A DNA stretch of 63,369 bases, filler included, from Octopus bimaculoides (GCF_001194135.2; 8 parts of 7 records of this genome joined end to end with filler, not necessarily neighbours in it), one strand, 5' to 3'; counted from the first letter of the whole stretch, positions 1 through 63,369 are shown. The notes: generated by a model not told the origin, from the letters alone. Numbers and translations: made by a program.

Positions 1-31
<31 letters not shown>

Positions 32-338
32 AGCTTGAATAATCACTTATACTATTTTGTATTTCAGATTGAACAAACTATGAAGTGTAACAGCCAAATT
101 ATTCCGCGCCGGCAAAAATGCTGGGGAAAGTTAATTCTTCATTAACCATTAGAGCCAACATAGAAGGACAATGCAGGACAGACAAGAACAATTAGGGTTG
201 AATCGGCAGATGAAAGAACAATATGAAAAGAAGTAACAAAATAAAAATTAGACATGGCATAATGATGAGACAACAAGATGAAATGGTGGGCATGGAGACA
301 CCACAAGCCACGACCCGGCACTGCTCTCACACAGGAGA

Positions 339-1170
339 CTACGGTAATACGTTCAAGTTGGCCACATTCATGCTCAACAATCCTGCCACTTGCATCCATC
401 TAGTCCTGAACGCACGCGGCGGTAACATTTTTCTCTCTCTAACCTTATTTTTCTTTATGAGATGGTAAGAAAAATAATTTAATAAACCTCGGCCAGAGAG
501 AAAGTTGCCCGTCTTAATTCCTTTTACTTTCGTCAACCACACGACCTCTTTCGCTATAGGCACCAAGCAGAGAAAAGTTGCCTGCCTTTCCCAGCTAAGG
601 GAGGGAAGTGGGACAATCTTAACGGTGGACTCATTTGGCAACTGTACTCCGCCCAAACGCGACAGCAGGTGTTCCACGTAAACCCATATATCGAAAGACA
701 ACGGACACTGTACGATAGCATGCAGAACAGTTTCGTTACTCTGTTCGCATCTCGGGCATGTCCGTGTGTCTGCACATCTGTACCTGACGAGTTTATCACA
801 AACAGACAGAGCTCCTCGGTTGCACTGCCAGGTCAGGGATTTCTGGTAGTTATCCATGGCCCCTGACCAAAACGTCCTCCGGAACAGACTGGTGATTTGA
901 CCGTCATTGAAACCCAGAGTCTCCTCCAGGACATCGTTGCACTTACAGGGACAGTTTCCTCTCGGCCCATTTCTGGGTGAGATTGGCCACTCTGATCGTC
1001 ATCTCACTCCAGTTTCTCTCTATTTGGAGATCCCGAACCATTTCAGCGGGCCATCTGTCCAACGCCTTACGATGCTGTTGGGTGGCATCAACCTGTCTCT
1101 CCAGGTGCCGAGCTGCAGGCCGACCGACTTTATGACTTTATTTGTCCCCTCCCCTATCACCGATTGACAA
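339..1170 (-). mobile_element. L1/Tx1-clade LINE 3' fragment (post-RT region and zinc knuckle), decayed
   Basis: ORF 339-857 contains CPRCEQSNETVLHAIVQCP (zf-RVT-like CCHC) followed by IW..V..LL and A K..VW..R-type tail motifs. Confidence 0.75.
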
Positions 1171-1734
1171 CCAGTGTTGATATGTTTACATTCCCGTAAC
1201 ATAGCGGTTCGGCAGAAGAGACTGATTAAATAAGTACTAGGTTTAAAAAAAAAAAAAGCCCTGGTGTTGATTTGTTCGACTAAAACCCCTCAAGGTGGTG
1301 CTCCAGCATGGCTGCAGTCACATGAATGAAACAAATAAAAAAGTAAAAGAGTAAAAGAATATGTACATATGTGTGTGCATTGTGTGTGTATACGTAACTG
1401 GGCAAACGTGTTTTGTTTGTGTGTGAGCGTGCATTCATGCGTGCGTGCATATGTGTAAGCGTTCATGAGTGAATCTGTATACAAAAGGATCAATAATCTA
1501 TTTATAAAGGATACAGAAACATCTCTTCTCTAACCAATGTGTCAAATAATGTCTTGTACTTGAGAAACTTGGAAAATTACAAAGGAGACATAAGATAAAT
1601 GACTTAACTGATATCAGTGTTTTTGTTATAAAGTCCGAAGTCCACGATGACTGAGCAGACGTATGTTGAGTTTTATATATTATTCAAAGTGTCCTTTTTT
1701 TGTTTAACATGGTAGGGTGTTATTTTGAAGATTT

Positions 1735-1779
1735 GCCTAGAGCAGGGGTCCTCAAGAATTGAGAACCACTGGCCTAGAG
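1735..1779. mobile_element. 29-bp hAT (Charlie-like) TIR-only element with 8-bp TSD GCCTAGAG
   Basis: GCCTAGAG-CAGGGGTCCTCAA-gaa-TTGAGAACCACTG-GCCTAGAG. TIRs match at 11/13. Confidence 0.8.
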
Positions 1780-2038
1780 GGTCTCCCGTTGATTCGTTAT
1801 GAGGTAAGGGATTGCAACTGAATTATATATGAAATACTAATACTAGAAATGATTAGCAGCTGTCTCACACAGGTTCGCCAAGGTCGGCTTAGCCCTTCGT
1901 TCTTTCAGGGTCGATGAAATAGGTACCAGTTGGGCAGAGGGATCGATGTAATCCACTAACTCCTCTCCCCACCGAATTGCAGGTTTTGTGCATATAGTAA
2001 GGACAACAACAACAACTACTACTACCACCACCACCACC

Positions 2039-2106
<68 letters not shown>

Positions 2107-2129
2107 GCTAGTGCATGCTAATTTAGTTA

Positions 2130-3240
2130 GCAGGCATTTTATCTTGAGGTTTGGTGATAACAAATCTCCGTAAATCATAAGAATCTTTCTTCAGCCTTTG
2201 TAGAATATAGGATGGTACTTTTCTACAAGTTTCTAAGCAAGTTTCGATTCCAATTTTTTTCAGTCTTTTAGGTAGCACTTTGGATGTTGTGCCAAGTGTA
2301 TCAATGTTGTCTTGGTCTTCCACAGTCTCCTCAGCTGTCTTTTGGTATTTAAAAATTTCTTTTCAATTTTTTTTCTTTTGGTATCGACTCTGCTAGCTAT
2401 CATAGGGAATTGCAAAATCTGATTTTACAGTTTGTTTATTTTGTCCTCTATAATCATGTCTGGTCTTCTTGTCTCAGTTGTATGGTTACTCTTTATGGCG
2501 AAGTCCCACAAGATCTTGTAATTTTCATTTTCTATCACTGCCCCTGGTTCATGTTCATAACACTTTTCTGTTGTTTTGAAGCCACGCACTCAACTAATAT
2601 CTCAATGCATTCTTTTTATTCACACAGTCATATCTGCGCTTATACTCCTTTTGTGCCAGTAAACTGCACTCACTCAAAATGTGATTGATACTCCCGTCTC
2701 CTTTCCTACAAATTCTATATTTGCTGTCTGATTGAGTTTTGTCAATCTTTGCCTTTATCAAATTTGTTATAATGGCTCGTTCCTGAGCGGCTATAATTAG
2801 CTATTTTGTGTCTCGTTTCAAGTTCCCGTCCGTCAACCAAAGCCAGTGATCTTCATTTCCAGCATTCTCGGTTCGTTGCATGAATTGATCATGCGATGCC
2901 ATTTCTTTGCATTTGTCTATTTTGTAGTTCTTCCTTTTCTCTTTGAATTCTGCTATTGTTTCAATCCCTTTTTGGGTATCTCTGGCTGCCGAAAGTATTC
3001 TTTCTTTATTCTGCATTACGTAATTTTCCCTTCTCTTCTTGATAGATAGAGTTGGTTGGTATTACTTTTAGGATGGAGTGCGTTGTGCACTGTTAGGTGT
3101 TTCCTAGTTCCACTATCCAATTTTGTATATATCTTGAGTTCATCCAAATAAAGTGCGTAATTTATTCTCATCTTGGTTTTGGTGAACTTGCAGGCAGGCT
3201 TGGATATTCTTAGTATATCTGTCAGAAGGATTAGCGTAAT
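2130..3240 (-). mobile_element. R4/Dong-like (restriction-like endonuclease) non-LTR retrotransposon 3' remnant
   Basis: Broken motifs H(D)QF.R...WL.DGNLKRDT and C-terminal LGT..K.L.K.LKKIGI. Ends at an (ACT)n tract. Confidence 0.6.
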
Positions 3241-3804
3241 GACAATGAATAACAGAGAGAGAGTGAGNNNNNNNNNNNNNNNNNNNNNNNNNNNNNNNNN
3301 NNNNNNNNNNNNNNNNNNNNNNNNNNNNNNNNNNNNNNNNNNNNNNNNNNNNNNNNNNNNNNNNNNNNNNNNNNNNNNNNNNNNNNNNNNNNNNNNNNNN
3401 NNNNNNNNNNNNNNNNNNNNNNNNNNNNNNNNNNNNNNNNNNNNNNNNNNNNNNNNNNNNNNNNNNNNNNNNNNNNNNNNNNNNNNNNNNNNNNNNNNNN
3501 NNNNNNNNNNNNNNNNNNNNNNNNNNNNNNNNNNNNNNNNNNNNNNNNNNNNNNNNNNNNNNNNNNNNNNNNNNNNNNNNNNNNNNNNNNNNNNNNNNNN
3601 NNNNNNNNNNNNNNNNNNNNNNNNNNNNNNNNNNNNNNNNNNNNNNNNNNNNNNNNNNNNNNNNNNNNNNNNNNNNNNNNNNNNNNNNNNNNNNNNNNNN
3701 NNNNNNNNNNNNNNNNNNNNNNNNNNNNNNNNNNNNNNNNNNNNNNNNNNNNNNNNNNNNNNNNNNNNNNNNNNNNNNNNNNNNNNNNNNNNNNNNNNNN
3801 NNNN

Positions 3805-4806
3805 TCCAAAGGAGCAATATCTGGTGAATATGGAGGGTGGGGTAACACATCCCAGCCGAGCTGTAGCAATTTTTGTCTGGTTCCCAAAGAACCGTGCGGT
3901 CTTGCATTATCATGTTGGAAAACAACACCCTTCCTGTTGGCCAATTCTGGACGTTTCTTTTGAATTGCTGCTTTTAACTCGTCAAGTTGTGTGCAGTATT
4001 TCTCAGAATTAATTGTCTGGTTACTTGGGAGAAGCTCATAGGACAGAATTCCTTTCCAATCCCACCAGACACAAAGCAAGACATTTTTAGGGTGAAGACC
4101 CGCTTTTGGGGTGGCTTAGGGTGGCTCATGTCACTTACTCCAGGATCGCTTTCTCTGAACATTTCGGTAGATAATCCATTTTTCATCACCTGTCATAATT
4201 TGCTTTAAAAAAGGTGCGTTTTCATTCCGTTTATAAAGCGAATCAAAGATGGAAATGCGATCAAAAAGGTTCTTCTCATTCAACTCACGTGGTACCCAAA
4301 CATCGTAACGATTTGTGTACCAGGTTTACCAGGTGCTAATGAACGACGGATCTTGATAGGTTGAGGTTTTCTGCCAATTCTCGGGTTGTGCAATGTGGGT
4401 TATTCTCAATTAATGACTTGATTTGGTCATCATCTGTAGTGGATGGTCTGCCTGATCGCTCTTTATCAATAAGGCTACAATCTCCAGCTCGGAACCTTGC
4501 GAACCACTTCCATACAGTTCTTTCGGATAAAGAAACATCAACGTAAACTGCGCATATTTCTTTGGTTGCTTGTGAGGCATTTGTCCCTTTACGGAAAAAG
4601 AAAAGCGTCAAGTGCCGAAAATGAACTTTCTTATCTTCCATTTTAAAGGGTTACAGAATTAACACAGGTTATAGGAACATAAACCTTCTTCCACGAAAAG
4701 ATAGCATAGCTTAAACTGTGCTCTAAATGGAGGTGTAATCAAATCCTATTTTATGAACTCAACCATGTTCTAAAACAAGTCGAAAGGTAAGCTACTGTTA
4801 ATCGGC
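3805..4806 (-). mobile_element. mariner transposon, frameshifted D,D34D transposase pseudogene
   Basis: HTH region MEDKKVHFRH...WFARFRAGDCSLIDKERSGRP, then DVWVP.EL, IMTGDEKW, CVWWDWKG, HDNARPH, HPPYSPDIAP. Frameshift near 4320 and in-frame stops. Both ends are in gaps. Confidence 0.93.
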
Positions 4807-6153
4807 NNNNNNNNNNNNNNNNNNNNNNNNNNNNNNNNNNNNNNNNNNNNNNNNNNNNNNNNNNNNNNNNNNNNNNNNNNNNNNNNNNNNNNNNNNNNNN
4901 NNNNNNNNNNNNNNNNNNNNNNNNNNNNNNNNNNNNNNNNNNNNNNNNNNNNNNNNNNNNNNNNNNNNNNNNNNNNNNNNNNNNNNNNNNNNNNNNNNNN
5001 NNNNNNNNNNNNNNNNNNNNNNNNNNNNNNNNNNNNNNNNNNNNNNNNNNNNNNNNNNNNNNNNNNNNNNNNNNNNNNNNNNNNNNNNNNNNNNNNNNNN
5101 NNNNNNNNNNNNNNNNNNNNNNNNNNNNNNNNNNNNNNNNNNNNNNNNNNNNNNNNNNNNNNNNNNNNNNNNNNNNTACGTACTATATATATATATACTA
5201 TATATTATTTACTATTTATTATTTAATTGAACGCCACGTATCCGTTTCCAAGTAAGCTTATCTTCACCTTTTTGGTGCGACTCTCTTCCCGTTTTCTCTC
5301 TCTCTCGTTGACCACACGTGACTATCGTCCATCTTTCTTTTCTTCACGTGATGATCTTTCTTTTCCTGCACGGACGTTCAAAAGAACTGACATTTTTCTC
5401 TCTCTTCTCTCTTTTCTCTTTACAAAAAAAAAATGTTTCTTACAGCGTTTACTATTTTCCTCTCGTTCTAGTCTAACGACCCTCCATGTTTGTTTTCGTT
5501 CGGTTTCCTTGTATGTCTCCGATGTCATGTATTTCTTTCCAACTTTGACCCTAAATTTTATTTTAGAATTTATGGGAGCAACTGTCTTTGAAGACTCACA
5601 TTGTCGTTGAATGTTCGAAATGAGGAGTAGATAGACAGAAGTCAACTGATGAAGGGTCCTTTCTCTGTGTTTACTTGTCCTGTTTTCCATTTTTTCTCGT
5701 TGCTTACGTATTTAATGTTGTTTGAACTGCTGGTGACGTCCTGTATCTATATATGCATGTATATATATATGTATATATATGTATACATACATACATATAT
5801 ACATACATACATATATATATATATATATTTACTATTTATTATTTAATTGAACGCCATGCATCCATTTCTAAGTAAGTACACACACACACATGTATATATT
5901 TACGTGTGTGTGTGTGTGCCCCCCCTCCACAGCAATCACTTGACAACCGATGTTGGTGTGTTTATATCTCCGCAGTTTAGCGGTTAGGCAAAAGACCGAT
6001 AGAATAAGTACTAGGCTTACAAAGAATAAATCCTGGGGCCGATTTCTTCGACTAAAACCCTCGAAGGCGGTGCTCCAGCATGGCTGCAGTCAAATGACGG
6101 AAACAAGTAAAAGTGTGTGCGTGCGTGTGTGTGTGTGTGTGTGNNNNNNNNNN

Positions 6154-6217
<64 letters not shown>

Positions 6218-6486
6218 CGTGCCTGCGTGAAGGCATTTTTCCTAGTGGTTAGTGTTGCAGTCAGGATCGCAAGATCGTGTTTTCGATCCTTACAACATCG
6301 GTGCGTTGTGTTCTTCAGCACAACACTTCATTTCACGTTTCTCCAGTCTACTCAGCTGTAAACGGGTAACCCTGCAACAGACTGGTGTTCTAGGAGGGTG
6401 ACATAACTCGAAAGTTACAACAATGCGAAGAACCACATTTTAACCAGCGGTGTATCATAAAATCCAGTCGTCTGGTCCATAAAGTG

Positions 6487-6556
<70 letters not shown>

Positions 6557-6557
<1 letters not shown>

Positions 6558-6912
6558 CACGCAAGCATACTTAAGTAGCTTGCTTACCAACCACATGGTT
6601 CCGGTTTCAGTCCCACTGCGTGGCACCTTGGGCAAGTGTCTTCTACTATAGCCTCGGGCCGACCAAAGCCTTGTGAGTGGAGTTGGTAGACGGAAACTGA
6701 AAGAAGCCCGTTGTATATATGTATATATATATATATGTTTGTGTGTCTGTGTTTGTCCCCCCACATCGCTTGACAACCGATGCTGGTGTGTTTACGTCCC
6801 CATAACTTAGCGGTTCGGCAAAAAGAAACCGATAGAATAAGTCCTGGGGTCGATTTTCTCGACTAAAGGCGGTGCTCCAGCATGGCCGCAGTCAAATGAC
6901 TGAAACATGTCT
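6557..6912 (+). mobile_element. Bipartite SINE (tRNA head + internal TA/TG microsatellite + conserved 3' module)
   Basis: Same organisation at 58225-58590. The 3' module alone occurs at about 1165-1352, 5918-6113, 12268-12480, 26100-26305 and 59975-60165. The 5' module alone occurs reversed at 47775-47935 and 61145-61310. Confidence 0.85.
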
Positions 6913-8590
6913 ATATGTATGTGTGTTANNNNNNNNNNNNNNNNNNNNNNNNNNNNNNNNNNNNNNNNNNNNNNNNNNNNNNNNNNNNNNNNNNNNNNNN
7001 NNNNNNNNNNNNNNNNNNNNNNNNNNNNNNNNNNNNNNNNNNNNNNNNNNNNNNNNNNNNNNNNNNNNNNNNNNNNNNNNNTTTTTCTGAAAACGAAATG
7101 GGATATTAAAGAATGTAAGAGTTATTCCCCTGCATTCGTTGGTTTTACTATTTTACAAAACAGTCACAGAAGACCATTTTTTTCTAGAAGTGTGCCTCAT
7201 GAGTCTCATGACTCATTATCATGAGGGCTGTACTCTTGCAAAAATATTAAAGGTTAGTTTTCGTTAGGCGTACTATTCAGAAACCCCAGCCAGCCGCAGG
7301 TTACCCATGAGTGTCATAAACATTAAAAAAAAAAAATGATTGTATACGATATGATATCGAAATAAAGCTATTTGATAAAATGACTTCTTAGAAATTGTTG
7401 ATATCAGTTTGCATTTTGATGCTCTAGAATAAGAAAGTGTATTTGTAGTCTTGTCATCCGAGACTTCATCGCTTTGTGATAAAGTCACGTTCAGTTAGTA
7501 CACAAAAATTGATTTTTTGATTTTCAATATTTCCTTATTAACGCCGTCGAATTACGGTAGACTGAATTTTTGAATCCATAATGAATAACACTTCTGTCCA
7601 ATAAACTGTCATTTCTATTCATTTTTGTAATTGTAGTTAGAAGATCATTAGGTCGTAGGGTGGGGGTGGGGGTGAGAATGTTTTTACCCGAATTTGAAGA
7701 CAAATTCATTGAGAATTGTCCAAAATAAGTCCCAAATAGTTACATTTTGTGAATTTTTATCTTTTACTTGTTTCAGTCATTAAACTGTGGCCATGCTGAG
7801 GCACCGACTTCAAGAACATTTAGCCGAAGGAATCAACATTCGAAACCTAGCCTAAATTTTTCTATCAGTTCCTTTCTATTGTTCTTGGGATTTGCATTAA
7901 GAAATTTATAAATGCCTACTGTTACATCTTATAATAATTCTGCTTGTCATCACGTTACTTAGCCCATCGGTAACGCTTTCACGTGATTAGAAAAAAAGAG
8001 GGAGAGAGAAAAAGAGGGAGAAAGAAAAGAGGGAGAGAGAAAAAGAGGGTGAGAGAAGTGTCCCTGACGTGAGGTTGAGGGAACGTAATTGTAACGCTTT
8101 CACGCGATTAGTTGAAGGGAGAGACCAAGAGAAAGAAAAAGGAAAGAAAGAAAAAGAGGGAGAGAGAAAAGATGGAGAGAGAAGTGGCTGTTTTGCTGTC
8201 CATCAGAAAGAAACACTCACACACAGACACACATACATACACATATATATACACATATGGCAAATGAAAGACGGAAGATGGAATATACGAGAATTTATCG
8301 TTAATCATGACAATTGTTTCGACACATCTAGCATCGTTGTTAAATTATAAGCGAATTGGATTTTAATAAAAACCTATAATGGGCCCCCTAGAGAGTGTAA
8401 CTATTTAATTGCTTAGTTACACCTAACTGATTCTAAAATGTATATAATAACATAGGACTGGGGAGCGGAGTTAAAACGGGAACTGAGCAGGGAGCGGGAT
8501 AGGATATGAAACAGTGTAATGGGAATGGGAACTGGAAATAAACCCCGCTTTACCGGGTATTACCAGGTAATTCAGCTGGTGTACTATAAG

Positions 8591-8686
8591 TCACAATGTC
8601 TTGATAGTCATTATGGCCGTAGTGGTCAAAACAAATATAGCAGCAATGAAGAGCAAACTAACTATGACGTATTTTACATAGGAGAC
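8591..8686 (-). CDS. Candidate terminal exon with hydrophobic tail: VSYVKYVIVSLLFIAAIFVLTTTAIMTIKTL*
   Basis: Acceptor ttttgctgtccttgttggcag, phase 0, about 20 hydrophobic residues then TGA. Linkage to the upstream exons is unproven. Confidence 0.25.
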   Translation of the reverse strand, partial: VSYVKYVIVSLLFIAAIFVLTTTAIMTIKTL

Positions 8687-9000
8687 CTGCCAACAAGGAC
8701 AGCAAAAGCTGCTATAAAATCATCAGTTCAACTTTTACCTCCGCAACACATGTATCCTCATACAGAACTATCAGACCTCAAAGTGTTCAGTGCCATTCCC
8801 TGCATATCTTGCTTTATATCAGAGTGACCTTCTCCTAGAGACATGCTTCAGCAAAAGCTAAGGGATGCCTCACTCCTAGTGGTCTCCCAGCACACTGGAC
8901 ACCAGCCCGGAATTTCTTAGGGCCAGTGCTATTGCTAGATAGACGACAAATCTACACTAGGTCCATCCATCCATCCATCCATCCATCCATCCATCCATCC

Positions 9001-9110
9001 AATTTCGAGCTGCACAAATGTGGCTTTTCAGTCCTGACAGAGACCTGTAATCTTTTGCACAGGTGTGGCAACGACGGGTTCTTTTGCAGCACTTGTTCAA
9101 GGAGTTAATG
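9001..9110 (-). mobile_element. RTE-like LINE 3' end
   Basis: CHTCAKDYRSLSGLKSHI, a terminal zinc-finger-like motif, similar to the copy at 43905. Confidence 0.45.
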
Positions 9111-9540
9111 CCACACATCTTTTGCTGGGTGTTTTCCTTTTTCAGCTACTGCCGGCCATATTATGCAACACATAAGAAAGATGTTAAATATCAAGTAATG
9201 ATTGCGTATGAAGCTTTTAAAGTGAGGAAAGGCATTGTAGAGTCAATTCCAATCTATAAACAACGTCTGCATTTACCCCAAAAGATGAACAAATCTACAT
9301 CGTAAGTGTCACGTAAAATTTTTCCTTCTCCAAGAGAGATGTATAAACAAAGATTAAGTGTCTTTCACTCCCAGCTGTATGATGACTGTTTCCTCTGTTG
9401 AGTTCATCCTCCCTTCGACAGGTTTTGCCTTTTGTCCTGAAGGGTGTTCAATGAAAACAAAACCCCTCACCAAGCAAGCATATTAGGATTGACGGTTTAG
9501 CCTTCGACAACTCAAACATGCGACAGATTCTACTTGTTAC

Positions 9541-9633
9541 CTGTACAATCTGTCGCATGGTCGGGCCGTTGTCGACAAAATCGACAATCCTACCAAACCT
9601 GCTTATTAAGGAAGGTGGTTTTCTTTGGACATT
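9541..9633 (-). CDS. Candidate internal exon (93 nt); phase 0 reading NVQRKPPSLISRFGRIVDFVDNGPTMRQIVQ
   Basis: Acceptor ttttgttttccgtctcacag, donor cag|gtaac. Reading frame is ambiguous (see findings). Confidence 0.3.
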
Positions 9634-10903
9634 CTGTGAGACGGAAAACAAAATCTTTCAAAGGGTGGATGAACTCAGCAGTTCATACATACATGCATAC
9701 ATGCATACGGAGTAGGCGCAAAATGACCTTATAATATAATTTTGTTACCAAATTATGGTAAAGTAACTTTTAGCCTACTCTGTATATAAAGGCCTAGTGA
9801 CAACCGTAAACAGCGCAGTGAATATCAAGAGATTTTGATAATCGACAACAAAAGTGTGGTGTTACTTTAGATACACAAGGACATCAGAGAAGGCAATCTG
9901 ATGGCAACAGAGCGTGAAAACCGCCCTCTTGGAGTTATCAGTTATAAGCATAGCATAGTGCAGCGTGATGCAGTGCAGCTGGACCGAAAGAAGTAGCAAC
10001 AGTGTGAGAGAAAGTGGTGGTGAAAGAGTACATCAGGGCTTTCGCTCAATAAACACTCACAACGTCCGGTCTGCGAATCGAAACCGCGATCCTAAGACCG
10101 CGAGTCTGCTGCCCTAACCACTGGGTCATTGCATCTCAATGGTAATCGATCTCCATAATGATGTAATGGTAGACAGAATGGTGGCTATGAAAAATGCCTC
10201 AACGAATCATGTACAAATCCAGTTGGACTAAAAAAATTTGGGGCAAGATTGAAAGCGGCAGATGACGTGGTTGGTAACGCACACACAACACACGCTTACA
10301 TTCCACATACTATCATATGCACATATATAAGCATGAACATTCATATATAGGAAATTACATAAAAGTAATCACGTATACTTCTTCATGCTTTCGCTTCACA
10401 ACATTCAAATCACCTGGATTTTCCCAGATAAAAAACCAAAACAAAGACATTAACAATATTTTAGAAGTCTATTAATTCCGCGTTATAATAATTAAAAGTT
10501 TCTTTTTTGATTTGAAAAAAACAAGACAGATTGTTTCTAACAAGCCGACTACGAACTGAAAAATAAATTTGAACAAAATAACTTTGTTGTATCTGTTCAT
10601 TCTCAATATGTTTTAGAAGATTTGAACGTGAATAACTGATTGCTGTTGTTTTTTTCCTCATCAGAGAACACCTGCTCCCTTTAGACGAAGTGTGTTCATA
10701 ATACATGCTATTCAACAGTGTAAGAGGACTTTGAGACACTGTGGTGTATCAGCATTGTTATGTGTCTTCGTTGTTAAAAATAGACCGATCAACCAATAAG
10801 AGAACTAGGTCTTATTTTATAGAAATCGGCAAAAAGTTATTTACTTATGAATGCTGATGTCAGCTAAACAAATAATAATTTATGTGGTGCATGCAGAATA
10901 GCG

Positions 10904-11158
10904 TGGAGGCGCTTGGCATAGTGATTAGGGTATCAGCATCATGATCGTAAGACTCTGGGTTTCAATTCCTGGACCGGGCGACGCGTTGTTTTTTGAGCAA
11001 AACACTTCATTTCACGTTGCTCCAGTCCACTCAGCTGGCAAAAATGAGTAACGCTGCGATGGACTGGCTGGGGAACACATACACCATTGAAACCGGGAAA
11101 CCGGGAAACCGGGCCCATGTTCCTGGCTAGGCTTTAAAAGGATGCATTTATTTTTTTA
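10904..11158 (+). mobile_element. tRNA-derived SINE with 13-bp TSD
   Basis: tRNA-like head, gagcaaaacacttcatttcac core, TSD atgcagaatagcg at 10891 and 11159. Confidence 0.8.
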
Positions 11159-12477
11159 ATGCAGAATAGCGAGAATCCTAACAATAACATATCTATTCAT
11201 TCTTATTACGTTTTGGCAGATTCGAACGTGAATATCTCGGTCGCTGTTGCTTTTCATAACGGCAAAAAATACCTAACAGCAAAATGCATACAGTGAAAAT
11301 ACGACAAAGGTTGTTACGGCAAAAGTGTGTATGGGGGAAAATAAACACGGAAAAATTTCCTGCAGTGAAAGAAATTTACGGCGAATATAGCTGCCAGAAA
11401 ATTGACAAGTTCTGATCAAAAAGTAAATAAAATAACCAGTTCACATGAAATTGTGTAAACCATTTTCGCATCCGCCACACCCTAACAATCGCTCATCTCT
11501 ATTACCAATCGGTTTCTCTCACTCCAGCAAACATGTAACTTGGTATTTTATTACTCCCCGCAGCGTTGTCACTCTTCAATCACTCTTCCCCTCATCACAT
11601 GCCCTAACCTCTCACCAATTCACCGCTGTTAAGGCTTTCTCTTCTAACAATCTTCTCTTGCTAACATACCCTGAATGAACAGAAATACTTTAGTTTCAAG
11701 AGAGCCCCTTTAGCCTTGTGGAGGATGACACATCTCTATTCTCATTACCACAATGAAATGCAACCAGTACACTCTGTAAAGACTTACTGATGCTGCCCAG
11801 CAAATTAAAAACCAAGTCTGATATTTATTATTTTTTTTTGTGACACAGCAGGTCCATAGGAGATGTTATCTTAGGACAAATACTGCAGTACTTGCCCACC
11901 GACATTGTACATAAATTAAGTATAATATATATAGATCTCTCTCTCACTTACTCACTCACTCACTCTCTCTCTCTCTCTNNNNNNNNNNNNNNNNNNNNNN
12001 NNNNNNNNNNNNNNNNNNNNNNNNNNNNNNNNNNNNNNNNNNNNNNNNNNNNNNNNNNNNNNNNNNNNNNNNNNNNNNNNNNNNNNNNNNNNNNNNNNNN
12101 NNNNNNNNNNNNNNNNNNNNNNNNNNNNNNNNNNNNNNNNNNNNNNNNNNNNNNNNNNNNNNNNNNNNNNNNNNNNNNNNNNNNNNNNNNNNNNNNNNNN
12201 NNNNNNNNNNNNNNNNNNNNNNNNNNNNNNNNNNNNNNNNNNNNNATGTATATGTGTGTGTGTGTGTGTGTTTGTGTGTCCGTTTGTCCCCCAACATCGC
12301 TTGACAACCGATGCTGGTGTGTTTACGTCCCTGTAACTTAGCGGTTCGGCAAAAGAGACCGATAGAATAAGTACTAGGCTTACAAAGAATAAGTTCTGGG
12401 GTCGATTTGCTCGACTAGTGGCGGTGCTCCAGCGTGGCCGCAGTCAAATGACTGAAACAAGTAAAAGAGTAAAAGAG

Positions 12478-12509
<32 letters not shown>

Positions 12510-14529
12510 TGTATGTATGTGTGTGTGTGTGTGTTTGTGTACGTATACACACGCTTACGCACACTGATATGGTGATTGGTAAGTATATAACATAACTTAA
12601 AACTGCTTAATACAACTTGAGCTACAAGTCGTAACACTAATATATCTTGAACTACTTATACGATAAACAAGGATTCAATCTCCGAATACCTTTGACACTA
12701 CAATCATTTGTTTTCCTCTAATTGCTGGAGTTGAAAAGTCTTGCGGCATTTGATTCAACTCTCTGTGCTATGACTTAAATTCCACTGAGGTCAATTTTGC
12801 TTTTCATCCTTTCAGACTGAAAAAAATATGGTAGATTAGTTGAACTCTTAGATGACCGGTTGAGACACCATACGTTCTCTCAGTAACGCCTTCAACGACA
12901 TTGGAGCCAAGCCGAATCGATGCGGATTGGCGGCCTTTCCCTTGGGTAGACATCGTGGGAGGACTTTTATTCTCAAGCAACTTCTAGTCTTCCTCTGGAA
13001 ATCTTACTTCAAACCTGTATGTACATGTGCAGATGCGTGATTAATCTTAACCAAAAGAGGCCCTATATGCACACGCGCGCACGCACGCCGCGTACGACGT
13101 ACGTATGTATGTATCTATGAATTATGAAAGCAATGGACACAAAACAACATGAAACAAGACGGAACAAGAGGGAGATATAGTGGCAAATATTGCATCAGAT
13201 TCACGGTTAAAGGAAAGTGTTTTGACATTTTGGACGTTAGTCCTTTAACAGAAAAGAACGGAAGAAAAATAAAAGATGAGACTGAAAGAGTAAAAATAAT
13301 CAGAGGAAGAAAAACAAATGGGCGAATAGGGGGCAGGTGGAAAAGGCTAAATGAGCGGGTTAAGAAATATATACATATATGTATATGTGTATATGTGTGC
13401 GCGCGCGTGTGTATGTATGTATGTATGTATGTATGTATGTATGTATGTACATATGTTCTCAGGCACAAGCTCAATTGAAATATTCTTTTGTCACTTATTC
13501 AAACCAGCATATTGTCTACATTAAAAAATATATTTTGGAAGTTGAAACAATTGTAAACATTTGGTGATTGCAAGGCTTGTAAAACTAATATTCTAGACAT
13601 AAGTAGATAGATAAGTAAACACAAGGTTTTGGCTATGGTACAAAACGTAAGTTAACGACAGTGAAACCACGCGGGTTGAATCAAGAGTAAAAAAGTGAAC
13701 AGAGTAGTCTTTTAAAGTCACAGAATCAGGATAACCTAAGTCTCAAAATCTCACATCATGGAATCCTGAAAATAATTCAGCTTCAATGATGTATGTGATT
13801 AAACTAATAAGTAAATACAATTACACAAAATTACATAAAAACTCGCTATAAATTAAATAATTTAAGCGTAACAAACATGCATTTACATATCCGGTATCCG
13901 TGTTGAGTACCAGTTAGTAAATAGATATATAAATCTACAGATAAACGCAATTATCCGATGCTTTAGCTAGTCCCAAATCAATCTCAAAAGCTTGGACTAT
14001 GAAGAAGCTATCATATCAGTAAATTCTATAGTTGAATTAGTTCATTATTGTCAGCCAAGCTATAGATTGCAACAATAAAAGATTGGATCGAAACAATATA
14101 TTTGTTACGCTCTTTTCATGCATGCTTCTGGTACATATCCCATCACGTTCATCTTCCATAAAAAATAAAAAAGATAAACACAAAATTAATATTAATTTCG
14201 TTTCATTGATCATAAGACAAGGGAATGGCTGATTGCTTCGACTGGGATTTCATTCATCATTTTATTGATGAAGTATAATATTTCGATAAACGTGTACATA
14301 CAGGCAATTACGCGTGTACAATAACTTATTGACTAAATAATATTAGTGGGTATTGTCAGACAGAATAGATACAGAGGATTTGAAATAACTCCAATTGAAA
14401 AAGCCTAATATTTGTTATTGGTGTTTAATCCCTTATCGGCCCTAATCGAACAGACATAAGACGAAAGGCGTTCCAGTCGTGACCATCTTATATTTTTTCT
14501 AGACAATACGGTCAAGACTTGGAGGCGCA

Positions 14530-14891
14530 ATGGCCCAGTGGTTAGGGCAGCGGACTCGCGGTTTCGATTCCCAGACCGGGCGTTGTGAGTGTTTATTGAG
14601 CGAAAACACCTAAAGCTCCACGTGCCCCTCCGGCAGGGGATGGTGGCGAACCCTGATGTACTCTTTCACCACAACTTTCTCTCACTCTTACTTCCTGTTT
14701 CTGTTGTACCTGTATTTCAAAGGGCCAGCCTTGTCACATTGTGTCACGCTGAATATACCCGAGAACTACGTTAAGGGTACACGCGTCTGTGGAATGCTCA
14801 GCCACTTGCACGTTAATTTCACGAGCAGGCTGTTCCGTTGATCGGATCATCTGGAACCCTCGACGTCGTAAGCGACGGAGTGCCAACAACA
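14530..14891 (+). mobile_element. tRNA-derived SINE (family C) with 12-bp TSD
   Basis: A/B-box-like head ggcgcaatggcccagtggttag...gtttcgattcc, (AAC)n tail, TSD acggtcaagact at 14518 and 14892. Confidence 0.85.
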
Positions 14892-15589
14892 ACGGTCAAG
14901 ACTGCATTATCTAAAATATTAGGAGAGTGTAAATTGAGGAAGTTTTGACTGTTATTTCTGACAAGTTGAGTAACTATGTGAACTCCACCCTTGTTGGTTC
15001 GTTAAAGACTAGGTACTTAAACTCAATACATATGTGTTTTGTTCCAGATATACTGTGTCTCTGCTAATGAGCTTCATGCTGTGCACAGAGCCTCTGAGAG
15101 AATGGTGTAGCCAGTAGATCAAACCTGGGATCTCAAAAGGCATAGGAAGTGTACGTGACTATCTGATAAGCCCTTCCCTACACACACGCACACACACACG
15201 CACACGCACAGGCACGCACATACGTACGCACACACACACAGACGCGCGCGCACACACACACACAATTCCGAAAACAGTTTTGTTCCACCTTGCCAAATTT
15301 TTCTTGAATATTTCAGCGTGCACGAATTTATTGTAGAATTTAATGTCAGAATCCGGGCACATGGTTGTCCCCAACACTTCTATTCTGTTTGTTTTAGTAT
15401 ATGTCAAATGTTGCTGTTGTTTTGGATCTAGTCAACCCTGATCGAGAAGATCTATTTTCAAAGTCATTCCAGATCTGACGATTCCGCCATTTTGTTTTTT
15501 TCCTCCCAAACATATTGTAAGCTGTACTACATTATTTAATATAACCATTTGAGAACCACAATGGAGTTTAACAGGGAGCTATGTGGTTG

Positions 15590-16190
15590 CTCGACTTGCC
15601 AGAAACAAAAGCCAAACATCCACCAAGTGCTTAGCGGCATTTCGTCTGTTTGTACGTATTGAGTTCAAATTCTTACAGATCGATTTTGCCATTCGTCCTT
15701 TCGGAGTCGACGTAATAAGTACTAGTCAAGCACCGAAGTCAATGTAATCAACTTGCTACTTTCTCCCCTCCAAATTTCAGGATATGTCCTTATAATGGAA
15801 AGGATTATTTACCTCATGGTTGAGTTCAAATTCCGAAGTAGACTTTGCTCTTCATCCATTTCGGAGTCTATAAAATAACTACCTGTTGAACAATGGGATC
15901 GACGTAATCGACTTCCCTAAAATTGCTAGCTTTATACTAAAATTTGCAATCTTTATTGAAGTCGGGGTATAAGGCGGCGAACTGGCAGAATCGTTAGTGA
16001 CATGGACAAAATGCTTTGTAGTATTCCTTCCTGTTCTTTATGTACTGAGTTCAAATTCCATCGAGGTCGACTTTTCCTTTTATAATTTCGGGTTGATGAA
16101 ATAAATACTAGTCGAATACTGGAGTCGATGTAATCAACTAATATTCATCCACAAAAATTGCTAGTTTTGTGCCAAAATTTAAAAACTATT
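15590..16190 (+). mobile_element. Cluster of degenerate family-D SINE copies
   Basis: Repeated gagttcaaatt...gtcgactttgcc.ttcatcctttcgg.gtcgat...agtac motif. Other copies at about 1870-2003, 18965-19175(-), 29365-29520(-), 30085-30265(-), 37240-37445(-), 38255-38700(+) and 46120-46230(+). Confidence 0.7.
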
Positions 16191-17185
16191 ATTTAGCTCA
16201 AGGTCTGTTGTTAAGGAGCAAAACTATCATAAAATACATTCTGACAAATATCACAAGTTATTGCTTTTTCAGTACTACTTTAGCCTCGGGTGTGACAGGA
16301 GGTGGGTGTGAGATTTGCTTGTCACTTTTAGGAGTTTGGTCAACTCTGCAGTGACACTCTCATTGGCTCGTTTGTTTATGTCAGTAAGTTCGAGCCGTGA
16401 GCAGTGGACTTAATCGAAACGCAACAATTGCTGTTCCTCTGAGCTAATCATTGTTGTTACTCATATCAATAGAATGTTTGGAGACTAATGAGGCTATTTT
16501 TGCGTCTCTATTTTCATATCAGAATATCTAGAGTAATATCGATAGGATGCCGTTGTAAAACTCTTTCGGGCAATTTTAAATTGTATCGGTATCGAAGACT
16601 AAATCTTAATTACTTCGCTTTTGCTAACGATGAATTACTTCATTGTTTTTTTATTTTTCTTTCTAAAATTACATATAGCTTCGATTTCAGACTTGATTTA
16701 CTTATATTTCAAGTACATGCACTATTATTTTAACTAAGAATGAATTTTTCTTCCCCTCCTATACCACCCCGCTTCTTAAAAATAACCATTTCTCACCATC
16801 TACATCTTAATCTAAATCTAGAACAAAATTGAATTGCATGGCTAATATATGTACTTACTATACAATATATACATACATGCATGCATGCATACATACATAC
16901 ATACATACATACATACATACATACACACACAGACACATAATACATACATACATCGGTAGTGTATAGTGTAATCACCGATTAAAGATATGATTTTCTCCAT
17001 TCTTATTCTTGTTATACTCTGAATCTCTTAGTATCTGATTGTTTGTTATAGTTAATCAAATTCATTTAACACCAAGTGGTCTATTGATATCTGCCTGGAT
17101 TTATTAATCCTTTTTACTTATGATATATATATATATATATANNNNNNNNNNNNNNNNNNNNNNNNNNNNNNNNNNNNNNNNNNNN

Positions 17186-17197
17186 TTAATTAATTAA
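17186..17197. other. Assembly gap spacer TTAATTAATTAA
   Basis: The identical 12-mer is centred in short N runs at 17186, 22324, 36726, 40867, 45861, 57969 and 61089. Technical, not biological. Confidence 0.9.
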
Positions 17198-17241
17198 NNN
17201 NNNNNNNNNNNNNNNNNNNNNNNNNNNNNNNNNNNNNNNNN

Positions 17242-17276
<35 letters not shown>

Positions 17277-18354
17277 TATATACAATATATATATATATGA
17301 ATGTACGTATGTGCGCACTTTTGTATGTATATCAATGTTTGAATGTATATATTTATGTATGTACGTATGTATGTGTTTGTATGTGTATGTACGTATGTAT
17401 ATATGTTTGGCTGTGAGTATGTGCGTATGTATATATGTATGTATATATGTATAAAGAATACACAGACCTTTGCATGATTGCTAAGCCAGTAAACAACATA
17501 AATCTATTAAACTCTATTAAACCAGTGGCAGCAAATTCAATCTTCTTGTGTAAATATTTACCAAAAATTCTTCAGAAACGATCTTAACTATTTCCACAGA
17601 ATCTCATCTTCCTGAGAGACACCTCCCTTCTTTAAATTCCTCGTCTTATTTCCGACATAATCTCTGTTATATATACACAAAAGTCGTAATAAATATTCGT
17701 GTATATTAGAAGTATTTTCTATGGTTTGATTATAGTGATGTTTCTGAGATCATTTTGTCCTTGTTCTTGTGAGTTTGGTTAGTCTGCTGCTAGGAATGGT
17801 GATGCTGGATGGAATTCTGTTGTCATAGTTGATATTGATCTCCTTGCTCTTCTTATGGTCGCTACTGTTGTTATTCTTGGCATTTTGTATTACTTCATGA
17901 GAGGATTTTCCCATGCTGTTCTCAATCTAATCACAGAAGAATTTACCTCTTTTCCTTGCACTTGATCCTTGCTTAGTCACATGTCTGTTTGTTTGATTTC
18001 TGATTGAATTTACCTATAACCCATCCATTTATCAAACATCGTTTGTCTAGAGCTAAATTAATCCCTGTATTCTTCCTTGTTGCCTTTTGTATATTCTGTA
18101 TCGATGCCGGAAAGACCGAGCGGTAAAAATATTGTCTCATAAATACAAAACCATGGGTTTTATACCCGATTTTATTGCATCTTAAGAGAGTATCATTTAG
18201 CATAGTCTCCAGTAGATCCTAGATATGTAAGTGAAACTGGGTAGACAGAAAATTTCTGGAAGCTCGTTGGATGGCTTGTACCTGCAATTCTAAATGGGGC
18301 AGCCATGTCATATTATGCATCATGCTGATTCTACTTGAGAATTATACTGAGGAA

Positions 18355-18780
<426 letters not shown>

Positions 18781-19199
18781 ATTTTGCTTTTTCATGTTTT
18801 TTTCATTTCATTTTGAGCATAAGCAATCTGGTATGTTTAGTTTTATGGCTTATCAATGTCTACAGTGAGTTTCTTTGGCCGAGGAGTCGGAAAGACACTC
18901 GGAAAGGAATGGAAGCAAAATTGAAAAAAGAAAGACTCATAATAATAAAAATAATAATCCTTTCTATTGTAAGCACAAAGCCTGACATTTGGTGGGAGAT
19001 GATAAGTCGTTTACATCGATACCATTGCTTGAGTGGTACTTAAATTATCGGCCACTAAAGGATGAAAGGCAAAGTAGACCTCGGTGGAATTTGAACTCAG
19101 AAAGTACAGACGGACGAAATGCCGCTAAGCATTTTTCCCAGCGTGCTAACGATTCTGTCAACTCGCCGCCTTGCTCATGATAATGATAATAATAACTTG

Positions 19200-20010
19200 C
19201 TCTGTTCATTACTTTACTTGATCGCAGATCTTCTTATGAGGATGCGAAGATCAGGAAGAAAATAAAGCATACGCTACGTATGGATGATCGTGCACTATAC
19301 ACCAAAAACGAAAAGGAGCTGGATTCTCTTACTCAGACACAAAGGATATTGCAAGGATATTGAATAAGTATGCAGTTTTATTTATAAAGCGAGACTGATG
19401 GTACAAATATAATTTAATATGATATCATTAGATTATTAAAAGATTATGCAGGATACAAGTACGTAACGATGATGCAGAACGATAAGATAATGAGAGAGGA
19501 AGTTTCAAAAGAGTACAAGGGAAGGATTTGGCAATTAAATGGAATATGCCATGATAGTGTTGAGATGCTCTGTTCCTTTTCTAAAAGGATCAAAGACAGA
19601 GGTTAAGGAATTAGTTGGAAAAACTATGAAGTTGCTTATAATATACGACAGCTATTTCTACAAGTTCTACTTACCAAGAAACGAAATAAAGTTTTGTTAA
19701 ATGCAGAAGACACCATTTTTATAGTAATGCTGGGTTTGAAAAATATACAGTGAAGAACGCTGTCTGCGGCTAGAAATATTCACAAAGTCACTGAAACGGT
19801 AGGAGAACTTAAGAACAGAAAGAGGAAGAACAGACCCAAAAGCTAGTGAGAAAAGAAATTATAGGGACAATTATTGCAACAAAGATAGAAAAGTTGGAAG
19901 TAATGAATGCTGGTTGTGGCTGATATATGGAAACAAGAACTGAGAGACTGAAACACTGATTATAGCTGCTCAGAAGAAGACCATTGCAATGAATTAAATA
20001 AAGAGAAAGT
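19200..20010 (+). mobile_element. Decayed R4/Dong-like RT fragment
   Basis: KI.H.L.MDD..LY.KNEKELDSL motif, then many stops. Starts after a (TAA)n tract. Confidence 0.55.
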
Positions 20011-22063
20011 TTTTTGCGTACTCTGAAGGGTACGGATACTTGGAGGTTTGAGAAACCTTGCTCTGCCTATTCTTTGAAAGTACTACTCTTGAAAGAGGAT
20101 GTGAGTAAGTGTAGTATTCTTAGAATGACCTCTGCGTTTTTTCTTCAGGTTTTGGTTTCAAATCTCTTCACAAGGAATCAATTTATTAAATGTTGGTCAG
20201 CTATGCATTCCTAGAATGACCTCTGCTTTTTTTTCCTCAGGTTTTGGTTTCAAATCTCTTCACAAGGAATCAATTTATTAAATGTTGGTGAGCTATGCAG
20301 TGCACTTTTCAGTAAAGCTAGAAGCTCAATCTGCAAAATAAAAATGTTCAACACACTAAAAACTTTCAAAATCAAGAACAAAAACTACTCAACACAGTTC
20401 TCTCTTATATTTATTTACTTTTGGTATTTATTCAAATTTATTTTAATTTTTTCAAGAAATTTGTTTTATATTTTTCTTTCTAAATTCTAGATTTTGCTTT
20501 GATTGTAAATATTGTGAGGGGGAAATGCAAGTATTTAAAAACACAAGCCACCGAGAATGTACAGTTAGTCTCCACCCCTGTTATCCATCGCCCTCGCTAA
20601 CACCATTGATAATAGTCGTATGTAGTCTTATGTTTATACTAACAAAGTCTGTGTTTAATAGAATACAGATGAAAGAAGAACGGTTGTAGAAACTAGCAGT
20701 TGCATAAAGGATTTATTGTCAACCGTACTAGCGTCATCATAAACCACGCCGTAACACAACACACCACGCCATGTTACAGGACACCCACACCACAACGAAT
20801 CTCAACACCACCATTCTGTTACACAAAACTATATTTCACCCACGACTAACTCATAGCAAAACACACAGACATTCCATAACCTTAAAACGCTTACGGCAAC
20901 TTAACCAAATAATAACAACAATAATAACATTAGCAGCAACAACTATAAGAATAATAATGATAACAACAACAACATTAATAATAAGAGCAACAGCAACAAT
21001 GATAATAATGATGACAACAAAAGGAACAACAACGACGCTGATGCTGATGGTGGTGGTNNNNNNNNNNNNNNNNNNNNNNNNNNNNNNNNNNNNNNNNNNN
21101 NNNNNNNNNNNNNNNNNNNNNNNNNNNNNNNNNNNNNNNNNNNNNNNNNNNNNNNNNNNNNNNNNNNNNNNNNNNNNNNNNNNNNNNNNNNNNNNNNNNN
21201 NNNNNNNNNNNNNNNNNNNNNNNNNNNNNNNNNNNNNNNNNNNNNNNNNNNNNNNNNNNNNNNNNNNNNNNNNNNNNNNNNNNNNNNNNNNNNNNNNNNN
21301 NNNNNNNNNNNNNNNNNNNNNNNNNNNNNNNNNNNNNNNNNNNNNNNNNNNNNNNNNNNNNNNNNNNNNNNNNNNNNNNNNNNNNNNNNNNNNNNNNNNN
21401 NNNNNNNNNNNNNNNNNNNNNNNNNNNNNNNNNNNNNNNNNNNNNNNNNNNNNNNNNNNNNNNNNNNNNNNNNNNNNNNNNNNNNNNNNNNNNNNNNNNN
21501 NNNNNNNNNNNNNNNNNNNNNNNNNNNNNNNNNNNNNNNNNNNNNNNNNNNNNNNNNNNNNNNNNNNNNNNNNNNNNNNNNNNNNNNNNNNNNNNNNNNN
21601 NNNNNNNNNNNNNNNNNNNNNNNNNNNNNNNNNNNNNNNNNNNNNNNNNNNNNNNNNNNNNNNNNNNNNNNNNNNNNGGTGGTGGTGGTGGTGGTGGTGG
21701 TGGTGGTGGTGATGGTGGTGATAATGATGGTGATGTAATGAAGATGAAAACGAAAGTAATGATGATCAAAATAATAAAATAATAACAACAACAATAATGA
21801 AATTATAATAATAATAATAATAATGATGATAATAATAATAATAATAATAATGATAATAATAATAACAATAATAATGATAATGATAATGATAATAAGCAAA
21901 GACATTTAAAAAAACGATACGATGGCAAACCACTTTTGGAGTATACAACACATCTAACGATGACTGATTAGTATTACAAGAACAATTCCCTCCGACCACT
22001 TTGTATCGTTGTAGAGCTAACAAGGGACCACCGTAATAGAAAACTACGCCAAGCCAAACTTAC

Positions 22064-22133
22064 AATTCCATTCCATTCCACCTCATGCGATAAGGTAGAA
22101 TACAAAAACTCATAACACAATATACAGTGGAAG
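22064..22133 (-). CDS. Candidate further exon (70 nt, phase 2-0): FHCILCYEFLYSTLSHEVEWNGI
   Basis: Good acceptor tttttcatttcgtag and donor gtaagt, phase-compatible. No recognisable domain. Confidence 0.3.
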
Positions 22134-22228
22134 CTACGAAATGAAAAAGCACCATCGCCATGCACAATATATCTCGCAAGTGTATTGCCATGTAGACCTA
22201 TACATAACATACACATGTACGCATGAAC

Positions 22229-22279
<51 letters not shown>

Positions 22280-22412
22280 NNNNNNNNNNNNNNNNNNNNN
22301 NNNNNNNNNNNNNNNNNNNNNNNTTAATTAATTAANNNNNNNNNNNNNNNNNNNNNNNNNNNNNNNNNNNNNNNNNNNNATTTGGATAAAAGTAGTAAAT
22401 GTTGTTATTCAC

Positions 22413-22465
22413 CCACAATATTTGACTTTGAATGATCCAGTCGAATTTGAAAACTCATGCTCCAC
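22413..22465 (-). CDS. Next exon (53 nt, phase 0-2): VEHEFSNSTGSFKVKYC(G)
   Basis: Acceptor aactattgcag, donor gtgaat. Phase-compatible and continues a plausible extracellular sequence with an NST sequon. Confidence 0.6.
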
Positions 22466-22545
22466 CTGCAATAGTTGGATATGTATATATATAAACATAT
22501 CTATGTGTGTGTGTGTGTGTGTGTCTGTGTGTGAGTATGTATGCA

Positions 22546-22801
22546 TTTCAGTTGTCACTAATAGTGTCTTAGAGTGCAGGGTAACATCTACATTGTTAGA
22601 AACAAAAGCGAAAGAGTCTTATAACCGCCAAAAGTACATGTGTATGCACTGACAGGGGAGATAACCGCTGGCGGTTATGATGATTATTTCCCCTGTCAGT
22701 GCATAGAAATGTGCGTTTTGCGGCTATAAGCGTTGTTGGCTCTTGTTTCAGTCACGTGGTTGCTACTCTACACCCTCAGTCACTACTAGTGACAATTGAA
22801 A
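22546..22801. mobile_element. Foldback / MITE palindrome
   Basis: Nested inverted arms, including a perfect 17-bp pair tatgcactgacagggga / tcccctgtcagtgcata. Confidence 0.8.
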
Positions 22802-23766
22802 TTTTCATTTCCGGTTTGATATTGCTAATAGGAATCGCAGAATTGTACATGTATGATATACATATTTATATATGACGATACATCTCTACAATATGCACAC
22901 CGTTTACATTGTCCTAGTACGCTATTGGACATCCACATGATGTGATCTGAGATTCCAAGAATTGAAATTATTATAAAAATGTGGGACAAAACGAATAATT
23001 TCTGATTTCTTGTTATTTTCTCCTAACCTGTTTTCATGTGTTACATTCAAAATATTGCAATATAATTACTGCTTACATAAAGGCAATACCAAATACTGAA
23101 GACGGACAGCTACAGATCGATACGATTACATACGAATATTCCTGCATGTGTTTTAAGCATTGCAGATATGGCAGAATATCTATATAAACGATTCACGCAT
23201 CTTAACATATTTATTTAAACGGCGTTGTAAAGAGGCACACAAAGAAATATGTTAAAAAACGTTTCAAAACAGTTCATGAAAAGGACAAACTCCTTTCAGT
23301 AATTTTAGATACTATTGTAGAATTAAAAACTACCTGAAAGGAAAGATTACCCAAGCTGTGAACAACTATAAATTTAATTCTGACGGAGCTTTTAACGATT
23401 GTCATTGTGTATTTTGAAAAACAATTACAAATATTGGTGCATATTGGCTAAATGTAAGTGTCTCTTTCGTCCGGATCGTGACTACAATCATTGTATACAA
23501 TGGACCTTATACTATATATGATCACAATATCTGAGACAATAAAAATCTGCAAGACTTCCTTAGGACATAAAGGATGATGAATAAAATAAAATGCTTTCTT
23601 TCACAACCTTATTATCAAGGTCAAAATTTGCTCTAAATTAAAAAGAGAACATACATACAAGTATACATACATACAAACGTACATGCATATACATATACGT
23701 GCGCGCGTGTTTGGAGAGAGAGAAAGGCGGAGGGAGAGATGGGAGAGTAAATAGACTGGTACACAC

Positions 23767-23855
23767 AGCTCTAGATATGTTTTCAGCATGGTTTTCCTTG
23801 AAGTTCTTAAAAGTTGAATTGTAAATCAGATGAAATACAAAGGAATTGGTCCAGC
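23767..23855 (-). CDS. Post-LU exon (89 nt, phase 1-0): WTNSFVFHLIYNSTFKNFKENHAENISRA; possible SEA-like start
   Basis: Strong acceptor tttatttgcttccacag, donor gtgtgt. Open in the required phase. The SEA resemblance is by eye only. Confidence 0.7.
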
Positions 23856-24019
23856 CTGTGGAAGCAAATAAAAATAGAACAGAAACATTACGATTACAAC
23901 TGAGACACATGTGACATTTTCTCATATATGAAGTATTATACACTGTTATTATAAACAATTTGTCTGTAGTAAATCGAGAGTAGTTAATGTAATTGAATTA
24001 GAGAATATACAAGTCTTAC

Positions 24020-24203
24020 CGATAAAGTCATTCTTGTTACATTGGTTTCCGCTGCAGCAAGCAACACACGAAGTGCCATTGGCCCATTTATCGCACGTAA
24101 AAGTATTGTTTCTCATAGCTTCAAAGCAGTTTCTGTATGTGCTGCAAGATCTTTCAAACTTCAGTGTGACGCCATTCATTGATAGTTTATATTGGCATAC
24201 AGG
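24020..24203 (-). CDS. Ly6/uPAR domain exon B (184 nt, phase 0-1): PVCQYKLSMNGVTLKFERSCSTYRNCFEAMRNNTFTCDKWANGTSCVACCSGNQCNKNDFI
   Basis: Acceptor tcattattacag, donor gtaaga. Ends in the CCxxxxCN hallmark of LU/three-finger domains. Confidence 0.92.
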
Positions 24204-24781
24204 CTGTAATAATGAATACAAAAATAATAGACTACTACGACAACGACTACTATTGCAACTATTGTTGCTAGCAACAAGAGCAACGGGAGCGTGTTTAGCA
24301 AGTAAAAAAATTGCACTCTGCATCAAAAATGTATTCGCAGCAACAAATGAAATCGAAACAAAATGACAAGGTTTGGGAAGATGACTGAAAATAATCCTAT
24401 TCTACGTCCAGCAATACTTTTCTGAGAAACAAATAGGGAAGAGGCCACTCCTATGCTCGTGGTTCTGATATCTGGACCAGCTGACATCTTGTGACCTTAA
24501 ACAAGACTTTTCTCCTCCAGTCTACTCTGTTGAAAATAAGTACCAGCTTAATGCTGGTCATCTCTCTTTCTTTCTTCCCCCTCCCTTCAATTGCTACATC
24601 CTTGATATTCCATTGATTCCAAGACGAGAAGACCGAGTGTGTGTACATCCTTGCATGAGATTATATAGGCACGTAAAATAATTAATGAAAGCATGCTACA
24701 AGCTCTCTTGTAATACTGTTTTGCTATTGACGGCTATGGATGTATTTTAACAGAAAGGAATAAAGTAACATTTCACTTTAC

Positions 24782-24873
24782 CTCTGCTACTGCACAGTTT
24801 GTCACTTCTGAATCAGTGCACGTCATCCCTGAACAAGTCTGACACCGCAAGTTCCGTTGAAATAAGGAATAAC
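24782..24873 (-). CDS. Ly6/uPAR (three-finger) domain exon A (92 nt, phase 1-0): YSLFQRNLRCQTCSGMTCTDSEVTNCAVAE
   Basis: Acceptor aatttgcag, donor gtaaag. LxCxxC start typical of LU domains. Phase matches both neighbours. Confidence 0.88.
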
Positions 24874-25394
24874 CTGCAAATTATCAGATAAAATCTTATC
24901 TGTCTACCTGTATTTAGACATACATACATACATACATACATACACACACCCACACACATATATACNNNNNNNNNNNNNNNNNNNNNNNNNNNNNNNNNNN
25001 NNNNNNNNNNNNNNNNNNNNNNNNNNNNNNNNNNNNNNNNNNNNNNNNNNNNNNNNNNNNNNNNNNNNNNNNNNNNNNNNNNNNNNNNNNNNNNNNNNNN
25101 NNNNNNNNNNNNNNNNNNNNNNNNNNNNNNNNNNNNNNNNNNNNNNNNNNNNNNNNNNNNNNNNNNNNNNNNNNNNNNNNNNNNNNNNNNNNNNNNNNNN
25201 NNNNNNNNNNNNNNNNNNNNNNNNNNNNNNNNNNNNNNNNNNNNNNNNNNNNNNNNNNNNNNNNNNNNNNNNNNNNNNNNNNNNNNNNNNNNNNNNNNNN
25301 NNNNNNNNNNNNNNNNNNNNNNNNNNNNNNNNNNNNNNNNNNNNNNNNNNNNNNNNNNNNNNNNNNNNNNNNNNNNNNNNNNNNNNNNNNNNNN

Positions 25395-25428
<34 letters not shown>

Positions 25429-25432
<4 letters not shown>

Positions 25433-25889
25433 ATAATTAAGGGAACAGCAACAATTGTTTACCACATACCGAAGTTCACAAATAGCAGCTAAAGTGCTGA
25501 AACTCCAAAAGATTGCAATACTTGTAACTCATAAAGGCAATACAAGAAGAAAAAATAACGAAACTCACCAGTCTTAGTTAATCATACGCGCGTTTCTTGC
25601 TTAGAAAAGTAAAACCTTTTTATTTCCTCATCATTATGACATTCCAGTTTGCAAATTCGACGATGCTGGCAATTGTGCTTGCACGATAAGGAAATGAAAA
25701 GTTTTTACTTTTCTAAGCCAGAAACGCGTCTATGATTAACTAAGAATGGTTAATTTCGTTATTTTTTATTCTTGTTTTGCCTTTATGAGTTACAAGTATT
25801 GCTATCTGTTGGGGTCTCAGCACTTTAGCTGCTATTTCTGAACTTCGGTATGTGGTGAAGCAATTGTTGCTGATCCCCTAACTATGTTT
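25429..25889. mobile_element. Foldback element with about 200-bp arms
   Basis: Perfect 21-bp (aaatagcagctaaagtgctga) and 24-bp (caatacttgtaactcataaaggca) inverted matches inside long arms. Confidence 0.85.
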
Positions 25890-26024
25890 ACAAATGTATA
25901 AGAACTTTTAAATAAGTTCTTCACCGATAATGGTGTTTACATACCGAAGGGCTTGGTAAAAATTATTAATTATTAATTTATTAATAAATTAATTAATTGA
26001 TAATCCTTTACAGTTTTATTTGTA

Positions 26025-26058
<34 letters not shown>

Positions 26059-26961
26059 ATATATATATGTATATGTATATAGATATAATTATGTTTGTGT
26101 GTGTCTTTGTATCTATTTGTGTCCCACCACCACTTGACACTCGATGTAGATGTGTTGACACGCTCGTAACTTAGTGATTCGACAAAGCGACCGTTAGAAT
26201 AAATATCAGGCCTAGAAAGTGAAGTAGATTAATTCGACAGAAACTTCAATGTAGTCTTCCAGTATGATCTCAGTCTAATACCTGAAACAAGTGAAAGATA
26301 AAATATATACTGGATCTATTTCACTTCTTTCTAATTTGTCAGTTGGTCAAATAGTTAATCTAGAAACCAATCGATTGCTTGATTTATCATTCGTTTAATC
26401 AATCAGTGAATTATGTCTGCCAAGGACCTTTCGTTGTCCATTGCATCCTCTTCAATAACACACCATCTCTATTACAGGTTAGTTTGAGGTTTCTTGGTCT
26501 GTCTCAAATTTTTAGGTTATACATCTATATATTTATGGCATAGGATTGAGAAGGTTTGTGAGAGGAAGAGGGGATGAGAAGCAGAATATATGTGCGGTTA
26601 TGCGTGTATATCTGTGTGTGTGTGAGCGTTCGTAGGTGCGAATGTGAGTTTGTACGGTACGATTGATTCTTTGAGTGCATTACAGAGAATATGCGAGTGT
26701 GTGTCTGTGAGAGCCTGTGTGTGCGCGTGTGTGTGTACGTGTGTGAGTGTAGATGTGCATGCGCTTTCATGTATGTGTACCATGTGGAATTTGTGAAAGG
26801 TGTCAATAATAGAGTGGTGTGGATGGTGTTTCGTTATATCTTTATCTTTTGGTCCTGTTTCCTAAGACATTATAGTTTGAGCAGCAGAGTGTAATCCGGG
26901 GTTTTGCTATTGGTAAAAGTAAAATCAAAGAAACAACAAAGGCAAGGAAGATTTTACTAAC

Positions 26962-27116
26962 TTTTACATTGCGAATATTCCATTATAGGAATTACTTTGC
27001 TTTGGTTATTTCCCGAATCTGTATGACACTCGCCCAGGACTTTCACGGTTCTGTTATATGTTCTGTTCACGTAATTTACTAAGGCCGGCAGGTGACATCC
27101 ACACATCATGTGGTCA
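26962..27116 (-). CDS. LRR C-terminal cap exon (155 nt, phase 2-1): DHMMCGCHLPALVNYVNRTYNRTVKVLGECHTDSGNNQSKVIPIMEYSQCK
   Basis: Acceptor tttataattacag, donor gttagt. The CxC...C...C four-cysteine spacing is typical of LRRCT. Open in the phase predicted by the neighbouring exons. Confidence 0.85.
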
Positions 27117-27295
27117 CTGTAATTATAAAGAGAACTTTAACTGAATGCTCTTCAGATCAAACTCCTGCTTGATTTGACAAGAAACAAGGATTATATAACT
27201 TCAGCAAGTGTATAAAAATGGTAACATTCATGTTCTTTTATTTTCCAGGAGCAAACAACATCAATAACGTGAAAAGCTTTCTAGTAGAAAGTTCT

Positions 27296-27327
<32 letters not shown>

Positions 27328-27664
27328 CTTATAGCTTACATTTTGAATGATAAAATCCCTTTAGTTAAGAGAAAATTCATAACCATTTGAAGTGACTTCA
27401 TGATATCGTGGGTTAGAGAGCGATCTATAACATAAGACGGCCGAAGGAGAAAAAAGATCTGAGCATGGCATGGATTGACAACTGGAAGACTTTTGACAGT
27501 AGAATACGCTATCCCCACACAAGCACGCACACACATACGCAGCTCCAACATGCACACACAAGCACATATACAGCCCTATATTCCGATGTCTCTGACACAC
27601 AAAATGTTTCACATTCTTCTCTTACTATCTATTTCTTTCTTCCTCTCTCTTAAATATATATGTA

Positions 27665-27906
27665 TATTGGGTTGGTGCATAATTATTGCGACTTTTTTCA
27701 ACAAGTTTTATTAAACAAAAACAATAACAGCATGTAACAAAAACATGTTTAAATGATTATTCCGGTGCATTTTCACCATCTACCTCAATTGTTGCTACCC
27801 CTTTGCTTGGCAGACGGTCAGACCGTCAGTTAAAGATGTTTATGTTAAATATTGTTATTGCTTTTATTGAGTAAAATTCGTTGATAAAAGCCGCAATAAT
27901 TATGCA

Positions 27907-27917
<11 letters not shown>
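27665..27917. mobile_element. mariner-derived MITE (about 250 bp)
   Basis: TIRs tattgggttggtgcataattattgcg / cgcaataattatgcacctaccctata with TA ends. Confidence 0.8.
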
Positions 27918-27940
<23 letters not shown>

Positions 27941-28197
27941 NNNNNNNNNNNNNNNNNNNNNNNNNNNNNNNNNNNNNNNNNNNNNNNNNNNNNNNNNNNN
28001 NNNNNNNNNNNNNNNNNNNNNNNNNNNNNNNNNNNNNNNNNNNNNNNNNNNNNNNNNNNNNNNNNNNNNNNNNNNNNNNNNNNNNNNNNNNNNNNNNNNN
28101 NNNNNNNNNNNNNNNNNNNNNNNNNNNNNNNNNNNNNNNNNNNNNNNNNNNNNNNNNNNNNNNNNNNNNNNNNNNNNNNNNNNNNNNNNATATGTAT

Positions 28198-28234
<37 letters not shown>

Positions 28235-28239
28235 TAATA

Positions 28240-28540
28240 ATAATAGTAACACAAATCAGAAGAGTTGTCTTCCAAGGGGAGTTTCTGTCCCTACTGATCT
28301 TTGTATTAAGCACGATACCACTACCACTAATTCTGAGGAAAGCAAGGGCTGGTTATGTATGTCTTCAAGAGCCGCCAACAAAAAGGCAACCACTTGTCAC
28401 TCATGGATGACCTCAAACTTTATGGTAAAGATGAATCCCAAGTCAGTTCCTTCGTTGATACGGTGTATACGTTCAGTGTTGATATCACAAATTATATCAC
28501 TTGTACAGTATAGCTATTGGTTTGGATCATCCGTGAACTA
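28240..28540 (+). mobile_element. R4/Dong-like RT fragment
   Basis: RRVVFQGEFLSLLIFVL..IPL..ILRK...GY and MDDLKLYGK. Starts after (TAA)n. Confidence 0.7.
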
Positions 28541-28905
28541 AGCCCCTCATATTCTCTCTTCCCCTCTCTCTCCCCTCTCTCTCTCTCCCTATATATATAT
28601 ATAGATAGATAGATAGAGAGAGGGAGTGAGAGGGAAGGAGGGGGTGCACTGAACCAACACCTTTATATATATTATATGTATTTGTGAACATGGATAAAAT
28701 GAAATTAAACCAATCCACATGCTATATGAACACAGTCTGCCATGCAAAAGAAAATAATAAATTTGGCAAACTAAAATTTAAACCATTTCATTGATATTTG
28801 TTGTTTAGACTATTTAACAAACTATCATGAAGTTAATGACATCTGTCTATGACATTGTACAAAGTGTTTTAATTTCCCCATAAACAAAGAGCATGTTATA
28901 CATAC

Positions 28906-28977
28906 ATCTTCTCTATACTGGGAAAGAATAAGAAAGCGCCATCATCATATTTTTTGATCTGGTTGTTGCTCAAATAT
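28906..28977 (-). CDS. LRR exon 3 (72 nt, phase 2-2): YLSNNQIKKYDDGAFLFFPSIEKI
   Basis: Acceptor tctgtttctttcag, donor gtatgt, 72 nt, LRR consensus. Confidence 0.9.
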
Positions 28978-31698
28978 CTGAAAGAAACAGACAAATATTA
29001 TTATTAGTTAAAATACGTAGATACCAGCAATTCGGTTTCTCCTGGTTGGTACTGTCTAAATTTCTTTTTAATCAACACTAATGGAATTCTCGTGTTCACA
29101 GTACAATTGTTTATTTGAATATATGACCCCTGGCGGTGTAGTTTGTACAAGAATAAATTCGATCAATCTATCTTAAATATGCTGAGTGAAGAGAAAATCG
29201 TGTGTGATACCTCAACAGCAAAAGCTGGAAGATGATAAGTTATATGAATAACAAACAAAACGAAACTTTGTTACCTGTACAATATGGATTTTAGATAACA
29301 CATTCAAGTATGCTAGAAATACAATTTTCGGTATATGCTCCAATGACATTATAAAACTTTCTACTGTAGGCATAAGGCCTTAAATTTGGGGAAGAGAACC
29401 AGTCGATTACATCAATCCCAATGCTCAAATGGCATTTATTTTATGGGTCTCGAAATGATAAAGAAACGCACTGTCGACATCGGTAGTATTTGATCTCAGA
29501 ATGTAAAGAGCCGGACGAAAATTACAATAAAATTGCAAGGATAAGAAATTGTGAATTATTATAACACTGAATATCTTAAGAGTATTTTACAACTTTAAGA
29601 ACCATATCCGAAGTATACGTCACAATTATGTTCATCCGTAACATTTAGTAGGAAATATCATTCTCTGAATCAGTTCTTAGACACTTTGATACAGTTGTAT
29701 GGGAAATAAAATTTTAATGTATATGATTTATAGTCCAGAAAATTGGAAAACAGACTATGTAATAAAGGAAAGTACCATAAAGTACGCTAGTTATAACATA
29801 ATACATATATTCACTGAGGACCAAATTGTTAAAAAAACATTGCCAAATTAGATACTAGTCATACAATATGCAGAACTGCTAGTGGTCAAGTTCTTTGTTG
29901 CCCTGACGACAAAAATATATTATATGGAAAGAACTAACGTCTACAACTTTTCCATTAACAGAAATTCTTTGAAATACCATCATGTGATAATGAAACTTCT
30001 GCTGTGGCAGTTGTGATATAAAATATAGTCTATTCCCAACACAAGGTTGTGACTGCGTCACAAACCTCTTAAAATAGGTTTAAAATTTTGGCACAAGGCT
30101 AGCAATTTCGGGGAAGAGAGTATGTCATTTACATCGACCTCAGTGCTCAACTGGTACATTTTTATAAACCTTCAAAGAATGAAAAGCAATTTCGACCTCA
30201 GCCAAATTGGAACTTAGAACTGACGAAATGCTGCTAAGCATTTGACCGGCGTGCTAAAGATTATACCAGTTCCCTTTTCTTTAAATTTTTTTATATTGAA
30301 ATTCTATAGACATTGTAACTTTTATATCACAGATTCGAAATTTCGTCTCCTTTGTTGTAGCGCAGGTTCGACCAGCATACCTTCGCCGTGTCCTGGTTCG
30401 GCCGACTGACTCCGACCTGGACGTTTACTGGCTGTATCTGTCCGCTATTTATACGTATTAGACTAGCCTACTTCTGGTCTNNNNNNNNNNTTTTTTCAAA
30501 CACAGAATTATTTTTTGCATTTCTACGACTTTTCTTTTAACATTTTCCATTTCTATAACTTTTCCTTTACTAGTTGACATTTCATCTCGAGTCCTTTCAA
30601 GGAGGACCTATTTAGTATTCTCAATCACAAAATGGCTTGCGGTTTCTTTGTCCATTTTAACATTCCTAGCAACTGGTTTCTTTTCAACTTCAATAGATAT
30701 CTGCTCACGTTTGAAACCTTCTTGTCTGACTCGCTTTAAATGTATCGTAGTAAATATTTTGTAGCACACAGAATTTTCCAAATCCTTCACACGCGCCCAG
30801 TGTTTATATCCTATCAGCATTTTCTCGCTCCACACAGAACCATTTTTCTTTTTCTTTTTGTATTGTCGTAAATACTTTGTTACACAGAATTACCAAATCC
30901 TTCAAACGGACTTGTATTATCAGCAAATTTTTCGTTCCATACAGAGTCATTTTTTCAAAATGCCCGCAGGTTGTACCAGTCTATCATTATTACTGGTAGC
31001 GCTACTACACAAAGCAACCTGACATATAATTCCTGCCAACAGACTTATGCTATTATTTCTTTGTGTGTAGTTCTGTGTCAGTCCAAATCCTTTCCACACA
31101 GAATCATTTTCAACTTCAAAATGCTTTAACGGACTTATATTTATTCTACTTCGGAAATATTTTCACTGCAATTTGTTTTCTTTAAAATCATTTTCCACTG
31201 TATGTGTAGTTCTGTGTTCATTCGAATCCTACTTCGGCGACATTTTTCGCTACGATTTTTCCTTCAAAATCATTTTTCACTCTGTATATTACATTTTCAC
31301 TGCACTTTTTCTTCAAAATCATTGTTCACTGTGCTTATTCTCATAGAATTTTACCCTTACTTTCATTTTTGTATCTACTCAAGAAGGCTGAGAAAAACGT
31401 ATGGTTACAAAAAGGGATCACATCAGAACGCTTCTTAAGGAGTCTTGAACCAAAACATTTAAGAATCAAATACGAACAATCTACGTTTATTTGAATTGTG
31501 AAAGAGAGAAATTTACATTAGTACATACATACACTTATACACACGATATCAAACACGGGCACACAATTTTTCACACTCATATTCATATTCACATACACAC
31601 TCTCGTATCTAAAGAGAGAGTTACGAATATAGGAAGACGTTAGATATCGAGAAATAAGATGTCAATGAAAAATTTTCAGCAAGGCTGATCCAACATAC

Positions 31699-31770
31699 AA
31701 ACGCGTTAAACTGGGTAGGTTTTGAAAGGTTCCTTTTTCAATGTTCGTGATATTGTTAGAATCCAAACGT
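31699..31770 (-). CDS. LRR exon 2 (72 nt, phase 2-2): RLDSNNITNIEKGTFQNLPSLTRL
   Basis: Acceptor ttacag, donor gtatgt, 72 nt, canonical LRR. The junction with exon 1 gives TTA (Leu). Confidence 0.92.
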
Positions 31771-31924
31771 CTGTAACATATAAGTGGGTTGATAAGAACA
31801 GATTTGTGATAAAATGTTAAATAGCAGATATAAAAATTTGATGAAAGAGGCGTAGAAAAGGATGCAGAAACATTAAAAGACGAGGAGGAGGAGGAAGATG
31901 AGAAAGATAAAGGAAACGAAGAAA

Positions 31925-31959
<35 letters not shown>

Positions 31960-32364
31960 GATATCAATGAATCCGATGGTGAAGGTGTTATTTACGATGC
32001 TATTGATAATGTCATTTTTGACGACATTGATGAGCATGGTGACGATAATCACGAGTGATGATGATGCAGATATTAGTAACTGATGATGATGGATTATTGA
32101 ACATGACTGTTAGTAAAAGTGATAGTAACTTTTGAAGATAAGAAGCACGGTGATGATGATGCTTATAGTAATGATAATGTTATGTCAAGGATAATGATTT
32201 TGACGATGATGATGATGACGAGGAGCAGGAAGTAGAAGGGGAAGAAATATATAATGATAAAGAGAAAATGACGATGTTAGACGTAAAGATATGTATTAAG
32301 TATAGAAGATGCATCAATATAAGAAGAAAATATAGACGATGTGTCTGGAGGGAATGTAAAGGGT

Positions 32365-32850
32365 TAAACTCCAGTTTCAGATCCGGGCAAAAAATAGAAA
32401 GAATAATGTAATATGTGTAAAACAACGTGTAGTAAAAGAATATGAAGACAAAATGCGCGTTGCCGAATGGCGGTGAGGAAGAGAGGAAACGGAAAATTCA
32501 TATTGGGAATGTTCCGAGTCCTCTCACCATCACCCCATCTATCGTCGCAATTTTTTCTTTATATTCGCTTACGACACATTATTTTACACCTATTACACTA
32601 TTTCTATTTCAAATTTTGTGACGGCTTTCTCGGAAAATTCACATGATCAGACTCACAGGATCCGAAAACTCAAATCGAGGAGTGGTGAGAGGACTCGGAA
32701 TATTCTTGATGTGAATTTTCCGAGTCCTTTCCTCCACCTTTCTCAGCGTGCATGTTTTAATCAGATTCGATTAGTATACGTTGTTTTACATATATTACAC
32801 TAATTTCCTTTTTTTTTTTGCCCGCAGGGTCTGAAACGGCAGTTTCACCA
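32365..32850. mobile_element. Degenerate foldback element
   Basis: ttccgagtcctctcacca / tggtgagaggactcggaa (18 bp perfect), tgtaatatgtgtaaaacaacgt / acgttgttttacatatattaca, and similar termini. Confidence 0.7.
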
Positions 32851-35707
32851 TGAAAAGATAATGGAAGAAGACAGGGAAATAGAAAAAAGAGTGAAAGAAA
32901 ATGAATTAGGAAAAAATAGAAAGTCAAAACAGCATATTGAAGAAGTCAAAGAGAAAATGACGACAAAAGAAAACGGAGAAGAGAAGAAAGCAGGAAGTCA
33001 CGAATGAAAACCAATAATGAGGAAAGAAGAATTTATTAGAGGAAAATTAATTTGAAGAAGAATAGAAATTGAAGACGAAGTGTAGTATTAAGGAAGAATA
33101 TATGGGAGAATAAGCAGAACAGTGACATGGATATCAATAAGGATGTGACGAACATGATAGCGATGATGGTGGGAAAGAAGTTATACAAAGTGTATAGAAG
33201 AGGAAGTAGAAGACGAAGAATTATAAAAGACGGCGAAAAGAGGAAAAGGAAAGAAGGGGAGAACTGGAAAGAGGAGAGGAAGGAAAGCAGAAAGAGAAGT
33301 ATAAGACAAAATAAAGATGAAAGAGAAAATACAAAAAGACGAGGAGGAGGAAGCAGCAGACGGGTCAGAAAGATAAAGAAGAAAGCAAAGAAGCAAAGAA
33401 TAGGTGATAGAAGACAAAGAAGGTGGAGTACAGATAGTACGAAACAAAAGAGAAGATAGAAAATTTGAAAGAGAATTACAAAAATAGGAAATAAAAATAG
33501 ATGTTGTTAGAATAATAGAAGATGAAGTTGAAGAAGAAAAAGTGCAGTAAAAGAAGTGTAGCAATAAGTAAAAGACGAAAAGGGAGAAGAAAAAGGATAT
33601 AAGAATTATTAATATAACCAGATATATGCAGAAAGAACCAACTATAATTCATACATACAATTGAACACTTACATATACANNNNNNNNNNNNNNNNNNNNN
33701 NNNNNNNNNNNNNNNNNNNNNNNNNNNNNNNNNNNNNNNNNNNNNNNNNNNNNNNNNNNNNNNNNNNNNNNNNNNNNNNNNNNNNNNNNNNNNNNNNNNN
33801 NNNNNNNNNNNNNNNNNNNNNNNNNNNNNNNNNNNNNNNNNNNNNNNNNNNNNNNNNNNNNNNNNNNNNNNNNNNNNNNNNNNNNNNNNNNNNNNNNNNN
33901 NNNNNNNNNNNNNNNNNNNNNNNNNNNNNNNNNNNNNNNNNNNNNNNNNNNNNNNNNNNNNNNNNNNNNNNNNNNNNNNNNNNNNNNNNNNNNNNNNNNN
34001 NNNNNNNNNNNNNNNNNNNNNNNNNNNNNNNNNNNNNNNNNNNNNNNNNNNNNNNNNNNNNNNNNNNNNNNNNNNNNNNNNNNNNNNNNNNNNNNNNNNN
34101 NNNNNNNNNNNNNNNNNNNNNNNNNNNNNNNNNNNNNNNNNNNNNNNNNNNNNNNNNNNNNNNNNNNNNNNNNNNNNNNNNNNNNNNNNNNNNNNNNNNN
34201 NNNNNNNNNNNNNNNNNNNNNNNNNNNNNNNNNNNNNNNNNNNNNNNNNNNNNNNNNNNNNNNNNNNNNNNNNNNNNNNNNNNNNNNNNNNNNNNNNNNN
34301 NNNNNNNNNNNNNNNNNNNNNNNNNNNNNNNNNNNNNNNNNNNNNNNNNNNNNNNNNNNNNNNNNNNNNNNNNNNNNNNNNNNNNNNNNNNNNNNNNNNN
34401 NNNNNNNNNNNNNNNNNNNNNNNNNNNNNNNNNNNNNNNNNNNNNNNNNNNNNNNNNNNNNNNNNNNNNNNNNNNNNNNNNNNNNNNNNNNNNNNNNNNN
34501 NNNNNNNNNNNNNNNNNNNNNNNNNNNNNNNNNNNNNNNNNNNNNNNNNNNNNNNNNNNNNNNNNNNNNNNNNNNNNNNNNNNNNNNAGAAACATAATCT
34601 GTTGGTTTCGATCATTTCTCTGTATGTTGTTTTTTTGTATTGATACTTCTCCTTTCATAAACATCTGCAATTTTGTACTGGCAAACATCTCCTCACATTT
34701 AATCACATCAAATGTTTCCATATATTTGGATGACTAATATTCAGTGTGTTTTTCAGCACGCTGTGGTACATTTTAAAACTATGTGTAATACGAGCAATCC
34801 CCTTCATACATCGCTCTTAAACACTCCATATAGATAATGGAATTGGAGCTTCACGACGTCGCCTCCTCTTCCCCCTTCCTTTAGGTGATCCTAAATAATT
34901 ATTTTCAAAATAGGATACAATTGACTGTGATATATCATCATCATCTACAAGTTGTTCATATCAGTCCTATCAAACTGCAAATGGAGGTATTTCCGAGAAG
35001 GCACAGTCGTTTAAATTCTGAACTTCACTAGCGAGTTAAGGAAGTTAAGATAAATAATGTGTTAAAGAATGTATAAAATTAGAAATATGAATAATGTAGT
35101 GAGAAATACACATATAGAATCAAATGATATTTGGTAATCCACAGCTAGTCAATAGTAAATCATTTGCAGGTTGTATTGCACACACATGACAAACTCGCAC
35201 ACACACACATGCATTCACAAACATATATGCATACATATACGCAAAAATGCACAAAATAGTATCCATACATTGTCATAAACACACCAACACGCATTTGTGT
35301 TGACACNNNNNNNNNNNNNNNNNNNNNNNNNNNNNNNNNNNNNNNNNNNNNNNNNNNNNNNNNNNNNNNNNNNNNNNNNNNNNNNNNNNNNNNNNNNNNN
35401 NNNNNNNNNNNNNNNNNNNNNNNNNNNNNNNNNNNNNNNNNNNNNNNNNNNNNNNNNNNNNNNNNNNNNNNNNNNNNNNNNNNNNNNNNNNNNNNNNNNN
35501 NNNNNNNNNNNNNNNNNNNNNNNNNNNNNNNNNNNNNNNNNNNNNNNNNNNNNNNNNNNNNNNNNNNNNNNNNNNNNNNNNNNNNNNNNNNNNNNNNNNN
35601 NNNNNNNNNNNNNNNNNNNNNNNNNNNNNNNNNNNNNNNNNNGAAGAATGAGAATTGAATATCTAGAATATATCGGCAGCGAAAAATCATCTACAGATCC
35701 AACTTAC

Positions 35708-35779
35708 AATTCTGTTAAATTAGGAACATCTTGGAAAGTTTCATCTTTAATGTTTGTAATATTGTTATTATTCAGATAT
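35708..35779 (-). CDS. LRR exon 1 of LRR-LU mosaic gene (72 nt, phase 2-2): YLNNNNITNIKDETFQDVPNLTEL
   Basis: Acceptor ttatgtttcag and donor gtaagt. Exactly 72 nt (one 24-aa LRR). Fits xLxxNxIxxIxxxxFxxLxxLxxL. Confidence 0.9.
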
Positions 35780-37735
35780 CTGAAACATAAAAGTGAGGTG
35801 ATGAATAATATTGAACACATTTGTTATAACATTAAATATTATGGCTGATAAGTGAAATAAGTGCAGATTCTATGAATATAGTAAGTTTAGTGCGTGGCAA
35901 CTGCAGTAGGGCACCTAATGAAACAGTAAAAATCTAGTGGCAGCAACATTAACCAATGCCACCACCAAGAGGTAAGGAAGAAGAAATTAGATGAAGGGAC
36001 AGAAGTAAAAGACAAGGGAGAACAAATTTATGAGGATCACGATGAAGAGGCAGAAAAGGAGGCAATGGAGGTGATGATGAGTGTGATGAAATTGATGATA
36101 ATGAGGTTCATGATAATGTATGATGATGCTCATCATCATGGTAATTAATGACTAACATGATGAGCAAGGAGTAGAAGAATTAAAAAAAGAAAGAAATTGA
36201 AGAGAGCAGGATAGGTAAACGACAAAGACGACAATGGTGAATAAAGTATAGCAGAAATAGTTGGCAAAAAGAAAATATTGCTGATGACGTCGAAGAGAAG
36301 AGAAAAGCAGAGTCGGGAGTGGAAGAGGCAGAATAGTAAGAAAAAAACTTCAAAATGATAAGGGTAATTAGTGAACGAAAATAATTAGTAAAATATGTAA
36401 AACTAATGTAGACGGTCTGGAGTCAGAAAGATATAAGAAAAAGAAAACGAAAAACACAAAATAGAATTATGTAGCTGATGAATATGTAGAAGGCGATAAA
36501 AGATAAAAGAAGGAGGAGGGAAAGGAAACAAGAAAAATAAGAAAATAAATGTAAGCGAAGACAAAGCCAGAGATGTGAAGGAAGTGATGTAATATGAAGA
36601 CGACGATAAAGCAGATGAAGAAGACTATAATGAGAGAGAATAAAACAATAAACTAAATGACGATAAAAAGAAAAACCAAATNNNNNNNNNNNNNNNNNNN
36701 NNNNNNNNNNNNNNNNNNNNNNNNNTTAATTAATTAANNNNNNNNNNNNNNNNNNNNNNNNNNNNNNNNNNNNNNNNNNNNATATATATATATATATACG
36801 TATATATATATATATACACACTCACATATACAGACACAGATACACCCGGAACGTTGTCCATATCTTCAGTAAAATCGACAACCTATCGTTAAGAACATGC
36901 ATTAGTGAAATCGTTAGGAATTCTTTACAAGTAAGTTTAGATGGTCTTCGTAGCTGGACAGATTTGATTACTGAGATAACTTGTACAGTTTAAAAACCAG
37001 GATGACTGATAGAATGAACATGACATTGTCATTTACAGTTGGCCTCTTCTTTGTTACTGTTGCTACTTTGACTGCACTTAGTACTGATGGACGAGAACTA
37101 TGATCAAAGCACTCCTGCCATGACCATCCAAATTCGGTAATTCATTTATTTTTGTTTGTTCTTTATAAATCTCTGTTCTTTTGTTTGCGTTTATCTTTTT
37201 CATCAAAGATAGACGGATATGATTTGAAAATATAGTTCTTTTCTACTCTAGGCACAAGGCGCGAAATTTGGGGGTTTGGGGTCAGTAGATTAGATTGACG
37301 TCAGTACGCAACTGGTACTTAATTTATCAACACTGTAAGGATGAAAAGCAAAGTCGACCTCGGCGGAATTAGAACTCAGAACGTGAAGAGAGACAAAATA
37401 CTGCTAACCATTTAGCCCGGAGTGCTAAAATTTCTGCAAACTCACTGGCTTGATTTGAAAATATAATTGAAGGCCCGATACATGCATATATAAACACATG
37501 CACATACATACTCACACACATGTATAGGTGTGTGTGAATATGTATATATACATTTGCGCGCGTACAAGAAACACGCAAACGCGAGCAAAAACACACGTAT
37601 ATATATCATATAAATGAAGATTGCCTGCAGTCACAAGACATATTATAGAAACCTGCATAATATGTGTCCATTACTGGCGTTTTTTTATGTGTGCAATGTT
37701 CATTAAATGACATGCGTGTGCGTGTATATATATAT

Positions 37736-37771
<36 letters not shown>

Positions 37772-37787
37772 ACACACACACACACAC

Positions 37788-37826
<39 letters not shown>

Positions 37827-38810
37827 AGTGTGTGTGTGTGTGTGTGTTCTATGTCTGTAAAAAGAATAGAAAATTCCTAGGAAAAAGCCGAAGTCCGTCT
37901 CTGGATATTTCGTCAAATTCCATTTAAGCAATACGCAGATCCTTGCTTGCAGGAATAAAGTTTGAATAGATTTCATATATTCAAGGATATTGTATAACTG
38001 AAAATCATGCAAACAGTTTCTACACATGCACGTTTATGATAACGCTTTGCAAATGACAAGGGTTGACGTGGTTGCAAACAACAAAAAGAACAAAATGACG
38101 ATGTGTTTTTTTATATACTCAAGTTAGCATTTCTACGGATATTTGTAAGAGAATGCCAGTCGCCATATTTTGTTGGATGATGGAGAGTGTGAAGAATTCC
38201 TGAGGAGATGGTCAAAGTTTACATGAATAAGCTGCAGTATTACAAGTTCATGTTGAGCCGGCAGAGTCGTTACCGCACCGTACAAAAATAATTAGCGACA
38301 TATCGTCCATCTTTACGTTCTGATTTCAAATTCCGCCGCTGGCTACTTTGCTTTTCATTGTTCTGGTGTCGATAAATTAAGTACCAGTTGAATATTTGGT
38401 CGATTTAATTGACATACTCCTTTCCCTGAAATTTGCTGGGCTTGTACCAAACTTTAAAATCAATATTACAAATTTATTTGAATTTGATGTTTTAGCAAAA
38501 TCATTACGGCGCTGGAAAAAAGTCCCTAGCCGCATAACTTCCGACATTGCGTTCTGAAATCAAAAGCTGCCAAGCTCCTCTTTGCTTTTCCTCGTTTCGG
38601 GATCGATCAAATAATTATCAGCTAAGAACTGGGGTCGATGTAATCGACTAGTTATTCACGCAAAATTGCTGGATTTGTGCCAACCTTTGACAACAAATAT
38701 TTATGTTCGTGCACGTATATGCTATGTAGTGACGAATAACTAAAGAATTAAATGTAGATACGCAAATTCCACTCTTCGACTTATTTTATACATCCTGTGA
38801 CCAACTTATC

Positions 38811-39228
38811 TGATATCGAAAAAGTGAAAACAAGCAATGTTAAATCTCTGAATAACTTCACTGGAAAAAGACTTATATATTGCCAAGGGATTGTCATTCT
38901 CATCGAAAGGCGATTATCGTACGCTGAAGAAGGGAAATAACCCTGAAACTCGGGTACGTACGTATCGCAGATCAAGATGGGAGGGATAACTTCCCTTGGC
39001 AAAAATAGACAGAACACAGATATGTGTCGCTAAGCCAGCTGGAGGAGATGTTCTCCTGGGGCTAAAGGCAACAGTAACATCCACCCTTAGGGGTCAGCCA
39101 CATTTAAATGGCAAATATACTTCACTTTATCGTGCAGTTACTGTTAACACCTCGTTCAGAGATTTAACATTGCTTGCTTTCACTTTTTCGATATCAGTGA
39201 ATAACTTCACTGGAAAAAGACTTATATA
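38811..39228 (+). mobile_element. Penelope-like / non-LTR retrozyme unit (about 349-nt monomer, start of a second copy, inverted 5' piece)
   Basis: 31-nt direct repeat at 38849-38879 and 39198-39228 (period 349). 42-nt inverted copy: 38811-38852 vs 39155-39196, 1 mismatch. Contains the hammerhead. Runs into a gap. Confidence 0.65.
38911..38967 (+). ncRNA. Minimal type I hammerhead ribozyme
   Basis: CTGAAGA (38924-38930), stem II AGGG/CCCT with loop AAATAA, GAAA, short stem III AC..GT, cleavage triplet GUA (38954-38956), stem I CGTACG/CGTACG plus CGAT/ATCG. Confidence 0.8.
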
Positions 39229-39585
39229 NNNNNNNNNNNNNNNNNNNNNNNNNNNNNNNNNNNNNNNNNNNNNNNNNNNNNNNNNNNNNNNNNNNNNNNN
39301 NNNNNNNNNNNNNNNNNNNNNNNNNNNNNNNNNNNNNNNNNNNNNNNNNNNNNNNNNNNNNNNNNNNNNNNNNNNNNNNNNNNNNNNNNNNNNNNNNNNN
39401 NNNNNNNNNNNNNNNNNNNNNNNNNNNNNNNNNNNNNNNNNNNNNNNNNNNNNNNNNNNNNNNNNNNNNNNNNNNNNNNNNNNNNNNNNNNNNNNNNNNN
39501 NNNNNNNNNNNNNNNNNNNNNNNNNNNNNNNNNNNNNNNNNNNNNNNNNNNNNNNNNNNNNNNNNNNNNNNNNNNNNNNNNNNNN

Positions 39586-39613
<28 letters not shown>

Positions 39614-39616
<3 letters not shown>

Positions 39617-39760
39617 CAGAATTCACCAAAAAACAACAACAGATGAAGACAGTTGGTGTAGTAAACAAATAGATGTATTAGTATAACGCTCGGGAATTGA
39701 AAAAGTCTTTAATGTTTCGAGCCTAAGCTCTTCCACAGAAAGCAACACGGAAAGAAACAA
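39614..39760 (-). repeat. Second copy of the hammerhead-like short repeat
   Basis: Reverse strand reads ctttCTGTGGAAGAGCttagGCTCGAAACattaaagactttt, similar to 49092-49220, and ends in a TA run. Confidence 0.55.
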
Positions 39761-40683
39761 GGAGAGCCAAAAAAAATGTGTATAGTGGTTAGCGATCTAT
39801 CATGGCGACACACACATATGTATCCGGATACATGTGAACTGATGGAGGAAGCGGCAATTATTGGGTGAATTATATACATGCACCCGAAGACTCAGAAGTA
39901 TCCCAACACACATACAGACACGTATAACCATAGAAATATATGCAAACACGCGTATTCCATTTATGCATATATGTATTTAGATAACTATGCGTGCATTTCT
40001 GTATGTATTCGTGTATCTATACATGCATGTATATATATATGCGATCTTTTCTATATTTATGTGACAATTAGTGCGTATGCTGTTTCAGTATATCCGTTTG
40101 AGTTTGAAATTTGCTAGTTTGCTTGGTTCATAACAATAACCATATGACCACGGATCTTGATATGGTGCTGACCTAGTGAAAGATTTCCATAGAATCTATT
40201 TCTTCTTAGACAGGAATAATTCGATTCCATTGTACGTATTTAGAATAGCAAGTTTGTTCTGGCCGACTGATATTTTGGGCAATTGAGAACAAAGACGAAT
40301 GGAACAGAGCTACGATCACGCTGTTAATAAAATGAGGAAGAAGTTAAAAATAAAAATTAAAAAAAGATCGAAGCAACTGTGCTCATATATTGTCGTTGTT
40401 AGCGGTGAAGTACTTCTTGGTCGATGCTGGGGTTAAATTTAACTGATAATAAGGTAGAGAATTTTGAACAACGTTGGGCCAGAGTTTAACTATGTTAGAT
40501 TTTAACATATAAAGATACAGGTATTCGTACACGAACACACGAATACGCATGCGCACACATACATACACAACATACACATATACGCAGATATTAGTATATA
40601 GTGAGAACATGTGAGCATGTGTGATTATTTTAGAGACATCGAAAAACGATCAAATTATGAAATCGAACGTATATATCTCATAA

Positions 40684-40730
<47 letters not shown>

Positions 40731-40787
40731 ATAGCTGTCATCCCTTACACTTTCTCTTCTTCCTCTCCACTCTCTCTCCGTATCTCT

Positions 40788-40822
<35 letters not shown>

Positions 40823-40922
40823 NNNNNNNNNNNNNNNNNNNNNNNNNNNNNNNNNNNNNNNNNNNNTTAATTAATTAANNNNNNNNNNNNNNNNNNNNNN
40901 NNNNNNNNNNNNNNNNNNNNNN

Positions 40923-41340
40923 TCTGTATTACCTGTGAGACTTTTGTATCATCTGCATAACCTGTGACCGTGGCTCTCTGTGTGGCTGAGGGCATGTCTG
41001 AGAGGGCCATTATGAACAGTAGTGGTCCCAAAACAGTGCCTTGCGGAACACCGCTCACTATTTGTGTGTCATTGGAGGTGGCCCTTTGGCTACTACCACC
41101 TGACTTCTATCCTTCAGAAAGTCATGAAACCATTCTCCCAATTTTCCAACTATGCCGAGATCATGCAGTTTGTGACATATCATTCCATGATCGACTTTAT
41201 CAAAGGCTTTTGCAAAGTCGAGATATATCACTTCCACATTTGAGTGGTTAAGTAGCTGTTTTAGCACCCAATCATAGTGTTGTAAGAGCTGAGTTGTTAT
41301 AGAACGAGATTATTGGGGTTTCAAGGGATTGCATCCTTAA
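40923..41340 (-). mobile_element. CR1/L2-type LINE RT fragment
   Basis: VIYLDFAKAFDKVDHG and SGVPQGTVLGPLLF...YADDTKV, frameshifted. Confidence 0.85.
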
Positions 41341-41699
41341 AAGATAGGTGAAAGAGAAAGAAAATGAAGAAAAGTGGAAAGAAAAGGTTAAATAAAAGTA
41401 AAAATAAAATAACATAAAAATAAGAATAAAAATATAAAGAGAAAAACAAAACAATAAACCCAAGAAAGAAAACAATAATATCAAGCTAAAAATAGAAGGT
41501 AACGTAAGACGAAAAAGTAAGAATAACAAAAATCCAGTAAGTTTTCTGTTATCTCTTTCTGAAAGTTCAGGGGGGTAAACCTTAATTCATGTTTACAATT
41601 TGATTATTAGCTCGGATCGCTTATTAAGAAGCTGTTCCCTTTCGGTGAAAAGGATTTCCAAGGATTTACGGAGGTAAAGCTTGCAAGCTATCCTATTAT

Positions 41700-41960
41700 T
41701 TAATTTCGTAGCTAGAATTTTGGAATTGAGTGAATACATTCGGTTAACATGGTAGAAGATTTTAGTTTAACATTACGAAAAAGTATGTCCATAAGTGGAG
41801 GTTCTGAGTTTCACTGGATTAGTTGAAGATCCGCAGTAAAATCAGATAGTGGAACGGGTACTAACTACACACTCTTACACCACATTAGCATGAGTGCAAT
41901 CTCCATCCCAGGGACACTTTTTCTCCACTGTAGTTACACCTGTTTTCCAATGGATGGGAT
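41700..41960 (-). mobile_element. Penelope-like GIY-YIG fragment
   Basis: KKCPWDGDCTHANVV..C.V....FYCGSST resembles the CPlxGxC...VVY...YIG motif. Confidence 0.45.
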
Positions 41961-42469
41961 GCTAATGGTATTACAGGGGGTCCATTATCCGTAGTAGTTG
42001 AGGTATGGTGAATCTTCGGCGCTTGTACCCGGCACAGTTGTAGAGGATAGGATTAGGAAATCGGATTCAGTGCCAGCCGGAACTACCTTAGACTGCTCAG
42101 TATTACTCTACATAGAAAGTTTAGGGGTAACGTCCGTTGGCTGAGAGGAGGGGAGTCAGAACTATAATTTCTAGAAGAAGATATGATAGGTTCTTAGGGG
42201 TTGCGGAACAGGATAGTTTATTCGTTTTCTTATTAAAAATTCCCTGATACCTAATATTAGTGAGAAAGGCTACCCTCCATGAACTTACTATGTCCGATAT
42301 ATCCACAGAATGTCATAGATCTGGAAATGGATTAGCCACTGATGCTTCTAATAGCAGCTATAATTAAAGAACGACTAACAGGAAAGGCAAAAGAGTAGAG
42401 CAAGTTAAACCTCAGAACGCTGAGCATCCTACAACTACATCGAACCTGGGAGCCAGCTATAGGCATACA

Positions 42470-42610
42470 AATGATAGAAAACTTAGAAGGTACCAATTAT
42501 ATTGGTATAATCCTCCATTTGCAAATATCATCAAAATCTCAATTTCGCGCGCTTTCTATAAACTGCAAGATAAAAATTCCCCATCTCCTTTACATAGAAT
42601 TGTAGGGGTC
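42470..42610 (+). mobile_element. Penelope-like linker fragment
   Basis: YWYNPPFANIIKISISRAFYKLQDKNSPSPLHRI matches the PLE WYNPPF...F..L.dk.fp...LH.I motif. Confidence 0.65.
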
Positions 42611-42838
42611 AACAGGTGCCTGATTAGAATGCCGTTTTGATTAAAGAATACAGCAATGTTCACACAATAATGAGAGAACCTGGGATATTTAGTATCTTTT
42701 GGTGGTGATGGTGGTGATGGTTGTAATGTTGGTGGAGTGTTGTTGGTAGTAGTGGTAGTTGTCGTAAGTTCAGTAAGTTGAGAGAAATAGAAATCATTAT
42801 TGTAGTGATAGAAGACACAAAGAGAAAAAAGAAAATAC

Positions 42839-42895
42839 ATCGATGTGGCAGAGATAGGGTGGAACAGCTTCACATGTGTATCCGTGTTAATGTCA
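42839..42895 (-). CDS. Candidate exon upstream of the LRRs (57 nt, phase 2-2): DINTDTHVKLFHPISATS(I)
   Basis: Long polypyrimidine acceptor tttttcattcttttcattcag, donor gtattt. Phase fits LRR exon 1 and gives TSI-YLNNN. Motif support is weak. Confidence 0.3.
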
Positions 42896-43822
42896 CTGAA
42901 TGAAAAGAATGAAAAAGTAGAAAATAATTCTGATATAAATCTTTCTTTCCTAGCTTATAATAAATAGATTTTTTCAGAGAAAAACATCATTATTGCTGCA
43001 ATCGCATTCACCACCACCATCCCCATCATCATCATCATCAACACCACCACCATCCTCCTCATCATCATCAACACCGCCACCATTGCTCTTGCTGTCATCG
43101 TCCAACATTACGCTGTCCAAGATATGGCAAACAGTATTTTCCACACACACCACTGGACAATTTATTGAAACCGTGTCGTCATTAATTACAATTTTTTTGT
43201 CTCAAGGGAAATTACAATAAAACAACAGTGACAGTGACAGCACTCAGCACAGCTTACATGACCGTATTCTCCACCACTATTTCAAAAACAGTAACACCAA
43301 TAAACTGTGCAGCTCTTCAAAGCATTATCACCAGCAACACAAGAACAACAACAGTAATTGAGACCAAAAGGATATTAACAACAATAGCAACCATAATTTC
43401 TCTTTACTTGACACACATAGCTACAACATTTGTGAGAAAAAACTATAGTTAACTAGATATATTACTGTTATTTATTCAACTAAGAAGAGTTCAACTGAGC
43501 TTCCAGTCATACTTAGACTCGCACTCTACCATCTCTGTCATAATAGATGCACATATCTGCATCTAATATGCAGCTGTCATATTTACACCTTACCTTTGCA
43601 TCATTTACGAGCTTTTCATTAGTGATACCATGGATTTCATTAATCTATCTCGCTCAGATCAACACTAAGTACTTCTCGAATTCTTTTCTACCTCATCCTG
43701 AGTGTGCCTGTCAACACCGAATCATTATGGATCTTTCCTGGATCTATTTGTGTGTGTGTATATATATATATATATTGATATACCTTTGCTCTCTCTTTCT
43801 CTCTCTCTTTAGTTTGTTATAT

Positions 43823-43873
<51 letters not shown>

Positions 43874-43904
43874 CGTGCATAAATATATATATATTTATAC
43901 TTGC

Positions 43905-44055
43905 AGGTATTGGTAGTGCAAATCAGAGGTGCAATCTGTGTGGGTGTTTTTTCAAAACACTGTCTGGTTTAAAAAGCCACATCAGACGCCATGAAAGGGC
44001 TAAGGTGTAGGTGCAGGAGGTGGTCAAACTCTGTTTAAGGAGTAGACAACCACCA
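43905..44055 (+). mobile_element. RTE-like LINE 3' end
   Basis: RCNLCGCFFKTLSGLKSHIRRHERAKV* followed by a short 3' UTR and a TA run. Confidence 0.55.
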
Positions 44056-44312
44056 TATATANNNNNNNNNNNNNNNNNNNNNNNNNNNNNNNNNNNNNNN
44101 NNNNNNNNNNNNNNNNNNNNNNNNNNNNNNNNNNNNNNNNNNNNNNNNNNNNNNNNNNNNNNNNNNNNNNNNNNNNNNNNNNNNNNNNNNNNNNNNNNNN
44201 NNNNNNNNNNNNNNNNNNNNNNNNNNNNNNNNNNNNNNNNNNNNNNNNNNNNNNNNNNNNNNNNNNNNNNNNNNNNNNNNNNNNNNNNNNNNNNNNNNNN
44301 NNNNNNNNNNNN

Positions 44313-44350
<38 letters not shown>

Positions 44351-44369
44351 CTATTCTGCTTTTCACTGT

Positions 44370-45735
44370 TTAAATCTTCCTCTGATGAAGGATCTGGTTT
44401 CTAACAAAGACACAAAGCTCCATCGTTGGAATGTAGATAACAAAAACAATGACAGGTTTTAAACTTGAGGTATGTTTTGCATATTATTACTGTTCCACTT
44501 ACAGATTGTATTTATAATGTGCGAGTTGGTTGATTTTTGTTTTTCTAAAAACCTTAATTTATCCAGATTGTGACTTAGGTATTCACTCACAAAATCAAGT
44601 GTATCAATTATTATTGGTATAAATGTGAATCTATAATCTGGATGTAGAAGCTGGAAGTTTTGAATCAGTTGTCCATTGTTATCCTCTTTCTTTTTGATTT
44701 TCATAGAAATATTCACTTCAGTAAGACACCTGACCTCTATGGTGGTACATACATTTCCTTGTCTGTCCCAAGCAACAACCGGCCTGCTATGTTTACACTT
44801 GACAGATATTTCGATGGGAACGTTCCCCCAGTATTCCTGGTGCTGATATTTGTGTAAGTATTCAATAACAAGGAATTCTCTATATTTATTCCGGGAATAT
44901 CTTTTTTTCCGAATGGGATTATATTACTTTTACGACTACATCGTGTCGCTTAGAGAAGTAGTACCTTGATGACATTTTTGGGCAGCTGCTAATCACATGT
45001 GTGATGTCTTCCACAGAAATATGATATAATCTACATTTTTGGTTGCGTCTTGGAACTCCAAGGGCTTCACTGTCTTTTTTGTTTATTAGATATTTAGTGG
45101 CAGTCTCCTGCTCTTGGATAGTCAATGCACAGCCTTTGAAGTGTGATGTGATGCAGTGGTCACGAGTCTAGGAGAGGCTTCACTTCATGTTGTCTTCAAG
45201 TCTTTGGGAAACATACCTATACATAGTCTTTTTTCCATTTTCCAATATACCGAGCATTTCACATCCAGGTTTTCTTTGTGGTATGTTAGTCTTGCAGTTC
45301 TGGAGTTGTATGGGAAGTTATCAGAAAGAGAGTGCTTCCTGAGGAGCTCACTGCCGACACGTAGGATAGTTCTCTTAATTTTTCAGCATTAAATTAATGC
45401 ATTTATTCCTGCTGCTGCTATTGTTTAGCAAGTGCTGTCTAAGAGGGACTATTTGACATTCTAAGATTGTCTACACTGATCTCAAACCTATACTTCCTTC
45501 ATTTCTTCTTCGGTAGAGCCTGTCGACATCACTATTTCTTTAGAGATTTCTAGTTGGTGTCAGGACTTTGCGAGTGTTAACGTCTATGGAGTAGATTTCC
45601 TCTACAGACCAATCAAGTATCCCAAATGTTGGGATCAGCACTGATTCTGGAAATGCATGGTGGGATATTGTCTGATGTAAGAGGAATGTTCCAACCCATG
45701 CCACTCTATCGTTATTCACTGTAATTTCATGCATG
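44370..45735 (-). mobile_element. R4/Dong-like retrotransposon 3' half (post-RT, CCHC finger, endonuclease, 3' UTR), decayed
   Basis: FGILDW..EEI..ID..TRK.LT, CRL...EDITHVISSCP...RHD.V, IPIII..L. Flanked on both sides by (TG)n. Confidence 0.8.
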
Positions 45736-45749
45736 TATGTATTTAGTAT

Positions 45750-45816
<67 letters not shown>

Positions 45817-45959
45817 NNNNNNNNNNNNNNNNNNNNNNNNNNNNNNNNNNNNNNNNNNNNTTAATTAATTAANNNNNNNNNNNNNNNNNNNNNNNNNNNN
45901 NNNNNNNNNNNNNNNNGTGTGTGCGTGTGTGTGTATTTGTGCGTGCGTGCGTGCCAGCT

Positions 45960-46110
45960 CCTGTTAAACCGCCCAACCCATGCCAGCATAGAAAACAGAT
46001 GTGTACGAGTGGTTCAGACGTTTCCAAGATGGCCGAAAACAATGTCGATATTGGCGAACGTTCTGGGAGACCCGCAACCAGCAGAACTGAGAAAAACATC
46101 GCAGATGTGC
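45960..46110 (+). mobile_element. mariner transposase HTH fragment
   Basis: VYEWFRRFQDGR...ERSGRPATSRTEKNIADVR with a frameshift. Confidence 0.7.
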
Positions 46111-46249
46111 GTGCAGAGCTGTGAGGTCGACTTTGCCTTTCACCTTTTCGGGGTCGATAAATTAAGTACCAGTTGCGTACTGGGATCGACCTAATTGACT
46201 GCCCCCACCCCTCCCCCAAAATATCTGGCTGGTTGTGGTTTAACTTGGT

Positions 46250-46540
46250 GACTGTTACAATTCACGTAACTCTGGAGGAGATTCAGCGTGACACAGAGTG
46301 TGACAAGGCTTGACCCTTTTGAATTACAGGTACAACAGAAACAGGAAGTAAGAGTGAGAGAAAGTTGTGGTGAGAGAGTACAGCAGGGTTGGCCACCATC
46401 CCCTGCCGGAGCCTCCTGGAGCTTTACATCTTTTGACTCAATAAGCACTGGGAATTGAAACCACGCCTGGTCTGGGAATTGAAACCACGATCCTATGACC
46501 GCGAGTCCGCAGCCGTAACCACTGGGCCATTGCGCCTCCT
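46250..46540 (-). mobile_element. tRNA-derived SINE (family C), reverse copy
   Basis: Reverse complement similar to 14530-14891. Another reverse copy at about 9985-10138. Confidence 0.75.
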
Positions 46541-46711
46541 CACTCACATACACACACGCTATGTATGTACGTGTATGCATACCTACATATATATATATAC
46601 ATATACGTGCGTACACACACATATACATATATGTATGTGTATATGTACATACACATATATACATGTATATATGCATATACAAATATGTATATATATATGT
46701 ATATATATATG

Positions 46712-46783
<72 letters not shown>

Positions 46784-47010
46784 CATACATATATATATAT
46801 AGGTATACATATGTACACACACATATATGTATGTACGTATATCTCTAGACACATTTATAACACCTCTATGAGCATGTATGCGTATATACATGCACAGGCA
46901 TATCGTTGCACATGCATGAAAGTGTGTGTGTGTGCGTGCGTGCATGTGAGAGTGTGTGTGTATGTATGTATGTGTGAGAGTGTGTGTGTGTGTGTATTAT
47001 GTTTGTGTGA
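46541..47010. repeat. Compound (TA)n/(CA)n microsatellite field
   Basis: Direct inspection. Similar fields at 52050-53210, 54900-56040 and 57520-57925. Source of the YIYI and CVCV ORFs. Confidence 0.95.
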
Positions 47011-47738
47011 ATGTTTCTGCTACAAATGCACGTTTATTGTTAAGATTTTTAGATTTTTAGAAAAGGTAAAAAAAAAAAAAAAACGAAAAACGAAAAATGA
47101 AGAAGGGAAAAAAAAAAAAGATCTTCCACACTTAAAATATATGTGAAGTGTTATGTATAAAATTCCTATGTAATTACTTCTATCTCTGTTAAGAAGTGGT
47201 ATTTAGCAATTACTATAATTGACGTTTACGTAGATATATGGCTGCAGAAAGCTGTTCAGTGTGGATTGGCTTTTAAGCATAAGATTTTGATGGTGTGCTT
47301 GGTTTCGTCTTTGCGAGAAGAGCTGACAGATAGTTAATGGAGGAAGCTTTACCGAGCGTCGACATTCCGTTGCGACGTCTCTCATAAGTGCGCAGGCGCG
47401 TTACTAGATTATTTGGAGTCATTCGACTTGCGATCGTAAAGTCATGGGTTCAATACTTGCCTGCGCGTTGTGTCCTTCAGCCAGACATTTTATTTCAAGT
47501 TGACTCCAGTCGACTCAGCGGGTAAAAAAATAAGTCGTACCTGTATTTCAAAGGGCCCGCCTCGTCACATTCTGTGTCTTGCTGAACCTTTCTGAGAACT
47601 ACTTTAGCCCTTTGAACCCCAGGTAAAAAAATGGTTTCCCACTTAATATTGTTTCAGTATCACAAAAATGTGTTTTCTGTGTCTCATATTGAAATAAAAT
47701 GCCAAATAGAGGGCAACATTATCCTCACTCCCATATAC

Positions 47739-47772
<34 letters not shown>

Positions 47773-48084
47773 CTATATATACGATGGGCTTCTTTCAGTT
47801 TCCGTCGACCAAATCTACTCACAAGGTTTTGGTGGGCCCGGGGCTATAGTAGAAGACACTTGTACAAGGTGCCACACAGCAGGATTGAACCTGGAACCAT
47901 GTGGTTGGGAAGCAAGCTTCTTACCACAACTCCCCCCCCCCTGACACACACGGACACACAAACACACGCACACACACACATACGACACAAACACAGACAG
48001 ACACACACACACGCACATTGTATGTGTGTGTGTATATGTGTGTACGTCGCACGTACATGCGATTGTATGCTTATGTCCATTCCA

Positions 48085-48310
48085 ATAAACTCATCATGAA
48101 TCAAGAATTTCTAGAATGTTTTACAAATTTTACAAATTCGATCGATTAGTTCAATGCTAATCGATCGAATTGGTAGGATGTGGATCCGCTGGCTTTCTTC
48201 TTTCTTAGAGAAACTCCAGCATTTCTAGGCTTTTATGGAAATCTATTGTAGCATGGCCCAGTGCGTCTATGATAATAGGGAGGAATGGAAATGTGTAGGA
48301 GCTGTACATT
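48085..48310 (-). mobile_element. R4/Dong-like 3' fragment
   Basis: FLPIIIDALGHAT..FHKSLEMLEF, similar to 48917-49095. Confidence 0.5.
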
Positions 48311-48344
48311 GCTGAATTAGTTTCTATGTATGTATGTATGTATG

Positions 48345-48685
48345 TGAAGGCGCATGGCTCAGTGGTTAGAGCGTCGAGCTTACGATCGTGAGGTTGTGGG
48401 TTCGATTCCCGGACCGGGCTGCGTGTTGTGTTCTTGAGCAAGACACTTTATTTCACTTTGCTCCAGTTCACTCAGCTGTAGAGATGAGTTGCGACGTCAC
48501 TGGTGCCAAGCTGTATCGGCCCCTTTGCCTTTCCCTTGGATAACATCAGTGATGCGGAGAAGGGAGGCTGGTATGCTTGGGCAACTACTGGTTTTCCATA
48601 AACAACCTTGCCTGGACTTGTGCCTTGGAGGGGAACTTTCTAGGTGCAATCCCATGGTCAGTCATGACTGAAGGGGGTCTCTCCT
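48345..48685 (+). mobile_element. tRNA-derived SINE
   Basis: Head ggctcagtggttagagcg...gggttcgattccc with a shared core. Its tail recurs inverted at 59470-59630. Confidence 0.8.
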
Positions 48686-48729
48686 CTCTCTCCTCCATGT
48701 ATGTATGTATGTATGTATGTATGTATGTA

Positions 48730-49095
48730 TATCATTGTTCAGCTTTATTTCAAGATGTCTTACTAATTGAGAAAGATCCGGTTTCTAACCCAAATCCAAG
48801 GCTCCTTCATTGGAATTTCAGCATCAACATGTATTTTTGTTTGTATGTATGTATGTATGTATGTATCTATGTATTCTCATGCATATAGTTACATATATAG
48901 ACATGCTCATATATATTTAAATGATAAACTTCTGGAAAGTTTTACAGATTTTTACAGTTCCAGTGATGGACTGGATCTGTAGTCTTCGAATCAGCTTTCT
49001 CCTTTCTGGTTTTGAGAAGCCTAATTTCTCAAGATTGGTATTTAGGTAGTGTGTCACATATCCCAGGGCTCCAATAATTACAGGTATAATCCTTT
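48730..49095 (-). mobile_element. R4/Dong-like 3' end plus 3' UTR
   Basis: IIPVIIGALGYVTHYLNTNLEKLGFSKPERRKLIRRLQIQSITGTVKICKTF. UTR motif gaaagatccggtttctaac is shared with 44385-44430 and 60490-60610. Confidence 0.75.
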
Positions 49096-49220
49096 CTGTC
49101 GAAGAGCGTAGGCTCGAAACGTCAAAGACTTTTCCATTCTTGCCGAGCATTAAAATAATACACCTGCTTGTTGTTCCTACACCTGTCTTCGTCTTTTATT
49201 TTCTGTAAATTAGAACTATA
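49092..49220 (+). repeat. Short interspersed repeat with a variant hammerhead-like core
   Basis: cttt-CTGTCGA-A-GAGC gtag GCTC-GAAAC-GTC-aaag. Same family as the reverse copy at 39614-39760. Confidence 0.55.
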
Positions 49221-49442
49221 TGAGGGGGTGTAGGTGAACAGTTCCTGGCCTTGAGTAAAAGAGAATACAGGAAGATCAGTTAATTATGATTTTATTCAAC
49301 GTATTCCCCTCTCCGATTCATACACTTTCAGCAGCGATCCTTGAGTTTTTCACAGCCCTGTAAAAGAACTCGAAAGGTTGGGCCTCCAGCCAGGCCTTTC
49401 GTGACACCCATAAATCCAGGAACTTTTCAGTAGCCCCTCATA
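49219..49442. mobile_element. mariner-derived MITE (about 220 bp)
   Basis: tatgagggg...agttcctgg and ccaggaacttttcagtagcccctcata are imperfect TIRs with TA ends. Confidence 0.75.
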
Positions 49443-49473
<31 letters not shown>

Positions 49474-50262
49474 ATATATATGTATATACCTGTCTAGGTA
49501 CGTATCTCCCTAACAATCTCTTATTCTCTCGCTTTCTCACTCTCTCTCTCTCTGTATCTATTTGTTTTGTTCATCTGAAAATAGGTTCCCTTACAAGGTG
49601 TCGACATTGCTGCGTGTGCGCGCGCGCGCGCGTGTGAAAAGGCTTCACCACGGCAGGTGCTAATTAAGAGTTCATGTCACTGTGTTATATAAATATTGGT
49701 ATCATAAAGGAAACACGACAGCAATAACAACGACAACAACAGCAACATCAACAACTTCCAATGAAAAAAAAAAAGGGAGAGAAAATATCAAAGAGGAGTG
49801 GTGAGAGTAGCAGAGGAAAAGGAAAAAGGGAAAAAGGTGAGGAGTTGTGAGACGATGAATACTTAAGTTGGTTAGAGGAGACTTTAATAAATACTGTGTA
49901 TACACAGGTGTGCATGTGTGTTTGTATATATATATATACACACATATATACACATATATATGCATGTATGCGTGTGTATTTGCGTGCCCGTGTCTATGTA
50001 TGTGTGTATCTATGATCGAGAGAGCGGAAACAGCATTCCTTTGCTTCCACTGTTGGAGATGTTGGATGCAGTAAGTGATTTCTGCACATGCGCACTGTAA
50101 TCATATATATATAGTCAGGCGAACCAAACTACTTTCACTTTCACTATCATTTTCGTTTTCTTGCTCGCTCGCTCGTTCTATTCCTTCCGCCCATCCTTCC
50201 TTCTTTATTCCTCTCCTCCCTCTCACATTTTCTCGGTCCTCTCTGTCTGTCTATCTGTCTAC

Positions 50263-50341
<79 letters not shown>

Positions 50342-50683
50342 ACACACACACACACTTCTGCTTTACTCTTATTCCACTAACGACCAGCAGAAAATAAATG
50401 CTTCACCGTCGTCGTAGCTGCTTAGCCTCGTCGACATTTTGGTGCTGGTGGTTTTGCGCCTCTTGTTCTTCTCTTCTTCTTTCCCCGCCTCCTCCTCCTC
50501 GTCCTTCTCATCATCATCATCATCACCTTTATCACCATCATCACCATCATCATCATCATTGTCCTCTTCCGTATCTTTTTCATTTCGTTTTCTTTAACCA
50601 TCCTCTTTTTTTCTCTTTCAATCCATTCTGAATTGTTTGGTGTAGTCTTCTTACACACACACACACACACACAGATATGTATA

Positions 50684-50717
<34 letters not shown>

Positions 50718-51372
50718 NNNNNNNNNNNNNNNNNNNNNNNNNNNNNNNNNNNNNNNNNNNNNNNNNNNNNNNNNNNNNNNNNNNNNNNNNNNNNNNNNNN
50801 NNNNNNNNNNNNNNNNNNNNNNNNNNNNNNNNNNNNNNNNNNNNNNNNNNNNNNNNNNNNNNNNNNNNNNNNNNNNNNNNNNNNNNNNNNNNNNNNNNNN
50901 NNNNNNNNNNNNNNNNNNNNNNNNNNNNNNNNNNNNNNNNNNNNNNNNNNNNNNNNNNNNNNNNNNNNNNNNNNNNNNNNNNNNNNNNNNNNNNNNNNNN
51001 NNNNNNNNNNNNNNNNNNNNNNNNNNNNNNNNNNNNNNNNNNNNNNNNNNNNNNNNNNNNNNNNNNNNNNNNNNNNNNNNNNNNNNNNNNNNNNNNNNNN
51101 NNNNNNNNNNNNNNNNNNNNNNNNNNNNNNNNNNNNNNNNNNNNNNNNNNNNNNNNNNNNNNNNNNNNNNNNNNNNNNNNNNNNNNNNNNNNNNNNNNNN
51201 NNNNNNNNNNNNNNNNNNNNNNNNNNNNNNNNNNNNNNNNNNNNNNNNNNNNNNNNNNNNNNNNNNNNNNNNNNNNNNNNNNNNNNNNNNNNNNNNNNNN
51301 NNNNNNNNNNNNNNNNNNNNNNNNNNNNNNNNNNNNNNNNNNNNNNNNNNNNNNNNNNNNNNNNNNNNNNTG

Positions 51373-51408
<36 letters not shown>

Positions 51409-51463
51409 TTGCTACTACTACTACTACTTCTATTACTACTACTACTACTACTACTTCTATTAT

Positions 51464-51520
<57 letters not shown>

Positions 51521-51817
51521 TACTACTACTACTTCTACTACTACTACTAGACTTACTGTTGTTACTTTTACTACTTCTACCGTCACCACCGCCACCACCA
51601 CCACCACCACTGCCGCCGCCGCCGCCGCCACCACCACAACCACCACAAGTACAATCACCGCCTCGACCATCTCACCATCACCACATCCGTCTCCGCCTTA
51701 CTGTTGTTACAACTCTTACTGCCGTGCCTCGCTTTCGACAACCTTTACACTCTTTTCCACATAAATTTTCTCTCTCTCTTTATCTCTGTCTTTCTGTACC
51801 TTCAACACACACACACT

Positions 51818-51849
<32 letters not shown>

Positions 51850-54624
51850 CACACAAAACCCACACATATTCACACATTTCTCATTGTTTCCCTTCCATTT
51901 TCTGCTCATCATTCTGCCCCTCTTTCTCTCTTCCACCTGTTTTTCTCCTCCCTCCCCTCCTTCTCTCACCTTCCACTACTGTCGTCTGCATATATCATTC
52001 TGTTTCTCTTCGAACTGTGGTTCTTTTAACTTATAATCGCCCTCGCTTCTTCTCTGCATACATACATACATACATACATTCATACATACATACATACATA
52101 CATACGTACATACATACATGCATACATACAGAGAAACAGACAGTCACACAGACAGACATTCATACACACGCACAGACATACGTACACACGTACATTCATT
52201 CATACATATATGCATACATAGATTCATGCATGCATGCATCCATCCATCCATCCATCCATCCATCCATCCATACATCCATACACACATACATACATATATA
52301 CATATATGTATAACATACATACAGATGTAAGTACATACTTGCATACATATATATTTGTGATCATTCAACAGATGAAACTGCGGTGAACAGTAAAAGTGAA
52401 CTTTTTTAGTTTCATTTGCGTGCNNNNNNNNNNNNNNNNNNNNNNNNNNNNNNNNNNNNNNNNNNNNNNNNNNNNNNNNNNNNNNNNNNNNNNNNNNNNN
52501 NNNNNNNNNNNNNNNNNNNNNNNNNNNNNNNNNNNNNNNNNNNNNNNNNNNNNNNNNNNNNNNNNNNNNNNNNNNNNNNNNNNNNNNNNNNNNNNNNNNN
52601 NNNNNNNNNNNNNNNNNNNNNNNNNNNNNNNNNNNNNNNNNNNNNNNNNNNNNNNNNNNNNNNNNNNNNNNNNNNNNNNNNNNNNNNNNNNNNNNNNNNN
52701 NNNNNNNNNNNNNNNNNNNNNNNNNNNNNNNNNNNNNNNNNNNNNNNNNNNNNNNNNNNNNNNNNNNNNNNNNNNNNNNNNNNNNNNNNNNNNNNNNNNN
52801 NNNNNNNNNNNNNNNNNNNNNNNNNNNNNNNNNNNNNNNNNNNNNNNNNNNNNNNNNNNNNNNNNNNNNNTATATATATATACATATACATATATACATA
52901 TATGTATATATATACTTATTTATTATATACATATACATATATATACATATATATATATATGTATATATATATTATATACATATACATATATATACATATA
53001 TATATATATGTATATATATACTTATTTATTATATATATGTATACATACACACATATATATATGTATATATGTATATATATATGTGTATATATGTAGATAT
53101 GTGTGTGCTTGTATATGTACGTCGATATCGATATATGTGTATGTGTGTGTGTATATATGTGTGTGTTAGTAAGTGTAAATATATCTATGATACATATATG
53201 CATGTATGTATGTATTCTCCTTTTGTCGTTTCTAAATCCTTCAACATTCCTTCCTTTCTTCTTTCCTTCCTTTCTTCTTTCCTTCCTTCCTTTCTTCTTT
53301 CCTTCCTTTCTTCTTTCCTTCCTTTCTTCCTTTCATTCGGCTTTCGTCAATCTTTCTAAAGTTTTTTCATTCTTTCCTCAAGTTCTCTCAGTCACTCATT
53401 CAGTCACTCATTCATTCATTCACTTTTTCGTTCCGTATTTCTTTTTCTAGCTCGTTCTCTACTTGCTTTGGATTTTTATTTGTTCATTTATTCTTCTTTC
53501 TTTCACTCTTTCTTTCTTTCGTTCTTTCTTTCTTCATTCCATTCTTACACTTTCCCTCCTTCTTTTCTTCCTTCTTTCTTATTTCTTTCTTCCTTCTTTC
53601 TTTTTTCTTTCTTTCTTCCTTCTTTCTTTCTTCTTTCTTCCTTCTTTCTTTTTTCTTTCTTCCTCTTTCCCTGTCTTCTTTCTTTTCTTTTCTTCCTTCC
53701 TTCCCTGCTTCATTCCTTCATTCATCGATTCTTTCTTTCTTTCCTTTTTCCATCCTCCCTCCCTCCCNNNNNNNNNNNNNNNNNNNNNNNNNNNNNNNNN
53801 NNNNNNNNNNNNNNNNNNNNNNNNNNNNNNNNNNNNNNNNNNNNNNNNNNNNNNNNNNNNNNNNNNNNNNNNNNNNNNNNNNNNNNNNNNNNNNNNNNNN
53901 NNNNNNNNNNNNNNNNNNNNNNNNNNNNNNNNNNNNNNNNNNNNNNNNNNNNNNNNNNNNNNNNNNNNNNNNNNNNNNNNNNNNNNNNNNNNNNNNNNNN
54001 NNNNNNNNNNNNNNNNNNNNNNNNNNNNNNNNNNNNNNNNNNNNNNNNNNNNNNNNNNNNNNNNNNNNNNNNNNNNNNNNNNNNNNNNNNNNNNNNNNNN
54101 NNNNNNNNNNNNNNNNNNNNNNNNNNNNNNNNNNNNNNNNNNNNNNNNNNNNNNNNNNNNNNNNNNNNNNNNNNNNNNNNNNNNNNNNNNNNNNNNNNNN
54201 NNNNNNNNNNNNNNNNNNNNNNNNNNNNNNNNNNNNNNNNNNNNNNNNNNNNNNNNNNNNNNNNNNNNNNNNNNNNNNNNNNNNNNNNNNNNNNNNNNNN
54301 NNNNNNNNNNNNNNNNNNNNNNNNNNNNNNNNNNNNNNNNNNNNNNNNNNNNNNNNNNNNNNNNNNNNNNNNNNNNNNNNNNNNNNNNNNNNNNNNNNNN
54401 NNNNNNNNNNNNNNNNNNNNNNNNNNNNNNNNNNNNNNNNNNNNNNNNNNNNNNNNNNNNNNNNNNNNNNNNNNNNNNNNNNNNNNNNNNNNNNNNNNNN
54501 NNNNNNNNNNNNNNNNNNNNNNNNNNNNNNNNNNNNNNNNNNNNNNNNNNNNNNNNNNNNNNNNNNNNNNNNNNNNNNNNNNNNNNNNNNNNNNNNNNNN
54601 NNTCTCTCTCTTTCTCTCTCTCTT

Positions 54625-54684
<60 letters not shown>

Positions 54685-55158
54685 TTTCTCTCTCTCTTTC
54701 TCTCTCTCTCTTTCTCTCTCTCTTAATTTACGAAAAATCTGTCCCAAGTATCTTCAAGAGCGTCCAAGTACAAGACCGGAACCTTAGGTACGAAAACAAA
54801 TAAGTAAATAAATAAATAAACGAATGAATATAAAAATTTAGACAAAGAAGAAAAAAAAAAAGAAAAAAGAAAAAGCAGCCAAAATAACCCTTGCCTCATT
54901 TGTTTCACTTTTCAAATTTTGTGTATACACACACACACACAAACACACATACACACGTATACACACACATACATATAAATATACAAACTACATACTATAC
55001 TGTATGTATACACACATGCACGCACACATGCACATGTATCTACATGCACACAAACACAAACACATGTATGTGTATGTATATATAGACGCATACAGACTCA
55101 CACGCTTAACCCACTATATATATCATATATAAGTATGCATATATATATATTCATATAT

Positions 55159-55192
<34 letters not shown>

Positions 55193-55912
55193 GTGCATGC
55201 ATATATATATANNNNNNNNNNNNNNNNNNNNNNNNNNNNNNNNNNNNNNNNNNNNNNNNNNNNNNNNNNNNNNNNNNNNNNNNNNNNNNNNNNNNNNNNN
55301 NNNNNNNNNNNNNNNNNNNNNNNNNNNNNNNNNNNNNNNNNNNNNNNNNNNNNNNNNNNNNNNNNNNNNNNNNNNNNNNNNNNNNNNNNNNNNNNNNNNN
55401 NNNNNNNNNNNNNNNNNNNNNNNNNNNNNNNNNNNNNNNNNNNNNNNNNNNNNNNNNNNNNNNNNNNNNNNNNNNNNNNNNNNNNNNNNNNNNNNNNNNN
55501 NNNNNNNNNNNNNNNNNNNNNNNNNNNNNNNNNNNNNNNNNNNNNNNNNNNNNNNNNNNNNNNNNNNNNNNNNNNNNNNNNNNNNNNNNNNNNNNNNNNN
55601 NNNNNNNNNNNNNNNNNNNNNNNNNNNNNNNNNNNNNNNNNNNNNNNNNNNNNNNNNNNNNNNNNNNNNNNNNNNNNNNNNNNNNNNNNNNNNNNTATAT
55701 GCATATGTATATATGCATATATATGCATATATATATGTATATATATGCATATATATACATATATATATGTATATATATATATACGTGTATAAATATGTAT
55801 ATATATATATATACATATATACATAGGCATATATATATACATATACATATGTATATATGTATATACATATATAAATATGTATATATAAATGTGTATATAT
55901 ATGTATATATAC

Positions 55913-55944
<32 letters not shown>

Positions 55945-55981
55945 GCATATATGTTCACACGCACACACACACACACACATA

Positions 55982-56024
<43 letters not shown>

Positions 56025-56143
56025 TATGTGTGTGTGCGTGCCCATTCTTTCGTACGTTGTTTCGCAATCAAAATACATCAGTTATCGAGTGAACATCTCG
56101 TTTCTGTTTGAGTGAAAAAGAAAGATCTTTACTAAAAAATATC

Positions 56144-56182
<39 letters not shown>

Positions 56183-57292
56183 AAGAAAAATAAGATGCAA
56201 ACATTTTTTAAAACCCTTTTGCTAGCATCCTTACGCACCCTGCATCATCATCCAAAACAAAATCACCACCACCACCACCAGTACAACGTCAACTATGACA
56301 AGAACATCAACATCATCATTTAAGAAATACATCTGACAATAATAATAATAATAATGATAATAATAATAATAATAATAATAATAGTAATAATAATAATAAT
56401 AATAATGATAATAATAAATAATAATAATAGGAATGCAAACAAACTAATAACGGCAGCACCAACAGCAAAGAAAACAGCAACAACAACCAATGGCTTTATG
56501 CAACCACAACCACCACTGCCACCACGACCATCACCACAACAACTGCAACAGCAGCAGCAGCAGCAGCAGCAGAAACAGCAGCAGCAGTAGGTGAAGCATC
56601 AGAACCAGACACTAAGATAGAAAAGATTGTGCTATACAACATGTGGACCCCTTACCGTGCCAGTGACGTCACTGATATATAACCCTTTAAGTCTTAAAAA
56701 TAATAATGGATATCATGAATCTACTGTGGAAACAAACGAGCTGGTATTTAGTGTATATAATATTTTGACAAAGCATTTTGGAAAGAAACCTCGACGGAGA
56801 CGACGACGACGAAGGAAATCGGTAGAAGAAGCAACGTAACCGCCACCACCTCCAGGGAAAGAATACATATATATACATATATAAATATATATATATCTCC
56901 CTTACAACAAACAACAAGTTAATGGGTATAAACCCTATGAAAATGACACAAACCACAAAGGGAAAACGCACCGATAGAATGAAATAAAGAACGATTTCCA
57001 TGATCTAAAGGAATCCGAAACACACAAATATACAAGTGGACTAGTTGTTATTTTTTTTTCTACTCCCTCTCTCTCTCGCTCGCGCTCTCTCTCTCTCTCT
57101 CTCCCTGTGTTTGTGTATGTTTGTGAACCTTAAAGGGAACAAGACGAACGAACGAACGGACGAACGTACGAACGAACGAACGAACGAATGCGTGTATGAA
57201 TACATAAATATATATGAATATATGAATATATATATGAATATATATGTATATATAAATACATGAATGACTGAAGGATTATCTTTGCGGACGAA

Positions 57293-57419
57293 ATGACAAG
57301 AAACATGCAGTTGTCCTTTGGAGTACCGATCTGTTTTTTCTTATTCCTCTGTCTATGTGCTACGCTAAGTAATGGACTGCTTCATACAGGCAAAGGATCA
57401 CAGAAACACATATCTATAG
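57293..57419 (+). CDS. Probable first coding exon of a secreted or membrane protein: MTRNMQLSFGVPICFFLFLCLCATLSNGLLHTGKGSQKHISI(G)
   Basis: Two in-frame ATGs (57293, 57305), a hydrophobic h-region and a small-residue cleavage region, followed by a consensus donor ag|gtaagt (phase 1). No downstream exon identified. Confidence 0.45.
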
Positions 57420-57548
57420 GTAAGTCTTGTTGAGATAACAAAACATTATGTATACGGTTATTGCTACACAAATTCTTGTACGGTTATCTATGTGACTGTA
57501 TGGCTGAAACAGTGACCACGTACGTACGTACGTACGTTTGTATGTATG

Positions 57549-57579
<31 letters not shown>

Positions 57580-58024
57580 GTATGTATACACGTATGTTTG
57601 TATGTATATATGTATACACGTATGTATGTATGTTTGTATGTATGTATGTATCTGTGCATATATGTATGTGTACATGTGTGCATCTATGTATGCATGAATG
57701 TGTATGTTGTATGTGTCTGTATGTGTACATTTGTATGTGTACATGTGTGTGCATATATGTATATATGTATGCATATATGTATGGTGTGTATGTATATTTG
57801 TATTATGCATGTATGTATGTTTATATATATATATATACATACGTGCATATAAATACGTATGTATACAAACATATACATATATATACACCCACACATGCAC
57901 ACACACACACACATATAGAGAAATNNNNNNNNNNNNNNNNNNNNNNNNNNNNNNNNNNNNNNNNNNNNTTAATTAATTAANNNNNNNNNNNNNNNNNNNN
58001 NNNNNNNNNNNNNNNNNNNNNNNN

Positions 58025-58055
<31 letters not shown>

Positions 58056-58224
58056 GAAAAATTAGGGTCGCCAAAAGTTGGTTAGATGGCGAGGTATTTT
58101 ATCATAAACTTCAAACCTCTTTTATTATGAGTTCTTATGAAGCAAAATTTCCTAACGTATTGTTTTCAAGGAATTTGTGTATTTTTCAAACATTTCAGCA
58201 AGAATTTTAGCAAGTCGTATTTTG

Positions 58225-58590
58225 GATGTGTGGCTTCACAACCACATAGTTCTGGGTTCAGTCCCACTGCGTGGCAGTTTTAGCAAGTGTTTTCTATTAT
58301 AGCCGCCGGCCAACGAAAGCCTTGTGATTGGATTTGGCAGATGGAAACTGAAAGAAGCTTGTCGTGTATGTGTGTGTGTATGTGTGTGTGTGCTTGTGTA
58401 AATATCTCTGTGTGCGAGTCTTTGTGTCCGTATTTGTACCCTCACCACCGCTTGAAAACCGGTGTTAATGTGTTTGCGTCCCCGTTATCTAGCGGTTCGG
58501 TAAAAGATAACCGATGGAATTAGTACTAGCGTCGATTTTGTCGACTAAAACCCTTTGAGACGGTGTCCCAACATGGCCGCAATCGAGTAA
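58225..58590 (+). mobile_element. Bipartite SINE, second full copy (more diverged)
   Basis: Colinear with 6557-6912. Confidence 0.8.
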
Positions 58591-58922
58591 AAGACAAAAG
58601 ATCAAGAGAAAGGAAAAAATAATAAAAACGAGAGAAAAACAGGAGTACACACACGTGCACACACACACACACACGTGCAGAGAAAAATAAACACACACAC
58701 ATATATATACACGTATGTATATACATGCATATGCATGTATCTGTGTCTATATGACTACGATTGTGTGGGTGGGCTGGGTGCATATAATATTCTGGTTTCA
58801 TGCTAAAACTTTGTAATACTCTGTTCAACAGTTACTAAAGAGATATATAAACGTTTAAATTAATGCTTTATACTAAAGGAGATTTAAAATTTAAGAACAA
58901 GGAACATATAATCATACATGCG

Positions 58923-58960
<38 letters not shown>

Positions 58961-60234
58961 ATTCAGTTGAATTGAGCAATTAAGTTGAGGCACTTCGTTA
59001 GGTCGGAATAATGGACTCATTAATCAATTAAAGGAGTCGTTAGAGACGACTGATCAGGAACGCAAACTTGGAGAAATTTTTTAGTCGAATGAATTGACCC
59101 CAATACATTTTTGGTGGGAAGGACAAACACAGACAAATAGATGCGNNNNNNNNNNNNNNNNNNNNNNNNNNNNNNNNNNNNNNNNNNNNNNNNNNNNNNN
59201 NNNNNNNNNNNNNNNNNNNNNNNNNNNNNNNNNNNNNNNNNNNNNNNNNNNNNNNNNNNNNNNNNNNNNNNNNNNNNNNNNNNNNNNNNNNNNNNNNNNN
59301 NNNNNNNNNNNNNNNNNNNNNNNNNNNNNNNNNNNNNNNNNNNNNNNNNNNNNNNNNNNNNNNNNNNNNNNNNNNNNNNNNNNNNNNNNNNNNNNNNNNN
59401 NNNNNNNNNNNNNNNNNNNNNNNNNACACATATATATACACGTATGTATATACATGCATACATATATATATGCTGAGACCCCCTTCGGTCATGACTGACC
59501 ATGGGATTGCACCTAGAAAGTTACCCTCCCAAGCACAAGTCCAGGCAAGGTTGTTTTATGAGAGACCAGCAGTCGCCCATGCATACCGGCCTGCCCTCTC
59601 CACGCCACCAGTGTTATCCAAGGGAAAGCGAAGACTGCCTTTCGTCTTGAAACCAAAGATGGACGTTTTTCTTCTAGCGCTGACTTCAGCCACTCAAGCT
59701 GCTCGCAGTAGATTTCCTTCGTTATGGGTTGGGTTCATATCCCACCAAACGGATAACAACACCCTACATGGGTAAAGACCTTCTGTAGCCTGGGGGCATC
59801 TCCTAGTAAACATCCTTATGTTACTGAAATTATCTGTTAATAACGAAAGGCTTTTCATTCTTTAAATACTTGGCAAATCACAAGATGGTTAGTATGTGTG
59901 TGTGCGTGCGCTCGTGTGTGAGCGTGTGGCTGTGTGCGTGTACTCACGTGCGTGTGCCTGTGCTTTTACGTCAGTGTTACCTCCTCACCACAACCGCTTG
60001 ACAACCGGTGCTGCTGTGTTTACGTCCCTGTAACTTAGCGGTTCAGTAAAAGAAACCGATACAATAAGTACTAGGCTTTAAAAGAAGAGTACTGGGGTCG
60101 ATTTGTTTGACTAAAATTCTTCAATGCGGTGCTCCAGCATTGCCGCAGACGAATGGCTGAAATAACGTATTCCAATGTATTCGGTAAAACTATCAAGAAC
60201 TCTTCCTAGACGACAGTCTAAGTTATATTCTTAC

Positions 60235-60351
60235 CTTCACTTCTATTTCGATAGTATATTCCTTTTGTGTCTCGAAGTCTAAATTTCCAGAAACACTTAC
60301 TTCACCATTGGGGGAAACTAGGAACATACCGGAGTTGACACCATCGAGTAC
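60235..60351 (-). CDS. Cadherin-repeat exon (117 nt, phase 0-0): VLDGVNSGMFLVSPNGEVSVSGNLDFETQKEYTIEIEVK
   Basis: Acceptor tgtctttcccgcag, donor aag|gtaaga. Matches the cadherin core F.I.p.tG.I.v...LDxE...Y.l.I.v (LDFE calcium motif). Confidence 0.85.
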
Positions 60352-60489
60352 CTGCGGGAAAGACATGTGACAATATATTCATACAGATATATGACTATAG
60401 ACATACATACATACATACATACATACATACATACATACATACATGCATACATACATAAAGCATGAGAATACATATATAAAACAAAACAT

Positions 60490-61044
60490 ACAAACCAAAA
60501 TACCCCTTTGTTGATGTTGAATTTCCAATGATGTAACTTTGGATCTTGGTTAGAAACCGGCTCTTTCTCTATTGGCAAGGAAACTTGAAATAAAACTGAA
60601 CAATGACATACATACATCTATCCATACATACATACATACATACATATATACCGACCGTACCTTATTAAACTGTACCAGCAAGCCCTCAGTGGAGATGGTA
60701 GCATACCAGACTGGTTGGCTCTGGCGGAAACAAAGCTTATTCCGAAAAGCAAAGAAACCCAATTGGCAAAAAATTACAGGCCTATTGCATGCCAAAATTT
60801 AATGTATAAGATTTATACAGCATGCCTAAGCAGATTCCTCCAGGACCACTGTGAAAACAATAGTATAATCACAGCTGAACAAGCAGCTGGGAAGAAAGGA
60901 GTCTGGGGATGTACTGAACAACTACTTATAAATAAGGTAGTAATGACGGAGGTACGGCAGCACAGAAGAAATCTGGTCTCCATGTGGCTTGACTATAAAA
61001 AAGCCTTCGACTCTGTCCCCCATTCGTGGATGCTAGAAGCCCTC
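60490..61044 (+). mobile_element. R4/Dong-like: 3' UTR of one copy followed by a 5'-truncated RT of another
   Basis: LIPK...AKNYRPIACQNLMYKI...EQAAGKKGVWGCTEQLLIN...WLDYKKAFDSVPHSW. The frame is open up to the gap. Confidence 0.85.
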
Positions 61045-61374
61045 NNNNNNNNNNNNNNNNNNNNNNNNNNNNNNNNNNNNNNNNNNNNTTAATTAATTAA
61101 NNNNNNNNNNNNNNNNNNNNNNNNNNNNNNNNNNNNNNNNNNNNATACGACGGGCTTATTTCAGTTTCCGTCTACCAAATCCATTCACAAGGCTTTGGTC
61201 GGCCCGAGGCTATAGTAGAAGACACTTGCCCAAGGTGCCACGCAGTGGGACTGAACCCAGAACCATGTGGTTGGTAAGCAAGCTACTTACCACCAGCCAC
61301 TCCTGCGCCATATAATGTAATATAGTATATATATATATGTGTGTGCGTGTGAGTGTGTGTGTGTGAGTGTGTGT

Positions 61375-61416
<42 letters not shown>

Positions 61417-61479
61417 TTCGTTGAGATCGAATTTTACGTCCCGATATATTTCTTCTCTCTAACCGTCATCTATTTCTAT

Positions 61480-62030
61480 GCTGCGTAATGTTTCCCCATT
61501 AAGAACATGTTTCGGTATTAAGAACATGTCGCAGATGGAACACCGTTTCATGAGAAACCTACACAAGCTTCACTAATTATCTGTGAGCAGTGTTTCTGGA
61601 ACTTCCAGCATCTCTGCAATGTCCCTAGTTTTTTTTTGTTTTGTATGGTTTGGTTTTCTGGTTTATTCCAATATTCTTCAGTGTTTATGTCGTCCAATTC
61701 TGACGGTCTTCCAGATCGACTTACGTCTTCGAAGCTGAAATAACCGCGTTTGAATTTTGAAAATCATCTTTGAACCGTTGATTCACCTACAACATCTTCA
61801 TCATTTCCCTTCACAAATGATTTTACACGTTTCTGCAGCGTTTTCACAGAGATACATTACATGCTGAAAATGAAGCTTTTCGTTATCCATTGTTTTTTTA
61901 CGTTGATAAAAGCTGACAAAAGTAAGAGAAACTGAATTTTGGTGTGAGACGTAACTAATAGGTTATTGCGATGCCCACATATCAGTCATAACAAGCTTAC
62001 AGCTGTTTTATGAAGCGTTAAAGCCACAAT
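61480..62030 (-). mobile_element. Decayed mariner fragment
   Basis: EDVVGESTVQR*FSKFKRGYFSFEDVSRSGRPSELDD. Confidence 0.65.
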
Positions 62031-62503
62031 AGTGAAATTTGCTTAGAAATTTCTGGTCGGCCCAATTATCTATCTATTTGTCTGTCTATCGTTCTTTTTT
62101 GAAACTATACATATATATAATGTTGGAAAAAATATATTTAGTTTTTTTTCTTGAAACTAACTGCGAGTCAAGCCAATTGTCAAGCCAACGAGATTTTCAG
62201 TTCTCGCCTGAAGATCGCTGTAGTGTGAAACTCGAGTCGTGAGGCAAAGTCTTAGCATCAGTTTCAATGAAAGAAAACCATATTCTCTACATATATTGAG
62301 CTCTTCTCTTTCATTTGGCTGACAAAATAACGTGTGTACATACATACATACATACATACATACATACATGATGGCCGTCCACTCATGACCGAGGAAGACC
62401 ATTGCCGACCTTCAGGAACATTGTGCGCTCTAAGACTAACTTATATTTTGCATTTGCGGCTCCGTTGGTGGCTAATGAGCCCTGCACTTGACAAGCATAC
62501 ATC

Positions 62504-62577
62504 ACTGCAAATATTGCGCACCAAGCTTTCCCCATTCACTATACGAATGGGAAAAGCTTGGCCTGCAATATTTACAG
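62504..62577. other. 74-nt pre-miRNA-like hairpin
   Basis: About 33-bp stem with three mismatches, one bulge and a 7-nt loop, paired by hand. Confidence 0.4.
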
Positions 62578-63153
62578 TCGTGTATACATACATACATACA
62601 TACATACATACATACATACATACATACATACATACAAGCAAGCAAACAAACAGCAAACGATTTATAATCGATTGAGTCAATTCAAAAGAATTTAGAGTTC
62701 ATGTCAAGTAGCAATTCTCTGTTGCTAGAAATGGAGTGAAAATGGCTCCACCGGAAATTGAAATACTCGTCATTCCCTCGATTTGATGGAACTCTAACCA
62801 TTACACTGTGGAATTAGGCTTTTGACTCCTCTCATTTGCAGTGTGCACTGTAGTAGTAGTAAAATCATATTATCTCTGTTATTTTCATATTTAGAAAAGC
62901 AACCAACTGGAAAATGTTAAGAAAGGTCAGCCCGGCCCCTGAAACAAAATATCAAACGTCATTCTGTGGTTTGTGTCAAATCATAAACCAAATCAAAGAT
63001 CGTGGGTTCGATACCTCGTCGGTTCTCATGAAATATTCACTGTCATTTCATTGTACATTTTTTTAACATGGGGCCAGTATGAAAAAAGTATTGTTGCAGC
63101 AAGGATTAGTTTCTCTATCTCTCCCTCTCTCTCTCCTTCCCCCTCTCTGTTTC

Positions 63154-63206
<53 letters not shown>

Positions 63207-63369
63207 GTTTGTCTGTCTGTCTGTCTGTCTCACACACACACACACACAAAATGTTATTTCAATGAAGACCAAAAGAAACAGCTGTATACAGTTTCATCTG
63301 ACCCTGACGAATTTTCTCTCTCTCTGTTTCTCCTGATTTGATCCAATATCCGCTATCTTTTTCTCTGAT

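Follow-up and report, generated by a model that had tools for sequence, protein, structure and literature searches.

A probable adhesion GPCR paralog of Octopus bimaculoides with a three-finger domain between its LRR block and a SEA-like module

We analysed a window of 63,369 nucleotides (filler included), made of 8 parts of 7 records of the Octopus bimaculoides genome (GCF_001194135.2) joined end to end. The piece between positions 22,413 and 35,779 very probably belongs to an adhesion GPCR gene, an expressed and unannotated paralog in an octopus-expanded family; it holds eight, probably nine, internal exons for the extracellular N-terminal region, and the GAIN/GPS/7TM part lies beyond the edge of the piece. 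Members of this family are auto-named ADGRG6/GPR126-like or ADGRA3-like, and Ritschard et al. 2019 (PMC6408891) refer to it as “group 3”. An earlier note, made from the sequence alone, had spliced 263 codons, could not assign their architecture to a named family and suggested a lineage-specific receptor or ligand. Neither a family without a name nor a stand-alone protein of 263 codons is supported: the architecture forms the N-terminus of an octopus adhesion GPCR expansion that is published and represented in databases, the relatives continue to GAIN/GPS/7TM, and RNA from the locus runs past the supposed stop. The exons present in the window are the following:

E1, 35708..35779, minus strand: 72-nt LRR exon (YLNNNNITNIKDETFQDVPNLTEL), phase 2/2, with AG/GT borders
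E2, 31699..31770, minus strand: 72-nt LRR exon (RLDSNNITNIEKGTFQNLPSLTRL), seen in 4 runs, at 246-317 of the RNA contig
E3, 28906..28977, minus strand: last 72-nt LRR exon (YLSNNQIKKYDDGAFLFFPSIEKI), at contig positions 318-389 by arithmetic
E4, 26962..27116, minus strand: LRRCT cap exon (D[LQGNN]DMMCGCHLPALVNY...ECHTD...YSQCK), window length 155 nt, RNA length 170 nt
E5, 24782..24873, minus strand: first half of the LU/three-finger domain (YSLFQRNLRCQTCSGMTCTDSEVTNCAVAE)
E6, 24020..24203, minus strand: second half of the LU domain (PVCQYK...SCVACCSGNQCNKNDFI)
E7, 23767..23855, minus strand: encodes strand 1 and helix 1 of the SEA-like module (GWTNSFVFHLIYNSTFKNFKENHAENISRA); its donor, GTGTGT, is weak
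E8, 22413..22465, minus strand: continues the SEA-like module as its second exon (VEHEFSNSTGSFKVKYCG; the last codon is split), with the donor GG|GTGAAT

These eight exons are real and transcribed. Their AG...GT borders are canonical throughout, the phases run 2-2-2-2-1-0-1-0, and paralog proteins align to each of them, which bears out the exon set and the compatible phases proposed earlier. Joined as they stand in the window, they give 263 sense codons with 11 N-X-S/T sequons (the same number on recounting) and a 12-Cys block ending CCSGNQCN. The stop-free frame of 263 codons is thus correct for this join, but the join lacks an LRR exon and five codons and finishes at a false stop. RNA contigs of the Logan assembly (k=31; organism probably Octopus bimaculoides) match the exons of the locus with 0-1 mismatch, compared to a divergence of 11-30% to the paralogs, and connect E2-E3-E4-E5-E6-E7-E8 at the same 0-1 mismatch, although in a multigene family such an assembly may contain chimeric paths where paralogs share 31-mers. 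The downstream loose RNA end of E2 matches the start of E3, and the E2 to E3 loose end, together with that from E3 to E4 (...TAGAGAAGAT|TGACC), sets both borders of E3. The junction between E5 and E6 (24782 to 24203) occurs in 3 runs and that between E6 and E7 in 2 runs, while E7 and E8 are both contained in a 588-nt X25 contig. The RNA cleanly skips the introns containing the gaps at 24966-25394, 27941-28189 and 30481-30490, so that these gaps hide no exon.

Could the LRR and LU exons come from different neighbouring genes and form an assembly chimera? Public annotations often divide such loci into an LRR gene and a LU gene, and Logan contigs are k-mer assemblies. The junction from 26962 to 24873, which the earlier note had set as the critical test, is nevertheless found independently in three runs from three studies, with the loose RNA end at 24873 consisting of the last 30 nt of E4 (end 26962) in 3 runs. 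In addition, a 737/677-nt contig spans E1...E6 with 0-1 mismatch, and single database proteins run from LRR to 7TM, which makes a chimera extremely improbable.

One gene, then, carries both parts, and its LRR block is longer than the three repeats counted before. One LRR repeat corresponds to one 72-nt exon, and the spliced peptide matches the Pfam profiles LRR_8 (E=6.3e-31) and LRR_4 (5.7e-12), so the LRR call itself is sound. In the 737-nt contig, E1 occupies positions 102-173 (0 mismatches in 3 runs, partial in a fourth) and E2 positions 246-317, and the interval 174-245 is another 72-nt LRR exon (RLNNNNVQI[I/M]....IHNIAKLMTL), contrary to the direct join of E1 to E2 made earlier. Neither this exon nor its flanking 30-nt loose ends were found in the readable window. 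Between E1 and E2 there are two assembly gaps, one of which probably hides it:

span 33680..35642, minus strand: assembly gaps 33680-34587 and 35307-35642

Upstream, RNA joins E1 to an exon ending ...FKNLPSLRRL that is outside the piece. Further LRR exons thus lie upstream of the piece, and the RNA contig contains at least five full LRR exons and part of a sixth.

The repeats are followed by the LRRCT-type cap encoded by E4. The pattern MMCGC-x22-C-x19-C (CxC-x22-C-x19-C in the cysteines) is present, in line with the LRRCT call of the earlier note, and is nearly invariant in the family; the paralog P0018 carries the UniProt name “LRRCT domain-containing protein”, and a Pfam scan returned no LRRCT match. 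The start of E4, on the other hand, has to be revised. In RNA (contig 390-559) the exon has 15 extra nt, TTCAAGGTAATAACG (LQGNN), after TGACC and reads IEKIDLQGNNDMMCGC. The same 15 nt are present in three paralog loci, which are all the paralogs compared, and in RNA of three studies; their absence from the window copy is an in-frame deletion.

At the other end of the piece, the reading frame does not stop after KVKYCG. The 588-nt X25 contig runs through E7 and E8 (22413-22465) into TTTAGAGAAATTTACAGAAG... (...KVKYCG-LEKFTEVVT), so that the RNA splices past the TGA and continues for at least 482 nt that are not in the piece. E8 ends at 22413 (GG|GTGAAT), the bases 22412-22409 (G+TGA) belong to the intron and the TGA at 22411-22409 is unused. 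An intron also interrupts the paralog locus L002 at this position. Alternative splice partners were observed in RNA contigs at the E7 donor: X25 has an out-of-frame junction from E7 to a GAIN-A-like exon, and in an X30 contig E7 continues in frame into GATGCCTACCAGAATGAAGGAGATGTAAAGA, 28 of whose 30 positions agree with the TM1 exon of paralogs (DVYQNEGDVKNKELLSIISNIGCGISF); this link to TM1 is one de Bruijn contig from one run, with 30 nt visible.

The 15 nt missing from E4, the in-frame TGA after KVKYCG, the weak E7 donor and the out-of-frame junction in X25 might together indicate a pseudogene in decay within a tandem array. We consider this very unlikely: the deletion is in frame and the RNA of the locus retains the 15 nt, the TGA falls within a removed intron, no invariant Cys or motif residue of the family is lost, and at least three runs show the exons transcribed and correctly spliced. 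It is also unlikely, though somewhat less so, that the locus mainly produces an LRR-LRRCT-LU(-SEA) protein standing alone, either secreted or GPI-anchored. In favor of such a product, the databases contain several short LRR-LU models, e.g. P0013 and P0015; P0002 (“decorin-like isoform X2”) ends by read-through of the donor equivalent to that of E7 (...SRAVVPKHRDIYYLPYSPYYK); and behind the weak donor (GTGTGT) of the window copy the read-through frame is open for a while. Against it, the RNA splices E7 to E8 and proceeds beyond the supposed TGA, one contig gets to a TM1-like exon, and the short database models are visibly truncated, as they start at the internal MMCGC with LRR exons upstream and GPS/7TM “genes” immediately downstream.

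A receptor is what the full-length relatives point to. The LRR-LRRCT-LU-SEA block is common to about 45 Octopus/Argonauta relatives; 19 Octopus paralogs are 51-87% identical, and searching 1.84e9 proteins exhaustively with the LU profile HMM gave only 27 representative clusters. The earlier aside that SEA domains often precede GAIN in adhesion GPCRs proved to be the answer, as full-length relatives have LRR-LRRCT-LU-SEA-HRM-GAIN/GPS-7TM within a single protein. In P0032, LRR, LU (272-361), GPS (791-834), 7tm_2 (842-1070) and Death follow one another in one protein, and P0034, P0036 and P0031 show the domain series in the same way. GPS (1e-13) and 7tm_2 (up to 1e-41) are matched in these four relatives, the relatives' sequences show HL|T GPS motifs and a Stachel of the TSFALLM type, and HRM is weak (E=7e-4 in P0026). 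The source names of relatives are GPR126-like, ADGRG6 and ADGRA3. The paralog locus L002 has the same exon plan, with a “gene” containing GPS and 7tm_2 1.5 kb downstream, and in L003 three models cover LRR, LU-SEA and GAIN_ADGRA3+GPS+7tm_2.

The LU domain contains 12 invariant Cys and the C-terminal CCSGNQCN. The window's domain has no Pfam match, and no Pfam LU model reaches its gathering score in the relatives, where the matches are sub-threshold: Activin_recp (7e-4), Toxin_cobra-type (3.6e-3), UPAR_LY6 (0.015), Toxin_TOLIP and UPAR_LY6_2, all of which belong to the three-finger clan. The family profile A5 matches LYPD1 (6zss, E=1.3e-5), LYPD6 (6gbi, 2.1e-3) and candoxin (9.8e-3) in the PDB; the matches listed are all three-finger proteins (toxins, SLURP1, Lynx1, activin/TGF-beta receptors) except BRG1 at E=1.4. 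Each of the 12 Cys has an aligned counterpart in LYPD1, the C-terminal CCxxxxCN included, and the earlier assignment to the Ly6/uPAR type is upheld. An AF2 model from a 14-sequence alignment was unusable (pLDDT 38). The octopus domain shares with LYPD1/LYPD6 the Cys framework and significant profile matches, but known LU proteins are small, single or tandem, and GPI-anchored or secreted, whereas in this family the domain sits inside a large receptor.

Only the first half of the SEA-like module is covered by the window. An AF2 model of residues 284-382 of the paralog P0001 (pLDDT 82, pTM 0.73) forms a beta-alpha-beta-beta-alpha sandwich, with the elements E3-12, H22-36, E42-47, E53-63 and H68-81; SEA domains are alpha/beta sandwiches (beta-alpha-beta-beta-alpha-beta) of some 100 residues. 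The Pfam SEA profile is matched over positions 4-100/106 in the divergent relative P0037 (E=3.7e-4, 21 bits versus a cut-off of 26.4) and, also below the cut-off, in the divergent relative P0034 (7.2e-3); the Octopus members have no Pfam SEA match. Foldseek with the model returned generic ferredoxin-like folds from the PDB, none at E<0.01, and profile searches of the PDB found no SEA. The by-eye SEA call gains a fold model and a near-full-profile match in relatives, while its sequence matches stay below threshold, and a SEA identity of the module is plausible.

Two known adhesion GPCR types resemble this architecture. Vertebrate ADGRA (GPR124/GPR125) is built as LRR-LRRCT-Ig-HRM-GAIN-7TM. Compared by architecture, the octopus proteins share with it an N-terminal LRR block with LRRCT-type cap followed by HRM, GAIN and 7TM; Pfam GAIN_ADGRA3 matches the downstream part of one paralog, and NCBI names one relative ADGRA3. 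The difference is that LU and the SEA-like module stand between LRRCT and HRM in place of Ig, for which no relative has a match. ADGRG6/GPR126 is built as CUB-PTX-SEA-HRM-GAIN-7TM and has in common the order of SEA (below threshold here), HRM, GAIN and 7TM; several relatives are auto-named ADGRG6-like by NCBI. The octopus N-terminus, in contrast, is LRR-LRRCT-LU, and Pfam scans of nine long relatives gave no CUB or pentraxin.

The closest system is the octopus-specific adhesion GPCR expansion, for which positive selection and expression in axial nerve cord, suckers and skin have been reported (PMC6408891). Species group, exon plan, tandem arrangement, LRR N-terminus, GPS with 7tm_2, an occasional Death domain (P0032) and paralogs of 51-87% identity all agree with it; the window copy differs in that no protein in the databases searched is more than 87% identical to it. 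The text and InterPro table of that study list LRR, GPS, 7TM and Death, and no Ly6/uPAR-type or SEA domain (PMC6408891). A Ly6/uPAR-type domain is likewise not mentioned in a 2026 aGPCR review, and a three-finger (Ly6/uPAR-like) domain appears to be previously undescribed in adhesion GPCRs.

The full receptor would consist of a signal peptide, LRRNT, several one-exon LRRs, LRRCT, the 12-Cys LU domain, the SEA-like module, HRM, GAIN/GPS and 7TM. By established adhesion GPCR biology, the LRR-LU head would bind a surface or matrix partner and the receptor would cleave itself within the GAIN domain, at the conserved HL|T site. Pull on, or displacement of, the N-terminal fragment would then expose the tethered agonist (TSFALLM...), which would activate the 7TM domain and G proteins.

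An orphan-looking mosaic peptide is thus placed as another unannotated copy of an octopus-expanded adhesion GPCR family, with a LU and a SEA-like module that standard Pfam/InterPro scans miss and that the literature searched does not mention for adhesion GPCRs. Public gene models are systematically split into LRR, LU-SEA and GAIN-7TM pieces under names such as decorin-like, SLIT and NTRK-like or LYPD1-like. Because these models are broken and misnamed, the expansion has likely been miscounted and its domain tables are likely wrong. Tentatively, LU may be an integral, conserved module of a mollusc/coleoid aGPCR lineage, placed between the LRR cap and the SEA-HRM-GAIN stalk, and octopod tandem expansion with stalk-dropping alternative splicing may have produced diversified contact receptors in the arm nervous system and suckers. 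If so, the LU finger would be the ligand-binding tip or a built-in cis-modulator of the receptor, and a domain type new to the described aGPCR repertoire.

The exons under study lie in the part of the window at 22380-36681 (the piece, from NC_069009.1), which is AT-rich and contains many microsatellites and five N-gaps. All eight exons proposed in the earlier note (E1 to E8) are present there on the minus strand, bordered by AG and GT. Joined in the proposed phases they encode 263 sense codons, with 11 N-X-S/T sequons and 17 Cys. Pfam recognises only the leucine-rich repeats (LRRs) of the joined peptide (LRR_8, E=6e-31) and leaves both the Cys-rich block and the tail without a match.

Exons of the piece, with their positions in the 737-nt RNA contig of sequencing run X25
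35779-35708, minus strand: E1, 72 nt, AG and GT flanks; contig 102-173
31770-31699, minus strand: E2, 72 nt, AG and GT flanks; contig 246-317
28977-28906, minus strand: E3, 72 nt, AG and GT flanks
27116-26962, minus strand: E4, 155 nt in the window, AG and GT flanks; contig 390-559
24873-24782, minus strand: E5, 92 nt, AG and GT flanks; contig 560-651
24203-24020, minus strand: E6, 184 nt, AG and GT flanks; contig 652-737
23855-23767, minus strand: E7, 89 nt, AG and GT flanks
22465-22409 as first read, TGA included, minus strand: E8, 57 nt; RNA donor at 22413/22412

The piece was also scanned for Rfam families, tRNAs and tandem repeats, with no relevant result. Microsatellites (TG/CA, TATG-type) are dense in the introns (22470-22560, 23640-23760, 24905-24965, 26525-26810 and 27465-27650); they resemble human DNA and on translation give spurious Cys/His/Thr-rich ORFs.

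The locus is found in DNA sequencing runs, and its exons in RNA runs, of organism A, the coded source of the data. This organism is probably O. bimaculoides, since a paralog-derived RNA loose end (contig sequence running past the matched exon) reads FMDWNNTFE, identical to the O. bimaculoides protein P0002, and the paralog loci L001-L005 belong to assembly GCA_001194135.2 of O. bimaculoides. RNA contigs were compared with the window one exon at a time. The main contig (737 nt, X25) shows 0-1 mismatch to the window exons; the same path is found in X37 (677 nt), and parts of it in X30 and X26. The E2-E3 junction, where the loose end is the start of E3, and the E3-E4 junction are both seen directly. 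For E4-E5, three runs show at 24873 a loose end made up of the 3'-terminal 30 nt of E4, up to 26962. The E5-E6 junction is found in three runs, E6-E7 in two, and E7-E8 in a 588-nt contig of X25. With the join from 26962 to 24873 present in RNA, the LRR and three-finger (Ly6/uPAR, LU) parts therefore belong to one gene, as the earlier note had proposed. Within E7 (window 23790-23819) the 588-nt contig differs by one base, CAT to CGT (His to Arg), presumably a polymorphism.

The original count of three LRRs is too low, because the RNA carries further LRR exons. Between E1 and E2 it has 72 additional nt, reading ACGTCTGAATAATAATAATGTGCAGATAAT...CATACACAACATTGCAAAACTAATGACTTT and encoding RLNNNNVQI..IHNIAKLMTL, the ends of which occur nowhere in the readable window; this exon is probably located in the gap at 35307-35642 or that at 33680-34587. 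Upstream of E1, the main contig holds another 101 nt of LRR exons (...FKNLPSLRRL), beyond the piece. Three of the gaps fall in introns and are cleanly skipped by the RNA.

E4 measures 170 nt in RNA, with TTCAAGGTAATAACG after TGACC, giving IEKIDLQGNNDMMCGC. The window lacks these 15 nt (LQGNN) at the exon start (27111-27116, between 27111 and 27112), while the RNA of the locus has them in three studies, as do three paralog loci. An upstream alternative acceptor, which would explain the absent DLxxN, is excluded by the paralog alignment, in which the 15 nt missing from the window leave a clean gap within the exon. Either the window carries an in-frame allele or the assembly is in error here; the DNA runs are each below 1x coverage, with contigs of repeated sequence only.

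The TGA after KVKYCG, taken at first as the end of the reading frame, proved to be intronic: the RNA uses the donor GG/GTGAAT at 22413/22412, which also excludes a frameshifted pseudogene ending after YCG. Beyond E8 the RNA continues for 482 nt (LEKFTEVVT...), and the gene extends off the piece. An intron at this position is also present in a paralog. At 23767 the E7 donor is also spliced to other partners. In an X30 contig, E7 is followed in frame by sequence that agrees at 28/30 positions with the TM1 exon of the paralogs (DVYQNEGDVKNKELLSIISNIGCGISF); on this basis the gene is predicted to include a 7TM part, and at least one isoform to omit the rest of the SEA-like module, the HRM and the GAIN domain. 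A 92-nt X25 contig shows E7 spliced, apparently out of frame, to an exon that is GAIN-A-like and, read in its own frame, gives …NVLEFSTKL.

We accept the three-finger call on the grounds of the Cys framework (12 invariant Cys, CCxxxxCN at the end) and of family-profile matches to three-finger proteins. An Octopus-only profile aligned all Cys with LYPD1 (6zss) at E=0.07; with divergent relatives added, LYPD1 scored 1.3e-5, LYPD6 2.1e-3 and candoxin 9.8e-3, followed by SLURP1, Lynx1, mambalgin and activin/TGF-beta receptors. Among the matches listed for this widened profile, BRG1 (E=1.4) is the single one that is not a three-finger protein. Pfam matches of the relatives' LU domains were below threshold, all to three-finger-type families. 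The AF2 model of the domain (pLDDT 38) was too low for a fold search. The SEA-like call, of which the window carries just the first half of the module, is reasonable, with SEA membership tentative: the complete module of a paralog was modelled with confidence (pLDDT 82) as a beta-alpha-beta-beta-alpha sandwich, Foldseek retrieved generic ferredoxin-like folds only, and Pfam SEA matched two divergent relatives only, along almost its entire length and below cut-off (3.7e-4 and 7e-3).

At 51-87% identity, the window peptide matches 19 proteins of O. bimaculoides, O. sinensis and O. vulgaris, with automatic names such as 'SLIT and NTRK-like 4', 'decorin-like', 'LYPD1-like' and 'adhesion GPCR G6-like'; another relative is from Argonauta hians. 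After YCG, the Octopus relatives continue with the remainder of the alpha/beta module, an HRM-like Cys-rich domain and GAIN-like sequence. The relative P0032 combines in a single chain LRRs, LU (272-361), GPS (791-834), 7tm_2 (842-1070) and a Death domain, and P0034, P0036 and P0031 are built alike; the long relatives are named GPR126-like, ADGRG6 or ADGRA3 in their sources. Their GPS sites read HL/T, followed by TSFALLM-type tethered-agonist sequences. Some relatives, namely the O. sinensis / O. vulgaris models P0006 and P0009, have the SEA-like module twice; the additional copy (GWTKSF.FRLILK…AENIS..MEHE…F.VEYPG) is located after the HRM in P0009.

When 1.84e9 representative proteins were searched exhaustively with an HMM of the LU domain, just 27 clusters emerged, and an LU-alignment profile search of a word-indexed protein database gave 6 Octopus proteins and nothing else. 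More distant LU matches occur in scallop and whelk. In the scallop protein P0038 (Mizuhopecten yessoensis, 285 aa), a SEA-like segment comes after an LU domain of this kind, so the pairing of LU and SEA may be older than cephalopods.

The paralog loci share the exon plan of the window, and their introns remain alignable at 67-77%, consistent with tandem duplication in the recent past. None of L001-L005 is the window's own gene (best match 89% over one exon, otherwise at most about 85%). The window paralog appears unannotated, as its product is at most 87% identical to any protein in the databases. The annotation cuts one gene of this family into two or three models: L002 (9452-28105) is given as P0005 and, 1.5 kb downstream of it, a separate 'gene' with GPS/7tm_2, whereas L003 (1-30740) is given as three models (LRR, LU-SEA, and GAIN_ADGRA3 with GPS and 7tm_2). 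Many NCBI models of the family begin at the internal Met of MMCGC, and that of P0005 includes a retained intron (…SRVVSRHTFSFVVSLCLSLSLTLTISLTHIQTRTH…).

An octopus-specific expansion of adhesion GPCRs, 'group 3', has been described (Ritschard et al. 2019, PMC6408891), with GPS and 7TM domains; 5/22 of its sequences have LRRs, and a single one has a Death domain. The InterPro table of that paper has no Ly6/uPAR, toxin or SEA entry, and the accessible part of a 2026 adhesion GPCR review makes no reference to Ly6, uPAR or three-finger. Judging from these sources, the family is already known and sequenced and its LU domain seems to have gone unnoticed. By analogy with adhesion GPCR biology, the LRR-LRRCT-LU head would bind a partner and the GAIN domain would cleave itself at HL/T; force or ligand-induced displacement could then expose the tethered agonist and activate the 7TM domain. 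The mosaic gene was essentially observed correctly, but its architecture, first considered unassignable, belongs to a known family. What is new in the window gene is another member of this family and a modestly novel domain annotation.
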